Part shown: in pieces, positions 1-64,000 of the stretch
Layout of the letters: the number at the start of each line of letters is the position of its first letter
Position numbering within the stretch: position 1 is the stretch's first letter
Origin: Gammaproteobacteria bacterium
Lineage (GTDB): Bacteria; Pseudomonadota; Gammaproteobacteria; Natronospirales; JAJUFS01
Length of the DNA stretch: 64,000 nucleotides
Reading direction: 5' to 3'
Assembly (NCBI GenBank): GCA_029263725.1
Contig: JAJUFS010000001.1
Span: 19,439-83,438, forward strand
Notes under the pieces: model-generated
What the model was told of the DNA's origin: nothing
Databases searched by the model: none
What the model saw: only the letters and a program-made list of their open reading frames with translations
Translations under genes and position numbers: made by a program

Positions 1-1224
1 CACCTGCCCGGCGCGGAGCTGCCGGCGGCGGAAGTGATCGTCAATCCCAACCTGCCGGGCGATCCCTTCCCCAGCAAGGCGCTTGCCGGCGTCGGCGTGA
101 TGTTCTACGTGCTGCTGGCGCTGCGCCGCCTGCTCCGGCAACGCAGTCATCCGGGCGGCAGCGTGAATCTCGCCGAGTGGCTGGATCTCGTCGCGCTCGG
201 CACGGTGGCGGATGTCGCCGCGCTCGATCACAACAATCGCGTGCTGGTGCACCAGGGGCTCGCTCGCATCCGCGCCGGACGGTGCCGGCCCGGCATCCAG
301 GCACTGATCAACGTCTCGGGACGCGTCCGCGCCGGCCTCGTGGCATCCGACCTCGGCTTTGCGCTGGGCCCGCGCCTGAACGCCGCGGGCCGTCTCGAAG
401 ACATGTCCATCGGCATCGAATGCCTGCTGGCCGAGGAGCCGGGGCGCGCCGCGCTGCTGGCGCAGCGGCTGGATGCGCTCAACCGCGAACGCCGCGACAT
501 CGAGCAGCAGATGCAGCTCGAGGCGCTGGATGTCATCGAGCGGCTGCAGCTCGCCGACGAGCTGCCGCCGGCGCTGTGCCTGCACCAGGATGACTGGCAC
601 CAGGGCGTGGTCGGCATCGTCGCCTCGCGCATCAAGGAGCGCGTGCATCGCCCGGTGATCGCCTTTGCGCGCGACGGCCAGAGCGGCTTGCTGAAGGGTT
701 CGGGCCGCAGCATCAACGGCGTGCACCTGCGCGACGTGCTGGATGCCGTGGCCGTGCGTCATCCCGGCCTGATCGAGAAGTTCGGCGGGCACGCGATGGC
801 GGCCGGGCTGAGCCTGCGCGCCGAGCGGCTGGCGGCCTTCGAGGCCGCCCTGCACGAGGAAATGCTGCGCTGGGTGGATCCCGCCGAGCTGCGCGGCGTG
901 ATTCACTCGGACGGCGAGCTCCCGGCGCAATTCCTCACCCTGGAATGCGCGGAGATCCTGCGCGAGGCGGGGCCCTGGGGACAGCACTTTCCCGAGCCCG
1001 TGTTCGACGGCATTTTCGAGGTGCGGGACGCGCGGGTGGTCGGCGAGCGGCACCTGCGGCTGCGGCTGGGCTGCGAGGGCAGCCTCATCGACGGCATCGC
1101 CTTCAACGCCGCCGACACCAGCCTCGGCTCGCGGGTGTATGCCGCCTACCGGCTGGACGTGAACGAATGGAACGGCACCCGGCGGCCGCAGCTCGTGCTC
1201 GAGCACCTGCTGCCCTGCGATTGA
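1..1224 (+). CDS. recJ: single-stranded-DNA-specific exonuclease RecJ, C-terminal part (5' end outside window)
   Basis: The frame is open from the window edge. The translation (VADVAALDHNNR..., GGHAMAAGLSL, NEWNG) is typical of the RecJ DHH/DHHA1 and C-terminal region. It is followed by prfB-lysS as in E. coli. Confidence 0.85.
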   Translation, partial: HLPGAELPAAEVIVNPNLPGDPFPSKALAGVGVMFYVLLALRRLLRQRSHPGGSVNLAEWLDLVALGTVADVAALDHNNRVLVHQGLARIRAGRCRPGIQALINVSGRVRAGLVASDLGFALGPRLNAAGRLEDMSIGIECLLAEEPGRAALLAQRLDALNRERRDIEQQMQLEALDVIERLQLADELPPALCLHQDDWHQGVVGIVASRIKERVHRPVIAFARDGQSGLLKGSGRSINGVHLRDVLDAVAVRHPGLIEKFGGHAMAAGLSLRAERLAAFEAALHEEMLRWVDPAELRGVIHSDGELPAQFLTLECAEILREAGPWGQHFPEPVFDGIFEVRDARVVGERHLRLRLGCEGSLIDGIAFNAADTSLGSRVYAAYRLDVNEWNGTRRPQLVLEHLLPCD

Positions 1225-1294
1225 CCCTGCGGATGAGACCGCGGATGCGTTAAGATGCGCGGCTTCGTGCCGAAGAATTCGAGAGTCAGACGCG

Positions 1295-2390
1295 ATGGAA
1301 ATCAATCCGATCAGACACCGCATCAAGGATCTCAAGAGCCGTTCCGAGGCTCTGAGGGGGTATCTTTGACTACGCTGAAAAGAAAGACCGCCTCGAGGAA
1401 GTAACCCGCGAGCTGGAAGTTCCCGATGTCTGGAACGATCCCGAGCGCGCCCAGGAACTGGGCCGCGAGCGCGCCCGGCTGAGCGAAACCGTCGGCACCC
1501 TCGACAAGCTGGGCCGCGCCCTGGATGACACCGAGGAACTGCTGGAGCTGCTCGCCGAGGAAGACGATGCCGCCGGCATCGCCGACATCGAGAAGGAACT
1601 GGACCAGCTGGAAGAGGACGTCGAGCGCCTGGAGTTCACGCGCATGTTCTCGGGCGAGATGGACGCCAGCAACGCCTTCCTCGACATCCAGGCAGGCTCC
1701 GGCGGCACCGAGGCCCAGGACTGGGCGGAAATGCTGCTGCGAATGTATCTGCGCTGGGGCGAGAAGAACGGTTTCGACACCGAGATCATCGAGGCTTCTG
1801 CGGGCGAAGTCGCCGGCATCAAGAGCGCCACGGTGAAGTTCACCGGCGAGTACGCCTACGGCTGGCTGCGCACCGAGACCGGCGTGCACCGGCTGGTGCG
1901 CAAGTCGCCGTTCGACTCCGGCAACCGCCGCCACACCTCGTTCGCCTCCGTGTTCGTATCGCCGGAAGTCGATGACGACTTCGAGATCGAGATCAACCCG
2001 GCTGACCTGCGCATCGACACCTACCGCGCGTCGGGCGCGGGCGGCCAGCACGTCAACCGGACCGAGTCTGCGATCCGCATCACCCACGAGCCCACCGGCA
2101 TCGTCGTCGCCTGCCAGAGCGACCGCTCGCAGCACAAGAACCGCGCCACGGCGATGAAACAGCTTAAGGCGAAGCTGTGGGAGCTCGAGATGCAGAAGCG
2201 CCGCGCCGAGCAGCAGAAGCTGGAAGAGAGCAAGGCCGACATCGGCTGGGGCAGCCAGATCCGCTCCTACGTGCTCGACCAGTCGCGCATCAAGGACCTG
2301 CGCACCGGCCACGAAACCGGCAACCCGCAGGCGGTGCTGGACGGCGACCTGAACCCCTTCATCGAGGAATCTTTGAAGCAGGGTCTGTGA
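1295..2390 (+). CDS. prfB: peptide chain release factor 2, needs a +1 programmed frameshift at 1364-1370
   Basis: ATG at 1295 opens a 24-codon frame ending AGG GGG TAT CTT TGA C (1355-1370). The +1 frame from 1368 continues [12 protein letters not shown]... into the listed ORF ending at 2390. That ORF carries the SPF and GGQ (SGAGGQHVN) motifs. Confidence 0.93.
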
Positions 2391-2393
2391 GAA

Positions 2394-2479
2394 ACGGAAG
2401 AAGGCAGAAGCCGGAAGGAAGAAGAGATGAAGGAAACGCGATCTTCTTTCTTCTCACTTCTTCCTTCTCTCTTCTTCCC
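2394..2479. repeat. imperfect hairpin with a homopurine 5' arm and a homopyrimidine 3' arm, prfB-lysS spacer
   Basis: gaaggaagaag (about 2415-2425) pairs with cttcttccttc (about 2457-2467). It shares the 12-mer cttctttcttct with the element at 4005-4070. Confidence 0.6.
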
Positions 2480-2491
2480 GAAGGAAGCGAA

Positions 2492-3985
2492 ATGAACCAT
2501 AACGACGAAAACCATCTCATCGCCGAGCGCCGCGAGAAGCTGCGTGAGCTGCGGGAAGCCACGGGCAACGCGTTCCCCAACGATTTCCGCCGCAACGCGC
2601 TCGCCAATGACCTGCACGGCCTGTACGGCGCGCGAAGCGGCGAGTCGCTGGAAGCCGAGAACATCGAGGTGAGCGTCGCCGGCCGCATCATGGCCAAGCG
2701 CGTGATGGGCAAGGCGAGCTTCGTGCACATCCAGGATTCCAGCGGCCGCATCCAGCTGTTCCTGCAGCGCGATTCGCTGCCCGAAGGCGTGTACGAGAGT
2801 TTCAAGGGCTGGGACCTCGGCGACATCGTCGGCGCGAAGGGTACGCTGTTCCGGACGAAGACCGGCGAGCTTTCCATCAAGGCGAGCGAACTCAGGCTGC
2901 TGACCAAGTCGCTGCGGCCGCTGCCGGACAAGTACCACGGCCTTGCCGATCAGGAGATGCGCTACCGGCAGCGCTACGTCGATCTCATCATGAGCGAGGT
3001 GTCCCGCGAGGTGTTCCGCAAGCGCACCCGCATCGTGCAGTTCATCCGCGAATTCATGAACTCGCACGGCTTCATGGAAGTGGAAACGCCGATGATGCAA
3101 CCCATTCCGGGCGGTGCCGTGGCGCGGCCGTTCATCACGCATCACAACGCGCTGGACATGGATTTCTACCTGCGCATCGCGCCCGAGCTTTATCTCAAGC
3201 GCCTGGTCGTCGGCGGCTTCGAGCGCGTCTACGAAATCAATCGCAGCTTCCGCAACGAAGGCGTGTCGACCCGGCACAACCCCGAGTTCACCATGCTCGA
3301 GTTCTACTGGGCCTACGCGGATTACCGCGACCTGATGGACTTCACCGAGCTGATGATGCGCGACCTCGCCGAGCTGATCACGGGCTCGACCACGGTGAGC
3401 TACCAGGGCGAGAGCTACGACTTCGGCAAGCCGTTCGCGCGCATGACCGTCAAGGAAGCGGTGATCGCGTACAACCCCGATCTCGACATGGGGCGGCTCG
3501 ATGATCGCGACTACCTGGCCGCGGCCTGCGCGCAGCTGAAGATCGCCGTGGAGAAGAGCTGGGGGCCGGGCAAGCTGCTGCTCGAGATCTTCGAGAAAAC
3601 CGCCGAGCACCAGCTCAAGGACCCGACCTTCATCACCCATTACCCGACGGAAGTGTCGCCGCTGTCCCGCCGCAACGATGACGACCCCAGCGTCACCGAC
3701 CGCTTCGAGTTCTTCGTCGGCGGCCGCGAACTCGCCAACGGCTTCTCCGAACTCAACGATCCCGAGGACCAGGCCGAGCGCTTCCGCGAGCAGGTGAAGC
3801 AGAAGGACGCGGGCGATGACGAGGCGATGTTCTACGACGCCGACTACATCCGCGCGCTTGAGTACGGCATGCCGCCGACGGCGGGCGAGGGCATAGGCAT
3901 CGACCGCCTGGTCATGCTGCTCACCGACTCGCCGTCCATCCGCGACGTGCTGCTGTTTCCGGCGATGAGGCCGGAGGGAGCGTAA
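2492..3985 (+). CDS. lysS: lysine--tRNA ligase (class II)
   Basis: [22 protein letters not shown]... N-terminus, class II motifs ([15 protein letters not shown]). The ATG at 2492 is in frame with listed ORF 2177-3985, whose 5' extension is low-complexity. Confidence 0.93.
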
Positions 3986-4004
3986 GACGCAGGACGACGC
4001 CTGT

Positions 4005-4070
4005 GGGAAGAGGTAGAAGAGAGAAGAAGCTGCCGCGAACTCTTCTTTCTTCTACCTTTTCTCTTCTCCC
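4005..4070. repeat. imperfect hairpin with homopurine and homopyrimidine arms, downstream of lysS
   Basis: gggaagaggtagaagagagaagaag pairs with cttctttcttctaccttttctcttctccc (ggtagaaga / tcttctacc core). Same family as 2394-2479. Confidence 0.6.
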
Positions 4071-4090
4071 TTCTCATGCAGGAGGTTCCG

Positions 4091-4690
4091 ATGTATCGCG
4101 TCCATGGCATGACCGGGTCGGGTAACTGTCACAAGGTCCGGCAGATTCTCGAGCTGACCAACCAGCCCTACGAATGGGTGGAGGTCGATCTGCTCGCCGG
4201 TGCCACGCGCACGCCGGAGTTCCTGGCGATGAATCCGAACGGTAAGGTGCCGGTGCTGGAGTTCGATGACGGCCGCACGCTGCCCGAATCGAACGCGATT
4301 CTCTGCTACCTCGCCGAGGGAACGGCCTGGCTGCCTGAAGATCGCTTCGCGCGGGCGCAGGTGCTGCAGTGGCTGTTCTTCGAGCAGTACAGTCATGAGC
4401 CTGCCATCGCGGTGGCGCGTTTCATCAAGGTTTTCCTGCCGGAAGATCATCCGCGTCGCGCCGAGCTGCCGGGCCTGGTCGAGCGCGGCAATCGCGTGCT
4501 CGCCGTGATGGACAGGCATCTTGCGGAACGTGCCTTCTTCGTCGGTAACGTGCCTACCGTTGCCGACATCGCCCTGCATGACTACACGCATCGCGCCGCG
4601 GACGGCGGCTTCGATCTCGATGCCTTCCCGCACGTGCAGGCCTGGCTTGCGCGACTGCTTGCGAACGGCTTCAGGGAAATGACGGCCTGA
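4091..4690 (+). CDS. glutathione S-transferase family protein
   Basis: GST N-terminal fold signature ([27 protein letters not shown]). The ATG at 4091 follows GGAGG at 4081-4085. The longer start at 4076 is possible. Confidence 0.8.
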
Positions 4691-4699
4691 TCGCCGGCA

Positions 4700-5599
4700 T
4701 CACGAGGGCAGTCGGCGCAGCGGACTGCCGTCGATGGCAAGCGTCCTGTCCTCGCTGTCGAGGTTCGCTACCGCGAGGATGAGCGTCTCCTCGTCGAGCG
4801 GCGCCACGTTCACCACCTCACCTGCCGCCTGACCGTTCTCGTCACGAATGACGTCGCCGGGAGCGGCGGCGGCAGTCACGAATATCGCCGGACGCTTCTT
4901 CACGCGGCCGAGGTATTTCATGCGGGCGATGATTTCCTGCCCGGTGTAGCAGCCTTTCCTGAAGCTGATTCCGTCCAGTTCATCGAGGCCGAGGTGCTGC
5001 GCGACGTGCGCATCCTGGATTTCGGGAAGGATGCGCGGCAGGCGACAGAGAATGTCCCAGCGCGCCAGCGCGTCGTCATCCGCGGCCGCGATGTCAAGCG
5101 CAGGCATGGAGGCGGCTGGAGCGACGATCTCCACGCGCGGCACGGGCGAGGCGGGCAGGGCGAAGACCACGCAATCGTTCCAGCCCGCAGCCGATCCCTG
5201 CGGCGGCACGGGCAGGCCGCTTTCCTTCAGCAGTTGCGGAATTTTTTCGCCGATCAAGGCACGGGCGGCAAGATCGTCGCGCCGTTCGATGTTCACCTTC
5301 GAACGCAGCACGAACATGCGCAGCCGCTGCAGTACTGCATCGACGATGGGCCTGTCGACGACCAGCAGGAACGCAGGTGCTTCGACGGGCCGCCGCAGCA
5401 CGCGCAGGAAGGCGAGCACACGGCCCTTGGGACTGTGATAGCCGGCCAGCTGCGCGCCGCCTGCTGCAAGTGCGTTGACGTCGCTCGAAAGCTGTCCCTG
5501 CAGGAACGACGCCGCATCCGGGCCGGTCACTTCGATGATGGCGTGCGCGTTCATGGCGGCGCCTGCCGCCGCCGGAAATACTGTCTGGTTTGCTGTCAT
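4700..5599 (-). CDS. ygfZ: folate-binding Fe-S cluster repair protein YgfZ (GcvT-like)
   Basis: C-terminal KGCYTGQEIIARMKYLGRVKKR signature and N-terminal GPDAASFLQGQLSSDV. Start is uncertain (5599, 5554 or 5653). Confidence 0.75.
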   Translation of the reverse strand: MTANQTVFPAAAGAAMNAHAIIEVTGPDAASFLQGQLSSDVNALAAGGAQLAGYHSPKGRVLAFLRVLRRPVEAPAFLLVVDRPIVDAVLQRLRMFVLRSKVNIERRDDLAARALIGEKIPQLLKESGLPVPPQGSAAGWNDCVVFALPASPVPRVEIVAPAASMPALDIAAADDDALARWDILCRLPRILPEIQDAHVAQHLGLDELDGISFRKGCYTGQEIIARMKYLGRVKKRPAIFVTAAAAPGDVIRDENGQAAGEVVNVAPLDEETLILAVANLDSEDRTLAIDGSPLRRLPS

Positions 5600-5736
5600 A
5601 TGCCGGTGAAAACTGGTGAGGCCGGACATCATAGGCAAGTCCGCGTCCGGCATGAAGTCCGCGGCGCGTTGCGGGAAGCGCGTGTATTTCTTACACTTGG
5701 CGCCCCATCAGCACCCTTCCAGCCGTCCGAGGAAAG

Positions 5737-5916
5737 ATGTCCACCGGCAACGATTGCAAGCCTTTGCAGGAATCCGGCGAGCCGAAGCTCTGGCAGCCCG
5801 AGCCCGCGGAGCAGCCTGTCGAGCCGGAGCGCCCGAAGGAATACGGTGGCCGCAATGGCCCTGATCCGACGCGCTATGGCGACTGGGAGAAGAACGGCCG
5901 CTGCATCGACTTCTAA
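5737..5916 (+). CDS. DUF1674 / SDHAF4-like small protein (59 aa), absent from the ORF track
   Basis: My own translation is MSTGNDCKPLQESGEPKLWQPEPAEQPVEPERPKEYGGRNGPDPTRYGDWEKNGRCIDF*. The C-terminal EYGG..GP.PTRYGDWE..GR..DF is the DUF1674 signature. It lies 47 nt upstream of sdhC. Confidence 0.75.
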   Translation: MSTGNDCKPLQESGEPKLWQPEPAEQPVEPERPKEYGGRNGPDPTRYGDWEKNGRCIDF

Positions 5917-5963
5917 CCCGCATGCGTTGCTTCCGGGCAGCGCGCACTGAGAAGGAAGGACTC

Positions 5964-6407
5964 ATGACCGCGTCGAACAACCCCGCGTCCGGGGGCTACC
6001 AGACGGACAGCCCGCGCTTTGACCGGCCGCTGTCGCCGCATCTGCAGGTGTACCGCTGGCAGATCACGATGCTTACTTCCATCCTGCATCGAGCGACCGG
6101 CATCGTGCTGTCGGTCGGCGCGCTGCTGCTGACGTGCTGGCTGGTGGCCGTGGCCATCGGCGGCGAGCACTACGCGCGCGTCGCCGCCATCATCACGCAC
6201 CCGGCCGGCCAGGCGTTCCTGTTCCTCTGGTCGATCGCCTTCTTCTATCACTTCGCCAACGGCATCCGTCACCTGCTCTGGGACGCCGGCTGGGGCTTCG
6301 AGATCAAGCGGATGTACGCGAGCGGTTACACGGTGTTCGCGTTCGTCGTCGCCGCCACTGCCATCACCTGGTGGCTGGCCTGGGACAAGATCGGAGGTGG
6401 CGCGTGA
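5964..6407 (+). CDS. sdhC: succinate dehydrogenase cytochrome b556 subunit
   Basis: LSPHLQVYRWQITMLTSILHRATG motif, three TM helices, first gene of sdhCDAB. Confidence 0.9.
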   Translation: MTASNNPASGGYQTDSPRFDRPLSPHLQVYRWQITMLTSILHRATGIVLSVGALLLTCWLVAVAIGGEHYARVAAIITHPAGQAFLFLWSIAFFYHFANGIRHLLWDAGWGFEIKRMYASGYTVFAFVVAATAITWWLAWDKIGGGA

Positions 6408-6781
6408 TGCAGACACCCATGAAGCGAGTACGCGGCCTCGGTTCCGCGAAGTCGGGCACCGAGCATTTCTGGATGCAGCGCCTCACCGCGCTCGCGCTGA
6501 TCCCGCTGGGCCTGTGGTTCGTGTACTCCATCGTCACGCTCGCGGGCGCCGATCACGACAGCGTGGTCGCCTGGATGCGCCATCCCGTGCGCGCCACGCT
6601 GCTGGCGCTGTTCGCCGCCACGGCCTTCTACCACTCCAAGCTCGGCTTGCAGGTGGTGTTCGAGGACTACGTGCACACCGGGTGGCTGAAGTTCACCGCG
6701 CTCATCCTCAACAACTTCATCCATGTTCTGCTCGGCGCGGCTGCTGTGATCAGCGTGCTGCGCGTCGCCTTCGGGGATTGA
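6407..6781 (+). CDS. sdhD: succinate dehydrogenase hydrophobic membrane anchor subunit
   Basis: ATGA overlap with the sdhC stop. Translation [23 protein letters not shown]..., position within the operon. Confidence 0.88.
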
Positions 6782-6785
6782 TTCA

Positions 6786-8591
6786 ATGACCAACGCCATC
6801 AAGGATTACAACGTCGTCGACCACACCTATGACGTGATCGTGGTCGGCGCCGGCGGCGCCGGCCTGCGCGCGACCGTCGGCCTCGTGGAGCTGGGCTTCA
6901 AGACCGCGAACATCACCAAGGTCTTCCCGACGCGCTCGCACACCGTCGCGGCCCAGGGCGGCATTTCCGCCTCGCTCGGCAACATGGGCGAGGACGACTG
7001 GCGCTGGCACATGTACGACACCGTCAAGGGTTCCGACTGGCTCGGCGACCAGGACGCGATCGAGTACATGTGCAAGGAAGCGCCGCAGGCGGTGATCGAG
7101 CTCGAGCATTACGGCATGCCGTTCTCGCGCACCGAGGATGGCCGGATCTACCAGCGCCCCTTCGGCGGCATGACCACGCATTTCGGCAAGGGCACCGCGC
7201 AGCGCACCTGCGCCGCGGCTGACCGCACCGGCCACGCCATGCTGCACACGCTGTACCAGCAGGCGCTGAAGCACCAGGCGGAATTCTTCATCGAGTACTT
7301 CGCGCTCGATCTCATCATGGAAGACGGCGCCTGCCGTGGCGTGATCGCCTGGAACCTGGCGGATGGCACGATCCATCGCTTCCGCGCGCAGATGGTGATC
7401 CTTGCTACCGGCGGTTACGGCCGCGCCTATTTCTCCTGCACCTCCGCGCACACCTGCACCGGCGACGGCAATGCCATGGTGCTGCGTGCCGGCCTGCCGC
7501 TGCAGGACATGGAATTCGTGCAGTTCCACCCGACCGGCATCTACGGCTCGGGCTGCCTCATCACCGAGGGCGTGCGCGGCGAGGGCGGTTACCTGACCAA
7601 CTCCGAGGGCGAGCGCTTCATGGAGCGCTACGCGCCGAACGCCAAGGATCTTGCCTCGCGCGACGTGGTGTCGCGTTCGATGACCATCGAGATCCGCGAA
7701 GGCCGCGGCGTCGGTCCGGAGAAGGACCACATCTATCTCAACCTCATGCATCTCGGCCCCGAGGTGATCAACAAGCGCCTGCCGGGCATCGCCGAGACCG
7801 CGAAGATCTTCGCCGGCGTGGACGTGACGAAGCAGCCCATCCCGGTGATCCCGACGGTTCACTACAACATGGGCGGCATCCCGGCGCTGTACACCGGCGA
7901 GGTGGTGACGCTGAAGGACGGCAACCCGAACACGGTCGTGCCGGGCCTGATGGCGGTGGGCGAGGCAGCCTGCGTGTCCGTGCATGGCGCGAACCGTCTC
8001 GGTTCCAACTCGCTGCTGGACCTGGTGGTCTTCGGCCGCGCCGCGGCCAGGCGCTGCGGGGAGATTCTCACGCCGGGCGCGCGCCAGAAGCCGCTGCCGG
8101 AGAACGCCGGCGAGGCGACCTTCCAGCGCCTTACCCGGCTGCGCGAAACCGCCTCCAACACCTCGGGCCGCCCGACGGCGGAAATCCGCCTCGAGATGCA
8201 GCGGACCATGCAGAACCATGCCGCGGTGTTCCGCACCGGCGAGGTCATGGAGGAAGGTCTCGAGAAGCTCAAGGAAACCTTCAAGTCCTTCCGGCAGGTG
8301 CGCGTCTCCGACCGCAGCATGATCTGGAACTCCGATCTGGTCGAAACCCTTGAGCTCGAGAACCTGCTCGGTCAGGCGATGGTGACGCTCAATTCCGCCA
8401 TCAATCGCAAGGAGTCCCGCGGCGCGCACGCCCGCGAGGATTATCCGGAGCGCGACGACCAGAACTGGATGAAGCACACGCTGGCGTGGATTGGCCCGGA
8501 AGGCGAGGTCAGCCTCGATTACCGGCCGGTGCACCTGCGCACGCTGACCGACGAAGTGGAAGTGGTGCAGCCGCAGAAGCGCACTTACTGA
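6786..8591 (+). CDS. sdhA: succinate dehydrogenase flavoprotein subunit
   Basis: [16 protein letters not shown] fold, [13 protein letters not shown] (covalent FAD His), [18 protein letters not shown]. Confidence 0.96.
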
Positions 8592-8668
8592 TCACCGCGC
8601 CGGAACGTCGACGCACCAGTTGAACGAGTTGATTTTTTCCGGGCGCGGCCCGCGAAGAGGAAAACAGC

Positions 8669-9454
8669 ATGGCTGAATTCACGCTGCCGAAGAATTCGAA
8701 GATCAGGAAGGACGGCAAGGTCTACAAGGCAGACAAGACCGCGACCAACGTGAAGGTCTTCAAGGTCTATCGCTACGATCCGGATTCGGGCGAGAACCCG
8801 CGCATCGACACTTACGAGGTCGATCTCGACAAGTGCGGCCCGATGGTTCTCGACGCGATCATCAAGATCAAGAACGAGATCGATTCCACGCTGACCTTCC
8901 GCCGCTCCTGCCGCGAGGGCATCTGCGGTTCCTGCGCGATGAACATCGACGGTACCAACACGCTGGCCTGCACCAAGGCCATCGAGGACATCAAGGGCGA
9001 CGTGAAGATCTATCCGCTGCCGCACCAGCCGGTGGTGAAGGACCTTGTTCCGGACCTGACCAACTTCTACGCGCAGTACGCCTCCATCGAGCCGTGGATC
9101 AAGACCAAGACGCCGCCGCCGCCGGATCGCGAACGGCTGCAGTCGCCGGAAGACCGCGACAAGCTCGACGGCCTGTACGAGTGCATCCTCTGCGCCTGCT
9201 GCTCGACGGCCTGCCCGAGCTACTGGTGGAACAGCGAGCGCTACCTTGGCCCGGCCATCCTGCTGCAGGCACGCCGCTGGCTGGCGGACTCCCGCGACGA
9301 AGCCACCGGCGAGCGTCTCGACAACCTCGAGGATCCGTATCGCCTGTATCGCTGCCATACCATCATGAACTGCACCAAGACCTGCCCGAAGGGATTGAAC
9401 CCGGCGAAGGCGATTGCCGAGACGAGGCAGGACCTGGTGAAGCGGAAAGTGTAA
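8669..9454 (+). CDS. sdhB: succinate dehydrogenase iron-sulfur subunit
   Basis: Cys clusters [31 protein letters not shown] and [17 protein letters not shown]. Confidence 0.96.
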
Positions 9455-9618
9455 GCGGGGCCGGCGTCTTTTGCGTCAGGACGTCGTTGCGGCTCGCCTC
9501 GGAATGCTCATGTACTGCCATGCACCGCTTCCTCGGCGATCCGCGCCTCGTCCTGCCGTAAAATCCATCCGGCCTTGAGGTTGTCGTGCCACTCCGATCA
9601 ACGCTGACGGAACTTTCA

Positions 9619-9861
9619 ATGTCCGAACAAGCGCGCCTCAAATGGCTCTGCCGCCGCGGCATGAAGGAGCTCGACGTGCTGCTCGAGCATTACCTCGAGC
9701 ACGAGTATCCGCGCGCGGACGAGGAAGAGCGCGCGGCGTTCCGCGAGCTGCTGGAATGCCAGGATCCGGTGCTGTGGGATTACGTCATGGAGCGCGACCA
9801 GCCCGGGAGCGAGGTGACAAGGAATGTCGTCCGCAAGCTCGTATCCGCATTGCGCGCTTGA
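9619..9861 (+). CDS. sdhE: FAD assembly factor SdhE (YgfY/CptB family)
   Basis: RLKWLCRRGMKELDVLL...(F)RELLECQDPVLWDYV matches the SdhE RGxxE family pattern. ATG at 9619. Confidence 0.85.
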   Translation: MSEQARLKWLCRRGMKELDVLLEHYLEHEYPRADEEERAAFRELLECQDPVLWDYVMERDQPGSEVTRNVVRKLVSALRA

Positions 9862-10228
9862 GCTTCGCCCCAGCCGCCTGCTGTTCGCGTTTTCCCTTGC
9901 ATTGACCGCGTTCGCGGCATTCGCGCCATGGTACGCGAGGCTGCCCGTCCTGATCGCGCTGCCACTGATGTTTCTTGTCATCGTCGCGGCGCGCCCGCTG
10001 TTCCGCTGGGCGCGCGGTCCGCGGCGCCTGGTGCTGCATGCGGACGGGCGCTGGGAAATCGATGACGGCAGTCGTTGCCTGCACCAGGCGGATCGTCTGT
10101 TGCCCGGCGTCTTCCTCGGCGCGAGCCTGCTCCTGCTGCACTGGAAGTGCCTTCACTGCGGCACGCGCGTGCGCGCCGCCGTCCTGCATGACAATTGCGA
10201 TGAAAATAGTTTCCGCCGCTGCGAATGA
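9824..10228 (+). CDS. YgfX/CptA-like inner membrane protein
   Basis: Overlaps the sdhE 3' end by 38 nt and is preceded by GAGGTGA. It has two predicted TM helices then a basic soluble tail. Position matches E. coli sdhE-ygfX. Confidence 0.6.
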   Translation: MSSASSYPHCALELRPSRLLFAFSLALTAFAAFAPWYARLPVLIALPLMFLVIVAARPLFRWARGPRRLVLHADGRWEIDDGSRCLHQADRLLPGVFLGASLLLLHWKCLHCGTRVRAAVLHDNCDENSFRRCE

Positions 10229-10278
10229 GGCTGCGTTTCACGCCGGACGAAGAATTGTTCGGAGCGAAGCGCGCCTGA

Positions 10279-11898
10279 TCACCACTGCACTGGACGGGTC
10301 GCGCCGGAGAAGTTTGGCGGCACCAGCACGGTGTCCCGCGGCGGGCGCGAGTCGTCGCGCTCGGGGTAGTCCAGCGTGTAGTGCAGGCCGCGGGATTCGC
10401 GCCGCGATTGCGCCGAACGCACGATCAGCTCGGCGACGGTCACCAGGTTGCGCAGCTCGACGAGATCCGCGGTGACGCGGAAGTTGCTGTAGTACTCGGT
10501 GATCTCGGCCTTCAGCAGTTCGACGCGCTTCAGCGCTCGCGCCAGTCGCTTGTTGGTGCGCACGATGCCGACATAGTCCCACATGAAGCGCCGCAGCTCG
10601 CCCCAGTTGTGCGTGACCACGACTTCCTCGTCGGAATCTGTCACCCGGCTTTCGTCCCAGTGCCGTAGCGCTTCCAGTTGCATGCCGCCGATGCGCGCGG
10701 CGATGTCCTCGGCCGCGCCTTCCGCCAGCACCAGGCACTCGAGCAGCGAGTTCGAGGCCATGCGGTTGGCGCCATGCAGTCCGGTGTGCGCGACCTCGCC
10801 GATGGCGTACAGGCCGGGGACGTCGGTGCGCCCGGCGAGATCCACCATGACGCCGCCGCAGGTGTAGTGTGCCGCCGGCACCACCGGCACCGGTTCGCGG
10901 GTGAGGTCGTAGCCATACTCCAGGCAGCTCGCGTACACGTTCGGGAAATGCTCGCGGACGAAGTCCGCGGGCTTGTGGGTGATGTCCAGCAGCACGTGGT
11001 CTATGCCGAGGCGCTTCATCTCGTGGTCGATGGCGCGCGCCACGATGTCGCGCGGCGCGAGTTCCGCGCGTGCATCGAAGTCGGGCATGAAGCGCCTGCC
11101 GTCGGGCAGCCGCAGCAGCGCGCCTTCGCCGCGCAACGCCTCGGTGAGCAGCAGCGTCTTGGCCTGCGGGTGGAACAGGCAGGTCGGATGGAACTGCATG
11201 AATTCCATGTTGGCGATGCGGCAGCCGGCTCGCCACGCCATGGCGATGCCATCGCCGGTGGCGCCATCGGGATTCGATGTGTACAGGTAGGCGCGGCTGG
11301 CGCCGCCGGTGGCAAGCACGACGATGCGCGCACTGACCGCATGCACTTCCTGGCTGGCGACATTCAGCAGGTAGGCGCCGAGCACGCGGTCATCGCGACG
11401 GCCGAGACGGCGCGCGGTGACGAGGTCGATGGCGATGTGCGAGGTCAGGATTTCGATGTTGGGCGCGCGGCGGATGGCGTCTTCCAGGGTGTTCTGGATC
11501 TCGCGGCCGGTGGCATCGGCGGCGTGGATCACGCGCCGGTGGCTGTGGCCGCCCTCGCGGGTGAGGTGGAAACCGCCGTCCTCGGCGCTGCGCGTGAACT
11601 TCACGCCGCGCTCCACCAGCCAGCGCACCGCTTCCGGCCCGCGGCTGACGATGTGCCGGACGACGTTCTCGTTGCACAGTCCCGCCCCCGCGTTCAGCGT
11701 GTCGGCGACATGCATGTCTATGGAATCCTCGTCATCCAGCACCGCGGAGATGCCGCCCTGGGCGCGATGCGTGCTGCCGTCGTTGAGTTCTCCCTTGGAG
11801 ACGATGGCAATGCGCAGCGTGGAGGGCAGGCGCAGGGCAAGGGTAAGCCCGGCCGCGCCGGAACCGAGGATGAGCACGTCGAATGCTAGCTGTTGCAT
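10279..11898 (-). CDS. nadB: L-aspartate oxidase
   Basis: [19 protein letters not shown] fold, [16 protein letters not shown], divergent from rpoE as in E. coli. ATG at 11898 preferred over the 11937 extension. Confidence 0.93.
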
Positions 11899-12029
11899 GG
11901 CAACACCAGGGGGAGCTGATACAATGCCGCCCTTCATTCGACATGAAATCGCGTTCAGGGAAGCGGCGCGAGGACGGGCCGGAAAACCAGAAAACGGCCT
12001 CGGGCGGGCGAAAAATATACCTTGCCGAT

Positions 12030-12069
12030 GAAACTTTGTCCTGAACCTTTTTCAATCCAGCCGGTCTAC
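12030..12069 (+). promoter_or_regulatory. candidate sigma-E type promoter(s) upstream of rpoE
   Basis: GAAACTT-N15-TCAAT (12030-12056) and an overlapping GAACCTT-N15-TCTAC (12043-12069). Both resemble the GGAACTT...TCnaA consensus of autoregulated rpoE/algU promoters. Confidence 0.3.
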
Positions 12070-12095
12070 CACCACGTTGACAAGCGCAGCGGGCA

Positions 12096-12674
12096 ATGAG
12101 CCGTAATACCGACCAATTGCTCGTGGAGCGCGTGCAGCGTGGCGACAAGGCGGCCTTCGATCTGCTGGTGCAGAAGTACCAGCACAAGATCGTCAAGCTG
12201 GTTTCCCGCTACGTGTACGAACCTTCGGAAGCCCTGGACATTGCGCAGGAGAGCTTCATCAAGGCGTATCGTGCGCTGCCCAACTTCCGCGGCGAAAGTG
12301 CGTTCTACACCTGGCTCTACCGAATCGCCATCAATACCGCCAAGAATTTCGCCGTGGCGGAGGGCCGGCGTCCGATTGACCAGCAGGTGGACTTGCAGGA
12401 CCCTGAACAATACGAGATGAATGCACGCCTCAGCAGCGTGGACACGCCGGAAAGCATGCTGCTGACCGACGAGATCCAGGCAACGGTGGAGGCGGCGATA
12501 GAAGGCCTTCCGGAGGAACTGCGCACCGCGATCGTGCTGCGCGAGCTGGAAGGCCTGAGTTACGAGGAAATTGCCGTGGCGATGGATTGTCCCGTCGGCA
12601 CGGTGCGCTCCCGGATCTTCCGGGCCAGAGAAGCGATCGGCAACCGGCTGCGGCCGCTGCTCGACCAGGACTGA
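12096..12674 (+). CDS. rpoE: RNA polymerase sigma factor RpoE/AlgU (ECF sigma-24)
   Basis: LVERVQRGDKAAFDLLVQKYQHKI..., YEEIAVAMDCPVGTVRSRIFRAREAI region 4.2. Confidence 0.95.
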   Translation: MSRNTDQLLVERVQRGDKAAFDLLVQKYQHKIVKLVSRYVYEPSEALDIAQESFIKAYRALPNFRGESAFYTWLYRIAINTAKNFAVAEGRRPIDQQVDLQDPEQYEMNARLSSVDTPESMLLTDEIQATVEAAIEGLPEELRTAIVLRELEGLSYEEIAVAMDCPVGTVRSRIFRAREAIGNRLRPLLDQD

Positions 12675-12678
12675 AGGC

Positions 12679-13272
12679 ATGAACGACAAGCTGCTGGAAC
12701 AGGTCTCATTGCTGCTCGACGACGAGCTTCCGCCGGAGCAGGCCGAACTGCTGCTGGAGCGGATGCGGCGCGAGCCCGAGCTGCGGGACCGCTTCGCGCA
12801 GTACGCCTTGCTGGGCGAGGCCCTGCGCGGCCGCACGCTGAAGGTAGACCTGGCCGCGCGCGTCAGCGCCGCGCTCGACAACGAGCCCGCGCACGCGGTG
12901 CCGAGGCTGGCGCGCGTCGATCGCTGGCTGTCGCAGCTGCGCCCCGTCGCGGGACTGGCGGTGGCGGCCTCGGTGGCCATGTTCGCCGTGCTGGCGCTGC
13001 AGCCGGAACCGACCCAGCCCCCGGCGGAAGTCGTGCCGCCGCTCACCCCGGGTTCGCAGGCCGTGCTGCGCGCCCAGCAGGCCGGGTTCAGCGGCGTGGA
13101 TTCGCCGGAGCTGCAGACGCAGCTGCGTAAGTACCTGCTCAACCACAGCGAGCATGCCGGCACGCGGCGGTTGCGCGGCGTGATGCCCTACGTGCAGATC
13201 GCGGCGCATGATTCGACCGTCACCGAACCTGCCGCCGAGCAGAGCGAGCGGAGCCAGAAGGATGAGGAGTAA
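12679..13272 (+). CDS. rseA: anti-sigma-E factor RseA/MucA
   Basis: N-terminal LLLDDELPPEQAELLLERM...RFAQYALLGEALRG, central TM segment, located immediately after rpoE. Confidence 0.85.
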   Translation: MNDKLLEQVSLLLDDELPPEQAELLLERMRREPELRDRFAQYALLGEALRGRTLKVDLAARVSAALDNEPAHAVPRLARVDRWLSQLRPVAGLAVAASVAMFAVLALQPEPTQPPAEVVPPLTPGSQAVLRAQQAGFSGVDSPELQTQLRKYLLNHSEHAGTRRLRGVMPYVQIAAHDSTVTEPAAEQSERSQKDEE

Positions 13273-14236
13273 GTTCCTGCAGCTGGCGGGTGCGCTGCTG
13301 CTGATCGCATCTCCATCGGCGATGGCCCTGGGCGAGGCGCCGGACGCCTGGCTCAAGGAAATGGAAAAGGCCCTCGAGAACACCAGCTTCCGCGGCACCT
13401 TCGTCTACATCCATGACGACAAGGCCGAGACCATGCTGGTCTACCACCGCGCCGGCAAGCCGGGCGAAAGCGGGCCGCGCGAGCGGCTGGTGTCGCTGAA
13501 CGGCAGTGCGCGCGAAGTGCTGCGCGACGACGACGAGATCAAGTGCGTGCTGCCGGACGACAAGATGGTGCTGGTGGAGAAGCGCCACGCCCCGGATACG
13601 CTCGCGCGCGGCCTGCCCCTGAACGCTTCCCGTTACGCCGACTACTACGAGTTCGAGCTGCTCGGTGAAGGCCGCATCGCCGGCCATGGCGCGCGCATGC
13701 TGGCGATCAAGCCCCGCGATGGCTTTCGCTACGGCTACCGCCTGTGGCTGGAGGAAAAGACCGCGCTGCCGCTGCGCTCGGAGCTCGTGAACGAGGCAGG
13801 CTTCCCGGTCGAGAAGATGATGTTCACCGAGATCGAGATCGGCGGGCCCATCGATGACGCCATGCTGGAGCTTTCCGGCATCGGCGAGGACTACACCTGG
13901 CACGTGCGCGGCGGCGAGCAGGATGCCGATGTCCGCGAGTCCGTGCCGCTCGCCTTCGAATCGCTGCCGCCAGGCTACGCCGTGACGCGCAGCGAGGTGC
14001 ATCTCGAATCCGAACGTCCTTCGTGGCACGTGGTGCTTTCCGATGGCCTGGCCTCGGTGTCGGTATTCGCCGAACCGCTGGAAGAGGGCAAGCCGGCGCT
14101 GGCCGGGCTGTCGCGCCTCGGCGCGGTGAACGCCTTCGGCCTGCGCCTCGCGCAGCATCACGTCACCGTGGTCGGCGAAGTGCCGCAGGCCACCGTCGCC
14201 GCCATCGGCGAGGCGGTGCGCTACACCGGCGAATGA
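13262..14236 (+). CDS. rseB: sigma-E regulatory protein RseB/MucB
   Basis: Signal peptide MRSKFLQLAGALLLIASPSAMA, overlap with the rseA stop, operon position, about 320 aa. Confidence 0.85.
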   Translation: MRSKFLQLAGALLLIASPSAMALGEAPDAWLKEMEKALENTSFRGTFVYIHDDKAETMLVYHRAGKPGESGPRERLVSLNGSAREVLRDDDEIKCVLPDDKMVLVEKRHAPDTLARGLPLNASRYADYYEFELLGEGRIAGHGARMLAIKPRDGFRYGYRLWLEEKTALPLRSELVNEAGFPVEKMMFTEIEIGGPIDDAMLELSGIGEDYTWHVRGGEQDADVRESVPLAFESLPPGYAVTRSEVHLESERPSWHVVLSDGLASVSVFAEPLEEGKPALAGLSRLGAVNAFGLRLAQHHVTVVGEVPQATVAAIGEAVRYTGE

Positions 14237-14718
14237 GCGCCGCCGTGCAGGAATTCATCACCGAACGCGCCCGCGTCCTGCGAGTGGAAGCGGGCATCGC
14301 CTGGGTGAGTTGCGAAAGCCAGGCAGGCTGCGCGCGTTGCGCGGCCGGGCAGGGCTGCGGCGGCGGCATCTTCTCGAAACTGCTGCGCGGCCGCCTCGAG
14401 GATCTGCCGGTGCCCACCGATCTTGCGCTCGCTCCGGGCGACTTCGTGCTCATCGGCCTTGCGCAATCCGCGGTGCAGAACGCCTCGCTGCTGCTGTACG
14501 GCCTGCCGCTCGCCGGCGTCATCCTCGGTGCGCTTGGCGGATGGCTGCTGGGTGCGAGCGATCCTGCCACCTTCCTCGGACTGGCCGCGGGCTTCGCGGC
14601 CGGCCTGCTGCTGGCGCGCCGGGGCGCGCGCCGGCTTGCCGGCAATTCCTCGCTGCAGCCGGTGTTGCTGCGCAAGCTGGCCGAAGGCGAACCTTGTTCC
14701 GCGGGGCCGTTGGCCTGA
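14233..14718 (+). CDS. rseC: SoxR-reducing system protein RseC/MucC family
   Basis: ATGA overlap with the rseB stop. N-terminal Cys-rich segment (CESQAGCARCAAGQGCGGG) followed by two TM helices. Confidence 0.8.
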   Translation: MSAAVQEFITERARVLRVEAGIAWVSCESQAGCARCAAGQGCGGGIFSKLLRGRLEDLPVPTDLALAPGDFVLIGLAQSAVQNASLLLYGLPLAGVILGALGGWLLGASDPATFLGLAAGFAAGLLLARRGARRLAGNSSLQPVLLRKLAEGEPCSAGPLA

Positions 14719-14754
14719 CAATACGGCGCAAATCGCCGGGGTTCGGAAGTTTCC

Positions 14755-16146
14755 ATGCGCATTCGCCTGCTTGCGGTCTTCGCCGCGCTCTTCCTCTTTT
14801 GCGCCAGTGCCGCTGCCGCGCCGCAAGGCCTGCCGGATTTCGTGGCGCTCGCACAGAAGGTCAATGCCACCGTGGTCAACATCAGCACCTCGCAGCCGCC
14901 GCAGCAGCTTGCCGGCGCGCTGCCGGGCTACCCGGAAGGCGAGGGCTACGATGACCTGCTGGAACGCTACCTGCCCGAGCAGGTGCCGCCGGAAGGCTTC
15001 TACGACTCCAGCTCCCTGGGCTCCGGCCTGATCATCTCCGCCGAAGGCGAGATCCTCACCAATTACCACGTCGTCAAGGACGCGCGGGAAATCATCGTCA
15101 AGCTCGCCGACCGGCGGCAGCTCAAGGCCGAGGTGCGCGGTGTGGACGTCGCCAGCGATCTCGCGCTGCTGCGCATCGACGCGAAGGACCTGCCGGTGGC
15201 GGTGATCGGCGATGCCGACGAACTGCAGGTGGGCGAGTGGGTGATGGCTATCGGGTCGCCGTTCGGCTTCGACTATTCGGTCACTTCCGGCATCGTCAGC
15301 GCCAAGGGCCGCAGCGTCGGCACGGAGCGCTACGTGCCGTACATCCAGACCGACGTCGCCATCAACCCGGGCAATTCCGGCGGGCCGCTGTTCAACCTCC
15401 AGGGCGAGGTCGTCGGCATCAATTCGCAGATCTACAGCCGCACCGGCGGCTTCATGGGCGTGTCCTTCGCCATTCCCATCAATCTCGCCATGGACGTGGT
15501 CCAGCAGCTGCGCGAGACCGGGCGTGTCAGCCGCGGCTGGCTGGGCGTGGACATCCAGGACGTGACGCGGGAACTCGCCGAGGGCTTCGGCATGTCCCGT
15601 CCCGAAGGCGCGCTGGTGCGCGCGGTGCTGCCGGACAGCCCGGCGGCGGCCGCGGGGATTCGCGTCGGCGACGTCATTCTCGAGTTCGGCGAGCGGGTGA
15701 TCCACGCCGCCAGCGAACTGCCGCCGCTGGTGGGCGGCGTGCGCGCCGGCCACGAGGTGAGCCTCAAGGTGATGCGCGACGGCCGCAGCACGCGCCTGCC
15801 GGTCACGCTGGGTGAAGTGCCGGTGGAGGAAACGCCGGTGCTGGCCGCCGCCGAACCGGAACAGAATGGCCTGCTGGGTCTCGATATCCGCGACCTGCGC
15901 TTCGCCGAGCGCGAGGCGCTGGCGCTGCCCGACGGCGGCGTGCTGATCGAGGACGTCCGGCCGGGCCCCGGCCTGGACGCCGGCCTGCAGGCGGGCGACA
16001 TCATTCTCAGCATCGACCGCCGGCCCGTGCGCAATGAAAAGGAGTTCCGCAGCGCAGTCGAGGACCTGCCCCAGGACCGCCACGTGGCCGTGCTGGTGCA
16101 GCGCGCCGGCAGCACCATGTTCCTGCCGTTGCGGGTGCGGCGATGA
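14755..16146 (+). CDS. degP: periplasmic serine endoprotease DegP/MucD (HtrA family, two PDZ domains)
   Basis: Signal peptide, catalytic GNSGGPL motif, TNYHVV, two PDZ-like C-terminal repeats. Confidence 0.93.
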   Translation: MRIRLLAVFAALFLFCASAAAAPQGLPDFVALAQKVNATVVNISTSQPPQQLAGALPGYPEGEGYDDLLERYLPEQVPPEGFYDSSSLGSGLIISAEGEILTNYHVVKDAREIIVKLADRRQLKAEVRGVDVASDLALLRIDAKDLPVAVIGDADELQVGEWVMAIGSPFGFDYSVTSGIVSAKGRSVGTERYVPYIQTDVAINPGNSGGPLFNLQGEVVGINSQIYSRTGGFMGVSFAIPINLAMDVVQQLRETGRVSRGWLGVDIQDVTRELAEGFGMSRPEGALVRAVLPDSPAAAAGIRVGDVILEFGERVIHAASELPPLVGGVRAGHEVSLKVMRDGRSTRLPVTLGEVPVEETPVLAAAEPEQNGLLGLDIRDLRFAEREALALPDGGVLIEDVRPGPGLDAGLQAGDIILSIDRRPVRNEKEFRSAVEDLPQDRHVAVLVQRAGSTMFLPLRVRR

Positions 16147-16385
16147 AGGCGGTGCTCTACAGCCGCCGCGATTGCCACCTGTGCGATGACATGCAGGCGG
16201 CGATCACGCCGTTGCTGGCGCAGCGCGGCCTGCAGCTTGCGGTGATCGACATCGACACGGATCCTGCGCTCGTCGAGCGCTTCGGCGTGCGCATCCCGGT
16301 GTTCACGCTGGATGACGAGATCATCTGCGAGGGCCGTCCGGACGAGGCGGCCGTCCGTGACGCGCTGGGACTCTCCGGCGCCTGA
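16143..16385 (+). CDS. glutaredoxin-like protein (DUF836 type)
   Basis: 80 aa with a CHLC (CxxC) motif near the N-terminus and IPVFTLDDE. ATGA overlap with the degP stop. Confidence 0.7.
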   Translation: MKAVLYSRRDCHLCDDMQAAITPLLAQRGLQLAVIDIDTDPALVERFGVRIPVFTLDDEIICEGRPDEAAVRDALGLSGA

Positions 16386-16424
16386 TCCCTTCGCGAAACT
16401 TCCCGACGCCCGCCGGGCGACCGG

Positions 16425-16430
16425 TATAAT
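16425..16430 (+). promoter_or_regulatory. candidate -10 hexamer for lepA
   Basis: Perfect TATAAT 33 nt upstream of the lepA ATG. No convincing -35 element. Confidence 0.3.
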
Positions 16431-16462
16431 GGGCCGCTTTGCGCTCCCCCACACTGGAACCC

Positions 16463-18256
<1,794 letters not shown>

Positions 18257-18275
18257 GGAAACGGAAGGAAACGGG

Positions 18276-19040
18276 ATGAGCGTGGACTTTGCCTTGCTGC
18301 TTTTCGTGCTGACGGTTGCCGGCGGCCTGATCTGGGCGTTCGATGCCGCGGTACTCGCGCCGAAGCGCCGCGCCGAGGGGCGCACCGACATGCCGGTCGT
18401 GGTGGAGTACGCGCGCTCGCTGTTCCCGGTCATCCTCATCATCTTCCTGCTGCGTTCCTTCGTCGCCGAGCCGTTCCGCATTCCATCGTCGTCGATGGAA
18501 CCGACGCTGGAGGAGGGCGATCTCATCCTCGTCAGCAAGTTCGCCTACGGCATCCGCCTGCCGGTGCTGAACCGCCTGGTGGTCGACCTCGGCACGCCCG
18601 AGCGCGGTGACGTGGTGGTGTTCCGCTTCCCGCAGGACCCGCGCCAGGATTACATCAAGCGCGTGGTCGGCCTGCCCGGCGACGAGATCGTGTACATCGA
18701 CAAGCGCCTGTACGTGAACGGCGAGCTGGTCCAGGAGGAGAGCCTCGGTCCCGCGCTCACCGAGGAAGGCTTCGAGGTGGTCGAGTACGGCGAGAAACTC
18801 GGCGAGGTCGAACACCGCATCTACAAGATGCCGCGCCGCCACGATCCGCGGCGCTTTGATATCGTGGTGCCCGAGGGACGCTATTTCGTCATGGGCGACA
18901 ACCGCGACAATTCCAACGACAGCCGTGGCTGGGGCTTCGTTCCGGACGAGAACCTCGTCGGCCGCGCCTTTCTCATCTGGATGAACTGGCGCGTGGGCGA
19001 GTGGCCGGAGTGGAACCGCATCGGCAACGTGATTCGATGA
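18276..19040 (+). CDS. lepB: signal peptidase I
   Basis: IPSSSMEPTL catalytic Ser box, YIKRVVGLPGD Lys box, GDNRDNSNDSR box. Confidence 0.95.
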   Translation: MSVDFALLLFVLTVAGGLIWAFDAAVLAPKRRAEGRTDMPVVVEYARSLFPVILIIFLLRSFVAEPFRIPSSSMEPTLEEGDLILVSKFAYGIRLPVLNRLVVDLGTPERGDVVVFRFPQDPRQDYIKRVVGLPGDEIVYIDKRLYVNGELVQEESLGPALTEEGFEVVEYGEKLGEVEHRIYKMPRRHDPRRFDIVVPEGRYFVMGDNRDNSNDSRGWGFVPDENLVGRAFLIWMNWRVGEWPEWNRIGNVIR

Positions 19041-19066
19041 AAGGCGCCCGCCTGGAGGGGAGACAG

Positions 19067-19435
19067 ATGCTGAACAGGAAAGAACAGAAGGGCATGACGC
19101 TGCTCGGCTACGTGATCGTGCTGGGCGTGGTGGGTTTCTTCGCGCTCATGCTGGTGAAGATCACGCCGCTTTACATCGAGTACCGCTCGGTGGTGAGCAT
19201 CATCAACGCGGTTGCGGCCGAAAGCTCCGCCAACGAGTCGCCGGCCATGCTGCGCGCATCCATCCAGAAGCGCCTGGACGTGAACGACATCGAGCGCGTC
19301 AAGGCTCGGGACTTCAGGATCACGCAGAGCCGCAGCGGCACCACGGTGGGCATCGAGTACGAGGCGCGCACCCAGTTCATCGGCAACATGTGGCTGCTCA
19401 TGGAGTTCGAGCATAGCGCCGAGCTCAAACGCTGA
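19067..19435 (+). CDS. DUF4845-like small membrane-anchored protein
   Basis: N-terminal TM (GMTLLGYVIVLGVVGFFALMLV). It sits at the conserved position between lepB and rnc. Start is uncertain (19037, 19067 or 19094). Confidence 0.6.
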   Translation: MLNRKEQKGMTLLGYVIVLGVVGFFALMLVKITPLYIEYRSVVSIINAVAAESSANESPAMLRASIQKRLDVNDIERVKARDFRITQSRSGTTVGIEYEARTQFIGNMWLLMEFEHSAELKR

Positions 19436-20112
19436 TGGATGAACTGGCTCGCCTGGAACGCCGGCTGGGATACCGGTTCCGTGAGCGCGCTTACCTCGTC
19501 CGCGCGCTGACGCATCGCAGCGCCGCGGCGGCCAACAACGAAAGGCTGGAATTTCTCGGCGACGCCGTGCTCGGCATGGTGGTCGCCGATTTTCTTTTCC
19601 GCAGCGATGTCGGCTACAGCGAAGGCGATCTCACCCGGCTGCGCGCCTCGCTGGTGAACCGCGAGACGCTGGCGGACGTCGCGCAGGCGCTGGAGATCGG
19701 CGACGTGCTGCGGCTCGGCCCCGGCGAACTGAAATCCGGCGGCTTTCGCCGCCGCTCGGTGCTGGCGAATGCGCTGGAATCGATCATCGGCGCCATCTAT
19801 CTCGACGGCGGCATCGAGGCCGCCGCGAAATTCATCCATGCCTCCTTCGGGCAGCTGTTCGCCAGCCTGCCGGATCCGAGCACGCTGAAGGATCCGAAGA
19901 CGCGCCTGCAGGAACTGCTGCAGGAGCGGGGACTCGGCCTGCCCGAGTACGAAACCTTGTCGGTCAGCGGTCCCGCCCACAGGCAGGTATTCAAGGTGGC
20001 CTGCCGCATACCGGCGCTGGAGCTCGAGGCGCGCGCCGAAGGCGCCAGCCGCCGCGGCGCCGAGCAGGCCGCCGCACAACGTCTTCTCGAGGAAATCGGT
20101 CATGGAAGCTGA
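19435..20112 (+). CDS. rnc: ribonuclease III
   Basis: NERLEFLGDAVL signature and a C-terminal dsRBD. Confidence 0.95.
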   Translation: MDELARLERRLGYRFRERAYLVRALTHRSAAAANNERLEFLGDAVLGMVVADFLFRSDVGYSEGDLTRLRASLVNRETLADVAQALEIGDVLRLGPGELKSGGFRRRSVLANALESIIGAIYLDGGIEAAAKFIHASFGQLFASLPDPSTLKDPKTRLQELLQERGLGLPEYETLSVSGPAHRQVFKVACRIPALELEARAEGASRRGAEQAAAQRLLEEIGHGS

Positions 20113-21016
20113 AGGCTTTCGCGCGGGCTTGATCGCGCTCGTCGGTCGCCCCAACGTCGGCAAGTCGACGCTGCTGAACGCGCTCGTCGGGCGCAAGGTG
20201 AGCATCGTCACGCACAAGCCGCAGACCACCCGTCACCGCATCATGGGCGTGAGGCACGAGGCCGGGCACCAGTTCGTGTTCGTCGACACGCCCGGCATCC
20301 ATCTGAACGCGAAGCGCGCGCTCAACCGCACGCTCAACAAGTCGGCGCAGGCGGTGCTCGATGACGTCGACCTCGTCGTGCTGGTGGTCGAGGCGCTGCG
20401 CTTCACCGAGGAAGACGATCACGTGTTGCGCCGGCTGCGCGGCCGCGACAACGTGGTGCTGGTGATCAACGAGGTCGACCAGGTGAAGGACAAGGATGCC
20501 TTGCTGCCTTTCATCGCCGGGATGAGCGAGCGCATGAACTTCGCCGCCGTCGTGCCGCTGTCGGCGCTGAAGACGCGCAATCTCGAGCCTCTGCTGGATG
20601 AACTGCGCGCGCGCCTGCCCGAGTCGCCGCCGCTGTTCCCCGAGGAGCAGCTCAGCGACCGCGACGAGCGTTTCATGGTCGCCGAGATCGTGCGCGAGAA
20701 GCTGATGGAGCGCCTGCACGAGGAGCTGCCGTATTCGCTCACCGTGACCATGGACCAGATGACGGTCGAGCCGCCAAAGGGCAAGGGTCCCGGGCTGGTG
20801 CGCATCGGCGCGACCATCTGGGTGGAGCGCGAAGGCCAGAAGGCCATCGTCATCGGCGAGGGCGGCTCCATGTTGCGCACCATCGGCAGGATGGCGCGCG
20901 AGGAACTGGAAACGCGCTTCGGCCGCAAGGTATTCCTCGAGCTGTGGGTGAAGCAGCGCGAGGGCTGGGCCGACGATCCGCGCCAGCTGCGGCAACTGGG
21001 CATCGATGAGCAATGA
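20102..21016 (+). CDS. era: GTPase Era
   Basis: GRPNVGKSTLLN G1 motif, DTPG, NEVD, KH domain C-terminus. Confidence 0.95.
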   Translation: MEAEGFRAGLIALVGRPNVGKSTLLNALVGRKVSIVTHKPQTTRHRIMGVRHEAGHQFVFVDTPGIHLNAKRALNRTLNKSAQAVLDDVDLVVLVVEALRFTEEDDHVLRRLRGRDNVVLVINEVDQVKDKDALLPFIAGMSERMNFAAVVPLSALKTRNLEPLLDELRARLPESPPLFPEEQLSDRDERFMVAEIVREKLMERLHEELPYSLTVTMDQMTVEPPKGKGPGLVRIGATIWVEREGQKAIVIGEGGSMLRTIGRMAREELETRFGRKVFLELWVKQREGWADDPRQLRQLGIDEQ

Positions 21017-21744
21017 TCCAGCGGCAGCGTGTCGAACTTCAGCCCGCCTGGCTGCTGCACCAGTTCGATTACCGTGATTCCAGCCGCATCGTCGAATTCC
21101 TGGTGCGTGACCACGGCCGCGTGGCGGTGGTGGCGCGCGGCGCACGTCGCGGCAGGCAGCGCGGCCTGCTGCAGCCCTTCCAGCCCCTGCTGCTTTCCTG
21201 GAGCGGCCGCGAGCTCGGCACGCTCACCGGCCTGGAACCGGCCGGCCCGCCGATACCGCTTGCGGGCGAGGCGCTGCTTGCGGGCTTCTATCTCAATGAA
21301 CTCTGCCTGCGGCTGCTCGCCGCGCACGATCCGCAGCCGGAAGTCTTCCTGCTTTACGCTGCTGCGCTTGCAAAACTTCGCGACGCGGCCGATATTGCGC
21401 CGCCTCTGCGGCACTTCGAGCTCGGCCTGCTGGAAGCCATCGGTTACGGACTCAACCTGACCGTCGATGTGGCCAGCGGCGAGACGGTCAGCGCGTCGGA
21501 GAAGTATCTCTTCCAGCCGGACAGCGGCCCGCGGCACGCGCGCAGCGGGCACGACCAGCAGCTCATCAGCGGCGCCAGCCTGCTGGCGATGGCAGCGGGC
21601 AGGCTGGAAGAGGCCCAAGTACTGCGCGACGCGCAGCGCATCCTTCGCGGCGCCATCGACCGGTTGTTGAACGGGCGTCCGTTGAAAAGCCGGGAAGTGC
21701 TCCGAGATATCTACTCTCGCAAGCGCCGCACCGGCGGCGATTGA
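21013..21744 (+). CDS. recO: DNA repair protein RecO
   Basis: Overlaps the era stop. [20 protein letters not shown]-terminal OB fold pattern, conserved rnc-era-recO order. Confidence 0.88.
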
Positions 21745-21763
21745 AACGCATCAGGAGCAGCCA

Positions 21764-22495
21764 ATGGCAAACGACATCATTCTTGGCGTGAACATCGACC
21801 ATGTCGCAACCCTGCGCCAGGTGCGGCGTGCGGACTACCCGGAGGTGCTGATGGCCGCCGAGCTTGCCGAGCAGGCCGGCGCCGGAGTGATCACCGTGCA
21901 TCTGCGCGAGGATCGCCGGCACATCCAGGACAGCGACGTGCGCGAGATCCGGGAGAGCATCGGCATCCCGCTCAATCTGGAAATGGCGGTGACCGACGAG
22001 ATGCTCGCCATCGCCGCGGACGTCCGCCCGCAGCATTGCTGCCTGGTGCCGGAACGGCGCGAGGAACTGACCACGGAGGGCGGCCTGGACGTGACCGGCA
22101 ATCTCGCGCGGCTGCGTGATGCCGTCGGCCAGCTGCACAACCACGGCTGCCAGGTGTCGCTATTCGTCGACCCGGATCCGGAGCAGCTGGATGCCGCCGC
22201 CGATACCGGCGCGAAGGTCGTCGAGCTGCACACCGGCGCGTATGCGAACGCTTCCGGCGAGGCGATGATCAACGAGCTCGCGCGTCTGCGCGACGCCGCC
22301 ATCCACGCCGAGAAGCTTGGTCTTGCCGTGCATGCCGGCCACGGTCTCAACGTGCAGAACGTGGGGCCGGTGGCGAAGCTGCCGCAGATCGTCGAGATGA
22401 ACATCGGCCACTGGCTGGTGGCACGCGCGGTGTTCGTCGGCCTCGAGCACGCCATCAAGGAGATGCTCGGCGTGATGCGGGATGCGAGGAAATGA
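21764..22495 (+). CDS. pdxJ: pyridoxine 5'-phosphate synthase
   Basis: [38 protein letters not shown] motifs. Confidence 0.95.
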
Positions 22496-22872
22496 TATTC
22501 GGCGTCGGCACCGATCTCTGCCAGATCGAAAGAATCGAGAAGGTCTACGCGAAATACGGCGATCGCTTCGTTGACCGGCTGCTCATGCCGGAGGAGCGCG
22601 CGCAGTTCGAAAGGACCCGCCGCAAGGTGCGCTTTCTCGCCATGCACTTTGCCGCCAAGGAAGCCATCGTCAAGGCCATGGGCACCGGTTTCCGCCAGGG
22701 CATCTGGATACGCGACGTCGGCTTCATCCAGGAACCCTCCGGCAAGCCGGTGCCGGTGTTCTCCGCCAACGCGCGCCGCAAGCTCGAGGAGATCGGCGCC
22801 GGCGAAGGCTTCGTTTCCCTTACGGATGAAGCCGGAATGGTCGCGGCGTTTGCCGTACTCATGAAGCGCTGA
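22492..22872 (+). CDS. acpS: holo-[acyl-carrier-protein] synthase
   Basis: [12 protein letters not shown] and [10 protein letters not shown] motifs, 126 aa, overlaps the pdxJ stop. Confidence 0.93.
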
Positions 22873-22884
22873 TCTACATTCCCC

Positions 22885-22907
22885 AGCCCGGCGATCTACG
22901 CCGGGCT
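22885..22907 (+). terminator. stem-loop after acpS (no U tract)
   Basis: agcccggcg-atcta-cgccgggct, a 9-bp perfect stem. Confidence 0.35.
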
Positions 22908-22985
22908 CCCGATGCAAGCCGCTCGCCGTCCCCGCGAAAGTCAGGGCGTGTTCATTGAACGCGTCATCGACGCTCGGGGGTTTAC

Positions 22986-24302
22986 GTGTCATTGCCAGCT
23001 GCCGTTCTGCTGTCCGGCGTTTTCCTTTCCGCGGGCGCATTGGCCGCGCCCGCGATTCTCGTCTCGCCCGATCCGCAACCGCGCGACGGCTTCGGTCTCG
23101 TGGTTGCCGCGCATGACGATCTCATTGCGGTCGGCGCGCCCGGCGCCGATACCTCCATCGCCGAGGGTTACGTGCACCTGTACGAGTTCGACGGCACGGC
23201 CTGGCGGCATGCGGCCACCCTGCAGCCGCCCGAAGGATTCACGCACGAAGGCTTCGGTCTCGGCATCGCGATCGATGCCGCGCGTGTCGTGGTCGGTGCG
23301 CCGCGGGCGGACCTGAATGGCTTTGATGACACCGGCGCGGCTTACGTGTTCGTGCGCACCGCCGACGGCTTTCGCCTGGAAGCGCGATTGACCGCGGCCG
23401 ATGCCGCGCCGCGCACCGGCTTCGGCACATCCGTGGCGCTGGACGGCGGCAGGCTGATCGTCGGCGCAAACGGGCGAATCGACGAGTTCGGGCCGCCGCT
23501 GGGCGCGGCCTACGTGTTCGAGCATGACGACACGCACGGCTGGCAGCAGCACGCCAGGCTCCAGCCCGCCGCCTACCGCGACAGTCTCTACGGCAGCGAA
23601 GTCGCGTTGAGCGCGTCGTCAGCCGCGGTCGGCGCGCCCAACAACGGCGTCGACGGCAAGGGCATGGTGATGTTCTATGTGCGTGAAGACAGCGGCTGGT
23701 TCGAGAACGGCATCATCGCGCCCGAGCTGGGCGGCAGCCTCACCTCCTTCGCCAGTGCGCGAATGGTGATGGAGGGCAGCCGCATCGCCATTAGCGCCGA
23801 CAGCGACCAGGCAAGCTTCGGCGGCGCGCAGGGCAGGGTGTATGTCTACGAGCGTGGCGCGGATGGCTGGCAGGAACAGGCCGTGCTCGCGCCGCCCTCG
23901 GACGAGGGCCATGGCTTCGGCTGGTCGCTCGCCATGGCGGGCGATCACATCGCGGTGACGCAGACCAATGGCAGCCAGGTGTTCCTGTTCCGCAGGAATG
24001 CCAGCGGCTGGTCATTGATCGACACCCTCGCGCCGGAAGGCTTCATTTCCGTATCGCGGCGCGCGCTGGCGTTGACCGCGAACCGCCTCGTGGTGGGCAG
24101 CGAGGGCGAGGCGCAGGTGCATGAACTCGCCGAAACGGCCGATGGCAATGCTGCGTCATCCCCCGATGCCGGCGGTGACGTGGTGCTGATCGTCGAACCC
24201 ATCCCCGAGCGCAAGAGTGCAAGCGGTGGCGGCGGCATCGGCGGCTGGCTTGCGTTCATGCTCCTGGCGCTCGCTCCCAGGCTTCGCGTCCGCCGGGAAT
24301 GA
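22986..24302 (+). CDS. secreted seven-blade FG-GAP-like beta-propeller protein with a GlyGly-CTERM-like sorting tail
   Basis: Signal peptide, then about seven repeats of the form (D/E/T)GFG..(V/I)A..(D/G)..(L/I)(I/V)VGAP. C-terminus is SASGGGGIGGWLAFMLLALAPRLRVRRE. Confidence 0.7.
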   Translation: MSLPAAVLLSGVFLSAGALAAPAILVSPDPQPRDGFGLVVAAHDDLIAVGAPGADTSIAEGYVHLYEFDGTAWRHAATLQPPEGFTHEGFGLGIAIDAARVVVGAPRADLNGFDDTGAAYVFVRTADGFRLEARLTAADAAPRTGFGTSVALDGGRLIVGANGRIDEFGPPLGAAYVFEHDDTHGWQQHARLQPAAYRDSLYGSEVALSASSAAVGAPNNGVDGKGMVMFYVREDSGWFENGIIAPELGGSLTSFASARMVMEGSRIAISADSDQASFGGAQGRVYVYERGADGWQEQAVLAPPSDEGHGFGWSLAMAGDHIAVTQTNGSQVFLFRRNASGWSLIDTLAPEGFISVSRRALALTANRLVVGSEGEAQVHELAETADGNAASSPDAGGDVVLIVEPIPERKSASGGGGIGGWLAFMLLALAPRLRVRRE

Positions 24303-24693
24303 TCTCGAACATCGGATGCGCGGTGAGCGAGACATGACCGCGCAGCCGTTGCGCCCATTGCGGCGCGCGCTGATCGAGTTTCGCCTGCAGGTGGGCGCGC
24401 TCGAATCGCATCTGCCCGCACGTCACCGTCATGCGGATGTCGTTACCGGGCGCGAGTATGCGTCCTGCATCGAAGCGATAGCCGCGCGCCTGCGATTCCT
24501 GCAGCACGCCGTCCAGGTAGCAGCCAATGGCCTCAAGCGGCTGCGGCAGGTCGCGGAAACGCGATAGCTGCGGATGTTGCCGGTAGCCGCGTGTCTCGCC
24601 CGCCAGCACCTTCTGCGCGAGCAGCGCTTCGCGCCACAGTGCCACCAGCCCGGCGGGATCAAGATGACGGGGATGCAGACTCCACAGCCGCAT
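24256..24693 (-). CDS. pyrimidine dimer DNA glycosylase / endonuclease V-like protein
   Basis: MRLWSLHPRHLDPAGLVALWREALLAQKVL..GYRQHPQL pattern recalled from bacterial DenV-like (Pyr_excise) proteins. It lies 6 nt downstream of the LLM gene. Confidence 0.6.
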   Translation of the reverse strand: MRLWSLHPRHLDPAGLVALWREALLAQKVLAGETRGYRQHPQLSRFRDLPQPLEAIGCYLDGVLQESQARGYRFDAGRILAPGNDIRMTVTCGQMRFERAHLQAKLDQRAPQWAQRLRGHVSLTAHPMFEIIPGGREAWERAPGA

Positions 24694-24699
24694 GCGTGA

Positions 24700-25689
24700 T
24701 CACAGGCCGCGCGCGGCTTCCGCGGCAAGCTCGTAGGATCGCATGCGCGCGTCGTGGTCGAAGATCTGCGAGGTAATGATCAGCTCGTCGGCCTGCGTAC
24801 GTTCGATGAAGGCGCGCATCGCCTCGCGCACGTCCTCTGCCGTGCCGATGCCGCTGCACGACAGCACTTCGTCGATGAGATTGCGCTCGTGCGGCAACAG
24901 GCTGTCGCGGTAATGCGCGACCGGCGGCGGCAAGGGTGTCGGCCGGCCGCGACGCAGGTTGACGAAGGCCTGTTGCATGGAGCTTGCAAGATATTCCGCT
25001 TCCTCGCGGCTGTCGGCGGCAAACACGTTGAAGCCGAGCATCACGTACGGCTTCTGCAGCCGCTCCGAGGGCTGGAAGCGCGCGCGATACAGCGTGATGG
25101 CATCGAACAGCTGTGCAGGCGCGAAATGCGAGGCGAAGGAGTAGGGCAGGCCGAGCGCCGCGGCGAGCTGCGCACCGAACAGGCTGGAGCCGAGAATCCA
25201 CACCGGGATGTTCAGGCCGGCGCCGGGCACGGCGATCACCGCCTGTCCCGGTTCCGGATCGTCGAAGTAATGCAGCAGTTCGACGACGTCGCGGGGAAAG
25301 GCTTCCGGGTCGGTGAGCAGGTCGCGCCTGAGCGCGCGCGAAGTCGGCGAGTCGGAACCCGGCGCGCGCCCAAGACCGAGATCGATCCTGCCCGGGAACA
25401 GCGATTCCAGCGTGCCGAACTGCTCGGCGATCACCAGCGGCGAATGGTTCGGCAGCATGATGCCGCCCGCGCCGACGCGAATGCGTTCGGTGACCGAGGC
25501 GACCATCTGGATGAGCAGGCTGGTGGCGGCGCTGGCCACGCCCGGCATGCCGTGATGCTCCGCCATCCAGTAGCGCCGGAAACCCAGCCGTTCGCAATGC
25601 TGCGCCAGCTCGCGCGTATGCCGGAAGGATTCGGCAGCAGTACTGCCGTCGTTGATGGGCGAAAGATCGAGTACGGAAAGCGGGAACAT
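24700..25689 (-). CDS. LLM-class flavin-dependent oxidoreductase (luciferase-like)
   Basis: [11 protein letters not shown]...[26 protein letters not shown] is typical of YhbW-type luciferase-like monooxygenases. Confidence 0.85.
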
Positions 25690-25750
25690 GGCAGGCCTCA
25701 CGCATGAAAGCGACAAGGCTAACCCCTGGCGGCAAGGGGTTGAAGGCTGA

Positions 25751-25780
25751 AAGCAAAACGCCCGGCAGCGCCGGGCGTTT
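25751..25780 (-). terminator. intrinsic terminator after the EF-hand gene
   Basis: Minus strand reads ACGCCCGGC-gcu-GCCGGGCGU followed by UUUUGCUUU. Confidence 0.65.
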
Positions 25781-25799
25781 CGTCAGCCGTGCGGTGCGA

Positions 25800-26042
25800 T
25801 CACTCGTGCACCGGCACCTCTTCCTGCTCGGCCGAAACCTGCTTGAGTTCGTCCTCGGCAAGCTGGCCGTCCTGGTTCTGGTCGTAGGCGTCGAAGTTCG
25901 CGGAAATCGCTTCCACGGAGGCGGCTTCTTCCCTGGAGAGCTGGCCGTCGCCATCCTGGTCGTGATCGGCAATCCTGACTTCTTCGTTGGCAAACGCCGC
26001 GCCGAACGCCGCGGCAAGGGCAATCGCGAGAATCTTCTTCAT
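25800..26042 (-). CDS. small secreted EF-hand calcium-binding protein
   Basis: Signal peptide MKKILAIALAAAFGAAFA. Two canonical 12-residue EF loops, DQDGDGQLSREE and DQNQDGQLAEDE. Confidence 0.75.
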   Translation of the reverse strand: MKKILAIALAAAFGAAFANEEVRIADHDQDGDGQLSREEAASVEAISANFDAYDQNQDGQLAEDELKQVSAEQEEVPVHE

Positions 26043-26227
26043 GGAAACGTCTCCTGTCATGTCTTGCGGGGAGCAGAATGCTCACCCTTCGTCATGCACG
26101 AGACGTGCCACGTCGAAAGCCGCGCCGTTGTGCCATCGTTGACGATGGCCTGTCGCCGGGAGGCAACGCAGTCATGTCAAATGCGTGCAGGCGCGCGGTT
26201 CATGCGCGTCGCCGGCAGGCGACGCGC

Positions 26228-26908
26228 TCAGGCTTCCTGGTAACGCTCCAGCAGGTACTGCAGCGAAATCTCGCTGGTTTCCTCGAAGTGCACATCCAGC
26301 ACGTCGAACGACTGGATGCGGTCGATGCGGAAGGTGCGGTAGTCGCCGCGCAGCTCGCACCAGGAAAGCAGCGTCCAGACATTGCCCCAGAACACCAGGC
26401 CCAGCGGCCAGACGATGCGGCGCGAAAACGCTTCGTCGGCGCGTCGGTAGCGCATCTCCAGCTTGCGCTTGTCGTTGATGGCCTCGCGAATGATGTCGAG
26501 CCGCGCGCCGAATTCCTCCGCGTCCGGGAAGCTCGGCGCGAACATGCGCGGCTGCCGCAGTTCCGCCTTGAGCTTCGGCGGCAGCACCGAGTCGATCTTG
26601 ATCAGCGCTTCCTTGGCCGCAGCCGAAAGCTTCCTGCCGCCCCAGGCGTCGATCATGCGCGCACCGACGATCAGCGCCTCGATTTCCTGCGGCGTGAACA
26701 TCAGGGGCGGCAAGTGGAAACCACCGCGCAGCACGTAGCCGATGCCCGCTTCGCCTTCGATGGGCACGCCGGAAAGCATGAGGTCCTGCACATCGCGATA
26801 GATGGTGCGCTCGGAGACTTCCAGCCGCTCGGCAAGCTGCCGCGCGGTGGTAAGCCGCCGGCCCTGCAGGTACTGGATGATCTGGAAAAGACGATCCGCA
26901 CGTCGCAC
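26228..26908 (-). CDS. YafY-family transcriptional regulator (HTH plus WYL domain)
   Basis: GTG start at 26908 gives (M)RRADRLFQIIQYLQGRRLTTARQLAERLEVSERTIYRDV, the typical YafY N-terminus. The region upstream of 26908 in the listed ORF looks non-coding. Confidence 0.8.
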   Translation of the reverse strand: MRRADRLFQIIQYLQGRRLTTARQLAERLEVSERTIYRDVQDLMLSGVPIEGEAGIGYVLRGGFHLPPLMFTPQEIEALIVGARMIDAWGGRKLSAAAKEALIKIDSVLPPKLKAELRQPRMFAPSFPDAEEFGARLDIIREAINDKRKLEMRYRRADEAFSRRIVWPLGLVFWGNVWTLLSWCELRGDYRTFRIDRIQSFDVLDVHFEETSEISLQYLLERYQEA

Positions 26909-26961
26909 GTCCTGGCTTCCCCCGTCGAGATGATGTTCATGGTGCGCAGTCTGCCGCCGCG

Positions 26962-27504
26962 TTACTCGCCTTCCCAGTAGTCGCGGCAATCGCTTTCGCG
27001 CGCGACGTACAGCAGCTGCCTGCCGTCGGCATGGGAAGGAAACGCGGCCATCAGGCTGAACTTGCCGGAGTCAGGGTACTCGCAGATCTCCGGCGTCCTC
27101 CGGGTACTGACGCACAGTATCTTCAGTTCCGCGCTGCCGGTATTGATGAACTGGTGCGCGGTTTCCGGCCCGCCCGCGGGGCAGGCGACGAAATCTCCCT
27201 TGCGTACGGCATGACGCTCGCCGCCGTAGCGCATCTCGCCTTCGCCTTCGAGGATGAAGAACATTTCCTCGTTGACGCGGTGATTGTGATACGGGAAGGC
27301 GCGCCTGCCCGGGGGAATCACCGTGATGTTGTAGCCGAGCTGCTCGGCGCCGATGAGCGTGCCGATCATGCCCATGCGCGCAGCATACTTGTCCGCCGTG
27401 GCCGGATCGTCCGGCGAAAATTCCGGCGGCCGCGGATGCAAGGCGATGTCGTCGATGTTGATGATGCGTTTCATCGTCGCATCGTTGCGGGTGTCATCGT
27501 TCAT
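26962..27504 (-). CDS. cupin domain protein
   Basis: PYHNHRVNEEMFFILEGEG...GDFVACPAG cupin motifs 1 and 2. AGGAG lies 8 nt upstream of the ATG at 27504. Confidence 0.8.
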   Translation of the reverse strand: MNDDTRNDATMKRIINIDDIALHPRPPEFSPDDPATADKYAARMGMIGTLIGAEQLGYNITVIPPGRRAFPYHNHRVNEEMFFILEGEGEMRYGGERHAVRKGDFVACPAGGPETAHQFINTGSAELKILCVSTRRTPEICEYPDSGKFSLMAAFPSHADGRQLLYVARESDCRDYWEGE

Positions 27505-27524
27505 GCTCGGTCTCCTGCAAAGGT

Positions 27525-28121
27525 TCAGAACGCGCACGCGGCGTGCGTCGTCTCCTGTTCCGGCGAGAAGCGTGCATGCAGCAGCAGGGCGGTGACTTCC
27601 TCGGCCAGGTCGCGGGCGGCGTCGGGCCGCGCCGTGACGATGTTCTGGTCGCTGAGCGCGGCCGCGGGCACGTAGAAGCCGCTGGACGAGAAGCCCGGTA
27701 CATGGGTTTCGAGGTAGCGCGCGCTCGCGGCCGTGTGATTCACGCCATCGAGCAGTCCGACGCGGGCGAGTGCGGTGACGCCGCTGCCGATGGCGGCGAG
27801 CGGCACCGCCGCTTCGTCGAAGCTCTGCAGGAGGTCGGTGACCGCCGCGGTGACGAGATCGCGCGAGGCGTTCCGCTGCGGCTGTTCCCACAGCGCCCCG
27901 GCGGGCAGCACGAACAGCCCGGCGCGCGCCAGGTCGATGACGTCGGGGCTGCCTTCCGCCAGCACCCGCAGGCCGCTGGCCGCGGTCACCGCGGCTTCCG
28001 TCAGGCCGAAGGCAATGACGCGATAGCCGGCGACGTTGCGCACCGACTCGAGCATGGCGCTGACGCCGTGATCATCGAATCCGTCGAAGACGAGAACATA
28101 GGCATGCTTGCGATAGGCCAT
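27525..28121 (-). CDS. DJ-1/PfpI-fold protein lacking the nucleophile Cys
   Basis: YVLVFDGFDD...LAAIGSGVTALARVGLLDG aligns with the ..aaIC.G...LA.aGLLdG elbow, but has Gly where the catalytic Cys should be. Confidence 0.65.
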   Translation of the reverse strand: MAYRKHAYVLVFDGFDDHGVSAMLESVRNVAGYRVIAFGLTEAAVTAASGLRVLAEGSPDVIDLARAGLFVLPAGALWEQPQRNASRDLVTAAVTDLLQSFDEAAVPLAAIGSGVTALARVGLLDGVNHTAASARYLETHVPGFSSSGFYVPAAALSDQNIVTARPDAARDLAEEVTALLLHARFSPEQETTHAACAF

Positions 28122-28194
28122 GGCGCCCCCCTTTGCTGCAATTGCGGCAGCAATTCTGCACCGGGCCTGCTGACAGCGTTCTGTCAGTAGTGTG

Positions 28195-28971
28195 TCAGGC
28201 TGGCGCCGCCATGCCTTCGATGATGAGTTCCTCGCGGTGCGCCGCGCGCAGGCGGTGCAGCAGCTTGTCCGCGGCATGGAACATGCCGTTGAGGTCGCGC
28301 GGGGCGGGCGAGGCGGTGACCGCGCCGATGCGCGCGTGCACGCGCCGCGCGTCCAGCGCGAGGCGGACCTTCTCCAGGGCCACGTGCGCCGCCGCCTGGC
28401 CGGTCTCGGGCAGAAGGATCGCGAATTCGCCGGCTTCCAGCCGTCCCGCCACATCGCTGATGCGCAGGCTGTCGGCGAGCACTTCGGCGACCTGGCGACA
28501 TTGACCGTCCTGGTCGGCGTCGAGGGTGAGATAGGCCAGCGTGACCGGCTCGCCATTGCGATGGCAGACCGCCAGCACCGAGCCGGCGCGCTCGAAGAAG
28601 CCGTGGCGGCTCGCCAGCCCGGTTTCCTCGTCGACCGCGGCGAGTTCGTGGGCGGTTTCGCGGTTCACGTGCAGCCAGCGCGCCAGCAGGGTGACCACCA
28701 CGAACAGCGCGCCCTGCAGCAGCAGGTTGGTCAGCCAGCTGGCCGGCTCGAAGTAGGGACTGCCGGCCTCCAGCGAGACCATGGCCCACAGGCCGGCGGC
28801 GAGCACCGCGGCGATGATCGCGGTGGTGCGCTCCAGGTACCAGCCCGCGAAGATCAGCGGCACGAAGTACAGCGGCCCGGCGTACATGGCGAAGCGGCCG
28901 TAGTGGTCGATGGCGGCCGCGGCCAGGATGCCCGCGAACACCAGCAGCATGATCAGGAAGCGGTTGTTCAT
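28195..28971 (-). CDS. membrane GGDEF-domain protein with a degenerate active site (EAGEF) and a retained RxxD I-site
   Basis: About four N-terminal TM helices. DEETGLASRHGFF matches D.LTGL.NRR.F. RISDVAGRLEAGEFAILLP aligns with RxxD-x5-GGDEF. The FK.iND..GH..GD segment is shortened to LDADQDGQ. Confidence 0.8.
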   Translation of the reverse strand: MNNRFLIMLLVFAGILAAAAIDHYGRFAMYAGPLYFVPLIFAGWYLERTTAIIAAVLAAGLWAMVSLEAGSPYFEPASWLTNLLLQGALFVVVTLLARWLHVNRETAHELAAVDEETGLASRHGFFERAGSVLAVCHRNGEPVTLAYLTLDADQDGQCRQVAEVLADSLRISDVAGRLEAGEFAILLPETGQAAAHVALEKVRLALDARRVHARIGAVTASPAPRDLNGMFHAADKLLHRLRAAHREELIIEGMAAPA

Positions 28972-28977
28972 GAATGT

Positions 28978-29026
28978 CCTCCCCGCACCGTTCCGGTTTC
29001 CGGAAACGGTATTACACGCGGGGAGG
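28978..29026 (-). promoter_or_regulatory. hairpin sequestering the Shine-Dalgarno of the GGDEF gene
   Basis: Minus-strand RNA reads CCUCCCCGC-(31 nt containing the palindrome GTTTCCGGAAAC)-GCGGGGAGG-acauuc-AUG. The GGAGG lies in the 3' arm. Confidence 0.45.
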
Positions 29027-29070
29027 ACGGGCTGTGCGGATGATTGCGTAGGGGATGCAACCGAGTCCGC

Positions 29071-29400
29071 TCACATGGCGATGCAGGCGGTCCAGAGCTC
29101 GTCGGTGAACAGCAGGCGCGTCGTGCCGCAGATGCGGACGTGGTTCATGGTGCAGGCATCGCCGTCCTCGTCGACGATCTTGACGTCGTAGTTGCCGCAG
29201 GGAATGTTCTGCAGCGTCAGCTTGCTGCTGCTTTCCAGCGTGTCGTCGGCGAGCTGGTCGTCGCCCCACTCCGAGTCGGAGGTGGACGAGACGTAGAGGT
29301 ACCAGAAGTCCCAGCTGCTGCCGTTGTGAATGACGAGGTCGGCGGCATGGGCGGTGAGCGGCAGCATGCCCGCAGCCAGCAGGATGATCAGGCGTTTCAT
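29071..29400 (-). CDS. small secreted four-cysteine protein (109 aa), unknown function
   Basis: Signal peptide MKRLIILLAAGMLPLTAHA. The mature part has four Cys (CGNYDVKIVDEDGDAC, RICG, TAC). G/C-rich third-position codon usage matches neighbouring genes. Confidence 0.6.
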   Translation of the reverse strand: MKRLIILLAAGMLPLTAHAADLVIHNGSSWDFWYLYVSSTSDSEWGDDQLADDTLESSSKLTLQNIPCGNYDVKIVDEDGDACTMNHVRICGTTRLLFTDELWTACIAM

Positions 29401-29567
29401 GTAAGTCCCCCCGGTGAAGATGGCCGGGAAGCGCCCGGCCGCAACGATACGAAGCTTTGCCGATGGGGAAGGGGCTGGCAAGCGTTCGGGCGGCAAACGG
29501 CGTGGAACGGCGAGTTTTTGGGGTGGCGCGTTTCACAAGCGGCATCGGCCCCCACGCAGACCGGGGC

Positions 29568-29592
29568 AAAAAAACCCCGCCTTTCGGCGGGG
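29568..29592 (-). terminator. intrinsic terminator after the lipoprotein gene
   Basis: Minus strand reads CCCCGCC-gaaa-GGCGGGG followed by UUUUUUU. It lies 54 nt after the stop at 29646. Confidence 0.8.
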
Positions 29593-29645
29593 CAAGCTCC
29601 ACTCGCGATGGAGACTGGCAGGAGGTTGTTGTTGTCCGGCGTGCC

Positions 29646-31139
29646 TTACAGGGCCGGCACGGTGTCTGCGGGCAGTTCGATCATGTAGGTGTCGACGTTG
29701 TCGTCGTTGCCCGAGTTCCAGTTCGAGTTGAACAGCACCTTGGTGAAGTCGCGGTTCACCGCCGCGTGCGGCTCGGAGAAGTAGTCGCCGCCCTTGTTGT
29801 AGGTGTGCGCCAGGTTGAGGATGCGCGGGTTCGGCTTCAGTTCCACCGCCATCACCTTGTTGGCGTACCAGCCGCTGCCGGCAACTTTCTCCTTGTAGGT
29901 CGAGATCAGCACCCAGCCCGGCTTGTAGAAGTTGCGCGCCGAGAGATGCATGGCGGTGGAGTTGCCGCCGGTGTAGATCTGCCACAGGTTGGTGGACTGG
30001 CCGTTGGCGAGGTCCCACATCCGCACCCAGCCGGAGTCGTAGTCGCCGGCGATCACCACGTCGCGGCCGTCGGCGTCCAGGCCCAGGTCGGAGTGCGGGC
30101 TCTTCGGCGCAAGACCGATGGCGAAGTTGAAGTCGCGCGAGAAGGACATCATGCCGCAGGGCTTGCTGCGCGTGCCGAGCGAGCCGCCCGAGCAGGCCGG
30201 CGAGCTCCAGGAGGGCACCACGTACTCGCCCGTCGCGCTGATGCTGATGTGATCCGGCGCCGGCACGCCGCCGCCGTCCTTCGCGAAGTCATACACGCCG
30301 GCGATCTCGTCCTTGAGCATGTCGTAGGAAATCATGCCAAGGCCCTTGTTGTTCGAATCCAGCACCACCAGGCCCCACCAGCGCGCGTCCATGGACGGCG
30401 AGCCTTCGGTCTTGGTCGAGACCTTGGCGGCGGACGGCCAGATCTGCTTGATGCTGGTGGCATCATGCCCCGCGATCTTCTGCACGCGGGTGAAGTCGGT
30501 CACCACGTTCTTCTCGCCGGTGGCGACGTTGTACTCGGTGATGGTCATGCCGCCGCCGTTCGGGATCACGTACATGACGTCCGGGTGCGTCGGATGCCAC
30601 TGCGGTTCGACGCCGGCGCCGTTGAGGTCGAGCTTCTTGATGAGCTTCAGCGTCTGGGTGTCGTACAGGTACCAGGACTGGCCGCGCGAATAGACGATGA
30701 AGCGCGAGTCGTCCGCGTTGAACGGCTGGCGGCGCGCATAGTCGTTGCGCGCGAAGCCGGACAGGCCTTCGGCGTCGGCATCGGTGGCGCGCACGATGCA
30801 GGAGCCGTAGACCGGATCGTTGTAGGGCTTGCCCTTGGCGGGCTTGGCGAAGCCGGAAAGCGGCTTGCTCGCATCCTGGCCTTCGACCAGCGCGAAGCTG
30901 CCGCTGTAGGTCGCGGCACAGGGGCCGGACTTGAAGCTGATGGCTTCGAGGCCGTCATCCGAACCCGGATCGGTCGTGGTCGGCGGCGCGCTGTCCGCGG
31001 GCACTTCGACCGCCGGGGGCGGGTTCGCGCCGGAAGGCGCGGTGTCCGGGGCGCTACCGCCGCCACCGCCACCGCCGCCGCAGCCGGCAATGAGAAGGCC
31101 AAGAGGGAGGATCATCTTTGCGAGGTTGGAGTTCCACAT
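29646..31139 (-). CDS. beta-propeller-like lipoprotein of unknown function, downstream of tandem c-di-GMP riboswitches
   Basis: AGGUGA lies 7 nt before the ATG at 31139. Lipobox LLIAGC is followed by Gly8 and a Pro/Ala/Thr-rich linker. The remaining roughly 400 aa is W/Y/G-rich and resembles TolB/DPP-IV-like propeller repeats. Confidence 0.75.
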   Translation of the reverse strand: MWNSNLAKMILPLGLLIAGCGGGGGGGGSAPDTAPSGANPPPAVEVPADSAPPTTTDPGSDDGLEAISFKSGPCAATYSGSFALVEGQDASKPLSGFAKPAKGKPYNDPVYGSCIVRATDADAEGLSGFARNDYARRQPFNADDSRFIVYSRGQSWYLYDTQTLKLIKKLDLNGAGVEPQWHPTHPDVMYVIPNGGGMTITEYNVATGEKNVVTDFTRVQKIAGHDATSIKQIWPSAAKVSTKTEGSPSMDARWWGLVVLDSNNKGLGMISYDMLKDEIAGVYDFAKDGGGVPAPDHISISATGEYVVPSWSSPACSGGSLGTRSKPCGMMSFSRDFNFAIGLAPKSPHSDLGLDADGRDVVIAGDYDSGWVRMWDLANGQSTNLWQIYTGGNSTAMHLSARNFYKPGWVLISTYKEKVAGSGWYANKVMAVELKPNPRILNLAHTYNKGGDYFSEPHAAVNRDFTKVLFNSNWNSGNDDNVDTYMIELPADTVPAL

Positions 31140-31257
31140 TGTCTGATCACCTGAATCTCGTTTGCGAGTGGAACCGGCCCGCAGCGCCCGAAGGCGGGGT
31201 TCAGGGATCGATCAGGAACGCGGAGATCGTTGCTGGCCGCTGCCATGGCTGGCGGCG

Positions 31258-31329
31258 GGCAACCCCGCTGTCCTGGGCAATGCCCTTCGGACCGGTGGCT
31301 TTGCGTCCCCGCCTCTCGACGGGTTTGCC
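31258..31329 (-). promoter_or_regulatory. c-di-GMP-I (GEMM-I) riboswitch aptamer, gene-proximal copy
   Basis: Minus-strand RNA is GGCAAACCCGUCGAGAGGCGGGGACGCAAAGCCACCGGUCCGAAGGGCAUUGCCCAGGACAGCGGGGUUGCC. It matches the Vc2-type core GGCAAACC..(GNRA hairpin)..GACGCAAAGCC.CCGG...AGCGGGGUU.CC. Confidence 0.85.
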
Positions 31330-31436
31330 TTTTCGCGACTGGCGCGCACACGAATGCCGCGCCGGGCGCACGCTTCCTTGCGTGTTCTCTTGACCGGCGC
31401 GGTGAGTGACAGGTGAAGGTCTGACCGGCTTGGCCG

Positions 31437-31499
31437 GGCAACCCCGCTGTCCGCTTCCGGACCGGTGGCTTTGCGTCCCCGCCTCTCGACGGGTTTGCC
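31437..31499 (-). promoter_or_regulatory. c-di-GMP-I (GEMM-I) riboswitch aptamer, distal copy
   Basis: Minus-strand RNA is GGCAAACCCGUCGAGAGGCGGGGACGCAAAGCCACCGGUCCGGAAGCGGACAGCGGGGUUGCC. A 40-nt stretch is identical to the proximal copy; only the P2 tip differs. Confidence 0.85.
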
Positions 31500-31639
31500 T
31501 TTGCTGCCTGTCGCGTCCTGCGAGCGGTGCGTCCCTTGCTTCAGACGGGGGCGATCTTAGGGATCGGGGGGAGGGTCAACGGTGACGGGGGTCACGTTTC
31601 GGGCCGAGCCAGGCTGGAAAAATCCTTTAATAACAATAA

Positions 31640-31669
31640 GTTATGAAGATTACCCTCAGAACGTGAGGG
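31640..31669 (-). terminator. candidate terminator after the GT4 fusion gene, within an AT-rich spacer
   Basis: Minus strand reads CCCUCA-cguuc-UGAGGG followed by an A/U-rich run (uaaucuucauaacuuauuguuauuaaaggauuuuu). This is the only AT-rich patch in the locus and may also hold the riboswitch leader promoter. Confidence 0.4.
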
Positions 31670-31705
31670 GATTTCCCTCAGCGTACCGTAGGGCGCCGGC
31701 GACAG

Positions 31706-33949
31706 TCAGGCGGAAGCGCCCATCGCGCGGCGGGCGCGCTTGGCCAGCAGGTGGGCGTAGATGGCGAGTACCGACTCGGTGAAGCGGTCGATGGAGTGAT
31801 TGCGGGCGAAAGCGACGGCCGCCTCGGACATCTCCCGGCGCAGCGGCTCGCATTCCAGCAGCTCGCGCACCCGGCGGCACCAGGCGCGGCGATCCTCGGC
31901 GGTCTTGAAACCGGTGACGCCGTCGCGGATGACGTCGTCGATGCCGCTGGAGCGCACGGCGATGCAGGGCAGGCCCGCCGCCATGGCCTCGAGCAGCACC
32001 ATGCCCTGGGTTTCGGTCTTGGAGGCGAACAGGAACAAGTCGCCAAGGTGGTAATAGCGCGGGATCACCTCCGGCTTCACCGCGCCGGCGAGGATGATCA
32101 CCTCGGCAAGCCCAAGGTCGCCGATGCGCGCCTCGATGCGCCTGCGCTCCGGTCCGTCGCCGATGATCACGAAGCGGAATGGCTGGTGCAGCTCGCGTTT
32201 CAGCAGCGCGACCGCCTCCAGCAGGAAATCCAGGTTCTTCTCGCGGCTGAGGCGCGACACGGTGACCAGCACGCGCTCCTCGCCGATGCCGAGCTTGCCT
32301 TTCAGCGCCGCGACTGCTCCGGCGTCGACGCGGTTGAAGCGCTCGAACTCGATGCCGGTGGGCAGCACGAAGATGTCGGTCTTCACGCCGATCAGGCGCA
32401 GGTATTCCTCCGCGGAGTAGGTCGGCACGATCACGCCGTCGCACTTGTTGGAGAAGCGTCTCACCAGGTAGTGCGAGATCAGGTTGCGGAACAGCGGCCC
32501 CGGGATGCTTCTGACGAAATGCGCGTAGTGCTCAAGGCGCGTGTGATAGGTGTAGACCGCCGGCACGCCGAGGCGCCGCGCCCACAACAGTCCGAGGGAG
32601 CCGCACCAGATCGGGTGGTGGCAGTGGATGATGTCGGGGCGGAAGTCGCGGATGGCGCGGTGGACGCGCGGATGAAAGATGTTGGCGAGGCGGAACTCGC
32701 GCTTCTCGCCCCAGATGAACAGCGGCGGCAGGCGGCAGCTGCCATCGCGAGGCGCATCGCCGCGGTCGCGGCGGCGGTAGTCGGGCGCGACAACCAGCGT
32801 CTCGCGGCCCGCGGCGTCAAGGCCGCGGCGCAGGCGGTCGATGGAAATCGGCACGCCGCCGATGAACGGCAGGTAGTTGTTGGCGAACATCGCCACGCGT
32901 CGCACCTCGTCGAGCCAGGGCGCGCCGTCGACGTCGAAGCTCGGGTAATAGTCGCGGTCGGTGAAGATCAGCACGTACAGCTTGATGGCGATCAGCGTGA
33001 AGATGCTGACGATGAGCAGGAAGTTCAGGTAGCCGACGTAGAACAGCGAGTGGATGAACAGCCACAGGCCCTCCAGCGTGCGGAACACCGGATGCTGGCC
33101 GATGTCCAGCGGCTGGGCGGCGATGTCCACCCGCGCGCCGTCCACGCTGACCTTCACGTAGTGATAGAAGCTGTCGTCGTCGTTCATCACCAGGCCGCCG
33201 GCGCCGCCGGTGGTGACGTACTCCGTGCCGCCTTCGCTGTGGCGGGCGAACACCGGCAGGTTGGCGGAGAACACCGCGCGCACGCCATGGCGCGAAAACA
33301 GTTGAACGAGCCGTTCGCGCACTTCCTCGAAGGCGAAGTGATCCTCCGGCGAGGCGAACCAGTTGTCGCTGCCGCTTTCGAACAGCGGATGGCTCATGAA
33401 TACGAAGGCGTGCCGCTCGGTGCGTTCGCGCAGCTGTTCCTCCAGCCAGTGCAGCTGCCAGTCGAACGAGGTCTCGCCGGTGCTGTCGAGGAAGATGAAG
33501 CGGCTGTTGCCGGCGGTGAAGCTGAAGAAGTAGGGGCCGAAGCGGTCGTAATAGCGGAACGCGCCGAAGTTGCTCGCCTCGCGCGGCCCGAAGGTGAGCA
33601 GGCAGGGCACATCGAGATACCCGAGCGAGCCGCTCAGCGCGCGGTACTTGTCCTCGCCGCCGCCGCTCACCGCGTTGCCGGCTGACACCACGAAGTCCAC
33701 GCCGGAGGCGTTCAGCATCGGCAGTATCTTGCGCTCGAAGATGCCGATGGAATTGTTGATGTTGCCGACCACCGCGAAGCTGAACCGCTCCTTGCCCTCG
33801 AGCGAGGCCTCGATCTCGCGGATGGCGCGCGGGTGCATGGTCTCGTAGTCGCCGGCGAAGAAATTCAGATAGACCTTGTAGCCGACCAGCAGCAGCACGA
33901 TGGCCACGTTCAGCCAGAAGACGAGCTTGAGCCTCGCGCGCGCCGCCAT
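31706..33949 (-). CDS. fusion protein: N-terminal TM, degenerate metallophosphoesterase-like domain, TM segment, GT4-family glycosyltransferase
   Basis: C-terminal half has GT4 features (ANNYLPFIGGV, EX7E as ETQGMVLLEAMAAGLPCIA). N-terminal half has the calcineurin-like layout with motifs substituted: GNINN for DxH, AGNAV for GD, GPRE for GNHE. Confidence 0.8.
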   Translation of the reverse strand: MAARARLKLVFWLNVAIVLLLVGYKVYLNFFAGDYETMHPRAIREIEASLEGKERFSFAVVGNINNSIGIFERKILPMLNASGVDFVVSAGNAVSGGGEDKYRALSGSLGYLDVPCLLTFGPREASNFGAFRYYDRFGPYFFSFTAGNSRFIFLDSTGETSFDWQLHWLEEQLRERTERHAFVFMSHPLFESGSDNWFASPEDHFAFEEVRERLVQLFSRHGVRAVFSANLPVFARHSEGGTEYVTTGGAGGLVMNDDDSFYHYVKVSVDGARVDIAAQPLDIGQHPVFRTLEGLWLFIHSLFYVGYLNFLLIVSIFTLIAIKLYVLIFTDRDYYPSFDVDGAPWLDEVRRVAMFANNYLPFIGGVPISIDRLRRGLDAAGRETLVVAPDYRRRDRGDAPRDGSCRLPPLFIWGEKREFRLANIFHPRVHRAIRDFRPDIIHCHHPIWCGSLGLLWARRLGVPAVYTYHTRLEHYAHFVRSIPGPLFRNLISHYLVRRFSNKCDGVIVPTYSAEEYLRLIGVKTDIFVLPTGIEFERFNRVDAGAVAALKGKLGIGEERVLVTVSRLSREKNLDFLLEAVALLKRELHQPFRFVIIGDGPERRRIEARIGDLGLAEVIILAGAVKPEVIPRYYHLGDLFLFASKTETQGMVLLEAMAAGLPCIAVRSSGIDDVIRDGVTGFKTAEDRRAWCRRVRELLECEPLRREMSEAAVAFARNHSIDRFTESVLAIYAHLLAKRARRAMGASA

Positions 33950-33951
33950 GA

Positions 33952-35010
33952 TCAGCCCCGCGCGACTTCGCGATGGGTGATGACCGCGCCGATGAGCATG
34001 CCGAGATGCGCGCTCAGGAAGCGCCAGACGACCACCACCAGCAGCAGGTGCGAGGCCTGGGCGAGGTCGGCGAACAGGAAGCCGAACACGCCCTCGGCGA
34101 TACCGGCGGCGCCCGGCGTGGGCGAGAAGTACATGATGAAGGTCAGCACCGTCATCAGCCCGAGCACCAGGAACCAGTCGATCTCGTAGCCGAGTGCGAC
34201 CAGGATCAGCGCCGGGAAGGAGAACAGCGTCACCAGGTACAGCACGCTGTTGGCGAGGGACAGCAGCACGTTGCCCCAGCCGCCGCGGAAGTAGTCGCGG
34301 AAGCCGCGCGCGAAGTGCAGCAGCTCACGCTCGGCCGCGAAGCGCCAGTCACGGTGGCGGCGCGAGCTAATCATGCGCAGCCAGCGCATTCCCTTCAGCA
34401 GGCCGTGCGTCGGCGCCAGCAGCCATTGCGGCCGCAGCAGCGCGAAGCCGAAGAAGGCGAGATAGGCGAGCAGGATCAGCAGCAGGTAGAACAGGAACTG
34501 GCCGCGCAGCGGCACGTCCTGCAGCCGCGGGATGACGAGCAGCAGCACCGGGGTGGCGGCGAAGATCAGCACCATCACGATCATGGTGCGGATGGTGGTC
34601 GCGCTGGTGCCGGTGCCCACCGGCACGCCCAGCCTGCGCAGGTACCAGATCTGCGCGAAGCCGCCGCCGGTCACCAGCGGGGTGATGTTGGAGAAGAACA
34701 GGTTGATGAAGACCAGCTTGACCATTCCCGTGGGGGGAATGTCATGGCCCAGCGCCCTGAGGGTGTAGTGCAGCCGCGCGCCGTCGGTATACCAGTGCAG
34801 CAGCAGCAGGGCGGCCGCGGCGGCGAGAAAGCCGGGCTGCAGCAGCCGCCGGTCGAACACCAGGCCCTCGTTGGCCACGTCCCGGTAGACCACCGCCAGC
34901 CCGATCGCCGTCAGCGAGATGAAGATCAGCGCAAACAGCGGCAGGCGCCATCGCGGTCCTATGGGAGTGCTCTGGATCTCGTCGGGCATGGCGGCGTCTT
35001 GCAGGCGCAT
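33952..35010 (-). CDS. flippase-like membrane protein (lysylphosphatidylglycerol-synthase TM-region / UPF0104 family)
   Basis: About eight TM helices, FINLFFSNITPLVTGGGFAQIWYL motif typical of TIGR00374-like proteins. Its stop lies 2 nt before the start of the GT4 fusion gene. Confidence 0.7.
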   Translation of the reverse strand: MRLQDAAMPDEIQSTPIGPRWRLPLFALIFISLTAIGLAVVYRDVANEGLVFDRRLLQPGFLAAAAALLLLHWYTDGARLHYTLRALGHDIPPTGMVKLVFINLFFSNITPLVTGGGFAQIWYLRRLGVPVGTGTSATTIRTMIVMVLIFAATPVLLLVIPRLQDVPLRGQFLFYLLLILLAYLAFFGFALLRPQWLLAPTHGLLKGMRWLRMISSRRHRDWRFAAERELLHFARGFRDYFRGGWGNVLLSLANSVLYLVTLFSFPALILVALGYEIDWFLVLGLMTVLTFIMYFSPTPGAAGIAEGVFGFLFADLAQASHLLLVVVVWRFLSAHLGMLIGAVITHREVARG

Positions 35011-35113
35011 CAACGCGTGAAGGTAGCCCGCCGCCGCGGGTGGCGGAATATGTGAAGTCCTGTAGGAAAGCGGGCCGACAGGACAGGGATTTCCGTTTAC
35101 AATGCGCGGCCTC

Positions 35114-35190
35114 GCCCTCGTAGCTCAGCTGGATAGAGCGTCCCCCTCCTAAGGGGAAGGTCGCAGGTTCGACTCCTGCCGAGGGCGCCA
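35114..35190 (+). tRNA. tRNA-Arg (anticodon CCT)
   Basis: Cloverleaf folded by hand: acceptor GCCCTCG/CGAGGGC, D arm GCTC/GAGC, anticodon stem TCCCC/GGGGA with loop CTCCTAA, T arm GCAGG-TTCGACT-CCTGC, encoded CCA. Confidence 0.93.
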
Positions 35191-35199
35191 GTCCTTCCT

Positions 35200-35436
35200 T
35201 CAGTTCCTCGCCTGCCGCGCCGGTCGCGGCCACGCCGCCGTCATGCGAGTATCCGCATCCTGAAGCGGCAGCGCGCGTGCGAGCCGGTTGCGGCGGAGCA
35301 TGTCGACGCGGATCTCGGCGCGAATGCCGTGCATCGCGTCAGTCATGTGGGCGCGGATGGCGAGCGCGGTTTCGGCCTGCAGGTCGGTGGCGAACGGCGC
35401 GGCGGCAAGCAGCAGCGTGGTGACTAGCGGGTTCAT
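35200..35436 (-). CDS. small hypothetical secreted protein (78 aa)
   Basis: AGGAGA lies 6 nt upstream of the ATG at 35436. Signal-like N-terminus MNPLVTTLLLAAAPFATDLQA. No recognisable domain. Confidence 0.4.
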   Translation of the reverse strand: MNPLVTTLLLAAAPFATDLQAETALAIRAHMTDAMHGIRAEIRVDMLRRNRLARALPLQDADTRMTAAWPRPARQARN

Positions 35437-35747
35437 GGCGGTCTCCTGGTGGAATGGCGCGCAAAGCGTGCACGCGGGAGGTGTCAGGAAGATGACTGCC
35501 GCCTGAAAAGCGTTTGAACCCGGCGAATTCCGCGGAAACGATTCCAAGGCTGCGCCGCTGCTGGATTTTCCCCGTGGTGCGCCATTCCTTATTTGTATCG
35601 TTTCGGCTAAACTTTCGCGCCTGCGTCGCCCGGACGTCAGCCCGCTTTTGCACGGGACGCGCTAGGGCTGCTCGCCTCGACTGACGACGCGCACGAAGAC
35701 TCACTCACGCTTCCTGAACGCTGGGAACCCTGGCAAAGACGTCGGAA

Positions 35748-38612
35748 ATGAGCGACTCCTACGAACAGCAATTACGCGCCTCTCTTTTCTCGGGCGGCAA
35801 TGCCGCATATCTCGAAGAACTTTACGAACTTTTCCTGGAAGATCCGCAATCGATCGCGCCCGAGTGGCGCGAATTCTTTGCCGGTTTCCGGGCGGCGGGG
35901 GCGGCCGGCGGCGATGTGCCGCATGGGCCGATCATCGCGGAGTTCGAACGCCGTGCCCGCGAGCCGCGTCGTGCGGTCGCCGCGGGCGGCATGGACCCGG
36001 TGATGATCGAAAAGCAGGCCGCGGTCATGCGCCTCATCGAGGCCTATCGCACCCGCGGCCACCGCCACGCAAGGCTGGATCCGCTCGGGCTCGCGCCCCT
36101 GCCGAAGGAGCCGGACCTCGAGCTCGCCCATTACGGGCTGTCCGACGCGGACCTCGACACCGAGTTCAGCACGGTGTCGCTGACCGGCCCGGATCGCATG
36201 AAGCTGCGCGACATCCTCGCCATGCTGCGTTCCACCTATGCCGGCACCATCGGCTTCGAGTTCCAGCACATCTCCGTTTCCGAGGAGCGCGGCTGGCTGA
36301 AGGACCGCATCGAGACCTCGCGCGGGCGCATCGCGCTGTCCGCCGAGGAGCGCAAGCACCTGCTGGAGCAGCTCACCGCCGCCGAGGGCCTGGAGAAATA
36401 CCTCCACACCCGCTTCGTCGGCCAGAAGCGCTTCTCGCTGGAAGGCGGCGAGAGCTTCATCCCGCTCTTGAGCGACGTGATCCAGCAGGGCGGCGCTGCC
36501 GGCGTGCAGGAAATGGTCATCGGCATGGCGCACCGCGGCCGGCTGAACGTGCTCATCAACGTGCTCGGCAAGTCGCCGCGCGAGCTGTTCTCCGAGTTCG
36601 AGGGCGTCTATGACCCGAAGGTCACGGACCGCTCCGGCGACGTGAAGTACCACCTCGGTTTCTCGTCCGACATCAGCACCCCGGGCGGCAACGTGCATCT
36701 CGCGCTGGCGTTCAACCCGTCGCATCTCGAGATCGTCAACCCGGTGGTCGAAGGTTCGGTGCGCGCCCGCCAGGATCGCCGCGGCGACGTGCGCGGCGAC
36801 AAGGTCATGCCGATCCTGGTCCACGGCGACGCCGCGTTTGCCGGCCAGGGCGTGGTGATGGAGACGCTGCAGCTGTCGCAGGCGCGCGGCTTCTACACCG
36901 GCGGCACGGTGCACATCGTCATCAACAACCAGGTCGGCTTCACCATCAGCAACCCGGCCGACGCGCGCTCCACGCCGTACGCGACCGACGTCGCGAAGAT
37001 GCTGGAAGCGCCGATCCTGCACGTGAACGGCGACGATGCCGAGGCGGTGATCTTTGCCGCGCGGCTGGCGGTCGAGTACCGCATGAAGTTCCACAAGGAC
37101 ATCGTCATCGACCTCGTCTGCTATCGCCGCCACGGCCACAACGAGGCCGACGAGCCGTCCGCCACGCAGCCGGTGATGTACAAGATCATCAAGCAGCACA
37201 AGACCACGCGCGAGCTGTATGCCGAGAAGCTGCAGCAGGAAGGCGTCATCGCCGAAACCGATGCGCGCCGCATGGTCGAGAACTACCGGGCCGGGCTCGA
37301 CGAGGGCCGCACGGTGGCGCCGGCGGTGCTCGGCATGATCGGCAACGAATACACGGCCGACTGGTCGCGCTTCCAGCAGCACGCCATGGACGTGGAGGTC
37401 GATACCAGCATCGATGAGGCTCGCCTGCGCCGCCTCGGCGAGGCGATCACCACGGTGCCGGAAAACTTCCGCCTGCACGGCCGCGTGCAGAAGATCGTCG
37501 ATGACCGCCGCAAGATGCTTGCCGGCGAGCAGCCGATGGACTGGGGTTTCGCCGAGACCATGGCCTACGCGGCACTGATGAGCGACCGCTTCTCGGTGCG
37601 CCTGACCGGTCAGGACGCCGGCCGCGGCACCTTCTTCCACCGCCACGCGGTCTGGCACAACCAGGAAGACGCCTCCACCTACATTCCGCTGCAGTCGCTG
37701 GCGGATGGCCGGGTGCGTTTCACCGTGGTCGATTCGCTGCTGTCCGAGGAAGCCGTGGTCGGCTTCGAGTACGGCTATTCCACCGCCGATCCCGACGCGC
37801 TGGTCATCTGGGAAGCACAGTTCGGCGACTTCGCCAACGGCGCGCAGGTGGTGGTCGATCAGTTCATCAGCTCGGGCGAGGCCAAGTGGGGCCGTTACTG
37901 CGGCCTGGTGATGTTCCTGCCGCACGGCTACGAGGGCCAGGGTCCGGAGCATTCCTCCGCGCGCCTGGAGCGCTACCTGCAGCTGTGCGCCCAGCACAAC
38001 ATGCAGGTGTGCGTGCCGTCCACGCCCGCGCAGATGTTCCACATGCTGCGCCGGCAGATGATGCGCCCGCTGCGCAAGCCGCTCATCGTCATGACGCCGA
38101 AGAGCCTGCTGCGCCACAAGCTGTCCGTTTCGCCGCTGGAGGATCTCACCGGCGGACGCTTCCATCACATCATCCCCGAGATCGATGCGCTGGATGCGAA
38201 GAAGGTCAGCACGGTCGTGTTCTGCTCCGGCAAGGTGTACTACGACCTGCTGGAAGCGCGTCGCGCCGACGAGCGCAACGACGTCGCCATCATTCGCATC
38301 GAGCAGCTGTACCCGTTCCCCGAGAAGGAATACGAGGCGCAGCTCAGGAAGTATCCGAACGCGCGTGACATCGTCTGGTGCCAGGAAGAGCCGATGAACC
38401 AGGGCGCCTGGTACCAGATCCGGCATCGCCTGCAGCAGGGTCTCGGCAAGGACCACACGCTGCGCTACGCGGGCCGCGAGCATGCCGCCTCGACCGCGGC
38501 CGGCTACTTCCAGATGCACGTCGCCGAGCAGAAGGCGCTGATCGAGGATGCGCTGAACGGCGGCAACACGAACCACGGCAATCAGAGAAAAACAGGAACG
38601 GAGAAGGCATGA
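35748..38612 (+). CDS. sucA: 2-oxoglutarate dehydrogenase E1 component
   Basis: 954 aa, N-terminal [36 protein letters not shown] ThDP region. Confidence 0.97.
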
Positions 38613-39835
38613 GCATCGAAGTCAAGGTTCCGCAGCTTCCCGAGTCCGTCGCTGACGCGACGCTGGTGAACTGGCACAAGAAGGAAGGCGACCGCGTCGA
38701 GCGCGACGAGAACCTCGTCGACATCGAGACCGACAAGGTCGTGCTCGAAGTGCCGGCTCCGGCCGCGGGCGTGATCAAGAGCATCAGGATCCAGGACGGT
38801 GCGACCGTCACCAGCGGTGAAGTGATCGCCATCCTCGAGGAAGGCGAGGGCGCGGCGGCCGCACCGGCGGCGCCGAAGGCCGAGGAAGCCAGGGCCGCGC
38901 CGGCGGCGGCTGCAGAGGAAGAGGAAGGCGGCGCCGACATGCCGCTCAGCCCCTCGGTGCGCCGCCTGGTCGAAGAGCACAAGCTCGATGCCTCGAAGAT
39001 CAGGGGCACCGGCCGCGACGGCCGCCTCACCAAGGCCGACGTGCTCGATTTCATCGCCAAGGGCGGCAAGGACCAGGCTCCGGCCGCGAAGGCCGCGCCG
39101 TCCGCCGCTGCGGCGCCCGCCGCGCCGCGTGGCGCCCGCGAGGAGCGCCGTGTGCCGATGACCCGCCTGCGCGCGCGCATCGCCGAGCGCATGATGGAAG
39201 CCAACAACGAGACCGCGATGCTGACTTCCTTCAACGAAGTCGATCTTTCCGCGGTCATGGAACTGCGCAAGAAGTACAAGGACGTCTTCGAGAAGACCCA
39301 CGGCGTGAAGCTCGGCTTCATGGGCTTCTTCGTCAAGGCCGCCATCGAGGCGCTGAAGAAGTTCCCGGTGGTGAACGCCTCGGTCGAAGGCAACGACATC
39401 ATCTACCACGACTACTACGACATCGGCATCGCGGTTTCGACGCCGAAGGGCCTGGTCGTGCCGGTGGTGCGCGACGCCGACCAGCTCAGCCTCGCCGGCG
39501 TCGAGAAGGCCATCGCCGATTACGCGAAGAAGGCCCGGGAAGGCGGTCTCGCCCTGGAAGACATCACCGGCGGCACCTTCACCATCACCAACGGCGGCGT
39601 GTTCGGCTCGCTGTTCTCGACGCCGATCCTCAACCGTCCGCAGAGCGCCATCCTCGGCATGCACGCCATCAAGGAGCGCCCGGTGGTGGTCGACGGCCAG
39701 GTCGTCGCCCGTCCGATGATGTACATCGCGCTGACCTATGATCACCGCATCGTCGACGGCCGCGAAGCCGTGCTGACGCTGGTGACCATCAAGGAGATGC
39801 TCGAGGATCCGGCGCGTTTCCTCGTCGGCGTCTGA
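38609..39835 (+). CDS. sucB: dihydrolipoyllysine-residue succinyltransferase (E2o)
   Basis: ATGA overlap with the sucA stop. Lipoyl domain ([12 protein letters not shown]), Ala/Pro linker, catalytic DHRIVDG. Confidence 0.96.
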
Positions 39836-39842
39836 GCGCGTC

Positions 39843-39944
39843 TTTTGTCCTGATACTGCGTTGCTGGAATTTTCTGTCGCTCGTCATTACACAATCGGGT
39901 AACTCCTCGCGACAGAAAATTCCGCGCCTTGTCTCAGAACAAAA
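39843..39944. repeat. about 100-nt imperfect hairpin in the sucB-lpdA spacer
   Basis: Perfect 15-bp inner stem GGAATTTTCTGTCGC (39866-39880) / GCGACAGAAAATTCC (39909-39923) with a 28-nt loop. Outer arms TTTTGTCCTGA / TCAGAACAAAA have one mismatch. Locally AT-rich. Confidence 0.7.
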
Positions 39945-40025
39945 TCCGCAGCTCAGACCAGACATGAGACCAGGGCCCAGCTTCGATAATCGATTGAACT
40001 TTCAAAGAAGAATTCAGGAGTTGAA

Positions 40026-41462
40026 ATGAGCAAGTCCTACGACGTGATCGTGATCGGAGGCGGTCCGGCGGGTTACCCTGCGGCGATCCGCGCCGCGCAG
40101 AACGGCCTGAAGGTGGCGTGCATCGACGCGTGGAAGAACTTCGACGGCTCGCATTCCTTCGGCGGCACCTGCCTGAACGCGGGCTGCATTCCGTCGAAGG
40201 CCATGCTCGAGTCCTCCGAGATGTTCCACAAGGCGCAGCACGAGCTTGCCACGCACGGCGTGAAGCTCGGCAAGGTGGAGCTGGACCTGGCGACCATGCA
40301 GGCGCGCCGCGCCAGCATCGTCAAGCAGCTCACCGGCGGCATCGCGCAGCTGTTCAAGGGCAACGGCGTCGACGGCATTCGCGGCTTCGGCCGCCTGCTG
40401 AAGGACGGCAGGGTTGAGGTCACCGACTTCGACGATCCGTCCAGGAAGGAAATTCTTGAGGCGAAGCACGTCGTGCTCGCCGCCGGTTCGCAGCCGGTCG
40501 AGCTCAAGGCCGCGCCGTTCGACGGCGACAGGATCATCGATTCCTGGAAGGCGCTGGAACTCAACGAAGTGCCGAAGCGCCTCGGCGTCATCGGCGCCGG
40601 CGTGATCGGCCTGGAGCTCGGATCGGTGTGGAAGCGCCTCGGCGCCGAAGTCACCATCCTCGAAGCGCAGGAGAACTTCCTGTTCATGGCCGACCAGGAA
40701 CTTGCCCGCACCGCGGCGCGTGAATTCAAGAAGCAGGGCCTGGAGATCAAGCTCGGCGCCATGATGACCGGCGCAAAGACCTCGAAGAAGGACGTCACCG
40801 TCAGCTACAAGGACAAGGATGGCGAGCATGAGCTCGTCGTCGACAAGCTGATCGTCGCCGTCGGCCGCCGCCCGTACACCGAGAACCTCATCGAGGAAGG
40901 CTCCGCGGTGGAGCGCGACGAGCGCGGCTTCATCAAGGTGGATGACGAGTGCCGCACGGCCGTGAAGAACGTCTGGGCGGTGGGCGACTGCGTGCGCGGC
41001 CCGATGCTGGCCCACAAGGCGACCGAGGAAGGCGTGATGGTCGCCGATCTCATCGCCGGCAAGATCGCCGAGATGAATTACGACGTCATTCCCTCGGTCA
41101 TCTACACCAATCCGGAAATCGCCTGGGTGGGCAAGACCGAGGAGCAGCTCAAGAAGGAAAACATTCCGTACAAGAGCGGCAAGTTCCCGTTTGCGCCCAA
41201 CGGTCGCGCCAAGGCCATGGAAGCCACTGCCGGTTTCGTGAAGATGCTGGCGCACCAGGAGACGGACGAGATCCTCGGCGTGCACATCCTCGGTCCGGTG
41301 GCCGGCGAACTGATCGCCGAGCTGGTGCTGGCCATGGAATTCCGCGCCAGCGCCGAGGACATCCAGCGCACCATCCACGCGCACCCGTCACTGGCGGAAG
41401 CCATTCACGAGGCGGCGCTGGGGGTGGATAAGATGATGATCCACGGCGTTAACAGGAAATAG
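40026..41462 (+). CDS. lpdA: dihydrolipoyl dehydrogenase (E3)
   Basis: VIVIGGGPAGY FAD fold, redox-active GGTCLNAGCIPSK, C-terminal HAHPSLAEA. Confidence 0.96.
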   Translation: MSKSYDVIVIGGGPAGYPAAIRAAQNGLKVACIDAWKNFDGSHSFGGTCLNAGCIPSKAMLESSEMFHKAQHELATHGVKLGKVELDLATMQARRASIVKQLTGGIAQLFKGNGVDGIRGFGRLLKDGRVEVTDFDDPSRKEILEAKHVVLAAGSQPVELKAAPFDGDRIIDSWKALELNEVPKRLGVIGAGVIGLELGSVWKRLGAEVTILEAQENFLFMADQELARTAAREFKKQGLEIKLGAMMTGAKTSKKDVTVSYKDKDGEHELVVDKLIVAVGRRPYTENLIEEGSAVERDERGFIKVDDECRTAVKNVWAVGDCVRGPMLAHKATEEGVMVADLIAGKIAEMNYDVIPSVIYTNPEIAWVGKTEEQLKKENIPYKSGKFPFAPNGRAKAMEATAGFVKMLAHQETDEILGVHILGPVAGELIAELVLAMEFRASAEDIQRTIHAHPSLAEAIHEAALGVDKMMIHGVNRK

Positions 41463-41523
41463 CGCGGAAAGGGGAGCGGTCTTTTTCGTTCCTGCTTGCC
41501 GAACGCTTGCTTTGTTGACTTAA

Positions 41524-41548
41524 GGGACGCCTCGGCGTCCCTTTCTTG
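41524..41548 (+). terminator. intrinsic terminator after lpdA
   Basis: GGGACGC-cucg-GCGUCCC followed by UUUCUUG. Confidence 0.7.
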
Positions 41549-41562
41549 TCTGAGATGATTCG

Positions 41563-42585
41563 ATGAAATACCTGCTTGTCGCTTTCCTCTTCCTGACTGC
41601 GCTACCCGTCAACGCGGCAGTGGTGTTCATGTATCACCGCTTCGGCGAGGCGCGTCATCCCTCGACCAACGTGACGATGGAACAGTTTGCGCAGCATCTC
41701 GATTTCCTCGAGCGCGAGAACTTCGAGGTCTGGCCGCTGCCGCGCATCGTGCGCTGGCTGGACGAGGGCAGGGCGGTGCCCGACAAGGTGGCGGCGATCA
41801 CCATCGACGATGCCTATGCGAGCGTCCACGCGCGCGCCTTCCCGCTGCTGAAGGAGCGCGGCATGCCGTTCACGGTGTTCGTGTCCACTGACGCCGTCGA
41901 TCGGGGGCTTGGCGATTTCATGAGCTGGGAGCAGCTGCGCGAACTCAAGGCCGCAGGCGCAACGATCGCGAATCACTCCGCCACGCACGATTACCTGGTG
42001 CGCCGGAAGGAGACGGAATCGGATGCGGCGCGGCTTGCGCGCGTGCGTGCGGACATCGAACGCGCGCAACGCCGCCTGCAGGAAGAACTCGGCGACGACA
42101 TCAATGCGGCGCCGCGGCTGTTCGCGTATCCGTATGGCGAATACGACCAGGTGCTGGCCGACATGGTGAAGGCGATGGGTTACGTCGCCTTCGGCCAGCA
42201 TTCGGGGGCGCTGGGCAGGCACTCCGATACGCGCGCCTTGCCGCGCTACCCGGTCAACGAACGCTACGCGGCGATGAACGATTTCGCGCTGAAGGCGCGT
42301 TCGCTGCCGTTGCCGGTGCTGAGCGTCTCTCCCTGGGATCCGCTGGTGAAAGGACGCGTGGCGCCGGAACTCGTGCTGGAACTGGGCGAATCGGATGCGG
42401 ATCTCGGCCGCCTTGCCTGTTACTTCGAGGGCAAGCCGATGCAGCTGAGCCGCGAAGGGAAGACGCTGCGCGTCAGCACCGATGCCGAACTGCCTGCAGG
42501 TCGCAGCCGCTACAACTGCACGGCGCCGCACCGCGACGGCGGGCGCTGGTTCTGGTTCAGTCAGCCCTGGATCGTCGAGCGCTGA
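41563..42585 (+). CDS. polysaccharide deacetylase family protein (secreted)
   Basis: Signal peptide; FMYHRFGE..., ITIDDAY, FTVFVSTD, ANHSATH are NodB-type motifs. Confidence 0.8.
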   Translation: MKYLLVAFLFLTALPVNAAVVFMYHRFGEARHPSTNVTMEQFAQHLDFLERENFEVWPLPRIVRWLDEGRAVPDKVAAITIDDAYASVHARAFPLLKERGMPFTVFVSTDAVDRGLGDFMSWEQLRELKAAGATIANHSATHDYLVRRKETESDAARLARVRADIERAQRRLQEELGDDINAAPRLFAYPYGEYDQVLADMVKAMGYVAFGQHSGALGRHSDTRALPRYPVNERYAAMNDFALKARSLPLPVLSVSPWDPLVKGRVAPELVLELGESDADLGRLACYFEGKPMQLSREGKTLRVSTDAELPAGRSRYNCTAPHRDGGRWFWFSQPWIVER

Positions 42586-43500
42586 TCAGGGTGCGACGGC
42601 TTCGTCAGGGTCGGTTGCCTGCAGCACCAGGGTCGGCAGTTGATCCAGCGCGTTGGCGCGTATGATGCTGCGAATCTCGCGGACGTAGGCTTCGCCGCGC
42701 GCCGAGTAGGAGGACAGTCCGCCCGCCAGGATCCAGGGAGACAGCGGTTCGCCTTGCTCCCGCGCCTTGGCACGCAGCGAGCGGAGTTCGCCGTAGGCGG
42801 CGCCGACATTGATCGTGTGCAGGTAGTTCGCCACGGCTTCCTGGAGATTGTCGAACACCCGCACGTAATGACTGGCGTTCGCGGCGCGTTCGCGCGGCTC
42901 GATGCCGCGGGAACGGTCCCAGGTCCACATGCCGAACAGGTTGTTCGCTTCCTTCGCGAATCTGGACGTGCCCCAGCCGCTTTCATTCGCGGCCTGCGCG
43001 AGCACGAGCGCCGCAGGAATCACATCCACTCTTCGCAACAGTTTCCTGCGCACGCCGGGATCATTCACGTCGCCCGCCACGTTGTAGTGCGAGGCGATGC
43101 GCTCGATGCGCGCGCGCTCCTCTCCCTCAAGAGCCGCACTGCCCGAGAAAGCCTGCAGCAGCAGCGCGCGCTGCTCGCGGATGCGACGGTTCTCGGCGGC
43201 GACCAGCGGTGCCAACGTGCGGAAGAACAGCGCCTTGCGCTGGCGCACCGGCAACCGGTCGAAATCCGCGGGCAGGGCGGTGACCGCGATGGGCGGCACG
43301 CTGCCGTCTTCCGCCGGCGGCCAGCCATAACCGAGGCCGGCGAAGAACGCCTCGAGTTCATCGGAAGCATTCACTTCGAGCGGCGACAGTGCAGGCGTGC
43401 GCTGGACTCGTTCGCGTGAAGCCTCGGGCATGAGTGCGTCAAGGAATGCCGCGACTGCCACCGGCAGCACGAACAGCAGTACCGCGATGGAACGAATCAT
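42586..43500 (-). CDS. glucosaminidase-domain protein (Bax-like)
   Basis: LAQAANESGWGTSRFAKEANNLFGMW is the mannosyl-glycoprotein endo-beta-N-acetylglucosaminidase motif. N-terminal TM. The ATG at 43500 overlaps the relA stop (ATGA). Confidence 0.75.
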   Translation of the reverse strand: MIRSIAVLLFVLPVAVAAFLDALMPEASRERVQRTPALSPLEVNASDELEAFFAGLGYGWPPAEDGSVPPIAVTALPADFDRLPVRQRKALFFRTLAPLVAAENRRIREQRALLLQAFSGSAALEGEERARIERIASHYNVAGDVNDPGVRRKLLRRVDVIPAALVLAQAANESGWGTSRFAKEANNLFGMWTWDRSRGIEPRERAANASHYVRVFDNLQEAVANYLHTINVGAAYGELRSLRAKAREQGEPLSPWILAGGLSSYSARGEAYVREIRSIIRANALDQLPTLVLQATDPDEAVAP

Positions 43501-45575
43501 GTTCTTTTTCTCGTTGCCTCGTAGACGCCCGGAATCGCATTGAGGCGATTCAGGACGCGGCTCAACTGGGCGAGGTCGCGCACCTCCAGCGTGAGGTCGA
43601 TGTTGACGACGCCGGGTTCCGGCGTGGCGCGCGCGTTCATTGCCACGATGTTCACTTTCTCGTCCGCCATGGTGCCCGCGATGTCGCGCAGCAGCCCTTG
43701 GCGGTCGTGCGACTCGACGCGCAGGTCCACGGGATGCACGTCGTTCTGCTCGGAGCCCCATTCGACCGGCACGATGCGGTTTGGTTCACGTCCCGCCAGC
43801 GACAGCAGGTGCGCGCAATCCGCGCGATGCACGGATACGCCGTGACCGCGCGTGATGTAGCCCTGGATGGGGTCCGGCGGCACGGGACGGCAGCAGCGGG
43901 CGAACTTTGTCAGCAAGCGGTCCACGCCCGCAATGCGCATCGCGTCATCGTGGCGCGGAGCCGAAGCACGGCGCAGCGGCACGGCCGGCAGTTCCGGCAC
44001 GTTCTTCAGGCGCTGCAGGGCATTGGTGATCTGCACGCCGGAAATGTCGCCGGCGCCGATGGCAAGCCACAGCGCCTCGACATTGCCGAGCCGGAAGTGC
44101 CGCGCCAGCTCCTCGCCGCTGACATCCTCGAGATCGAGCCGCGACAGTTCCTTCTCGAGGATCGCCTTGCCGCGTGCGATGTTCTCCTCGTGCGACTGCT
44201 GCCGGAACCAGTAGCGGATCTTGTCGCGCGCGCGCGAACTGCGCGCATAGCCTTCCTGCAGCCAGTCGCGGCTGGGTTCGCCGCGTTTCGCGGTAATGAT
44301 CTCGACGCGGTCGCCGGTCTTGAGTTCGTGGTTCAGCGGCACCATGCGGCCATTGACGCGCGCGCCGCGGCAGCGATGGCCGATTTCGGTATGCACGTGA
44401 TAGGCGAAGTCGACCGGCGTGGCGCCGGCCGGCAGGTCGATGACGCCGCCGCGCGGCGTGAGCACGTAGATGCGGTCCTCGAAGATCTCGTCCTGGAAAC
44501 GGTCGATGAAGTCGTTGCCTTCCGATTCCAGCAGCTGCCGCAGCCACGCGACCTTTTCCTCCAGCGCGACGTCGCGCCCGCCGCCTTCCTTGTAGCGCCA
44601 GTGCGCGGCCACGCCGAGCTCGGCGTGCTGGTGCATCTCGAAGGTGCGGATCTGGATCTCGACCGGACGATCCTCGGGACCGAACACCGCGGTGTGCAGC
44701 GACTGGTAGTTGTTGCCCTTGGGGGTGGCAATGTAATCGTCGAACTCCTTCGGGATGTGCCGCCACCTGCCATGCACCAGGCCGAGCACCGCGTAGCAGT
44801 CGCGCACGCTGTCCACCAGCACGCGCACCGCGCGCAGGTCGTACAGCTCCTCGAGCTCCACGCCCTTGCGCTGCATCTTCTTCCAGATGCTGTAGATGTG
44901 CTTGGGCCGGCCCTTCACCGACGCCTTTATGCCGTTCACTTCCAGCAGGTTGGTAAGCTCGGCGATGACGGCGCGGATGTAGGACTCGCGTTCCTCGCGC
45001 TTCTCTTGCAGGGCGCGCGCGATCTGCCGATAGGTGTCCGGCTGGGCGTAGCGGAAGGCGAGGTCCTCAAGCTCCCACTTGAGCTGCCAGATGCCGAGGC
45101 GGTTGGCGAGCGGTGCGTAGATTTCCAGCACGACGCGCGCGGCGCGGCGCTGCTCCTCGACGCTGGCCGCCTTCAGGCCGCGCAGCAGCAGCAGCACGTC
45201 GGCAAGACGGATGATGATGGTGCGGATGTCCTGCACCATGGCGATAAGCATCTTGCGGATATTCTCGGCCTGCACGCCGGGGGCAGGGTGGGCGGCGTCG
45301 AGATCGGGCTCCTCGCCGGGCCGCGGCAGCATCGCGGCGCCCTCGGCAAGCTTCGCGATCGCCTCGCCGCACACGGGGACGATGTCGGCGCTCTCGAGGC
45401 GGCCGGCGGCGAGCGCCGGCATGAGCAGCGCGGCAACGGCGATTTCCTCGTGCAGGCCCAGCGAAGCGACGATCTGGTGCAGGGACTCGCCCCGGGCAAG
45501 CGATTCCGCCGCGCGGGCGCGCAGCAGCTCGCGGGCGGAGGAAACGGCATCCTGTGCTGGCATTTCTAGGTTCAT
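43497..45575 (-). CDS. relA: GTP pyrophosphokinase RelA ((p)ppGpp synthetase I)
   Basis: [25 protein letters not shown] is RelA-type rather than SpoT-type. Synthetase, TGS ([22 protein letters not shown]) and ACT regions are present. Start is uncertain (45575, 45563 or 45626). Confidence 0.85.
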
Positions 45576-45665
45576 GTCACGGTCCGAAGCGGGTCGCTGC
45601 CGCAAAGGGGGCGTTGCGGTTATCATACGCGCTGCCTTGGACTCATATATCTGGAAGGAGTTCTG

Positions 45666-46226
45666 ATGTTGCGGTCACGCATCATGATTTCACTCGCGGC
45701 GGCCTGCCTGCCGTTCGCCGCTTCCGCCGCCGACCTGGAGCTGAACGTTTCCGACGAGGCCTTCGAGCTGCGCTACGCGGCTGCGCCTTCCTCCGCCGGC
45801 GCCCAGGTCGATTACGGCATCCTGCACCAGGAAGACGACGTCTACATCGGTCACCTCGGCCTGCACCTCGTGGACAACGCCGGCACTCAGCGCAAGCCGG
45901 TGCGCGTCGGCCTGGGCGGTCGACTGGTGTTCGTGGAAACCGACCCCGCCTCCGGCGCCGCGCTCGCCATCGGTGCCTGGGCGCGCTTCAATATTCCCGG
46001 CGCCGATCGCTTCGCCGTTTCCGGCAGCATCTACGCCGCGCCCGAAGTGACTTCCTTTGCCGACATGGAAAAATTCATGCAGTTCAGCATCCGCGGCGAA
46101 TACGAGGTGCTGCGCAATGCCAGCATCTATCTCGGCTATCGCCGGGTGCGTGCGGACTTCGACGTCACCTCGCGCAGCGTGACGCTGGACAAGGGCCTGC
46201 ATCTCGGCATGAAGTTCAATTTTTAA
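45666..46226 (+). CDS. YfaZ-like small outer-membrane beta-barrel protein
   Basis: GGAAGGAG RBS, signal peptide ...AASAA, alternating beta-strand pattern, C-terminal ...GMKFNF. Confidence 0.6.
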
Positions 46227-46255
46227 ACAACGACAGGTTCAACGGGGACGATTCG

Positions 46256-46999
46256 ATGGCGGGTCACAGCAAGTGGGCGAACATCAAGCACAAGAAGGCC
46301 AAGGAAGATGCCAAGCGCGGCAAGATCTTCACCAAGCTGATTCGTGAGATCACCACCGCAGCGCGCAGCGGCGCCGATCCGGCGATGAACCCGCGCCTGC
46401 GCCTTGCCGTGGACAAGGCCTTCGACGCCAACATGCCGAAGGATACGGTGGAGCGCGCCATCAAGCGCGGTTCCGGCGGTGGCGAAGGCGAGCAGTATGA
46501 GGAAATCCGCTACGAGGGCTACGGCGTGGGCGGCGTCGCGGTGATGGTCGATTGCATGACCGACAACCGCAACCGCACCGCCGGCGAAGTGCGCCATGCG
46601 TTCTCCAAGAATGGCGGCAACCTCGGCGCGGACGGTTCCGTTGCCTATCTCTTCAGCCAGCACGGCGTGCTGAGCTACGAGCCCGGCGTCGACGAGGAAA
46701 AGCTCATGGAAGTCGCGCTTGAGGCCGGCGCCGAGGACATCGTCAGCGACGAGGACGGCAGCATCGAGGTGCTTACCCAGCCCGAGGATTACCAGGCGGT
46801 GCGCGATGCGCTCATCCAGGCCGGCTTCCAGCCCGCGCATGCGGAAATCACCCAGCGCGCTTCCACGCTGGTGCGCATCGAGGATCCGGAGCAGGCCGCC
46901 ACGGTGATGAAGATGATCGACATGCTGGAAGACCTCGACGACGTCCAGGCGGTCTACACCAACGCCGACTTCCCAGAGGAAGTGCTGGCGTCGCTGTGA
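46256..46999 (+). CDS. yebC: YebC/PmpR family DNA-binding transcriptional regulator
   Basis: [32 protein letters not shown]. Precedes ruvC as in many bacteria. Confidence 0.93.
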
Positions 47000-47013
47000 C
47001 GCCGGCGGCATGA

Positions 47014-47532
47014 ATGGCGCGCATACTCGGCATCGATCCCGGCTCGCTGTTCACCGGCTGGGGCATCGTTGACCAGGATGGCTCGCGCCTGTCGCGCGTC
47101 GCCAGCGGCGTGATCCGCACCGGCGGCGAGGAGTTCGTGCAGCGCCTGCGTGTGATTGCCCGCGAGACCGCGGCGCTGGTTGCCGAGTTCGAGCCGACCG
47201 AAGTCGCTGTGGAGCGCGCCTTCGTCCACAGGAACGCCGACAGCGCGCTCAAGCTCGGTCATGCCCGCGCCGCCGCCATCTGCGGCACCTTCGGCCGGGA
47301 ACTTCCCGTGTTCGAATACGCGCCGCGCGACGTCAAGCAGGCCGTGGTCGGCGGCGGTGCGGCCAGCAAGGAACAGGTGCAGCACATGGTGGCATTGCTG
47401 CTGGCGTTGCCGCCGGGGTTGCAGGCCGACGAAGCCGACGCGCTGGCGGTTGCGCTGACGCACGCCCTGCGCCGGCCCATGAACCAGAAACTTGCCGGGC
47501 TTCTGCCCGCGAAAAGGTCACGTAGACGATGA
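47014..47532 (+). CDS. ruvC: crossover junction endodeoxyribonuclease RuvC
   Basis: ILGIDPGS...TGWG, EYAPRDVKQAVVG and DEADALAVAL motifs. Confidence 0.94.
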   Translation: MARILGIDPGSLFTGWGIVDQDGSRLSRVASGVIRTGGEEFVQRLRVIARETAALVAEFEPTEVAVERAFVHRNADSALKLGHARAAAICGTFGRELPVFEYAPRDVKQAVVGGGAASKEQVQHMVALLLALPPGLQADEADALAVALTHALRRPMNQKLAGLLPAKRSRRR

Positions 47533-48128
47533 TCGGATTCCTCCGCGGACGCATTGTCGCCAAGCAGCCGCCGCTCTTGCTGCTGGATGTCAACGGCGTG
47601 GGCTACGAACTGGAAGCGCCCATGTCCACGTTCTACGACCTGCCCGAGACCGGTGCCGAGGTCACGGTGCACACCCATCTCGTGGTACGCGAGGACGCGC
47701 ACCTGCTGTTTGCCTTCGGCACCGAGGCGGAGCGCAGCCTGTTCCGGCAATTGATCAAGGTGACGGGCGTCGGTGCGCGCGTTGCGATCACGCTGCTCTC
47801 CGGCACCACCGTCGAGCAGTTCGCGCGCGCCGTGCAGGATGAAGACATCGCCTCGCTGACGCGCCTGCCGGGCGTCGGCAAGAAGACCGCGGAACGGCTG
47901 ATCGTGGAGATGCGCGATCGCCTCAAGGAAGTCGCCGGCGAGGGTGCGGGCGCGGCCGCATTCACGCGTGCGCCGGCATCCGCCGCCGACGAAGCCTTCG
48001 ACGCGCTGGTGGCGCTCGGCTACAAGCCGCAGGAAGCCACGCGCATGATCAAGGGCGTGGACACCGAGGGACTCGCCAGCCAGGAAATCATCCGTCGCGC
48101 CCTGCAATCGATCGCCAGGAAGTCCTGA
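47529..48128 (+). CDS. ruvA: Holliday junction branch migration complex subunit RuvA
   Basis: MIGFLRGRIV..., LIKVTGVGARVAI HhH, LTRLPGVGKKTAERL. Confidence 0.94.
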   Translation: MIGFLRGRIVAKQPPLLLLDVNGVGYELEAPMSTFYDLPETGAEVTVHTHLVVREDAHLLFAFGTEAERSLFRQLIKVTGVGARVAITLLSGTTVEQFARAVQDEDIASLTRLPGVGKKTAERLIVEMRDRLKEVAGEGAGAAAFTRAPASAADEAFDALVALGYKPQEATRMIKGVDTEGLASQEIIRRALQSIARKS

Positions 48129-48160
48129 GCGCGGCATGACATGAACAAAGAGCGGCATCC

Positions 48161-49201
48161 ATGACAGAAGAACGCATCATTTCCGGCGCCGCCACGCGCG
48201 AGGACGAGGCGATCGATCGCGCCATCCGGCCGAAGACCCTGGGGGATTACGTCGGCCAGCCGGCGGTGCGCGACCAGATGTCGATCTTCATCGAGGCGGC
48301 CCGCAATCGTGGCGAGGCGCTGGATCATGTGCTGATCTTCGGACCGCCGGGCCTCGGCAAGACCACGCTCGCGCACATCATCGCCAATGAGCTTGGCGTC
48401 AACCTGCGGCAGACCTCGGGGCCGGTGCTGGAACGCGCCGGCGATCTTGCCGCGCTGCTGACCAATCTCGAACCCAACGACGTGCTGTTCGTCGACGAGA
48501 TCCATCGTCTCAGCCCCGTGGTCGAGGAAGTGCTCTATCCGGCGATGGAGGACTACCAGATCGACATCATGATCGGCGAAGGGCCGGGCGCGCGCTCGGT
48601 GAAGCTCGACCTGCCGCCGTTCACGCTGGTGGGCGCGACCACGCGCGCCGGCCTGCTCACCTCGCCGCTGCGCGACCGCTTCGGCATCGTGCAGCGGCTG
48701 GAGTTCTACAACACCGCGGATCTCACCCGCATCGTGCTGCGCTCGGCCTCCATCCTGGGTCTTTCCATGGACGAGGAGGGCGCGCGCGAAATCGCCTCGC
48801 GCTCGCGCGGCACGCCACGCATCGCCAACCGGCTGCTGCGCCGGGTGCGTGACTTTGCCGAGGTGCGCGCCGATGGCCGCGTCAGCGCTTCCGTCGCGCG
48901 CGAGGCATTGGACCTGCTGGACGTCGACCGGCATGGCTTCGATCTCATGGACCGCAAGCTGCTGCTCGCCATCATCGAGAAGTTCGACGGCGGACCGGTG
49001 GGCGTGGACAGCCTGGCGGCGGCGATCGGCGAGGAGCGCGGCACCATCGAGGACGTGCTCGAGCCGTTTCTCATCCAGCAGGGCTTCCTCAAGCGCACTG
49101 CCCGTGGCCGCATGGCAACACGCAGCGCCTACCTGCATTTCGGCCTGCGTGCGCCGGCAGGCGGGACCGCAGGACCTGATCTTTTCGAACCGGAGCCGTG
49201 A
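48161..49201 (+). CDS. ruvB: Holliday junction DNA helicase RuvB
   Basis: [11 protein letters not shown] Walker [10 protein letters not shown] Walker [17 protein letters not shown]. Confidence 0.96.
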
Positions 49202-49294
49202 TATCGTCTTGCGCTGCAACTTCTGCGAAGACCGATGGTCTCTGATGCAGAAGGCATCACACCAATTGGTTCACGCAGCGTTTAATGTTTCCGC

Positions 49295-49714
49295 ATGACG
49301 ATTGACGACAAAGGCTTCTTCATCACCCAGGCACGCGTCTATTACGAGGACACGGACGCCGGCGGCGTTGTTTTCTACGCCAATTACCTCAAGTACATGG
49401 AGCGCGCCCGCACCGAATGGCTGCGCCGGCTCGGCGTCGAACAGCGTGCGCTGGCCGAGGAGCAGGACGCGCTGTTCGCGGTGGTGAACGTCAACGTCAA
49501 CTATCGCCGCCCCGCGCGGCTGGATGACCTGCTCGAGATCGGCGCGCGCGTCGTTGAACGCGGCAGGACGTCACTGGTTTTCGAACAGTTCGTGCGCCGC
49601 GCGGCCGATGGCGAGATTCTCGCCGATGGCCGCGTCAAGGCTGCCTGCCTCGCTGCCGGCAGCTTCCGGCCGCGCGCCATTCCCGCATTCATCCTGGAAA
49701 GGCTGCAATCATGA
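49295..49714 (+). CDS. ybgC: tol-pal system-associated acyl-CoA thioesterase
   Basis: RVYYEDTDAGGVVFYANYLKYMERARTEWLR hotdog-fold motif. Overlaps the tolQ start. Confidence 0.9.
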   Translation: MTIDDKGFFITQARVYYEDTDAGGVVFYANYLKYMERARTEWLRRLGVEQRALAEEQDALFAVVNVNVNYRRPARLDDLLEIGARVVERGRTSLVFEQFVRRAADGEILADGRVKAACLAAGSFRPRAIPAFILERLQS

Positions 49715-50385
49715 ACACCGATCTTTCGATCGTCGAGCTCATCCGCGATGCCAGCCTCATCGTGCAGCTCGTCATGCTGCTCCTGCTGCTCGCCTCGGTC
49801 GCCTCCTGGGCGGTGATCTTCCAGAAGCGCCGCGCGCTGAACGCGGCGCGCGCCGACGCGGATTCCTTCGAGAAGCGCTTCTGGTCGGGCATCGAGCTGT
49901 CCTCGCTGTACAAGCAGCTGAAGGACGATGACCGCGCGCAGACCGGCATGGCCGGCATCTTCGTGGCCGGTTTTCGCGAATACCTCCGGCAGGTGAAGCA
50001 GGGCGAACCGCAGCCGGAACGCATCGGCGAGGCGGCGCGCCGCGCCATGCATGTCGCGCAGCTGCGTGAACTCGATCGCCTCGAAGCCAATCTCGCATTT
50101 CTTGCGACAGTCGGTTCCACCAGCCCGTACGTCGGCCTGTTCGGCACCGTGTGGGGCATCATGAACGCCTTCCGCGCGCTGGGTAACGTCCAGCAGGCCA
50201 CGCTCGCCATGGTCGCGCCGGGCATTGCCGAGGCGCTGATCGCCACGGCCATGGGCCTGTTCGCCGCCATCCCGGCGGTGATCGCCTACAACCGCTACGC
50301 CGACCGGGTGGAGCGCCTGGAAGTCCGCTACGACACCTTCCTGGAGGAGTTCGTGGCCATCCTGCAGCGCAACGCGAGGCAATGA
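49711..50385 (+). CDS. tolQ: Tol-Pal system protein TolQ
   Basis: MotA/TolQ/ExbB channel motifs (LATVGSTSPYVGLFGTVWGIM, GIAEALIATAMGL). Confidence 0.95.
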   Translation: MNTDLSIVELIRDASLIVQLVMLLLLLASVASWAVIFQKRRALNAARADADSFEKRFWSGIELSSLYKQLKDDDRAQTGMAGIFVAGFREYLRQVKQGEPQPERIGEAARRAMHVAQLRELDRLEANLAFLATVGSTSPYVGLFGTVWGIMNAFRALGNVQQATLAMVAPGIAEALIATAMGLFAAIPAVIAYNRYADRVERLEVRYDTFLEEFVAILQRNARQ

Positions 50386-50386
50386 C

Positions 50387-50830
50387 ATGGCAGGCGGCGT
50401 GAGCAGGCGCGGCAAGCGGCGGCTGATGGGCGAGATCAACGTCGTGCCCTATATCGACGTGATGCTGGTGCTGCTCATCATATTCATGGTGACCGCGCCG
50501 CTGCTGACGCAGGGCGTGAAGGTCGAGCTGCCCGAGGCGGCCACCGAGAACCTGCCGCCCGAGGACAGCGACCCCATCGTTCTGACCGTGAACGCCGAGG
50601 GTGAGCTGTTTCTCAACATCGGCGAGGATCCGGAGGCGCCGCTGGATGATGAGTTCATCATCGCCGCGGTGTCCAAGGTGCTGCAGAACCGGCCCGATGC
50701 GCCGGTGATGGTGCGCGGCGACCGCAATGTCGATTACGGCAGCATCATGCATGCCATGAGCCTGCTGCAGCAGGCCGGCGCACCCAGCATCGGCATGGTC
50801 AGCGATCCGCCGAAACGCGGGGGGCGCTAA
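50387..50830 (+). CDS. tolR: Tol-Pal system protein TolR
   Basis: EINVVPYIDVMLVLLIIFMVTAPL is the ExbD/TolR signature. Confidence 0.94.
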   Translation: MAGGVSRRGKRRLMGEINVVPYIDVMLVLLIIFMVTAPLLTQGVKVELPEAATENLPPEDSDPIVLTVNAEGELFLNIGEDPEAPLDDEFIIAAVSKVLQNRPDAPVMVRGDRNVDYGSIMHAMSLLQQAGAPSIGMVSDPPKRGGR

Positions 50831-51661
50831 GTGAAGGGTGGCGGAAACTTCTCCGCCGTGTTCTGGTCGCTGCTGGTGCACGCGGCCATCGTCGGCGGTT
50901 TCCTGGTCACCGTGCGGCTCACCGCGCCGGCGGTGCAGGCGCCGCAGGTGGAGGTGATCCAGGCCGAGGTCATCAGCGCCGAGGCTTTGCGGCAGCGCGA
51001 GCAGGAACGCCTAGAGGCCGAGCGCCGCGCCGAGGAGGCCCGCCAGGCGGAAATCCGCCGCCAGCGCGAGGCGGAACTGGCCGAGCAGCGCCGCCGCGAG
51101 GAGCAGGCGCGGCAGGCGGAGCTGCGTCGCCAGGAGGAATTGCGCCGCAAGCAGGCGGAGGAGGAAGCCCGCCGCAAGGCCGCCGAGGAAGAAAAGCGCC
51201 GCAAGGCCGAGGAAGAGCGCAAGCGGCGCGAGGAAGCCGAGCGGCGCCGCAAGGAAGAGGAAGCGCGCCGCAAGGCGGAAGAGGAGCGCAAGCGCCGCGA
51301 GGCCGAGGAAGCCGCCCGGCAGCAGCGCGAATCCGAGTTGCAGGCGCAGATCGAGGCCGAGGAAAGGCGCTTGGCCGCGATACGCTCCGGCAAGCTGGCG
51401 GAGTACATTGGCCTCATGGATAACCGCATCAAGCGGCAGTGGCAGGAGCCGCCGAACCTCGGCGAGAACTTCTACTGCGAGTTCCGCGTGCGGCAGATCC
51501 CCGGCGGCGAGGTGGTTTCGGTGAACCTCGTCCGCTGTGACAACGAGGTGCTGCGCCGCAGCTGCGAGGCGGCCATCTGGAAGGCCTCGCCGCTGCCGCC
51601 ACCGCCCGAGCCGTCGCTGTTCGAACCGTACGTCAACATCGTCTTCAGCCCGGAGAATTGA
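50831..51661 (+). CDS. tolA: Tol-Pal system protein TolA (GTG start)
   Basis: N-terminal TM, long E/K/R/A-rich helical domain II, C-terminal TolA domain III (NFYCEFRVRQIPGGEVVSV). Confidence 0.9.
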   Translation: MKGGGNFSAVFWSLLVHAAIVGGFLVTVRLTAPAVQAPQVEVIQAEVISAEALRQREQERLEAERRAEEARQAEIRRQREAELAEQRRREEQARQAELRRQEELRRKQAEEEARRKAAEEEKRRKAEEERKRREEAERRRKEEEARRKAEEERKRREAEEAARQQRESELQAQIEAEERRLAAIRSGKLAEYIGLMDNRIKRQWQEPPNLGENFYCEFRVRQIPGGEVVSVNLVRCDNEVLRRSCEAAIWKASPLPPPPEPSLFEPYVNIVFSPEN

Positions 51662-52971
51662 TCATGCGCGTTCTCAAGTTCCTGGTGCTTCTGGCAATTT
51701 TCAGCCTGCCCGGTGTCGCCGCGGCGGAAATCACGGTGCAGGTGACCCGTGGCCTGGGCGACGCGCAGCCCATCGCCATCGTGCCGTTCGGTTTCGAAGG
51801 CCAGGGCCGGCCCGCCGTGGACGTGGCGGCGGTGGTGGCCGCCGACCTCGAGCGCAGCGGCCGCTTCAAGCCGTTTCCCGTCTCGGACATGCTGGAAAAG
51901 CCGGTGCGCGCCGCGGACGTGAAGTACCAGAACTGGCGCGTGCTCGGCGTCGATTACGTGGTGGTGGGCAACATCCAGGTGCAGGACGGCGGTTACGTCA
52001 TCCAGTTCCAGCTCCTCGACGTGTATCGCGGCCAGCAGCTGATGGGTTACAGCGTGCCCATCCGCGGCGAATACCTGCGCCGCGGCGCGCACCAGGTAGC
52101 TGACCTGGTCTACGAGGAACTCACCGGCGTGCCGGGCGCGTTCTCCACGCGCATCGCCTTCGTGCTTGCCACCGGCAAGGGCGAGGACACGCGCTACCAG
52201 CTGGTGGTCGCCGATGCGGACGGCGAGAACCAGCGCACCATCCTGCGCTCCGCGCGCCCGCTGATGTCGCCGACCTGGTCGCCTGACGGGCGCCGCCTGG
52301 CCTACGTTTCCTTCGAGAACCAGGTCGCCGAGGTCTTCGTGCAGGAGCTGGCCAGCGGCCAGCGGCAGAAGGTCTCGTCGCGCGAGGGCGTCAACGGCGC
52401 GCCCAGCTTCTCGCCGGACGGCCGGAAGCTCGCCATGACGCTGTCCTCGGAGGCAGGCAACCTGGACATCTGGGTCAAGGACCTGGAGTCCGGCGAACTG
52501 ACGCGGGTGACACGGCATCCTGCCATCGACACCGAGGCGGTGTGGGCGCCGGATGGCCGCACGCTCTTTTTCACCTCGGACCGCGGCGGCGCGCCGCAGA
52601 TCTACCGGATCGACTGGCAGGCGGGCAATGATCGTCCCGAGCGCGTCACTTTCGAGGGCAATTACAACGCCCGCCCGACGCTGTCGCCGGACGGCAAGCT
52701 GCTCGGCGTGTTGCACCAGTCGAACCGGGGCTTCAACATCGGGGTGCTGGACCTGGCCCGGCGCACGTTCAACGTGCTGACGGAGGGCCGCCAGGACGAA
52801 TCGCCGAGCTTCGCGCCCAATGGCGCGATGATCATCTACGCGACCAGCGAAGGTAACCGCGGCGTGCTCGCCGCGACTTCCGTGGACGGCCGCGTGCAGC
52901 AGCGGCTGGCGGTGCAGGAAGGCGACGTGCGCGAGCCGTCCTGGTCGCCGGCGCAGGAAGCGGGACGCTGA
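51658..52971 (+). CDS. tolB: Tol-Pal system beta-propeller protein TolB
   Basis: Signal peptide, TolB N-domain, repeated SP.WSPDG / P.FSPDG propeller motifs. Confidence 0.96.
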   Translation: MIMRVLKFLVLLAIFSLPGVAAAEITVQVTRGLGDAQPIAIVPFGFEGQGRPAVDVAAVVAADLERSGRFKPFPVSDMLEKPVRAADVKYQNWRVLGVDYVVVGNIQVQDGGYVIQFQLLDVYRGQQLMGYSVPIRGEYLRRGAHQVADLVYEELTGVPGAFSTRIAFVLATGKGEDTRYQLVVADADGENQRTILRSARPLMSPTWSPDGRRLAYVSFENQVAEVFVQELASGQRQKVSSREGVNGAPSFSPDGRKLAMTLSSEAGNLDIWVKDLESGELTRVTRHPAIDTEAVWAPDGRTLFFTSDRGGAPQIYRIDWQAGNDRPERVTFEGNYNARPTLSPDGKLLGVLHQSNRGFNIGVLDLARRTFNVLTEGRQDESPSFAPNGAMIIYATSEGNRGVLAATSVDGRVQQRLAVQEGDVREPSWSPAQEAGR

Positions 52972-53037
52972 ATGGGGTAGGCGCGGCCGGTTGTTCCGGC
53001 CGGGGATAACGACTGTTCAATTGCTGGAGGAAGACTC

Positions 53038-53562
53038 ATGAGCAGGATCAAGGTTCTTGGAGTGCTGGCTTCTCTGCTGCTCGCGGCCGGTTGCGCCTCG
53101 ACGGACACGCAGGAGGTGCCTGAGGATTCCCGCGAGACCGTGGGCACGGAAACGGGACGCGAGGCCGGCGGCGTCGGCCAGCCGGAGCGCATGAGCATCG
53201 ACGAGCGCCTCCAGGATCCGGCCGATCCGCTGTCGCAGCGCGTGGTCTACTTCGAGTTCGATCGCAGCGACATTCCGCGCGAGGAGCTGGCGACGCTGGA
53301 CGCGCATGCCCGCTTCCTGGTCGAGAACCCGAACGTGCGGATTCGCCTCGAAGGCCATGCCGACGAACGCGGCAGCCGCGAATACAACATCGGCCTCGGC
53401 GATCGCCGTGCGCAGGCCGTGCGCCGAATCCTGCTGTTCCAGGGCGTGTCCGCGGACCAGATCACCACGGTGAGCTATGGCGAGGAACGGCCGGCGGTGC
53501 AGGGCCAGGGCCCCGAGGTTTGGGCCAAGAACCGCCGCGTTGAAATCATCTACCTGCGCTGA
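53038..53562 (+). CDS. pal: peptidoglycan-associated lipoprotein Pal
   Basis: Lipobox LAAGC. OmpA-like domain (VYFEFDRSDI, LEGHADERGSREYNIGLGDRRA). Confidence 0.95.
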   Translation: MSRIKVLGVLASLLLAAGCASTDTQEVPEDSRETVGTETGREAGGVGQPERMSIDERLQDPADPLSQRVVYFEFDRSDIPREELATLDAHARFLVENPNVRIRLEGHADERGSREYNIGLGDRRAQAVRRILLFQGVSADQITTVSYGEERPAVQGQGPEVWAKNRRVEIIYLR

Positions 53563-53567
53563 TAGCC

Positions 53568-54299
53568 ATGAAGAAGAAGCTCGCAGGAATCCTGTTGGTC
53601 GCCACGGCGCTGGCCCTCGGCGGCTGCGCCGTGCGCGATGACGATCCGTATGCGGTGCGCGTGCGCGACCTGGAACAGCGCCTCGCCAACATCGAACGCA
53701 TCCTGCAGAACCAGAGCCTGGTGCAGTTGATGGGCCGCATCGAGGAACTGCAGAACGAGGTTCGCCTGCTGCGCGGCGAGGCCGAGACGCTGCGTTACGA
53801 CATGGACGGCGTCAGCCAGCGGCAGCGCGACATCTACCTCGATCTCGACCAGCGTCTGCAGGCGCTGGAGAACGGTGGCGCGCCGCGGGGCGGCGGGGCG
53901 CCCGCGGCCAGCGGCAGCGATCGTGACGATTACCAGGCCGCCTTCGGGCTGCTTCGGGAATCGCGCTACGACGAGGCCCGCCGCGCCTTCGAGGCCTTCA
54001 TCGAGAAGCATCCGCAGAGCAGCCTGCTGCCGAACGCCTGGTACTGGCTGGGCGAGGTCAACTACGTCAACAAGGCCTTCCAGCCGGCGATTGAACAGTT
54101 CCGCATCGTGGTCGACCGCTTCCCGCAGTCGAACAAGGCGGCGGATGCCTGGCTCAAGCTCGGCTATTGCCATTACGAGCTCGGGCAGTGGGCCAAGGCG
54201 CGCGAGGCGCTGACTTCAGTGGTTGATCGCTTTCCGGATCATTCCGCTGCCAAGCTTGCCGCGGAACGCCTGGAGCGCATGCGCCGCGAGGGGCGCTGA
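53568..54299 (+). CDS. cpoB: cell division coordinator CpoB (YbgF)
   Basis: N-terminal coiled coil (LEQRLANIERIL), C-terminal TPR repeats (YQAAFGLLRESRYDEA, AWYWLGE, AWLKLGYC). Located downstream of pal. Confidence 0.9.
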   Translation: MKKKLAGILLVATALALGGCAVRDDDPYAVRVRDLEQRLANIERILQNQSLVQLMGRIEELQNEVRLLRGEAETLRYDMDGVSQRQRDIYLDLDQRLQALENGGAPRGGGAPAASGSDRDDYQAAFGLLRESRYDEARRAFEAFIEKHPQSSLLPNAWYWLGEVNYVNKAFQPAIEQFRIVVDRFPQSNKAADAWLKLGYCHYELGQWAKAREALTSVVDRFPDHSAAKLAAERLERMRREGR

Positions 54300-54309
54300 C
54301 GGGTGGTAT

Positions 54310-54342
54310 CATGGCGGTTCACGATTGCTGTGAACCGCCATG
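54310..54342 (+). promoter_or_regulatory. perfect 13-bp hairpin between cpoB and queE
   Basis: CATGGCGGTTCAC-gattgct-GTGAACCGCCATG. The 3' arm contains the first in-frame ATG of queE (54340). No U tract follows. Confidence 0.5.
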
Positions 54343-55035
54343 ACCATTGATCTCCAGGCGGAATCCGCACGGGTCCGGAACGAAGTGCCGGCCGAGCGGC
54401 GTCTGCGCATCACCGAAATCTTCCATTCCCTGCAGGGCGAGTCGCGGACCCTGGGTCTGCCGACGGTATTCGTGCGCCTGACCGGCTGTCCGCTGCGCTG
54501 CGTGTACTGCGACACCGAGTACGCCTTCCACGGCGGCGGATGGCAGTCCTTCGAACAGATCCTGGCCACCGTGAAATCCTTCGGTGCGAAGCATGTCTGC
54601 GTCACCGGCGGCGAGCCGCTGGCGCAGAAGGCCTGCCTAGGGCTGTTGTCGCTGCTCTGTGATGAAGGCTTCGAGGTGTCGCTGGAGACCAGCGGCGCGC
54701 TGGACGTGTCTGCCGTCGATCCGCGGGTCATGAAGGTGATGGACCTGAAGACGCCGGCCTCCGGCGAGGAAGGGCGCAACCGCTGGGAAAACCTCGACGC
54801 GCTGACGCCGCATGACCAGCTCAAGATCGTGATCTGCAATCGTGAAGACTACGAGTGGGCTCGCCGGCAGCTGCAGGAAAGGCAGCTCGCGGCGCGCTGC
54901 GAGGTGCTGCTGTCGCCGAGCTGGGGGCAGCTGTCGCCGCGGGATCTGGCCGAATGGATACTCGAGGACCGCCTGCCGGTGCGCATGCAGGTCCAGTTGC
55001 ACAAGATCATCTGGGGCGAGGAGCCAGGGCATTGA
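54340..55035 (+). CDS. queE: 7-carboxy-7-deazaguanine synthase (radical SAM)
   Basis: [42 protein letters not shown]. The true start may be the GTG at 54385, which gives the usual short N-terminus before LRITEIF. Confidence 0.9.
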
Positions 55036-55703
55036 AACAGCGTGCAGTAGTGCTCCTCTCCGGCGGGCTGGATTCCGCCACGGTGCTGGCGATGGCGCGC
55101 GCCGAGGGCAGGGAATGCTACGCGCTCGGCTTCGACTACGGGCAGCGTCATCGCGCCGAGCTGCGTGCCGCCGAAAACGTGGCGCGTGCGCTGGGGGCGA
55201 AGGAGCATCGCGTGGTGCGGCTCGATCTTCGCGCCATCGGCGGTTCCGCGCTTACCGATGACGCCATTGCGGTTCCCGATGCGCCGACCGAAGGCATTCC
55301 CGTCACCTACGTGCCCGCACGCAATACCGTATTCCTGTCCATCGCGCTCGGCTGGGCGGAGGTGCTGGAGGCCGAGGAAGTCTTCATCGGCGTGAACGCG
55401 GTGGACTATTCCGGTTACCCGGATTGCCGTCCCGCCTTCATCGAGGCCTTCCAGCAGCTTGCCAACGTCGCCACGCGCCAGGCCGTGGAAGGCCGGCCGG
55501 TCGCGATCCGCGCGCCGCTGATGCATCTGTCCAAGGCGGAAATCATCCGGCGCGGCGTGGCAGCGGGCGTGGATTACTCGATGACCATCTCCTGCTACGA
55601 CGCCGATGAGGCAGGACAGGCCTGCGGCAGCTGCGATTCCTGCCGCCTGCGCCGCGCGGGCTTCGAAGCCGCCGGCGTGCCTGATCCGACCCGCTATCGC
55701 TGA
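55032..55703 (+). CDS. queC: 7-cyano-7-deazaguanine synthase
   Basis: A TTG start at 55032 overlapping the queE stop gives (M)[16 protein letters not shown] (PP-loop SGGxDS). C-terminal Zn Cys cluster [10 protein letters not shown]. Confidence 0.88.
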
Positions 55704-55726
55704 CACATCCTGGAAGAAGAAGAAAC

Positions 55727-56299
55727 TTGGAATCCCTGATCGTTTCCACCGTGACGGTGGCGCTCGCCGAGATCGGCGACAAGACCCAGTTGCTCGCGCT
55801 GGTGCTGGCGGCGCGTTTCCGCAAGCCGTGGCCGATCATCGCCGGGATCCTGCTGGCCACGCTGGTGAACCACGCCATTGCCGCGGAAGTCGGTGCCTGG
55901 CTGGCGCGCCTGCTTTCGCCAGACGTGCTGCGCTGGATCGTGGCGGCATCCTTTCTGGCGATGGGCCTGTGGGCGTTGATCCCGGACAAGGACAGCGGTG
56001 CAGCGGCGAAATACCAGTTCGGCGCCCTCCTCACCACGCTGATCGCATTCTTTCTCGTCGAGATCGGCGACAAAACGCAGATCGCCACGGTGGTGCTGGC
56101 GGCGAAGTACGCGAACGTCTTCATGGTCGTGGTGGGTACCACGCTCGGCATGCTGCTCGCCAACGTGCCGGTGGTGCTCGCGGGGCATTTCGCCGCGGAG
56201 AAGCTGCCGCTGCGCGCGATTCGCATCGTTACCGCGCTGCTGTTCATCGCGCTCGGCGTTGCGGCTTTCCTTGGCGGAGGGATGACGCTGGAAGGGTGA
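55727..56299 (+). CDS. TMEM165/GDT1 (UPF0016) family cation transporter
   Basis: Two copies of the E-x-G-D-K-T motif (LAEIGDKTQLLAL, LVEIGDKTQIATV) in a six-TM protein. Confidence 0.85.
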   Translation: MESLIVSTVTVALAEIGDKTQLLALVLAARFRKPWPIIAGILLATLVNHAIAAEVGAWLARLLSPDVLRWIVAASFLAMGLWALIPDKDSGAAAKYQFGALLTTLIAFFLVEIGDKTQIATVVLAAKYANVFMVVVGTTLGMLLANVPVVLAGHFAAEKLPLRAIRIVTALLFIALGVAAFLGGGMTLEG

Positions 56300-56301
56300 G
56301 G

Positions 56302-56377
56302 TGGTGGGCCGTGTAGGATTCGAACCTACGACCAATTGGTTAAAAGCCAACTGCTCTACCGACTGAGCTAACGGCCC
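56302..56377 (-). tRNA. tRNA-Lys (anticodon TTT)
   Basis: Reverse complement is GGGCCGT-TA-GCTC-AGTCGGTA-GAGC-A-GTTGG-CTTTTAA-CCAAT-TGGTC-GTAGG-TTCGAAT-CCTAC-ACGGCCC-A-CCA. Confidence 0.93.
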
Positions 56378-56550
56378 CCTGGGAAGCCGCGCATGATATA
56401 CGAACTGGCCGTCCCGAGAAAACCCGCAAAAGCGCCAGTCCGGCGTTTCACCGTGGCCCGCGTGGGAAACCCTCTGCTAAAATAGCGGGCCGCGCCCGGC
56501 TGGCCCGGGCACTCCGTTCCGCCACTTCCTTTACCAGGGGATGCACTGTC

Positions 56551-57570
56551 ATGAATCTCGAGGAACTGAACGATATCGCGCTTGCCATGGTGGCTCCGGG
56601 CAAGGGCATCCTCGCCGCCGACGAAAGCACGGGTACCATCAAGAAGCGTTTTGACTCCATCGGCGTGGAAAGCACCGAGGAGCTGCGCCGCGCCTACCGC
56701 GAAATGCTGTTCACCGCGCCGGGCATGGAACAGTACATCAGCGGCGTCATCATGTATGACGAGACCATTCGCCAGTCCGCCGCCGACGGCACGCCGTTCC
56801 CGCAGCTGCTGCAGAAGCTCGGCGTCGTTCCGGGCATCAAGGTGGATACCGGCGCCAAGGATCTTGCGCTGTGCCCGGGCGAGAAGATCACCGAGGGCCT
56901 CGACGGCCTGCGCGAGCGCCTCGCCGAGTACTACGAGCTCGGTGCACGCTTTGCCAAGTGGCGCGCGGTCATCACCATCGGCGAGGACATCCCCAGCAAC
57001 ACCTGCATCGAGACCAACGCGCACGCGCTGGCGCGCTATGCGGCGCTCTGCCAGGAAGCGAACATCGTGCCTATCGTCGAGCCGGAAGTCCTGATGGACG
57101 CCGACAACACCATCGAGGAGTGCTACGAGGTCACCGCGCACACCCTGAAGACGGTGTTCGACGAGCTGTACAAGCAGAACGTCGCCCTGGAAGGCATCGT
57201 GCTGAAGCCGAACATGGTCATCGCCGGCAAGAAGTGCCCGACGCAGGCGGAGCCGGAGCAGGTTGCCGAGATGACGGTGGCATGCCTGACCAACCACGTC
57301 CCGGCGTCGGTGCCCGGCATCGCGTTTCTGTCGGGTGGCCAGAGCGACGAGCTTGCGACCCTGCATCTCGCGCTGATGAACGAGATGGGGCCGCATCCCT
57401 GGGAACTGACCTTCTCCTACGGCCGCGCCCTGCAGGCCGCTGCCCTGAAGGCCTGGGGCGGCAAGAAGGAAAACGTCGAGGCGGCGCAGAAGGCCTTCCT
57501 GCATCGTGCCAAGTGCAACGGCGCGGCGCACGATGGCACCTACACGCCTGACATGGAAAAAGTGGCGTAA
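56551..57570 (+). CDS. fba: class I fructose-bisphosphate aldolase
   Basis: GKGILAADESTGTIKKRF..., LKPNMV (Schiff-base Lys region), FLSGGQS, SFSYGRALQ. Confidence 0.93.
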   Translation: MNLEELNDIALAMVAPGKGILAADESTGTIKKRFDSIGVESTEELRRAYREMLFTAPGMEQYISGVIMYDETIRQSAADGTPFPQLLQKLGVVPGIKVDTGAKDLALCPGEKITEGLDGLRERLAEYYELGARFAKWRAVITIGEDIPSNTCIETNAHALARYAALCQEANIVPIVEPEVLMDADNTIEECYEVTAHTLKTVFDELYKQNVALEGIVLKPNMVIAGKKCPTQAEPEQVAEMTVACLTNHVPASVPGIAFLSGGQSDELATLHLALMNEMGPHPWELTFSYGRALQAAALKAWGGKKENVEAAQKAFLHRAKCNGAAHDGTYTPDMEKVA

Positions 57571-57580
57571 GTTGCCGGCA

Positions 57581-57612
57581 AAGCGCCCCGCCCAAAGCGG
57601 GGCGCTTTTCTC
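57581..57612 (+). terminator. intrinsic terminator after fba
   Basis: AGCGCCCCGC-ccaaa-GCGGGGCGCU followed by UUUCUCU. Confidence 0.85.
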
Positions 57613-57641
57613 TGTGCGCCCAACTCTGCGTGGGGACCTGA

Positions 57642-58457
57642 ATGCGACAAGAAGAAACGCTGATAGAGATTCGCGGGCTCAAGTACCGGCGCGGTGACAA
57701 GGTCATCTTCGACGGCGTCGATCTCGACATTCCTGCCGGCAAGGTCACCGCCCTGATGGGGCCGAGCGGCACCGGCAAGACCACGCTGCTGCGGCTCATC
57801 ACCGGCCAGCTCGCACCGGATGAAGGCACGATCCGCGTCGCAGGGCAGGAGGTTGCCCGGCTGGACCGTTCCGAGCTGTATGCGCTTCGCCGCCGCATGG
57901 GCTTTCTCTTTCAGAACGGTGCGCTGCTCACCGACTTCACCGTGTTCGAGAACGTCGCCTTCCCGCTGCGCGAACACACCGATCTTCCCGAAGCATTGAT
58001 CCGCGACATCGTGCTGATGAAGCTGCAGGCCGTCGGCCTGCGCGGCACGGTAGACATGATGCCCTCGGAGCTTTCCGGCGGCATGGCAAGACGCGTGGCG
58101 CTGGCGCGCGCCATCGTCATGGACCCGGAAATGATCTTCTACGACGAGCCCTTCGTCGGGCTCGATCCGATTTCCATGGGCCAGATCGTCCGCCTGATCA
58201 AGCAGCTCAACGAGACCCTGGGGCTCACCAGCATCGTCGTCTCGCACGACGTGCAGGAAATCAGCACGGTGGCCGACCAGCTCTACCTGCTCTCCAACGG
58301 CAAGATCGTCGGCTCCGGCGCGCCTAAGGCGCTGCGCGAGGACAACTCGCCCTGGGTGCGGCAGTTCATGCAGGGCCTTGCCGACGGCCCGGTGCCGTTC
58401 CACTATCCGGCGCCCTCGCTCGAGGAAGCCTTCCTGGACCGGGAGGACAAGGAATGA
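57642..58457 (+). CDS. mlaF: phospholipid ABC transporter ATP-binding protein MlaF
   Basis: GPSGTGKTT Walker A, LSGGMARRVALARA signature, FYDEPF Walker B. First gene of the mlaFEDCB order. Confidence 0.9.
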   Translation: MRQEETLIEIRGLKYRRGDKVIFDGVDLDIPAGKVTALMGPSGTGKTTLLRLITGQLAPDEGTIRVAGQEVARLDRSELYALRRRMGFLFQNGALLTDFTVFENVAFPLREHTDLPEALIRDIVLMKLQAVGLRGTVDMMPSELSGGMARRVALARAIVMDPEMIFYDEPFVGLDPISMGQIVRLIKQLNETLGLTSIVVSHDVQEISTVADQLYLLSNGKIVGSGAPKALREDNSPWVRQFMQGLADGPVPFHYPAPSLEEAFLDREDKE

Positions 58458-59224
58458 GACTGGTACGCGAACTGCGTGACAATTCCGTGGAGTTCCTGAC
58501 CTCGTTCGGCTCCGCGGTGATCTTCTTCCTGCGGCTGCTGGCCTACACGCCGCGCGCGCTGCTGCGGCCGCGACTGGTTCTGCGGCAGGTGTATGTGGTG
58601 GGCGCGGAATCGCTGGTGCTGATCATGATGGCCGGCCTGTTCGTCGGCATGGTGCTGGGCCTGCAGTTCTACACCACGATGGCGAAGTTCGGCGCGGAGC
58701 AGTCGCTGGGCGCGGTCGTGGTGCTGGCGCTGGTGCGCGAGCTCGGCCCGGTGGTCACGGCACTGTTGTTCGCCGGCCGTGCAGGCACCGCGCTCGCCTC
58801 GGAGATCGGCCTGATGAAGGCCACCGAGCAGCTTTCGGGCATGGAAATGATGGCCGTGGACCCGGTGCGCTACGTGATCGTGCCGCGCTTCCTGGGCGCG
58901 TTCATCGCCATGCCATTGCTCACCGCCATCTTCAACGCCATCGCCATACTCGGCTCCTGGTGGGTGGCGGTGCAGCTCATGGGCCTGGACAACGGCCAGT
59001 TCTGGTCGCCGATGCCGGACAATGTCGACGTGTTCGACGATGTCCTTGGCGGCGTGCTGAAGAGCGTGTTCTTCGGCGCCGCAGCCGGCCTGCTGGCGGT
59101 GTTCGAGGGTTTCCGGGCGTATCCGACCGCCGAGGGCGTCAGCCGCGCGACGACGCGCACCGTGGTCATGACGGCCATGGCGGTGCTGGTGCTCGACTAT
59201 ATGCTTACTGCGATCCTGATCTGA
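58454..59224 (+). CDS. mlaE: phospholipid ABC transporter permease MlaE
   Basis: MlaE/Ttg2B permease pattern (ELGPVVTALLFAGRAGTALASEIG..., LSGMEMMAVDP). Confidence 0.9.
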   Translation: MRLVRELRDNSVEFLTSFGSAVIFFLRLLAYTPRALLRPRLVLRQVYVVGAESLVLIMMAGLFVGMVLGLQFYTTMAKFGAEQSLGAVVVLALVRELGPVVTALLFAGRAGTALASEIGLMKATEQLSGMEMMAVDPVRYVIVPRFLGAFIAMPLLTAIFNAIAILGSWWVAVQLMGLDNGQFWSPMPDNVDVFDDVLGGVLKSVFFGAAAGLLAVFEGFRAYPTAEGVSRATTRTVVMTAMAVLVLDYMLTAILI

Positions 59225-59234
59225 GGAATCAAAC

Positions 59235-59702
59235 ATGGGACAGAACAAGAGCGTGGATTTCGCCACTGGCCTGTTCATCTTTCTCGGCCTTGCGGCCATG
59301 TTCTTCCTGCTGACGCAGACGACGAACATCGAGGCCTACGGCGATGAGGGATACACGGTCACCGCCCGCTTCTCCAACATCGGCAACCTGAAGGAGCGCG
59401 CCCCGGTTTCGCTGTCCGGCGTGACCATCGGCCGGGTGAAGAAGATCGAAGTCGATCCCGAGCGCCTCGATGCGGTAGTCACCTTCACCATCGATTCGCG
59501 CTACAGCGCGATTCCGGCGGATTCCAGCGTGTCGATCCTCACCGCGGGCCTGCTCGGCGAGAAATATCTCGGCATCGAGCCGGGCGGAGACATTGAAAAT
59601 CTGAAGGATGGTGACGAAGTACTGTTTACGCAGTCTGCCGTGGTGCTTGAGAATCTGATCAGCAAGTACCTGTTCGACACCGCTTCAGGAGGTGAGGAAT
59701 GA
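59235..59702 (+). CDS. mlaD: outer membrane lipid asymmetry maintenance protein MlaD (MCE domain)
   Basis: N-terminal TM, MCE domain (APVSLSGVTIGRVKKIEVD..., LTAGLLGEKYLGIEPG). Confidence 0.9.
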   Translation: MGQNKSVDFATGLFIFLGLAAMFFLLTQTTNIEAYGDEGYTVTARFSNIGNLKERAPVSLSGVTIGRVKKIEVDPERLDAVVTFTIDSRYSAIPADSSVSILTAGLLGEKYLGIEPGGDIENLKDGDEVLFTQSAVVLENLISKYLFDTASGGEE

Positions 59703-60334
59703 CACGCACCATCCGATCCGTTCTCGTCCTGTTTGCCGCGGTGTTCGCGCTCGGCGCGAATGCCCGGGAAATGCAGGACCCCGCAAAGTTCGTCGAGGAG
59801 CGGGCACAGGCGATTCTCGCCGCGCTGGACGGCAGCCGAGAGGCCATTCGTGCCGATGGCAAGGCCGCGGAGGCCATCGTTGAGCGCGAGCTGCTGCCGT
59901 ACATCGACGTCGATTACATCTCCCGCCTGGTGCTGGGCCAGCACTGGCGCAACGCCAGCGAGGAGCAGCGCAAGCGCTTCCAGGCGGCCTTCCAGAACTT
60001 CCTGCTGAAGAGCTACGGCCAGGGGCTCGCCGACTTCACCGAGGACCGCCTGAAGGTCATGCCGCTGCGAGGCGAACCGGATCCGCGCCGTACCATCGTG
60101 CAGACGCAGATCGCCCGCGAAAGCGGCCAGCCCGTGCCGGTCGCCTTCACGATGCGCTGGACGGATGACGGATGGAAGCTGTTCGATGTGATCATCGAAG
60201 GCATTTCCTACGTCCGCAATTACCGCACCGACTTCAACAGCGAAGTGCAGCAGCGCGGCCTGGATGCCCTGATCGAGCGGCTCGAGAAGGGCCAGGGCCC
60301 GGAAGCGCCGGGAATGGAGAAGGACGCGTCGTGA
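59699..60334 (+). CDS. mlaC: phospholipid-binding periplasmic protein MlaC (Ttg2D family)
   Basis: Signal peptide, DVDYISRLVLGQHWR and WKLFDVIIEGIS motifs. Confidence 0.88.
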   Translation: MTRTIRSVLVLFAAVFALGANAREMQDPAKFVEERAQAILAALDGSREAIRADGKAAEAIVERELLPYIDVDYISRLVLGQHWRNASEEQRKRFQAAFQNFLLKSYGQGLADFTEDRLKVMPLRGEPDPRRTIVQTQIARESGQPVPVAFTMRWTDDGWKLFDVIIEGISYVRNYRTDFNSEVQQRGLDALIERLEKGQGPEAPGMEKDAS

Positions 60335-60612
60335 TGGCGGAAGCGAAGGAAGAGGGCGAAGTGCTGCGCGTCAGCGGCGATCTCACTTTCGCGACGGTTG
60401 CGGGACTCGCAAGACAGTCATCCGGCTGGAATCCGCGAGTCAGCGCCATCGATCTTGCCGCGGTGGGCGAGTGCGACAGTGCGGGACTTGCGTTGCTGCT
60501 GGAATGGCGGCGCCGCGCGCGCCGCGAAGGCATCGATGTCGTCTACAGGAACGTGCCGCCGCGCCTGCTGCAGCTGGCACGCATCAGCGAGCTAGATACC
60601 TTCCTCGCCTGA
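60334..60612 (+). CDS. mlaB: STAS-domain protein MlaB
   Basis: 92 aa. ATGA-type overlap with the mlaC stop. Anti-sigma-antagonist-like pattern (IDLAAVGECDSAGLALLLEW). Confidence 0.75.
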   Translation: MAEAKEEGEVLRVSGDLTFATVAGLARQSSGWNPRVSAIDLAAVGECDSAGLALLLEWRRRARREGIDVVYRNVPPRLLQLARISELDTFLA

Positions 60613-61437
60613 CACCTCTTCGGAAGTTTCTTCACCTTCTTCGGAACCCGCTTCGGCGGGTTCTTCCGTTTCCTCGTCAGGAATGTCTTCGAAGCTGTCA
60701 AAGTCCTCGTACAGGTCGTCGTAGTAGTCCTCGTCCCGCGGCGGGTTGCCGTCATGGACGAGATACTCGCGGCGCTGCAGGTAGGCGTCACGGATGAAGG
60801 CGTAGGGATCGTAGGCGGACTGCAGCTGCGGATCGAGATCGAGCAGCTGCGCGCGCATGTTGACGATGCCGAGCGCCCACACGTAGTAGCGCTCGGGCTC
60901 GTCGAAGAGCTGGACCATGGGATCGTACTGGAAGTCGGCCACGAGCGCGCCGGTGTCGCGGACCGTGGACGGGCCCAGGAAAGGCAGCACGAGGTAAGGG
61001 CCCGAGGGCACGCCCCAGCGTCCGAGCGTCTGGCCGAAGTCCTCGTTGTGCGCCTCCAGCCCGAAATGCGTCGCCGGATCGAAGATGCCGCCGATGCCGA
61101 TGGTGGTGTTCACCAGGAAGCGGCCGGTGTCACTCAATGCGTCGAGGAAGTCTCCCTGCAGCAGCTGGTTCACGATCACCAGCGGATAGCTCAGGTTGGA
61201 GAAGAAGTTGCTGACGCCTTTCTCGACGGGATCCGGCGTGATCGCGCGATAGCCTTTCGCGACCGGCTTCAGCACGGCGCGGTCCACCGAATCGTTGAAC
61301 TGGTACATCGCGCGGTTGTAGCGCTCCCACGGATCCTGCTCGGAACGCTCGGAGTTCTCGGGCAGGGAAGCGCAGCCGCTGAAGATCAGCGCCATGAGGA
61401 CGAGTGCGGGGAAGCGCAGGCTTTTCATGAGCGTCAC
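60592..61437 (-). CDS. mlaA: lipoprotein MlaA (VacJ) with an unusual acidic C-terminal tail
   Basis: Lipobox IFSGC, DPWERYNRAMYQFND and NFFSNL VacJ motifs. The last roughly 50 aa are D/E-rich. Confidence 0.9.
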   Translation of the reverse strand: MTLMKSLRFPALVLMALIFSGCASLPENSERSEQDPWERYNRAMYQFNDSVDRAVLKPVAKGYRAITPDPVEKGVSNFFSNLSYPLVIVNQLLQGDFLDALSDTGRFLVNTTIGIGGIFDPATHFGLEAHNEDFGQTLGRWGVPSGPYLVLPFLGPSTVRDTGALVADFQYDPMVQLFDEPERYYVWALGIVNMRAQLLDLDPQLQSAYDPYAFIRDAYLQRREYLVHDGNPPRDEDYYDDLYEDFDSFEDIPDEETEEPAEAGSEEGEETSEEVSGEEGI

Positions 61438-61480
61438 GTGCAGGCAGACAGGAAGCGCCGATTATACAGGCGCGGCAGCG

Positions 61481-62926
61481 TCAGTTTTGCGCCTGGCGCC
61501 GGGAATTTCGCCGCATCTCGAGCAGTGCATCGGTGACCTCCTTGAGGCGCGCCTCGTACTGCAGGCGTTCCTTGGAGGAAGCGCGGCTGCCGTTGACGGC
61601 GAGCGTGAGATGGTCGCGCGCCGCCCCAAGGTTGCCGAAACGGATGTAATACTCGGACATGTAGAAGTGCGACTCGGCGGTTTCGCCGGCCTCGGCCGCC
61701 ACCTGGGCGAGCACGCGGATTTCATCTGGCACCGGCTCGTGCCGGTTGAACAGGTCGCGCAGCATGACGAGCGCTTCATTGGCGCGGTCGGTCTGGCGGA
61801 GCACCTGCGCATGCGCCAGCACCACGGGCACATTGTGCGGGAAAAGCCCGTGGGCACGTTCCATCACCTGCTGCGCGCGGGCTGCCTCTCTCGCCTGCAG
61901 CAAGGCCATGCCGAGGCCAATATGGTAGTGCGTGATGCTGTCGTCGCTCGCCAGCAGTTCCTCGAACATTTTCACCGCCTGCTGCGGCTTGCCCGTGCGC
62001 ATCGCCTGCAGCGCATCTGCATAGGGCTTGCCCAACGGGTTGTCGGACACGCCGGCAACGACGTTCCCCGCGAGGACGCCGAGCCGCGCCTTCATCAGCG
62101 GGTAATTGCGCGATTCCTCCGCTTCGCCCGGGGTCATCTTCTGCACCCGTTGCGAGGATTCGATCACGCGGGACATGGAAAGCGGGTGAGTGGACAGGAA
62201 TTCCGGCATGCGCGAGTTCTGGATGCGCTGCGCACGCTGCATGGTTTCGAAGAAGCTCACCATGCCACGCGGGTCGAAGCCGGCGCGCGCCAGCATCTCG
62301 ACGCCGATGTAATCCGCCTCGTATTCCTGCTCGCGCGTGAAGTTGATCTGCTCCTGCGCCAGCATGCCCTGGCCAAGCATCATCGCGCCGGTCACGTCGT
62401 CGCCGCCGGCGCCGGCAGCGGCGAGCGCGATGGCGCCAAGCAGCACGGCCAGGCCTTTCAGGCCGAGGCTGCTGTTGGCCTCGAAGCGGCGGGCGACATG
62501 ACGCTGGGTGACGTGAGCGACCTCGTGCGCCAGCACGCTGGCCAGCTCAGATTCGGTCCGCGTCTTCAGCAGCAGGCCGCTGTGTATGCCGATGTAGCCT
62601 CCGGGCAAGGCGAAGGCGTTGACCGTGTCATCACGGACGATGAAGAACGTGAAGCGGGTGTCCTGATGGTCGCTGGCGGCAACCAGCCGTGAACCGACGT
62701 GCTGGATGTACTCGTTGAGCTCGGGGTCCTCGATCAGCAGGCCGTTGCGGCGCAATTCCGCGGTGATCTGGCGGCCTATGCTCGCCTCGCTGGTTCCTGC
62801 CAGCAGGCGCAGGGTGCCGCCGCCGAGCTCAGGCAGCGAAATCACGGGATTGGCCGCGGCCGGAGGCAACAGCTGGCTCAGCAATAGCAGGAAAATCAGG
62901 CATCTACGGAGCATCGACCCGACCAT
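61481..62926 (-). CDS. bepA: beta-barrel assembly-enhancing protease BepA (M48 peptidase plus TPR)
   Basis: Signal peptide, HEVAHVTQRH zinc motif, C-terminal TPR-like repeats, 481 aa. Confidence 0.88.
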   Translation of the reverse strand: MVGSMLRRCLIFLLLLSQLLPPAAANPVISLPELGGGTLRLLAGTSEASIGRQITAELRRNGLLIEDPELNEYIQHVGSRLVAASDHQDTRFTFFIVRDDTVNAFALPGGYIGIHSGLLLKTRTESELASVLAHEVAHVTQRHVARRFEANSSLGLKGLAVLLGAIALAAAGAGGDDVTGAMMLGQGMLAQEQINFTREQEYEADYIGVEMLARAGFDPRGMVSFFETMQRAQRIQNSRMPEFLSTHPLSMSRVIESSQRVQKMTPGEAEESRNYPLMKARLGVLAGNVVAGVSDNPLGKPYADALQAMRTGKPQQAVKMFEELLASDDSITHYHIGLGMALLQAREAARAQQVMERAHGLFPHNVPVVLAHAQVLRQTDRANEALVMLRDLFNRHEPVPDEIRVLAQVAAEAGETAESHFYMSEYYIRFGNLGAARDHLTLAVNGSRASSKERLQYEARLKEVTDALLEMRRNSRRQAQN

Positions 62927-62998
62927 ATCACGCCGGTCGACCGAGGAGGAGGCCGGAAAGGTGAATTTCCCGGCAAGAAAACGCTGGAGCAGGGCAAC

Positions 62999-63028
62999 AA
63001 AAAACCCCGGCCGAAGCCGGGGTTTTTT
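62999..63028 (-). terminator. intrinsic (bidirectional-looking) terminator after fadL
   Basis: AAAAAA-CCCCGGC-cgaa-GCCGGGG-TTTTTT, 10 nt downstream of the fadL stop. Confidence 0.85.
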
Positions 63029-63037
63029 GCAGTTGCA

Positions 63038-64000
63038 TCAGAACTGGTAGCGAAGGGCGGCGCCGAAGATGTCGGCACTGGCCTCGTAGGTACCGATCAG
63101 GGTGTCCTGCATGGACGCGCCCACCTCGTTGAGGACAATGTCGTCATCCAGGAAGAGATGCGCGTAGCCGAAGTCCATGCGCAGGTTTTCGCTGGCCTGC
63201 CAGCTGGCGCCCAGCGCCAGCCAGGTACGGTCAGCGTCCGGCAGGCGCGGCGTGCGGGTCTCGTCCGACACCGGGGTCTCGTCATACGCCAGACCGGCGC
63301 GGAAGGTCCACTTCGGGTCGTAGCGCCAGTCGAGGCCCAGCGAGTAACGCATCACGTTCTTCCAGTTCTCCGGCTGGACGGTGGGCGGCTGGCCGCTGCC
63401 GGTTTCCGGATCGTAGTTGTCGAAGTTGACGCGGATTTCCTCGAAGCTGTCCCAGCCGGTCCAGGTGACATCGCCACTGATCGTGAACTGCTCGTTGATG
63501 TCGTGCGCCACCGACAGCGACAGGGTCTGCGGGGTGGTGAAGTCCGCCTGGATGCCCTGGTTGATGAAGCGGTGTGTCGCCGTGAACACCGCCGGCGCGT
63601 TCTCGAAACGGGCATCGCCTTCGAGGTCATGGTCGATCTCGCTGCGATAGTGCAGGCCGATGCGCGTGGCATCGTTCTTCCACAGCACGCCGACGTTGAA
63701 GCCGAAGCCCCAGCTGTCACCCTCGATCTCCGCATAGCCGTCGTGCTGCTGCGGGTTCAGGCCGAGACCATTACAGGTCACCGGGTTGACGAAGTTGTAG
63801 CAGACGATGCCGTAGTCGACGATGTTGGTCAGCTTCACGCGCATGTGCATGGCGTTCAGGCCAAAGCCCAGCGACCAGTTGTCGTTGATCTTCCAGCCCA
63901 GCGACGGATTCAGGTTGAGCGTGGTCACGTTCGAATACACGCCCTGGTAGCGGCCCACCCAGTCCGGGTCATAGTCGGTGGAAAGGCCGAACGGAGCGTT
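63038..64000 (-). CDS. fadL: outer membrane transport protein, OMPP1/FadL/TodX family (5' end outside window)
   Basis: The frame is open to the window edge. Beta-barrel pattern and C-terminal ...FGAALRYQF are typical of FadL-family proteins. Confidence 0.8.
   Translation of the reverse strand, partial: NAPFGLSTDYDPDWVGRYQGVYSNVTTLNLNPSLGWKINDNWSLGFGLNAMHMRVKLTNIVDYGIVCYNFVNPVTCNGLGLNPQQHDGYAEIEGDSWGFGFNVGVLWKNDATRIGLHYRSEIDHDLEGDARFENAPAVFTATHRFINQGIQADFTTPQTLSLSVAHDINEQFTISGDVTWTGWDSFEEIRVNFDNYDPETGSGQPPTVQPENWKNVMRYSLGLDWRYDPKWTFRAGLAYDETPVSDETRTPRLPDADRTWLALGASWQASENLRMDFGYAHLFLDDDIVLNEVGASMQDTLIGTYEASADIFGAALRYQF

Follow-up and report, generated by a model that had tools for sequence, protein, structure and literature searches.

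Does c-di-GMP govern a whole string of envelope genes at this locus, or does its control end at one of them? The window, a stretch of 64,000 nucleotides from a Gammaproteobacteria bacterium, contains a row of minus-strand genes and RNA elements that an earlier note had read as one c-di-GMP-governed envelope module. All the features listed in that note were found where it had placed them, on the minus strand and in the claimed order (Table 1). Through RNA, c-di-GMP is wired to a single gene, that of the beta-propeller lipoprotein, and the neighbouring genes are independent units. The flippase-like and GT4 genes lie upstream of the riboswitches and thus cannot be controlled by them. With moderate confidence we regard the interval as four separate units, of which the lipoprotein unit alone is connected by RNA to c-di-GMP, likely as a translational OFF switch, with a product that probably acts on an exopolysaccharide. 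Of the proposed envelope locus, the part that stood is the RNA sensor directly 5' of an envelope lipoprotein gene; the single six-gene module did not stand. The claim that nothing here matches pel, psl, bcs, pga or lap agreed with our searches, in which none of the five interval proteins scored above the cut-off of an NCBIfam or Pfam model for these systems. The compositional signal of a horizontally acquired island beside the tRNA gene was absent, the G+C content being 63–68% throughout.

Table 1. Features of the interval, with positions in the window and the evidence used for their assignment.
Feature	Position	Strand	Evidence
Flippase-like gene (LPG_synthase_TM membrane protein)	33952..35013	-	PF03706, TIGR00374
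747-aa fusion: TM, pseudo-metallophosphoesterase domain, TM, GT4	31706..33949	-	Pfam GT4 domains
Distal c-di-GMP-I aptamer of the tandem pair	31433..31508	-	RF03167 61.6 bits, E 4e-12
Proximal c-di-GMP-I aptamer	31254..31338	-	RF03167 68.6 bits, E 4e-14
Expression platform of the lipoprotein gene	31140..31253	-	Conserved leader element and SD
497-aa outer-membrane beta-propeller lipoprotein	29646..31139	-	Lipobox LIAGC, AlphaFold2 model
Intrinsic terminator of the riboswitch-lipoprotein unit	29567..29593	-	GC stem and T7
110-aa secreted 4-Cys protein	29071..29403	-	Signal peptide, Cys read from sequence
SD-burying hairpin before the GGDEF-like gene	28976..29028	-	Fold z = -4.5
258-aa membrane protein with degenerate GGDEF domain	28195..28971	-	PF00990 2.8e-11
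tRNA-Arg(CCU), landmark	35114..35190	+	

Tandem aptamers and their binding pocket

The two aptamers lie on the strand of the lipoprotein gene, 115 and 294 nt 5' of its ATG, have an exact core of 45 nt in common with a period of 170 nt, and score 94.4 bits (proximal) and 84.3 bits (distal) with R1, a model built in this analysis. Both pass the gathering threshold within the Rfam clan CL00126 (c-di-GMP-I riboswitch, GEMM-I). The best family for both was RF03167 (c-di-GMP-I-GGC), with lower hits of the same clan also above threshold. RF03167 was likewise best for most aptamers of the related loci L011, L012 and L018 (60–73 bits, gathering score 59), and aptamers of L015, L018 and L027 scored best as RF01051 (63–68 bits, gathering score 35).

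In the GGC variant, the pocket position of A47 is taken by a G, and to our knowledge the ligand of this variant was never established. In the cmscan alignment, the RF03167 consensus has this G directly after GACGC, and both window aptamers show an A there. For comparison of the pocket we used the Vc2 sequence and its numbering (G20, A47 and C92). When the distinct cores of the window and its relatives were compared, all 16 had equivalents of these three positions, the pocket reading G-GC..., GACGC-AA and ...UU-GC in each. An identity as RF03167 variant was rejected on this basis, as the defining G is absent, A follows GACGC in every core, and G20 and C92 are kept. Judged by their sequence, the window aptamers carry the canonical c-di-GMP pocket despite the best score to the GGC variant. 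The Rfam label alone would suggest an unknown ligand; since the pocket is canonical, best hits at the clan level should be checked against the defining positions.

Expression platform and predicted direction of switching

The platform contains a switching element, GCGTTCCTGA (approximately 31221–31212), and the SD AGGTGA (31152–31147) ahead of the start codon at 31139. Five orthologous leaders (alignment A4) as well as paralogue leaders preserve both the switching element and the SD region. On the coding strand, a terminator scan called no intrinsic terminator, neither in the spacer of the two aptamers nor from there to the ORF; a transcription-attenuation model was therefore dropped, and control is probably translational.

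In constrained folding with the aptamer forced, the predicted SD accessibility dropped in all five orthologous leaders. When a wider RBS window was considered, it was clearly lower in 4 of 10 leaders and higher in none, the change being negligible in several leaders and thermodynamic folding predictions being weak for this RNA of 68% G+C. The unconstrained MFE fold of the leader was uninformative (z = -0.66). Covariation for the switching helices was not observed because all relevant columns are invariant. A simple SD/AUG hairpin (GUUCCAC/GUGGAAC) was rejected as sequestering element, as it is not kept in L011 (AUGAUGAAC with GGUCCAC).

From the conserved switching element and the constrained folding, control of the lipoprotein is tentatively modelled as a translational OFF switch by c-di-GMP. 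Without ligand, the conserved element GCGUUCCUGA would be base-paired to the 3' strand of stem P2 in the aptamer. Binding of c-di-GMP would lock the aptamer and free GCGUUCCUGA to pair with the SD/start region, and high c-di-GMP would shut off lipoprotein synthesis at translation initiation. The tandem aptamer copies would be expected to sharpen the response.

Boundaries of the riboswitch-lipoprotein unit

The riboswitch-lipoprotein unit is self-contained, comprising the aptamers, one gene and a strong terminator. The terminator claimed 3' of the propeller gene was confirmed as an 8-bp stem with seven G-C pairs (GCCCCGCC-GAAA-GGCGGGGT, 29593–29574) followed by TTTTTTT, and the L015 orthologue has an equivalent 10-bp G-C stem with T7 directly after the gene. 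The candidate terminator proposed after the GT4 gene fared less well: a hairpin exists there, but it has 6 bp, lacks a U-tract, was not called by the terminator scan and gave a fold z of -2.4. Neither a convincing terminator nor a sigma-70 promoter was found in the spacer between the GT4 gene and the riboswitches, so that read-through from the flippase-GT4 operon into the riboswitch-lipoprotein unit is possible.

Conservation of the cassette in relatives

A cassette of one to three c-di-GMP-I aptamers, the lipoprotein gene and a terminator recurs in seven other assemblies, representing about six related genomes. Aptamers were identified 5' of propeller homologues in L003, L011, L012, L015, L017, L018, L024 and L027, with one to three copies per gene; the copy number differs among close relatives, even among assemblies of the same species. 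The tRNA-Arg(CCU)-sucAB neighbourhood is present in L011, L012 and L018, and in relatives the cassette lies directly beside the tRNA gene and sucAB. A contig scan with the lipoprotein as single query sequence retrieved four distant homologues only (34–38% identity), none of them with a riboswitch.

The surroundings of the cassettes in L011 and L012 contained no homologue of the flippase, the GT4 fusion, the GGDEF protein or the 4-Cys protein. Among 79 metagenome propeller loci, the flippase was found in one, the GT4 fusion in one, and the GGDEF and 4-Cys proteins in none. In four related genomes, a flippase-GT4 pair lies within approximately 4 kb of a riboswitch-propeller gene, with differing gene orders, and this proximity could reflect a functional link. 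What relatives conserve is thus the pairing of riboswitch and lipoprotein, not the whole gene string whose synteny was in question.

Fold and family of the propeller lipoprotein

The 497-aa lipoprotein has the lipobox LIAGC, a Gly/Pro-rich linker (approximately residues 20–69) and a beta-propeller (approximately residues 70–497), and gave no Pfam or NCBIfam match. The solved folds nearest to its AlphaFold2 model (pLDDT 86, pTM 0.83) were seven-bladed beta-propellers. The top PDB match was 3c5m, a PL22 oligogalacturonate lyase (E 6e-13, TM 0.51/0.65 with 0.65 on the target, 12% identity), and the remaining matches were generic WD40 propellers. Sequence searches against PDB and Pfam, including those with 41 alignment members, yielded nothing significant (TolB at E ~0.1 and scattered WD40). 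As the similarity to PL22 is modest and the other top matches are generic, an enzymatic role is putative. The family comprises at least 725 clusters (50% identity) at E <= 1e-30, and the 41 homologues have invariant Trp, Arg, Asp, Glu and His in common.

Paralogues of the propeller lie inside Wzy_C/MurJ/AsnB/deacetylase/GT4 loci in L013, L022 and L023, and 9 of 29 long metagenome loci show the same embedding. For the neighbouring genes in these exopolysaccharide loci, XrtA/PEP-CTERM-system models were the best NCBIfam matches. Within the exopolysaccharide operon of L013, the propeller gene and a galE-like gene overlap. Some paralogues carry Ig-like Big_5, PKD or Flg_new_2 domains. With relatives in exopolysaccharide biosynthesis loci and a polysaccharide lyase as nearest solved fold, the lipoprotein is probably an exopolysaccharide-binding or -cleaving protein. 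The biofilm-matrix role suggested earlier is plausible for the lipoprotein because in other lineages its family is associated with exopolysaccharide loci; as a switch made of all six genes it did not hold up. If it acts on an exopolysaccharide, the lipoprotein would serve in matrix remodelling or dispersal and be produced at low c-di-GMP.

The riboswitch provides a functional label for a large propeller family that has no Pfam or NCBIfam model, tying it to the sessile/motile decision, and the embedding of the family in XrtA/PEP-CTERM-like exopolysaccharide loci points to a matrix polymer as target. Together, label and context make the family experimentally approachable.

The flippase-like protein and the pseudo-phosphoesterase-GT4 fusion

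The flippase-like protein exceeded the domain cut-offs of PF03706 (LPG_synthase_TM; 1.7e-31, 110 bits against 33) and TIGR00374 (85 bits against 43), and reached 39.8 bits with NF053789, the model of the GlcN-PG flippase GpgF (cut-off 320). The start of the GT4-fusion gene overlaps or abuts the stop of the flippase-like gene. GT4 domains of the 747-aa fusion were detected at 1e-39. Its best NCBIfam match was to alpha-monoglucosyldiacylglycerol synthase (NF049988, 188 bits, cut-off 400), followed by the GlcNAc-PG synthase GpgS (NF053787, 120 bits, cut-off 480); since both lie below cut-off, the assignment as lipid glycosyltransferase is a resemblance only. The N-terminal domain showed a weak match to Metallophos PF00149 (E 0.0067, 17.3 bits, cut-off 21.5) and a best PDB sequence match to a GpdQ-type phosphohydrolase (E 0.002). 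The metal-ligand motifs DxH, GD, GNH[DE], H and GH are replaced (near-)invariantly in 13 aligned members by GNINN, AGNA, FGPRE/FGxHE and GGAGG. An active metallophosphoesterase or PlcP-type phospholipase C was rejected because of this family-wide replacement.

Full-length fusion homologues with 56–63% identity occur in Marinobacter, Pseudomonas, Idiomarina and Desulfobacterales. In Marinobacter L020, the flippase-GT4 fusion pair is present without a propeller or riboswitch nearby, and Pseudomonas benzenivorans has the GT4 fusion alone. The flippase-GT4 pair is an autonomous, widespread module. By analogy, it most likely represents a membrane-glycolipid module and not polysaccharide export, a reading drawn from the sub-threshold matches to MGlcDAG synthase and to GlcNAc-PG synthase and flippase, and from the resemblance to gpgSDF and PlcP-Agt. 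The two-gene operon would glycosylate a membrane lipid on the cytoplasmic face and then move the product to the outer leaflet.

The gpgSDF genes of Pseudomonas aeruginosa serve the synthesis of GlcN-phosphatidylglycerol (PMC12713373), and PlcP-Agt is a lipid-renovation pathway (PMC8528852). As in the window, gpgS and gpgF pair a GT4 lipid glycosyltransferase with an LPG_synthase_TM flippase-like protein (PMC12713373), and in the plcP-agt operon a metallophosphoesterase-fold domain adjoins a diacylglycerol-type GT4 (PMC8528852). The window proteins, however, score far under the equivalog cut-offs (120/480, 39.8/320 and 188/400). The window locus differs from gpgSDF in having no deacetylase gene, and from PlcP-Agt in that the phosphoesterase domain forms one protein with the GT4 and lacks its metal ligands throughout the family. 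The fusion of a pseudo-phosphoesterase with predicted periplasmic location to a lipid-type GT4, together with its MprF-like flippase partner, is widespread in Marinobacter, Pseudomonas and Idiomarina, and offers membrane-lipid biology a small lead of its own.

The GGDEF-like and 4-Cys proteins

When the GGDEF-like protein was aligned to the diguanylate cyclase of PDB 3ign, RQSD-SAGRY-GGEEF paired with RISD-VAGRL-EAGEF. An active diguanylate cyclase was rejected, as the GG[DE]EF motif is lost, with EAGEF aligned to GGEEF of 3ign. RISD is retained five residues upstream of the A-site, the canonical spacing of an I-site. The earlier description of a GGDEF protein with only its I-site intact was thus accurate. 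On these motifs, the protein is predicted to be unable to make c-di-GMP, and it may bind c-di-GMP through the retained RxxD site. It presumably resembles I-site-only receptors of the PopA and PelD types, which likewise have lost the GG[DE]EF A-site and kept RxxD at the canonical five-residue spacing, and is accordingly a predicted receptor. It differs from them in its N-terminal membrane domain and in not being conserved beside the cassette in any relative.

The GGAGGA SD of the GGDEF-like gene, 5 nt before the start codon, is buried in a hairpin (29028–28976) formed by an 11-bp stem (GUCCUCCCCGC/GCGGGGAGGAC) and an inner stem. With an MFE of -52.2 kcal/mol and z = -4.5, none of 200 shuffles folding as well, the SD-sequestering hairpin that had been claimed here is well founded. 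The 110-aa protein has the signal peptide MKRLIILLAAGMLPLTAHA and four Cys in its mature part, and gave no Pfam or NCBIfam match. No homologue of the GGDEF-like or 4-Cys protein was found beside any of approximately 90 distinct propeller loci of other organisms. Both are species-specific neighbours outside the conserved cassette.

Alternative readings of the locus

The six genes might still work as one envelope module, with c-di-GMP acting through both RNA and protein on the synthesis, export and processing of a surface glycoconjugate. Every gene is co-oriented with short gaps, the flippase-GT4 pair lies within about 4 kb of riboswitch-propeller genes in the window, L015, L017 and L018 with rearranged order, the GT4 gene and the riboswitches have no clear terminator between them, and the GGDEF protein retains its RxxD site. 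Nevertheless, the riboswitch sits 3' of the flippase and GT4 genes, and strong terminators bound the lipoprotein unit. The flippase-GT4 pair is missing in L011 and in 78 of the 79 metagenome loci, exists without the propeller in Marinobacter and Pseudomonas, and has a GT4 domain like those of lipid glycosyltransferases and unlike polymer synthases; the GGDEF and 4-Cys proteins were seen in no related locus. We consider a single module quite unlikely, and the locus as a whole represents no new kind of system but a modest lead into an uncharacterised protein family. A different objection concerns the ligand, as genuine c-di-GMP-I-GGC variants would sense another molecule and the cassette would not be governed by c-di-GMP. 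This is very improbable: RF03167 is top-scoring for both window aptamers and for most of those in L011, L012 and L018, but all 16 cores share the A after GACGC with the c-di-GMP-binding Vc2, close aptamer kin in L015, L018 and L027 score best as RF01051, and further matches of the same clan lie above threshold on the window aptamers.

Even with a self-contained lipoprotein unit responding to c-di-GMP, the product could act without enzymatic activity, as an adhesin or scaffold that c-di-GMP switches ON and that promotes attachment, like the Bc2/Cap collagen adhesin or CD2831. Consistent with such a role are the Big_5, PKD or Flg_new_2 domains of paralogues, a typical equipment of surface adhesins, and the fold matches, which are mostly to non-catalytic WD40 scaffolds; the predicted OFF direction is weak, and class I riboswitches can be ON, as exemplified by Bc2 (PMC6366702). 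Against it, forcing of the aptamer never increased RBS accessibility, the invariant Arg/Asp/Glu/His/Trp pattern of the 41 homologues resembles a carbohydrate-active site, and the L013 propeller gene overlaps a galE-like gene in an exopolysaccharide operon. An adhesin is rather unlikely in our view. Also unlikely, in its full form, is the proposal that the propeller represents a new exopolysaccharide-cleaving or -modifying family that in this gammaproteobacterial clade came under a c-di-GMP OFF riboswitch, acting in dispersal only when c-di-GMP is low, with a glycolipid of the nearby flippase/GT4 pair serving as primer or anchor or being trimmed. The preferred reading leaves binding or cleavage of an exopolysaccharide side by side.

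Comparison with known c-di-GMP-I riboswitches and propellers

The window aptamers have the same architecture as Vc2 of Vibrio cholerae and Bc3-5 of Bacillus thuringiensis (PMC9481103, PMC4759541), including the GNRA loop of P1b and the G20/A47/C92 pocket. Alike are also the position of the riboswitch in the 5' leader of an envelope or surface gene and the tandem arrangement of complete copies, for which a steeper response is expected. The window differs in its platform, which lacks an intrinsic terminator and is probably translational, and in the aptamer copy number, which varies from one to three among close relatives. A literature search revealed no previous link between the propeller family and a c-di-GMP-I riboswitch.

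In Clostridioides difficile, the class I OFF riboswitch Cdi-1 lies upstream of zmpI (PPEP-1) (PMC6366702). Under an OFF model, the two cases would be alike, with c-di-GMP keeping down a secreted or surface enzyme that reverses attachment or dismantles matrix, so that it is produced only when c-di-GMP is low. ZmpI is a metalloprotease of a Gram-positive host, and transcription termination is its mode of control (PMC6366702), whereas the window product is a gammaproteobacterial beta-propeller lipoprotein with a putative enzymatic activity and a predicted switch direction. With the PL22 lyase 3c5m, the lipoprotein shares the seven-bladed beta-propeller, a comparison by fold only (12% identity, no sequence-level match), and it differs from this lyase in being a lipoprotein with a long flexible linker.

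Conservation of the riboswitch–propeller cassette

The earlier note had read the interval 28195-35010 as a single c-di-GMP-governed envelope module reaching from the flippase-like gene to the GGDEF protein. ORF listing and profile searches confirmed the features that it placed on the minus strand, including the hairpin that buries the Shine-Dalgarno (SD) sequence of the GGDEF gene, and alignment to a solved cyclase verified that the encoded protein keeps only its I-site. A hairpin does follow the GT4 gene, but it is a weak candidate, having no U-tract and being passed over by the terminator scan. The module-level interpretation was supported in part only: the pairing of riboswitch and envelope lipoprotein is conserved in relatives, and the other genes appear to form separate units. 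By exact-protein look-up, the lipoprotein recurred without change in six same-organism assemblies (gammaproteobacterial MAG, GCA_035305905.1), each with an unaltered gene string. The more telling comparison is with related genomes (54-60% lipoprotein identity, tRNA-Arg/sucAB neighbourhood in common), from which the conserved core emerges as aptamer(s), propeller gene and terminator. A metagenome scan yielded 79 loci with propeller homologues (38-60% identity), among which aptamers were confined to the closest clade (at least 54% propeller identity). The flippase with the GT4 fusion was found at one of the 79 loci, a re-sampling of the relatives' locus L018, and a homologue of the GGDEF-like or small 4-Cys protein at none; the latter two proteins appear to be species-specific.

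Features of the interval, of related loci (L-numbers) and of additional matches
Feature	Position	Strand	Remarks
Flippase-like gene	33952-35013	minus	PF03706 (1.7e-31), TIGR00374
747-aa fusion	31706-33949	minus	C-terminal half GT4 (PF00534, 1e-39); N-terminal half Metallophos (weak, E 0.0067)
Two aptamers	31433-31508 and 31254-31338	minus	Rfam 61.6 and 68.6 bits, respectively
Lipoprotein gene	29646-31139	minus	lipobox LIAGC, Gly/Pro-rich linker, beta-propeller
Intrinsic terminator	29593-29574	minus	8-bp stem, then T7
Small protein (110 aa)		minus	signal peptide, four Cys
Hairpin 5' of GGDEF gene		minus	SD buried; fold z = -4.5 (highly non-random)
GGDEF domain		minus	RISD-VAGRL-EAGEF versus RQSD-SAGRY-GGEEF of solved cyclase
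86-aa secreted protein	25800-26060	minus	DxDxDG repeats
L011			three aptamers 5' of short propeller gene, one 5' of Big_5-bearing paralogue; no flippase-GT4 pair within 10 kb
L012			two aptamers 5' of short gene, one 5' of paralogue; no pair seen, contig stops ~5.5 kb downstream
L015			two aptamers, propeller, strong terminator; flippase-GT4 pair after terminator
L017			one aptamer (clipped by contig end) 5' of Big_5 paralogue, then DUF4398 and OmpA-like genes; flippase-GT4 pair after those
L018/L019			three aptamers 5' of short gene, one 5' of paralogue, then DUF4398 and OmpA-like genes; flippase-GT4 pair after those
L024, L027			one aptamer 5' of propeller gene; flank uninformative for flippase-GT4 pair
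DUF4398 genes of L018	L018 12137-13410
sRNA-Xcc1 match	L012 14243-14329		RF02221, 58.4 bits
Weak aptamer match	L048 7310-7391		26.4 bits, E 0.0012, 45% G+C
Propeller in exopolysaccharide cluster	L013 8164-11767		gammaproteobacterial contig
Propeller in exopolysaccharide cluster	L022 7309-11253		Caldimonas thermodepolymerans
Propeller in exopolysaccharide cluster	L023 7665-11399		Lysobacteraceae MAG

Downstream of the Big_5 propeller paralogue, L012, L017 and L018 each carry a DUF4398 gene and a DUF4398/OmpA-like gene; the window locus has no such pair, and the sole OmpA-like similarity in the window lies at 53230-53550. The sRNA-Xcc1 match is located downstream of the L012 paralogue and shortly before a 107-aa ORF. 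The 86-aa protein with EF-hand-like repeats (DHDQDGDGQLS, DQNQDGQLA) is encoded downstream of the GGDEF-like gene, a few genes away, and adjoins a WYL-domain regulator (as annotated at the identical locus L001).

Tandem c-di-GMP-I riboswitches occur commonly, and a sharper dose response is their proposed benefit (PMC9481103). In the same-species assembly L003, the spacer (window 31139-31706, minus strand, versus L003 3577-3972) lacks exactly 170 nt, and its remainder is identical to the window (396/396 nt). The breakpoints fall within a 45-nt exact repeat, the aptamer core, and the single L003 aptamer is chimeric, joining the 5' half of the distal copy to the 3' half of the proximal one. Because the loss is bounded by this repeat and the aptamer is chimeric, recombination between tandem copies, or recent duplication, probably toggles between one and two riboswitches; a collapse of the L003 assembly is a less likely alternative. 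With one to three aptamers per propeller gene in relatives, the copy number is evolutionarily labile.

Aptamer class and predicted direction of the switch

Rfam assigned the window aptamers best to RF03167, the "GGC" variant, which reportedly may sense another signal. The RF03167 consensus has a G right after GACGC; both window aptamers have an A there. The pocket positions of every aptamer found, in the window and in relatives, were compared with the Vc2 aptamer, and equivalents of G20, A47 and C92 (Vc2 numbering) were present in 16/16 distinct cores. Aptamers of the close relatives L015, L018 and L027 scored best on canonical RF01051 (63-68 bits, gathering score 35). Since all pockets are canonical and the relatives fit RF01051 best, we conclude that these are canonical c-di-GMP-I aptamers, predicted to bind c-di-GMP, whose periphery resembles the RF03167 seed by chance. 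Rfam clan competition places the window, L011, L012 and L018 aptamers in RF03167 despite the A at the variant-defining position. For near-identical relatives the best family switches to RF01051, and a GGC-variant label taken from the best hit could falsely imply an unknown ligand. At L048, the clade-specific aptamer model built here gave its weak match 2.6 kb 5' of a propeller homologue with 42% identity; this could be a chance match or a divergent GEMM aptamer.

A terminator scan identified no intrinsic terminator between the aptamers and the lipoprotein ORF. A post-aptamer element (CCGGUA...GCGCGUUCCUGA) recurs in five orthologous leaders, as does an invariant SD/start region (CAGGUGA...AUGUGGAAC); paralogue leaders keep a related version of the element (CGCGUUCC). 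The post-aptamer element complements the 3' strand of aptamer stem P2 (CAGGACAGCG), a pairing predicted in the leader consensus by RNAalifold, and also to GGAAC/CAGG of the initiation region. When the aptamer helices were forced in constrained folding, the predicted SD unpaired probability fell in 5/5 orthologous leaders (0.43 to 0.02, 0.48 to 0.20, 0.55 to 0.22, 0.51 to 0.17, and 0.55 to 0.39). With a wider ribosome-binding-site window (n = 10 leaders), four showed a clear fall and three a slight one; in the other three there was none, and no leader showed the reverse. The switching helices showed no covariation, all columns involved being invariant. The lack of a terminator, the conserved element with alternative pairings and the lower SD accessibility with the aptamer formed tip the balance modestly towards a translational OFF switch.

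The flippase–GT4 pair

Conservation of the GT4 fusion is high, with 56-63% identity along the entire protein in Marinobacter, Pseudomonas, Idiomarina, Marinimicrobium and Desulfobacterales. A complete Marinobacter genome has the fusion and the flippase-like gene as a two-gene unit with unrelated surroundings, and in Pseudomonas benzenivorans the fusion stands alone. We take the pair to be an independent module, found beside the cassette only now and then, in rearranged order and within one clade. The label pseudo-phosphoesterase proved right: across 13 aligned full-length homologues, GNxNN, AGNA and GGAGG, invariant or nearly so, stand in place of the metal-ligand motifs, a family-wide trait and not local decay. 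Best PDB sequence matches of the N-terminal domain were a GpdQ-type phosphohydrolase (E 0.002) and purple acid phosphatase. This domain (N-terminal 345 residues) lies between predicted TM segments and is, for that reason, probably periplasmic. Alignment of the fusion family gave ~60% identity for the domain from Marinobacter to Desulfobacterales with uniformly replaced metal ligands, as would befit a conserved pseudoenzyme joined to a lipid-type GT4.

The earlier note had placed the two c-di-GMP sensors around genes for making, exporting and possibly processing a surface glycoconjugate. The best GT4-domain families are lipid glycosyltransferases (alpha-monoglucosyldiacylglycerol synthase, 188 bits; GlcNAc-phosphatidylglycerol synthase, 120 bits; both below cut-off), and the flippase-like protein matched the GlcN-PG flippase model weakly, below cut-off. 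We read the pair as a putative membrane-glycolipid module and not as a polysaccharide exporter. Its architecture is similar to gpgS/gpgF of P. aeruginosa (PMC12713373), and a phosphoesterase fold set next to a diacylglycerol-type GT4 is reminiscent of the PlcP-Agt operon (PMC8528852), both as likenesses only.

Predicted function of the propeller lipoprotein

No Pfam or NCBIfam model matched the propeller, which was predicted confidently (pLDDT 86, pTM 0.83) behind a disordered linker; the nearest solved folds were seven-bladed propellers. The family is large, with 3582 representatives at E<=1e-3 (725 at E<=1e-30), and its members frequently carry Ig-like, PKD or Flg_new_2 domains as fusions. 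The best structural match was PL22 oligogalacturonate lyase (E 6e-13, TM 0.65 on target), every other match being a generic WD40 propeller. Invariant residues over 41 homologues were mostly Trp, Tyr, Arg, Asp, Glu and His, a pattern that would be typical of carbohydrate-active sites. In three unrelated lineages, propeller genes, often as two to four paralogues, reside within Wzy_C/MurJ/AsnB/polysaccharide-deacetylase/GT4 clusters, as in 9 of the 29 metagenome loci with a length of 15 kb or more; best NCBIfam matches of the cluster were XrtA/PEP-CTERM-system models, all below cut-off. At L013, a galE-like gene and one propeller ORF overlap at the stop codon of the former. Cluster context, PL22 fold match and invariant-residue pattern support a predicted action of the propeller on exopolysaccharide. 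Combined with OFF control, such a role would suggest a matrix-remodelling or dispersal function, a logic similar to that of C. difficile ZmpI, a protease under c-di-GMP repression (PMC6366702). The finding reduces to a further case of known regulation, namely an envelope protein under the control of a c-di-GMP-I riboswitch, with the added value that the riboswitch tags an uncharacterised, exopolysaccharide-associated propeller family. The L013, L022 and L023 loci also hold exosortase-type 'hydrolase 1/2' genes and NRPS/PKS genes.

Follow-up and report, generated by a model that had tools for sequence, protein, structure and literature searches.

A tandem pair of riboswitch aptamers precedes a gene for a putative lipoprotein in the window, by which we mean the whole stretch of gammaproteobacterial DNA analysed here (64,000 nucleotides). 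The arrangement raises the question of whether the RNAs are dedicated to this one gene, which ligand they sense and how, and what a protein placed under such control might do at the cell envelope. All features given coordinates below lie on the minus strand.

The transcription unit and its predicted lipoprotein product

The gene is an open reading frame of 497 amino acids (29646-31139), in which the ATG is the first possible in-frame start and the stop codon is TAA (29646-29648). We judge it to be real because at least 22 public contigs encode the identical protein and a sequence search with the window protein returns 425 homologs at E<=1e-3. The Shine-Dalgarno (SD) sequence AGGUGA that had been noticed ahead of the AUG is indeed present (31147-31152), with 7 nt between the two, and it reads AGGUGA in 13 of the 14 leaders compared, the exception being AGGUAA in locus L002. 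The tandem aptamers said to lie upstream are recovered as two Rfam matches, a distal c-di-GMP-I-type aptamer at 31433-31508 (RF03167, 61.6 bits, E 4e-12) and a proximal one at 31254-31338 (RF03167, 68.6 bits, E 4e-14). The distance from the proximal aptamer to the AUG, given in the initial annotation as 119 nt, is 114 nt by the Rfam coordinates.

At the other end of the gene, a terminator scan finds an intrinsic terminator at 29568-29593 (GCCCCGCC-GAAA-GGCGGGGU followed by U7, folding energy -22 kcal/mol), whose hairpin begins 52 nt past the stop rather than the 54 nt previously stated. Terminators of this strength number only four in the 64-kb window, both strands included, against about 0.05 per mononucleotide shuffle. 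Orthologous loci were collected by exact-protein look-ups; scanning metagenomes with this protein alone gave one weak, irrelevant locus. A strong terminator is found 3' of the gene in the window and in 11 of 12 orthologs and paralogs with enough downstream sequence, and the flanking genes vary from locus to locus. As the unit of aptamer(s), gene and terminator is conserved while the neighbours change, the gene is therefore taken to be monocistronic, and the view that it is a single self-terminated gene holds. In silico, the window locus is shown to be a self-contained one-gene regulatory module consisting of two tandem class-I c-di-GMP aptamers, a leader that can occlude the SD and AUG, the lipoprotein gene and an intrinsic terminator. 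Two scans of the surrounding DNA were negative: no sigma-70 promoter was found between 28900 and 32000, and no strong terminator was found between the upstream glycosyltransferase gene and the leader, both of which count against the overall explanation that we favour. A 109-aa gene lies downstream of the lipoprotein gene.

The N-terminus of the product has the features of a bacterial lipoprotein signal. Residues 1-19 (MWNSNLAKMILPLGLLIAG; 31083-31139) make up the predicted signal peptide, with a positively charged n-region containing Lys8, a hydrophobic core and the lipobox I-A-G-C (MWNSNLAK-MILPLGLL-IAG-C20), which conforms to the pattern [LVI][ASTVI][GAS]C. The lipobox LLIAG-C proposed earlier is thus present; it is kept in close orthologs, and 101 of the 254 full-length members of the family have a motif resembling it. 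Cys20 (31080-31082) is the predicted acylation site and mature N-terminus, and the residue at +2 after it is Gly, not Asp; an Asp at +2 keeps E. coli lipoproteins in the inner membrane. The product would accordingly leave the cytoplasm, receive its lipid at Cys20 and probably be sorted to the outer membrane, the last being a prediction from the +2 Gly. Following Cys20 is a run of eight Gly (residues 21-28; 31056-31079), the DNA tgc ggc ggc ggt ggc ggt ggc ggc ggt agc encoding Cys20, Gly21-28 and Ser29. The Gly8 tether of the initial annotation does have its eight residues, but the run varies from 5 to 8 residues in the nine closest orthologs and, judged by this comparison, is an ordinary linker of variable length and no special feature. 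The Pro/Ala/Thr-rich spacer also described at the outset corresponds to residues 29-68 (30936-31055), which align poorly among homologs and are modelled as disordered (pLDDT <50 for residues 1-68). Together, the Gly8 run and this linker would form a flexible tether of about 48 residues that holds the following domain off the membrane. The protein opens with Met-Trp-Asn, as do its orthologs and several paralogs with Ig-like domains, and the nucleotides of codons 1-3 (AUG UGG AAC) are themselves conserved.

The propeller, its family and its possible substrate

The remainder of the protein, residues 69-497 (29649-30935), is modelled by AlphaFold2 as a seven-bladed PD40-type beta-propeller, with about 27 strands that fit seven four-stranded blades and a core pLDDT mostly above 90. 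The model was built from an alignment of 78 sequences with 42-65% identity to the window protein (pLDDT 87.6, pTM 0.84), and it supports the earlier expectation of a propeller of about 400 aa after the spacer. That propeller had been likened to TolB and DPP-IV, and a Foldseek search of the mature domain had been suggested. The search upholds the fold and not the likeness, since the best matches among solved structures are the PL22 oligogalacturonate lyases 3pe7 and 3c5m (E 1.5e-13, probability 1.0, target-normalised TM 0.65, about 430 aligned columns); DPP-IV falls away altogether and TolB is left with a sequence match at E ~0.2. The structural matches also take in the YVTN propeller of an archaeal S-layer and WD40 proteins, and generic WD40 matches have lower query-normalised TM scores than PL22. 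Across the 78 sequences about 36 residues are invariant and about 58 nearly so, and these are rich in His, Arg, Asp, Glu, Asn, Trp and Tyr. They include His297, His349, His398, Arg117, Arg136 and Arg253, and His recurs at roughly one-blade spacing (H297, H349, H398, H445). Cys114 is invariant and Cys74 nearly so, which would fit an oxidising compartment.

The initial annotation did not recognise the family as a described one, and this is borne out in that Pfam gives no core match in any of the 78 members, no NCBIfam model covers the propeller core, and searches of PDB sequences with the single sequence and with a profile return only TolB, at E ~0.2. The family is, however, neither rare nor an orphan. 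It comprises 3558 clusters at E<=1e-3, the best 150 of which are all strong matches, and it is widespread in Pseudomonadota and Myxococcota, often as two or three tandem copies. Cultured hosts of homologs include Tahibacter, Mizugakiibacter, Massilia, Acidovorax radicis and Myxococcus. Homologs carry Ig-like, fn3, cadherin-like, Calx-beta and right-handed beta-helix modules, and DUF5123-type domains are also found among them.

The genes around family members offer a second source of information. Genes that recur nearby encode a MurJ/Wzx-type flippase, Wzy_C, GT4 and GT2 glycosyltransferases, a polysaccharide deacetylase, an Asn-synthase-like amidotransferase, an epimerase and DUF218. Among 52 loci of at least 10 kb, 27 have at least one exopolysaccharide-type neighbour and 25 have at least two, while about half of the loci, for example those of Acidovorax and Lautropia, have unrelated housekeeping neighbours. 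The GT4-fusion gene of the window belongs to a neighbour cluster that recurs in 12 other loci, and three gene types of the window, namely the propeller, LPG_synthase_TM and a long downstream gene, are found again in locus L089 in another order. When compared with the XrtA/PEP-CTERM type of exopolysaccharide locus, 5 of 10 neighbour proteins (the amidotransferase, an O-ligase-like protein, hydrolases 1 and 2, and a glycosyltransferase of family stp2) best match exosortase-A-associated families, all below the NCBIfam curated cut-offs, so that by sequence the loci resemble this type but are not assignable to it. If a lyase of this family acted on uronic acids, a UDP-glucose-dehydrogenase-like (Ugd-like) gene nearby would be a sign of it; one is found within 6 kb in only two loci, which does not support such a substrate, although the flanks available to the search are short.

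Taken with the second-messenger control described below, the fold and the genomic context provide what we regard as independent lines of evidence for a role on glycans. In our judgement the propeller most probably acts on glycans, either as a lyase- or hydrolase-like enzyme or as a tight binder, and would trim or remodel the exopolysaccharide of its own cell. In the window, the target polymer could be the product of the adjacent glycosyltransferase and flippase-like genes.

Counting against this reading are the unrelated neighbours of about half of the loci, the scarcity of Ugd-like genes and, as set out below, the missing Pfam match to PL22 and the different setting of the PL22 enzymes; the propeller could also be a non-catalytic scaffold. 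As a scaffold or adaptor of the TolB or BamB kind, tethered to the outer membrane, or as an adhesin at the surface, it would arrange the export of exopolysaccharide or attachment to the matrix through protein-protein or protein-glycan binding. Many propellers are scaffolds, the structural matches to WD40 and S-layer propellers are in keeping with this, and so are the PD40-like repeat similarity to TolB and the name 'Tol biopolymer transport system component' that one source gives to a homolog. Adhesins typically come as tandem paralogs and with Ig-like or cadherin-like modules. They are also frequent targets of c-di-GMP riboswitches (PMC9481103). Against a scaffold, it is an enzyme that heads the structural matches, there are beta-helix fusions among the homologs, and polar and aromatic residues, the four spaced His included, are very strongly conserved across phyla, which is more like an active or small-ligand site than a protein interface. 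We consider a scaffold or adhesin unlikely, while it is the alternative that best survives.

Far less probable is a nutrient-scavenging enzyme for foreign poly- or oligosaccharides, such as the pectin-type uronates on which PL22 acts, that has nothing to do with the matrix of the cell itself. Such an enzyme would agree with the PL22 fold match and with the modular homologs, beta-helix and DUF5123-type domains being found in pectate-lyase-type degraders, but the neighbours identified either serve biosynthesis (glycosyltransferases, Wzx, Wzy, deacetylase, amidotransferase) or are housekeeping genes with no relation to it, no catabolic or transport gene is found among the annotated neighbour clusters, and c-di-GMP control suits lifestyle or matrix genes better than catabolism. 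We retain the enzyme or binder acting on self-made exopolysaccharide as the preferred reading. With it, an unnamed family of thousands of sequence clusters gains its first concrete, testable functional hypothesis, and the window protein becomes a good lead for a new sugar-polymer-processing enzyme.

Aptamer class, ligand and switch logic

Riboswitch control of the family is confined to one uncultured gammaproteobacterial clade, in which one to three aptamers lie ahead of a family member in all 13 related loci with upstream DNA. Both window aptamers score above the curated gathering score of RF03167 (59 bits), which places them in clan CL00126, and both also pass the threshold of a second family of that clan; our own covariance model, R1, gives 83.6 bits for the distal and 96.3 bits for the proximal aptamer. 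RF03167, named c-di-GMP-I-GGC in Rfam, is the best Rfam model for both and for 11 of the 12 Rfam-detected aptamers in loci L001-L006. If the aptamers belonged to this ligand-variant class, the gene would answer to a molecule other than c-di-GMP, and it is true that RF03167 outscores the other clan member for both window aptamers and that the nucleotide just before the C92 equivalent is G here and A in Vc2. In the literature searched, the variant occurs only in papers that list Rfam names; its defining feature, taken here to be a G at the A47 equivalent, is read from its name and from the conserved G of the Rfam consensus (GACGC-G-AA). That conserved G is an A in every aptamer. Indeed, the nucleotides equivalent to Vc2 G20, A47 and C92, whose roles have been described (PMC5888326, PMC11218506), are G, A and C in 20 of 20 complete aptamers of the clade, both window aptamers included, and the spacing between the G20 and A47 equivalents is 27 nt, matching Vc2 (20, 47) and Bc1 (G11, A38; PMC11218506). 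Moreover, the distal aptamer of L006 is matched best by canonical RF01051 (79.6 bits), and a GGDEF-domain gene lies two genes downstream of the propeller gene. A ligand variant is thus very improbable and, given the canonical pocket in all 20 aptamers, c-di-GMP is the likely ligand of both. This carries a caution for annotation, as the best-scoring Rfam model, that of a ligand-variant class, would be the wrong functional call once the pocket nucleotides are inspected.

How ligand binding might reach the gene is suggested by the two expression platforms. The inter-aptamer spacer (31339-31432), which would be the distal platform, holds a small hairpin, a conserved CCGGUCAG and a long GC hairpin, and contains the anti-SD-like UCACCUG (31410-31416). 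A spacer segment is complementary to the ribosome-binding site (RBS) of the same leader over 10 bp in L004, 9 bp in L092, 8 bp in L091 and 7 bp in the window, which is suggestive of anti-SD pairing. These duplexes are only 1-3 standard deviations better than shuffles (z mostly -1 to -3); set against non-cognate RBSs, the cognate one is best paired in only 8 of 25 cases, a comparison of low power as many RBSs are near-identical.

In the proximal platform (31140-31253), RNAalifold on 6 and on 11 orthologous leaders gives two conserved pairings, CCGGUCC with GG(A/G)CCGG and GUUCCACUCGC with GUGA...GUGGAAC. In the window, GGGCCGG (31174-31180) is complementary to the 5' strand of aptamer P2, and GUUCCACUCGC (31164-31174) is complementary to the SD and codons 1-3. 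The SD-occluding helix is conserved with almost no compensatory change and is degraded in L091. A terminator scan finds no intrinsic terminator between the proximal aptamer and the AUG. When the aptamer fold is enforced, the unpaired probability of the SD falls in 9 of 11 leaders and is unchanged in the other 2; the drop is consistent but small, the accessibility of the AUG shifts in the opposite direction in several leaders, and the free ensemble is more stable than the enforced one by 0.7-8.3 kcal/mol. The P2 strands of each aptamer have conserved complements in the leader downstream, and leader segments can pair with the SD and codons 1-3 as well, so that the binding of ligand would redistribute these pairings. 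Regulation probably acts at translation initiation. The folding models lean weakly towards c-di-GMP lowering the accessibility of the SD, that is towards a possible OFF switch. An OFF switch would fit an enzyme made at low c-di-GMP for matrix remodelling or dispersal, and a series of two or three aptamers would make the response sharper.

The explanation that best joins these observations is a riboswitch-gated module under translational control that produces an exported lipoprotein with a glycan-acting propeller, and as a whole we regard it as evenly poised between right and wrong. A more ambitious version is doubtful, and we would not expect it to hold in full: a new carbohydrate-active enzyme family of envelope-anchored lyases or hydrolases that remodel self-made exopolysaccharide, with one uncultured gammaproteobacterial lineage having put every copy under tandem c-di-GMP riboswitches that work as an OFF switch by SD mimicry. 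Here, the anti-SD strand would alternate between an SD-like stretch of the aptamer P2 strand (CAGGACAG) and the real SD (CAGGUGA), such that high c-di-GMP shuts the enzyme off and low c-di-GMP releases it for matrix dispersal. Were the product a matrix-remodelling enzyme, it would bring a member with a propeller fold to the small set of enzymes whose genes lie next to those for exopolysaccharide, and might serve as a tool or target for biofilm dispersal. The leaders of the clade also form a natural set with one, two or three aptamers before one gene family, suited to a study of tandem dose-response.

Comparison with known systems

The aptamers are alike to class I c-di-GMP (GEMM-I) riboswitches, such as Vc2 of Vibrio cholerae, in their above-threshold covariance scores, the GNRA-capped first hairpin, the canonical pocket and an extracytoplasmic cargo. 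Tandem c-di-GMP-I arrays are common, with 347 doublets and 12 triplets reported (PMC9481103). The platform of the window lacks a terminator and appears translational, with long-range complements to aptamer strands, the SD and the first codons, and the literature searched does not describe the cargo family as a c-di-GMP riboswitch target. In relation to RF03167 the likeness is one of overall sequence and the difference is the A in place of the signature G, so that, on their sequence, the window aptamers are canonical-pocket RNAs that resemble the seed of the variant overall.

With regard to the protein, DPP-IV and prolyl oligopeptidase were considered and rejected, as the protein ends with the propeller, has no C-terminal hydrolase domain and no peptidase Pfam match, and DPP-IV is absent from the top 50 structural matches. 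TolB shares a faint repeat (EPQWHPT..PD here, EPTWFPDSQN in TolB), the best profile match covering 1.5 blades at E 0.2, and neither the window protein nor the 78 members have a PD40 Pfam match. Both are periplasm-facing envelope proteins, in our case by prediction. TolB is not a lipoprotein, its propeller is six-bladed and follows an N-terminal alpha/beta domain, and it is absent from the top structural matches.

The PL22 lyases 3pe7 (Yersinia) and 3c5m (Vibrio) share the seven-bladed propeller, but sequence identity is only 12-13% and there is no match to a Pfam lyase family. The Pfam model Pectate_lyase22 (PF14583), which we take to be that of PL22, has no match in the 78 members at E<=10 and none in the window protein at E<=1, and a profile search against PDB sequences did not recover 3pe7 or 3c5m. 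The lyases of PL22 work in the cytoplasm, depend on Mn and have oligomers derived from pectin as their substrates; 3pe7 is said to have a Mn-binding His/His/His/Gln site, a His base and an Arg neutraliser. The window protein, on the other hand, is predicted to be exported and lipid-anchored and its family occurs beside biosynthetic exopolysaccharide genes, which makes for a different setting. Our literature search gave no applicable propeller lyase or hydrolase from exopolysaccharide loci, nor details of the PL22 active site.

In the PL24 and PL25 ulvan lyases, PL42 and GH145, catalytic His, Arg and Tyr are central on one face of the propeller (PMC8377490). The present family is of the same fold class and has invariant His, Arg, Tyr and Trp, but none of these enzymes ranks among the 50 best structural matches, and no relationship by sequence was detected. 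A likeness in working, rather than in fold, may be drawn with AlgL, PslG, the PelA hydrolase domain and BcsZ, envelope or periplasmic enzymes of exopolysaccharide operons that trim or clear polymer in c-di-GMP-controlled matrix systems. Their folds are unrelated (alpha/alpha or TIM barrels) and the link of the present protein to a matrix polysaccharide is one of genomic context only. Those enzymes are members of operons, whereas the propeller lipoprotein is encoded as a separate, riboswitch-controlled transcription unit.

The propeller gene and its transcription unit

The propeller gene (29646-31139, minus strand) encodes 497 amino acids between an ATG start and a TAA stop. The ATG is the first start codon past an in-frame stop, which rules out a longer N-terminus, and it is preceded in the window DNA by AGGTGA and a 7-nt gap. 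The product begins MWNSNLAKMILPLGLLIAG-C20-GGGGGGGG-S, and the lipobox and eight glycines (31056-31079) described in the initial annotation are borne out by our reading of both DNA and protein. The gene is real, since 22 or more public contigs, among them a deposited metagenome-assembled genome, have the identical protein called with the same neighbours, and a word-indexed search returned 425 homologues.

A hairpin, GCCCCGCC-GAAA-GGCGGGGU, followed by seven U, begins 52 nt past the TAA, with a folding energy of -22 kcal/mol. Terminators of this strength number only four in the 64-kb window, this one included, where about 0.05 would be expected per shuffle. Of the 12 orthologs and paralogs with enough downstream sequence, 11 likewise have a strong hairpin with a U run past the propeller gene, while the flanking genes vary by locus (sucA with a tRNA, LexA, a second riboswitch-paralog unit or opposite-strand genes). 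Judged from these comparisons, the conserved unit is a cassette of aptamer(s), gene and terminator and, because it is kept while its neighbours change, the earlier proposal of a dedicated, self-terminated unit is supported more strongly than it was from the window alone.

A sigma-70 consensus scan found no promoter for the gene. The gap from the glycosyltransferase gene upstream to the distal aptamer contains an AT-rich island (ATCTTCATAACTTATTGTTATTAAAGGATTTTT, ~31616-31650, minus strand; the window is 66% G+C), which is a possible promoter or UP element. There is no strong terminator between the glycosyltransferase gene and the leader, the RNA from the aptamers to the start codon, and therefore transcription may read through into it from upstream.

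Directly past the terminator is a gene (29071-29400, minus strand) for a 109-aa protein that has a signal peptide (MKRLIILLAAGMLPLTAHA...) and matches nothing in Pfam or NCBIfam; it is called in all public copies of the window locus and was not seen downstream in the ortholog loci inspected. Two genes downstream of the propeller gene, a GGDEF-domain membrane protein (28195-28971, minus strand) has the active-site motif EAGEF, not GG(D/E)EF, and an RxxD motif (RISD) five residues upstream. This is the arrangement of inhibitory sites, and the protein may bind c-di-GMP as a receptor instead of synthesising it.

Family, predicted fold and conserved residues

The family is large, an exhaustive profile search giving 3558 clusters (50% identity) at E<=1e-3 and 710 at E<=1e-30, and 232 stretches of species-representative genomes encode a relative. 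The nearest (54-62% identity) are from uncultured Gammaproteobacteria; others come mainly from Lysobacterales, Burkholderiales and Myxococcota, with a few from Actinomycetota, Holophagae and Nitrospiria. Two or three tandem paralogs are common (22 of 78 loci, and 18 of the 52 that reach 10 kb). A lipobox-like motif is present in 101 of 254 full-length members collected (~40%), 34 of which have at least three Gly directly following the Cys; in the nine orthologs nearest the window protein this number is 5-8. The Gly8 run is thus an ordinary linker of variable length. In other members the linker is swapped for Ig-like (Big_5, Big_9, Big_7), fn3, cadherin-like, Calx-beta or PKD modules, and several long members contain right-handed beta-helix domains. 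By these assignments the members are built in the modular way of secreted proteins that act on glycans or mediate adhesion.

Sequence searches gave no significant match: Pfam had none for the window protein and left the core uncovered in all 78 members, NCBIfam had none for the propeller core, and a profile search of PDB sequences gave only TolB, PD40-repeat-like, at E ~0.2. The AlphaFold2 model, built from a 78-sequence alignment, is confident (pLDDT 87.6, pTM 0.84), with residues 1-68 (signal peptide, Gly run and Pro/Ala/Thr linker) disordered and residues 69-497 forming ~27 strands, which fits seven four-stranded blades. Searched against the PDB with Foldseek, its three top matches were PL22 oligogalacturonate lyases (3pe7, 3c5m; E 1.5e-13; TM 0.51 query-normalised, 0.65 target-normalised), followed by generic WD40 propellers with query-normalised TM <=0.43. 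DPP-IV was absent from the top 50. The initial annotation of a TolB/DPP-IV-like propeller of unknown function was therefore only partly right: the fold class and the unknown function stand, DPP-IV does not, and the TolB link is faint. The most apt description of the predicted structure is a seven-bladed propeller of PD40 type whose fold resembles that of PL22. The protein is not assigned to PL22, since it fails on sequence.

Conservation is striking: among members sharing only 42-65% identity with the window protein, 36 positions are invariant and ~58 nearly so. The conserved set includes the motif FARNDYxRRQxFNAD (129-143), E178, W181, H182, EGxPSxDxR (245-253), PDHxSxS (295-301), HSD (349-351), H398, S400, STY (413-415), E456, NR (462-463) and NW (473-474); Cys114 is invariant and Cys74 nearly so, and H445 is invariant in a 15-sequence alignment. 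His 297, 349, 398 and 445 recur about one blade apart, at the position of the WSPDG motif of PD40 repeats. We infer that the conserved residues form an active site or small-ligand site rather than a protein interface.

Aptamers and the leader RNA

Rfam identifies a proximal aptamer (31254-31338, minus strand, 68.6 bits), ending 114 nt before the AUG, and a distal one (31433-31508, minus strand, 61.6 bits). For both, the top model was RF03167, the 'GGC' variant, and a second clan member also passed. In the RF03167 consensus GACGC-G-AA the separated G is equivalent to A47 of Vc2, because it lies 27 nt past the G preceding GCAAACC. All 20 complete aptamers of the clade have A at this position, as well as G and C at the G20 and C92 equivalents (the roles of these Vc2 nucleotides are given in PMC5888326 and PMC11218506). 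By these identities the window pocket is canonical despite the GGC-variant label, and c-di-GMP is therefore the likely ligand.

Aptamer occurrence was mapped with Rfam and with a covariance model of our own, for which 14 aptamers were used. Of the 78 genome loci, the six closest, from three uncultured genomes, are the only ones with aptamers, which always lie upstream of a family member. Exact-protein look-up retrieved seven more close orthologs, and each of them has aptamers as well. Copy number ranges from one (locus L005) to three in series (metagenome contig L091, 1759-2376); a further aptamer lies 3' of the propeller gene and ahead of the next paralog in locus L004 (7595-7684), and probably another 3' of the gene in contig L092 (2406-2450). 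The clade has thus multiplied its aptamer-propeller cassette. Five of the seven short metagenome contigs (L086, L087, L088, L089 and L092) start inside an aptamer. Near-identical repeated aptamers probably break assemblies, and such loci are therefore expected to be under-represented or truncated in metagenome data. Near propeller loci of related uncultured genomes there are also Rfam matches for sRNA-Xcc1 and for int-alpA RNA (L004, 10243-10329; L003, 3364-3430).

No terminator was found between the proximal aptamer and the AUG. Alignments of 6 and 11 orthologous leaders contain three conserved complementarities: the 5' strand of aptamer P2, CCGGUCC, with GG(A/G)CCGG ~100 nt downstream; the aptamer 3' half with CCGGUAAGCAACAAGCGCG; and GUUCCACUCGC, directly 3' of GG(A/G)CCGG, with the GUGA of the Shine-Dalgarno (SD) sequence plus GUGGAAC, the last AUG base and codons 2-3. 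In the window AUG UGG AAC (Met-Trp-Asn; 31131-31139, minus strand) can pair with the leader element GUUCCAC. The N-terminus of a signal peptide usually varies; Met-Trp-Asn is kept in orthologs and several Ig-like-domain paralogs while the rest of the signal peptide varies, which may reflect selection on the RNA.

Stretches immediately 3' of each aptamer are, in addition, complementary to the ribosome-binding site of their own locus (UCACCUG, 31410-31416, in the window). This pairing spans 10 bp in L004 and joins GUCACCUUC with GAAGGUGAC in L092 and CCUGAAUC with GAUUCAGG in L091, and a few of the differences between loci look compensatory. The signal is modest: most such duplexes are 1-3 standard deviations better than shuffles, and the cognate site ranks first as partner in no more than 8 of 25 cases. 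A GUGUGCGCG-like motif is present in the distal-proximal spacer of the window (~31345-31360, minus strand) and several of loci L001-L004.

In ViennaRNA calculations, enforcing the aptamer fold raises the energy by 0.7-8.3 kcal/mol over that of the free ensemble and lowers the unpaired probability of the SD in 9 of 11 leaders (from 0.57 to 0.02 in the window), while accessibility of the AUG often shifts the opposite way. The leader helices are conserved rather than supported by covariation; the one that occludes the SD is degraded in L091. Our reading is that control is probably translational, with a weak lean towards c-di-GMP being the OFF signal.

Genomic context and comparison with known systems

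Neighbours were clustered across the 78 loci and the recurrent clusters annotated. They comprise a MurJ/Wzx-type flippase (18 loci), an Asn-synthase-like amidotransferase (17), a Wzy_C polymerase/ligase (15), a GT4 glycosyltransferase (12 plus the window), a polysaccharide deacetylase, DUF218 and an alpha/beta hydrolase (8 each), an epimerase (7) and a GT2 glycosyltransferase (5). Ten neighbour proteins were compared with NCBIfam; for five of them the top match was an exosortase-A/PEP-CTERM-associated family, always under the curated cut-offs. Among the 52 loci that reach 10 kb, 27 have one or more of the recurrent neighbours and 25 have at least two. The association has exceptions, in that loci of Acidovorax and Lautropia have unrelated housekeeping neighbours.

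In the window, genes for an LPG_synthase_TM-type membrane protein and, following it, a 747-aa calcineurin-like phosphoesterase-GT4 fusion (together 31706-35013, minus strand) lie upstream of the propeller gene on the same strand. The GT4 belongs to the recurrent cluster, and the fusion's top NCBIfam match, under cut-off, is monoglucosyl-diacylglycerol synthase. Contig L089 (2161-4389) has the same three gene types, its propeller ortholog included, in a different order. A tRNA (35114-35187, plus strand) and sucA (35748-38612, plus strand) flank the window locus, as they do in L001 and L004, with a similar tRNA on the upstream side in L003. The window has an insertion, the LPG_synthase_TM and glycosyltransferase genes, which separates its tRNA from the riboswitch cassette.

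The locus is a solid lead rather than a surprise. We propose, on the basis of fold, conservation pattern, accessory domains and context, that the propeller protein would act as do the trimming enzymes that exopolysaccharide operons encode. It shares its predicted seven-bladed fold with PL22 but fails PL22 sequence membership, and it is the new part of the system, from a large family with no Pfam or NCBIfam model or characterised relative. The regulatory arrangement is of a known kind: tandem c-di-GMP-I arrays are well known, with 347 doublets and 12 triplets (PMC9481103), and the window likewise places tandem class-I riboswitches before an extracytoplasmic protein.

Follow-up and report, generated by a model that had tools for sequence, protein, structure and literature searches.

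We identified two tandem GEMM-I-type riboswitch aptamers on the minus strand of the window, the whole 64-kb stretch of DNA analysed here, in a scan of its full length at Rfam gathering thresholds. The tandem is conserved upstream of orthologous lipoprotein genes, terminators are absent from the leader, and a strand downstream of the second aptamer is complementary both to that aptamer and to the ribosome-binding site (RBS). We infer which ligand is bound, in which direction the switch acts, and what the upstream aptamer does, and propose that the leader is probably a translational OFF switch, in which c-di-GMP would block the Shine-Dalgarno sequence (SD) and AUG and the two aptamers would converge on one RBS.

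Both copies matched RF03167 (c-di-GMP-I-GGC, clan CL00126; gathering threshold 59 bits) over model positions 1-80/80, the distal aptamer 1 at 31433..31508 with 61.6 bits (E 4e-12) and the gene-proximal aptamer 2 at 31254..31338 with 68.6 bits (E 4e-14); our own covariance model R1 gave 85.6 and 96.5 bits, respectively. These full-length matches above the gathering score of a clan CL00126 family bear out the preliminary description of this DNA, which had proposed two tandem c-di-GMP-I aptamers on the minus strand with the core of the Vibrio cholerae aptamer Vc2 and a GNRA-capped hairpin. The key nucleotides, in Vc2 numbering, are G20 = 31499, C44 = 31475, A47 = 31472, G83 = 31447, and C92 = 31438 in aptamer 1, and G20 = 31329, C44 = 31305, A47 = 31302, G83 = 31268, and C92 = 31259 in aptamer 2, while GAGA tetraloops lie at 31487-31484 and 31317-31314. 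The two aptamers are identical at 71/87 aligned columns. The P2 tip, previously given as the only difference between them, is indeed where the sequences part, being short with a GAAG loop in aptamer 1 and extended as GGGC-AUU-GCCC in aptamer 2. The repeat finder recovered the two identical blocks described earlier at greater lengths, 45 nt rather than 40 (31288-31332 = 31458-31502) and 18 nt rather than 16 (31256-31273 = 31435-31452). The aptamers start at 31508 and 31338, a spacing of 170 nt; the 179 nt first reported holds for the 3' blocks only, because the P2 tip of aptamer 2 is 9 nt longer.

A search of 31000-31800 with our own model and filters off yielded no third aptamer. The repeat finder flagged 31549-31528 as a copy (73%) of the first arm, but our own model with filters off scored the region below 0 bits, and a conserved 5' hairpin is a likelier reading than a degenerate aptamer. 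Aptamer 2 is the orthologue of the last aptamer in four related leaders (L006, L007, L008, and L009).

The idea of a duplicated, non-functional stretch of DNA that happens to resemble the motif has nothing in its favour except high GC and two nearly identical copies. A curated structural model matched with E-values of 1e-12 to 1e-14, all modelled pairs are retained, and position and copy number are conserved before orthologous genes in at least seven independent metagenomic lineages, which effectively refutes this reading. All 16 distinct lineage aptamers form 19/19 (100%) of the modelled pairs, and among them the first arm carries two compensatory changes together with several G-C/G-U changes.

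Among Rfam families, RF03167 scored highest on both copies and on most relatives, which on its face would make them specificity variants, either c-di-GMP-I-GGC aptamers whose ligand is altered or unknown or c-AMP-GMP-sensing GEMM-Ib aptamers; we consider this very unlikely. The middle letter of the name 'GGC' we take to be the G that RF03167 has at the position equivalent to Vc2 A47, and the variant and the meaning of its name reportedly go back to work by Weinberg and colleagues in 2017. When the RF03167 consensus GACGCGAA is set against both copies (GACGCAAA), the blank column of the match line falls exactly on the family's conserved G, and A occupies this position in both copies and in 9/9 and 16/16 distinct lineage aptamers; since the G47 of the GGC variant is absent, we did not file the pair under it. 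A second family of clan CL00126 also exceeded its own gathering score at both sites and was masked by clan competition. It is by far likeliest to be RF01051 (gathering threshold 35 bits), because sister aptamers pass that model with 63.9 bits (L009:3920-4001) and 63.4 bits (L011:1148-1231), scores that also argue against a specificity variant. Position 20 is G (31499 and 31329), not the A typical of c-AMP-GMP (GEMM-Ib) variants, the G/A identity at this position being the determinant for c-di-GMP versus c-AMP-GMP (PMC9481103).

G20, A47, and C92, as well as C44 and G83, are invariant across the lineage aptamers; in Vc2 the first three contact the ligand and the latter two form an inter-helix pair (PMC4744006). 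C44 lies here within GAC and G83 within the AG bulge, both elements present and invariant, so placed that the C44-G83 tertiary pair could form. The canonical G20/A47/C92 pocket therefore makes c-di-GMP the most likely ligand, and, judged by their pocket nucleotides, the copies and their relatives are compact canonical aptamers, not pocket variants. The second arm comprises 11 bp, with no asymmetric receptor-like internal loop visible in it, and the first-arm tetraloop varies freely among relatives (GAGA, GCAA, GUGA, GAAA, GCGA, and GUAA), a pattern that would suit a generic helical receptor, or none at all, somewhat better.

The gene downstream (29646..31139, minus strand) encodes a 497-aa lipoprotein with the lipobox LIAGC and a Gly-rich tether, and its SD, AGGUGA, lies at 31147..31152 on the minus strand, 7 nt upstream of the start codon. 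The core of the protein is a 7-bladed beta-propeller in an AF2 model (pLDDT 78); searches against Pfam, NCBIfam, and PDB sequence profiles returned no match, and there are more than 425 unnamed homologues. The best Foldseek match was the oligogalacturonate lyase 3c5m at 11% identity, the remainder being generic WD40 proteins; beta-propellers were all that the structure search returned, too weak a basis for naming a function. About 50 nt past the stop codon, an intrinsic terminator on the minus strand (29566..29593; GCCCCGCC-GAAA-GGCGGGG) combines an 8-bp GC stem with a T run, so the riboswitch and lipoprotein gene form a monocistronic unit. Upstream of aptamer 1, we assign a putative promoter region to 31554..31642 (minus strand), comprising the AT-rich AACTTATTGTTATTAAAGG (31642-31624), AAACGTGA, and CCCTAAGAT, the last containing a -10-like TAAGAT (31559-31554). 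Such elements also occur upstream of the first aptamer in four relatives (L006, L007, L009, and L090); a sigma-70 consensus scan found no match, and the promoter is therefore a putative one. The lipoprotein gene adjoins a conserved glycolipid/glycosyltransferase gene pair, neighbours that suggest a role at the cell surface or in the matrix under c-di-GMP control.

Two or three aptamers precede the gene in 7/7 orthologous leaders (the window, L006, L007, L009, L088, L090, and L091), a count that covers the lipoprotein-family leaders with enough upstream sequence, and the upstream aptamers are kept with intact pockets in all seven lineages examined. A protein scan of the genome collection returned only four distant homologues (34-38% identity), 0/4 with a riboswitch, and metagenome homologues at 54% identity or below likewise had none; the association of aptamer and lipoprotein is therefore confined to a close clade. 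The inter-aptamer linkers are 95-267 nt long and poorly conserved outside the CCGGTCAG motif. Linkers this long and variable, together with the presence of two or three copies, fit independent folding units rather than a glycine-type dual aptamer, and the cooperative control that had been suggested for the pair finds no support here.

We found no terminator-like site on the minus strand between 30800 and 32000, in agreement with the preliminary description, and no conserved intrinsic terminator across the orthologous leaders. Intrinsic terminators were accordingly rejected as expression platforms, the only candidate being a weak, non-conserved 5-bp stem with U7 in L006.

The leader has instead a candidate switching strand at 31200..31240 on the minus strand (GCGG..GCAAC..UCCGC..UCCUG..CCCUGAA), recognised from helix lists, duplex energies, and RNAalifold. 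In the free fold it pairs with 31286-31255, the 3' half of aptamer 2; once the aptamer is enforced, it pairs with the SD and AUG (31155-31133). The corresponding duplexes in the window have energies of -27.5 kcal/mol with the aptamer half and -27.9 kcal/mol with the RBS, compared with -19.3 and -15.4 kcal/mol for shuffles. Across six orthologues, the strand pairs with the aptamer half at -22 to -28 kcal/mol (at most 6/300 shuffles as good) and with the RBS at -20 to -30 kcal/mol (0-21/300 shuffles as good). Further along the minus strand, GCGGGCCGGUUCCAC (31168..31182) is conserved as CUGCGGRCCGGUUCCACUCGCAG, and contains a complement of the P2 5' strand ACCGGUCCG (31296-31288), namely CGGGCCGGU (31181-31173). 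Codons 2-4 (GGAACGC) have their complement in a conserved GCGUUCC. RNAalifold predicted the apo helices a-a' and b-b' in five orthologues, and pair 48-184 of its alignment is U-A in three sequences and U-G in two; most pairs in the platform helices are invariant and the sequences are few, which leaves little covariation. We also considered a GUUCCAC/GUGGAAC stem around the RBS and set it aside: it occurs in most orthologues and is broken in L006, and its 3' strand is constrained by Trp-Asn codons.

In the OFF switch that we propose, the 3' half of aptamer 2 (31286-31255) would, without ligand, pair with the switching strand (31240-31203) and the P2 5' strand (31296-31288) with CGGGCCGGU (31181-31173), leaving the SD and AUG comparatively open. 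Ligand binding would fold aptamer 2 and free the switching strand, which would then pair with UUCAGG-UGAUCAG-AAUGUGGA (31155-31133) and mask the SD and start codon. With an advantage of only 0-9 kcal/mol, the apo fold could plausibly be flipped by ligand binding. The polarity comes from segments of 200-260 nt modelled by minimum free energy and partition function, in which the SD was predicted to be unpaired with a lower or unchanged probability once the aptamer was enforced in 8/8 leaders tested (0.33 to 0.02 in the window, 0.61 to 0.19 in L009, and 0.59 to 0.23 in L090), the values barely shifting in L008 and L088. Among leaders of Big_5 paralogues, which carry a single aptamer and differing SDs, 2/4 have a clear matching anti-SD in the same place (CCCUGGUA/UACCAGG and UUCUCCC/GGGAGAA).

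It is also conceivable, if unlikely, that the aptamers and ligand are as described and the output differs, the element being an ON switch or acting through Rho-dependent termination or mRNA stability instead of SD occlusion. The freed strand is C-rich and G-poor (AAGCAACAAGCGCGUUCCUGA...CCCUGA) and could serve as a Rho loading site upon aptamer folding, and folds of the whole leader at equilibrium are ambiguous, their SD accessibilities being noisy and non-monotonic (e.g., in the window and L007). Full-leader folds with all combinations of enforced aptamers are thus read here for the anti-SD partners of the SD only, some of those for L009 being corrupted by a spurious GGCAAACC, and the tools used are blind to kinetic (co-transcriptional) control and to Rho-dependent termination. 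Both polarities are known for c-di-GMP-I riboswitches, Vc1 being an ON switch (PMC4744006) and Vc2 an OFF switch (bioRxiv 10.1101/617340). Against a different output, six orthologues conserve a switching strand strongly complementary to the SD and AUG, and the anti-SDs of paralogues and linkers co-vary with their SDs, neither of which a pure Rho or stability mechanism would need; Rho acting after translational shut-off would be compatible with translational occlusion as the main mechanism.

The part that aptamer 1 would play centres on the linker behind it. Immediately 3' of aptamer 1 is the motif GCCGGUCAG (31421..31429, minus strand), which can pair with the aptamer tail CCCGGC in a hairpin CCGGC-CAA-GCCGG and is kept after every upstream aptamer in relatives, with GCCGGTCA as the invariant block in alignment A5. 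It is followed on the same strand by UCACCUG (31410..31416), a candidate distal anti-SD that is the complement of CAGGUGA (31153-31147) and whose adjoining CUGUC is also complementary to the invariant GACAG of the aptamer. A complement to the SD within the linker, UCACCU, had been mentioned as a side remark in the preliminary description, and proved more useful as a lead than anything else in it. In the proposed switch, aptamer 1 would gate UCACCUG (31416-31410) in a way similar to aptamer 2, and two sensors for one ligand acting on one ribosome-binding site would give a steeper or more sensitive shut-off.

Duplex energies computed between entire linkers and the RBS are dominated by long internal loops and were non-significant in 3/4 leaders, and we used exact-complement and swap tests in their place. 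All seven linkers contain a 7-10-nt exact complement of their own SD context, 9-36 nt past CCGGTCAG, with shuffle frequencies of 0.029, 0.020, 0.0005, 0.0055, 0.0045, 0.055, and 0.033. In the swap test, the leader's own SD context was the best or tied-best match to its linker in L006, L007, L009, and L091, where the matching variants are CCUGAAUC, CCUGUUC, CACCUUC, and CCUGUCUC, respectively.

The same comparison bears on the rather unlikely case that only aptamer 2 works, aptamer 1 being an accessory or independent copy, such as a ligand sponge, a folding insulator, or a recent duplicate, and UCACCUG a product of chance. The match in the window is 7 nt long, was equalled in 58/2000 linker shuffles, and is untuned to its own SD context, fitting that of L090/L091 better; the window linker is also the shortest (95 nt) and does without much of the content of its relatives, and the non-significant duplex energies point the same way. 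Upstream aptamers with intact pockets in 7/7 lineages speak against it, as do an anti-SD at a similar offset from the conserved motif in 7/7 linkers and the four differing SD-context variants that are matched by their own linkers.

We tentatively raise a more general form of the proposed switch as a possibility, namely a terminator-free convergent tandem in which each of the two or three aptamers would hide its own anti-SD by pairing with it through an internal SD-like segment (CAGGACAG/GACAG, within the P2 3' strand), so that ligand at any one aptamer would free an anti-SD and the single SD would be occluded. If this were true, an anti-SD would reach over up to ~260-380 nt to the one SD, and the leader would work as an 'OR gate for repression' with several sensors and a single RBS rather than as the usual series of independent terminators.

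Tandem c-di-GMP-I riboswitches are already known and common, and the pair is a solid but ordinary find: c-di-GMP-I is the commonest same-class tandem riboswitch, with 347 doublets and 12 triplets catalogued (Sherlock et al. 2022, PMC9481103). The closest single element for comparison is Vc2 of V. cholerae, upstream of tfoY, with which the copies share the three-helix GEMM-I architecture, GGCAAACC, the GNRA-capped hairpin, GACGCAAAGCC, AGCGGGGUU.CC, and the G20/A47/C92 contacts with C44-G83; Vc2 is likewise a 5'-UTR element of a gammaproteobacterium and a reported OFF switch. Unlike the leaders described here, which have two or three copies with a short arm (11 bp and a small tip) in which a receptor motif is not evident, it has only one aptamer, and its P2/P3 arm is long. 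In the crystal structures, the long arm of Vc2 reportedly carries a tetraloop receptor. RF03167, the top model for both copies, shares with them the compact architecture and the conserved 5' AAAGGCAAACC, and differs in having G at the Vc2 A47 equivalent where the copies and their relatives have A. Compact canonical aptamers can evidently be caught by the RF03167 model, a warning for automated annotation of ligand specificity.

Several same-ligand aptamers in one 5' UTR also occur in the Bc3-Bc5 triple tandem of Bacillus thuringiensis and in the other catalogued tandems, and such arrangements are expected to give a more digital and stringent response (PMC4759541, PMC9481103). The catalogued c-di-GMP-I tandems have multiple expression platforms, one per unit (PMC9481103), whereas no unit here has a terminator and the predicted output is SD occlusion, the upstream unit reaching the same SD over ~260 nt. 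Measured against 'pseudo-cooperative' tandems, the leader has at least two complete aptamers of the same class and lacks an intrinsic terminator for each of them; an anti-SD for each aptamer is strongly supported at the proximal unit and, at the distal unit, rests on the comparison of seven leaders and is weak in the window. The tandem glycine riboswitch is similar in that two like aptamers apparently feed one output, here one RBS, but its linker is short and conserved and its aptamers dock, in contrast to the poorly conserved 95-267 nt found here. With the ligand inferred as above, these leaders would bring an unnamed family of beta-propeller surface lipoproteins into the c-di-GMP regulon of an uncultured gammaproteobacterial lineage. 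To our knowledge, most tandem riboswitches that have been tested work through terminators and come from Firmicutes; the convergent anti-SD arrangement, if true, would be a natural example of how tandem riboswitches control translation in high-GC Gram-negative bacteria.

We scanned the whole 64-kb window against Rfam at curated thresholds, which recovered two full-length aptamers on the minus strand, the distal aptamer 1 (31508..31433; 61.6 bits, E 4e-12) and the gene-proximal aptamer 2 (31338..31254; 68.6 bits, E 4e-14), and no other matches apart from two tRNAs. A repeat search found a 45-nt block (31288-31332 and 31458-31502, spacing 170) and an 18-nt block (31256-31273 and 31435-31452, spacing 179) identical between the copies. 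The two near-identical tandem c-di-GMP-I aptamers of the preliminary description are thus real and correctly identified, and their identity, taken alone, is very highly probable; the identical blocks are longer than was first noted, and the start-to-start spacing is 170 nt rather than 179 nt. Across the alignment, 71 of 87 columns are identical, with the copies diverging, as had been described, at the tip of the second arm (P2), a GAAG loop in copy 1 versus a GGGC-AUU-GCCC mini-helix in copy 2. A lineage-specific covariance model run with filters off detected no third copy in 31000-31800.

The top Rfam family for both copies was RF03167, the c-di-GMP-I-GGC variant; two more matches of its clan, CL00126, to which the classical c-di-GMP-I family RF01051 also belongs, reached their own gathering scores as well and were hidden by clan competition. 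In the printed alignment the RF03167 consensus reads GACGCGAA where both copies read GACGCAAA, and the sole conserved RF03167 nucleotide mismatched in both is the variant-defining position. Counted along the Vc2 sequence from Vibrio cholerae, this position is A47, whose base is stacked between the two ligand guanines (PMC4744006). The canonical contacts G20 (31499 in aptamer 1, 31329 in aptamer 2) and C92 (31438 and 31259, all minus strand) and the inter-helix pair C44/G83 are present in both copies, with their functions in Vc2 taken from the same study (PMC4744006). The pocket was identical in all nine aptamers first gathered from the lineage, and two sister aptamers matched classical RF01051 best (63.9 and 63.4 bits, threshold 35). 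From sequence, we conclude that the window aptamers are compact canonical c-di-GMP-I aptamers and not pocket variants, captured by the GGC model because the short architecture is common to both. As G or A at position 20 determines the c-AMP-GMP type (PMC9481103) and both copies have G, that assignment was rejected.

The ATG (31139, minus) of a 497-aa lipoprotein ORF lies 115 nt downstream of the end of aptamer 2 and is preceded by the Shine-Dalgarno (SD) sequence AGGUGA (31152-31147, minus); the encoded protein has a lipoprotein signal (LIAGC) and a tether rich in glycine. An intrinsic terminator follows the stop codon (29593-29574, minus; 8-bp GC stem, GAAA loop, T run), so the riboswitch-lipoprotein unit is monocistronic and canonical terminators are in use in the source organism. 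A 196-aa mechanical ORF (29012-29602, minus) overlaps this strong terminator, has no family match and, at least with its listed start, is unlikely to be a real gene. No Pfam or NCBIfam family was found for the lipoprotein, which has several hundred unnamed homologues, chiefly in uncultured Gammaproteobacteria. Its AlphaFold model (pLDDT 78) is a seven-bladed beta-propeller whose best match among solved structures, at 11% identity, is an oligogalacturonate lyase, with generic WD40 proteins ranking next; the likeness is no more than a hint. Some 600 nt downstream of the lipoprotein terminator, a 258-aa ORF (28195-28971, minus) encodes a GGDEF domain, typical of diguanylate cyclases (Pfam E 2.8e-11), and a candidate c-di-GMP-making gene thus adjoins the c-di-GMP-sensing leader.

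We compared the leaders of close lipoprotein homologues (56-65% protein identity) on metagenomic contigs. All leaders with enough upstream sequence contain two or three of these aptamers: two in the window, L007 and L090, three in L006 and L009, and at least two in L088 and L091; the aptamers are absent from homologues at or below ~54% identity. Lipoprotein paralogues with an Ig-like Big_5 domain fused at the N-terminus each come with a single aptamer of this type (aptamer and gene at 8-90 and 248-2071 in L006 and at 6599-6680 and 6773-8605 in L007; sites at 3921-4002 in L009 and 1149-1232 in L011), while the window has neither such a paralogue nor an extra aptamer. Each of 16 distinct lineage aptamers retains all 19 modelled pairs, with a few compensatory changes in the first arm. 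Because the lineage aptamer is almost invariant, the near-identity of the window copies largely reflects purifying selection on the core. The variable first-arm positions are nevertheless the same in both window copies (GUC-GAGA-GGC) and differ between copies within L006 and within L007, which suggests some gene conversion or recent duplication in the window genome.

A scan of the leader coding strand found no terminator-like site in the window, in agreement with the preliminary description, and no conserved terminator was found in the relatives' leaders. Among the inter-aptamer linkers, a terminator-like element occurs in L006 alone (4455-4480), where a 5-bp stem precedes U7; a flanking A-tract could lengthen the stem, and the element is not conserved in the other leaders. 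After the last aptamer there is instead a conserved order of a variable hairpin, CCGGUAAGCAACAAGCGCGUUCCUGA, CCCUGA, a second variable hairpin, CUGCGGRCCGGUUCCACUCGCAG, and GAGAnnCAGGUGA then ATG. In RNAalifold predictions from five orthologues, GGRCCGGU paired with the aptamer P2 5' strand and CCGG..GCAAC..CGC..UCCUG with the aptamer 3' half CAGGACAGCGGGGUUGCCCGG; the unconstrained window fold likewise contained a helix of 31296-31288 with 31181-31173 and a series of helices between 31286-31255 and 31240-31203. With the aptamer pairs enforced, the same downstream strand instead formed three helices that jointly span the SD and start codon: CCUGAA (31205-31200) with UUCAGG (31155-31150), CUGAUCG (31215-31209) with UGAUCAG (31149-31143), and UCCGCGUU (31224-31217) with AAUGUGGA (31140-31133). 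Across six orthologues this switching strand had predicted energies of -22 to -28 kcal/mol with the aptamer half and -20 to -30 kcal/mol with the ribosome-binding site (RBS), both well past shuffled strands, and codons 2-4 (GGAACGC) are perfectly complementary to its conserved GCGUUCC. In the predictions the apo fold had an advantage of only 0-9 kcal/mol, and therefore ligand binding could plausibly tip the balance; enforcing the aptamer lowered or failed to raise predicted SD accessibility in 8/8 leaders. Single-aptamer paralogue leaders have a different SD, with a matching anti-SD at the same place in two of four (SD/anti-SD CCCUGGUA/UACCAGG and UUCUCCC/GGGAGAA). Taken together, these results support a translational OFF switch with a three-way exchange of strands, in which the 3' half of apo aptamer 2 would hold the switching strand, and ligand-bound aptamer 2 would fold and leave that strand to pair with the SD and start codon instead; the modelled polarity, with c-di-GMP as the OFF signal, is slightly better than an even call. 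GGUUCC, complementary to codons 2-3 (GGAAC), occurs three times per leader in L006, L007, L009, L088, L090 and L091: once immediately before the last aptamer (AACGGUUCC), once within the switching strand (GCGUUCC) and once in CCGGUUCCAC. Of these, the copy ahead of the last aptamer is missing from the window.

A conserved GCCGGUCAG (31429-31421 in the window) comes after each upstream aptamer of the lineage and can pair with that aptamer's own 3' tail. An exact 7-10-nt complement of the leader's own SD context lies 9-36 nt past this motif in 7/7 linkers, and the fraction of linker shuffles doing as well was 0.029 for UCACCUG in the window, 0.020 for CCUGAAUC (L006), 0.0005 for UCACCUGUUC (L007), 0.0055 for GUCACCUUC (L009), 0.0045 for UCACCUGU (L088), 0.055 for UGUCACC (L090) and 0.033 for CCUGUCUC (L091). 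The bases immediately 5' of the SD core vary by lineage (UUC, AAC, GAC, UAC, UGA); four linkers follow the variant of their own leader, and those of the window and L088 do not. An anti-SD in the linker, first raised as a side remark, thus gains comparative support, weakest in the window itself, that moderately suggests a single SD as the common target of both sensors. Because CUGUC, found within most linker anti-SDs, also complements the aptamer's invariant GACAG, on our reading this SD-like stretch within the aptamer could sequester the anti-SD when no ligand is bound, and aptamer 1 would release it onto the same SD as aptamer 2. This role for aptamer 1 is tentative, at rather less than an even chance, and a convergent multi-aptamer, single-RBS design using an aptamer-internal SD mimic is unlikely; two-sensor translational shut-off by c-di-GMP is, overall, a plausible and fairly probable mechanism.

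Upstream of aptamer 1, 31554-31642 (minus) contains a conserved AT-rich AACTTATTGTTATTAAAGG, then AAACGTGA and CCCTAAGAT, with near-identical elements in L006, L007, L009 and L090. A scan for the sigma-70 consensus did not match it, any TTGACA-like hexamer being spaced too closely, and it may be a regulator binding site or an alternative-sigma promoter. Directly upstream of the window riboswitch (31706-35013, minus) lie an LPG_synthase_TM gene (35013-33952) and a Metallophos-like/GT4 glycosyltransferase fusion (33949-31706), a pair found directly downstream of the lipoprotein gene in L088 (2161-4889) and L089. As this neighbourhood is kept despite rearrangement, it suggests that the lipoprotein is functionally linked to glycolipid or surface-glycan synthesis. 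The same tRNA precedes the riboswitch-lipoprotein unit, in divergent orientation, in L007 (4138-4211), L009 (883-956) and L090 (about 1-75); its window counterpart (35114-35187, plus; anticodon CCU, which we read as tRNA-Arg) is separated from the riboswitch by the two inserted glycolipid genes. L007 also has a 58.4-bit match (9243-9329) to sRNA-Xcc1 (RF02221), a family described in Xanthomonas, which may hint at lineage affinities.

Tandem c-di-GMP-I riboswitches are already well known, and the window pair adds another: Sherlock et al. catalogued 347 doublets and 12 triplets, above any other class (PMC9481103), and the c-di-GMP family is among the few in which tandem arrangements are significantly enriched (PMC12452182). 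In Bacillus thuringiensis, a c-di-GMP-I triplet proved to respond more stringently and more digitally (PMC4759541), and Vc2 is a gammaproteobacterial OFF switch (bioRxiv 10.1101/617340). The window pair is unlike the cooperative glycine architecture, because linkers in its lineage are long, variable and differ in number. Compared with the tested c-di-GMP-I tandems, it is without terminators, its upstream unit has a predicted long-range anti-SD, and its aptamer is compact and mis-attracted to the GGC variant model.
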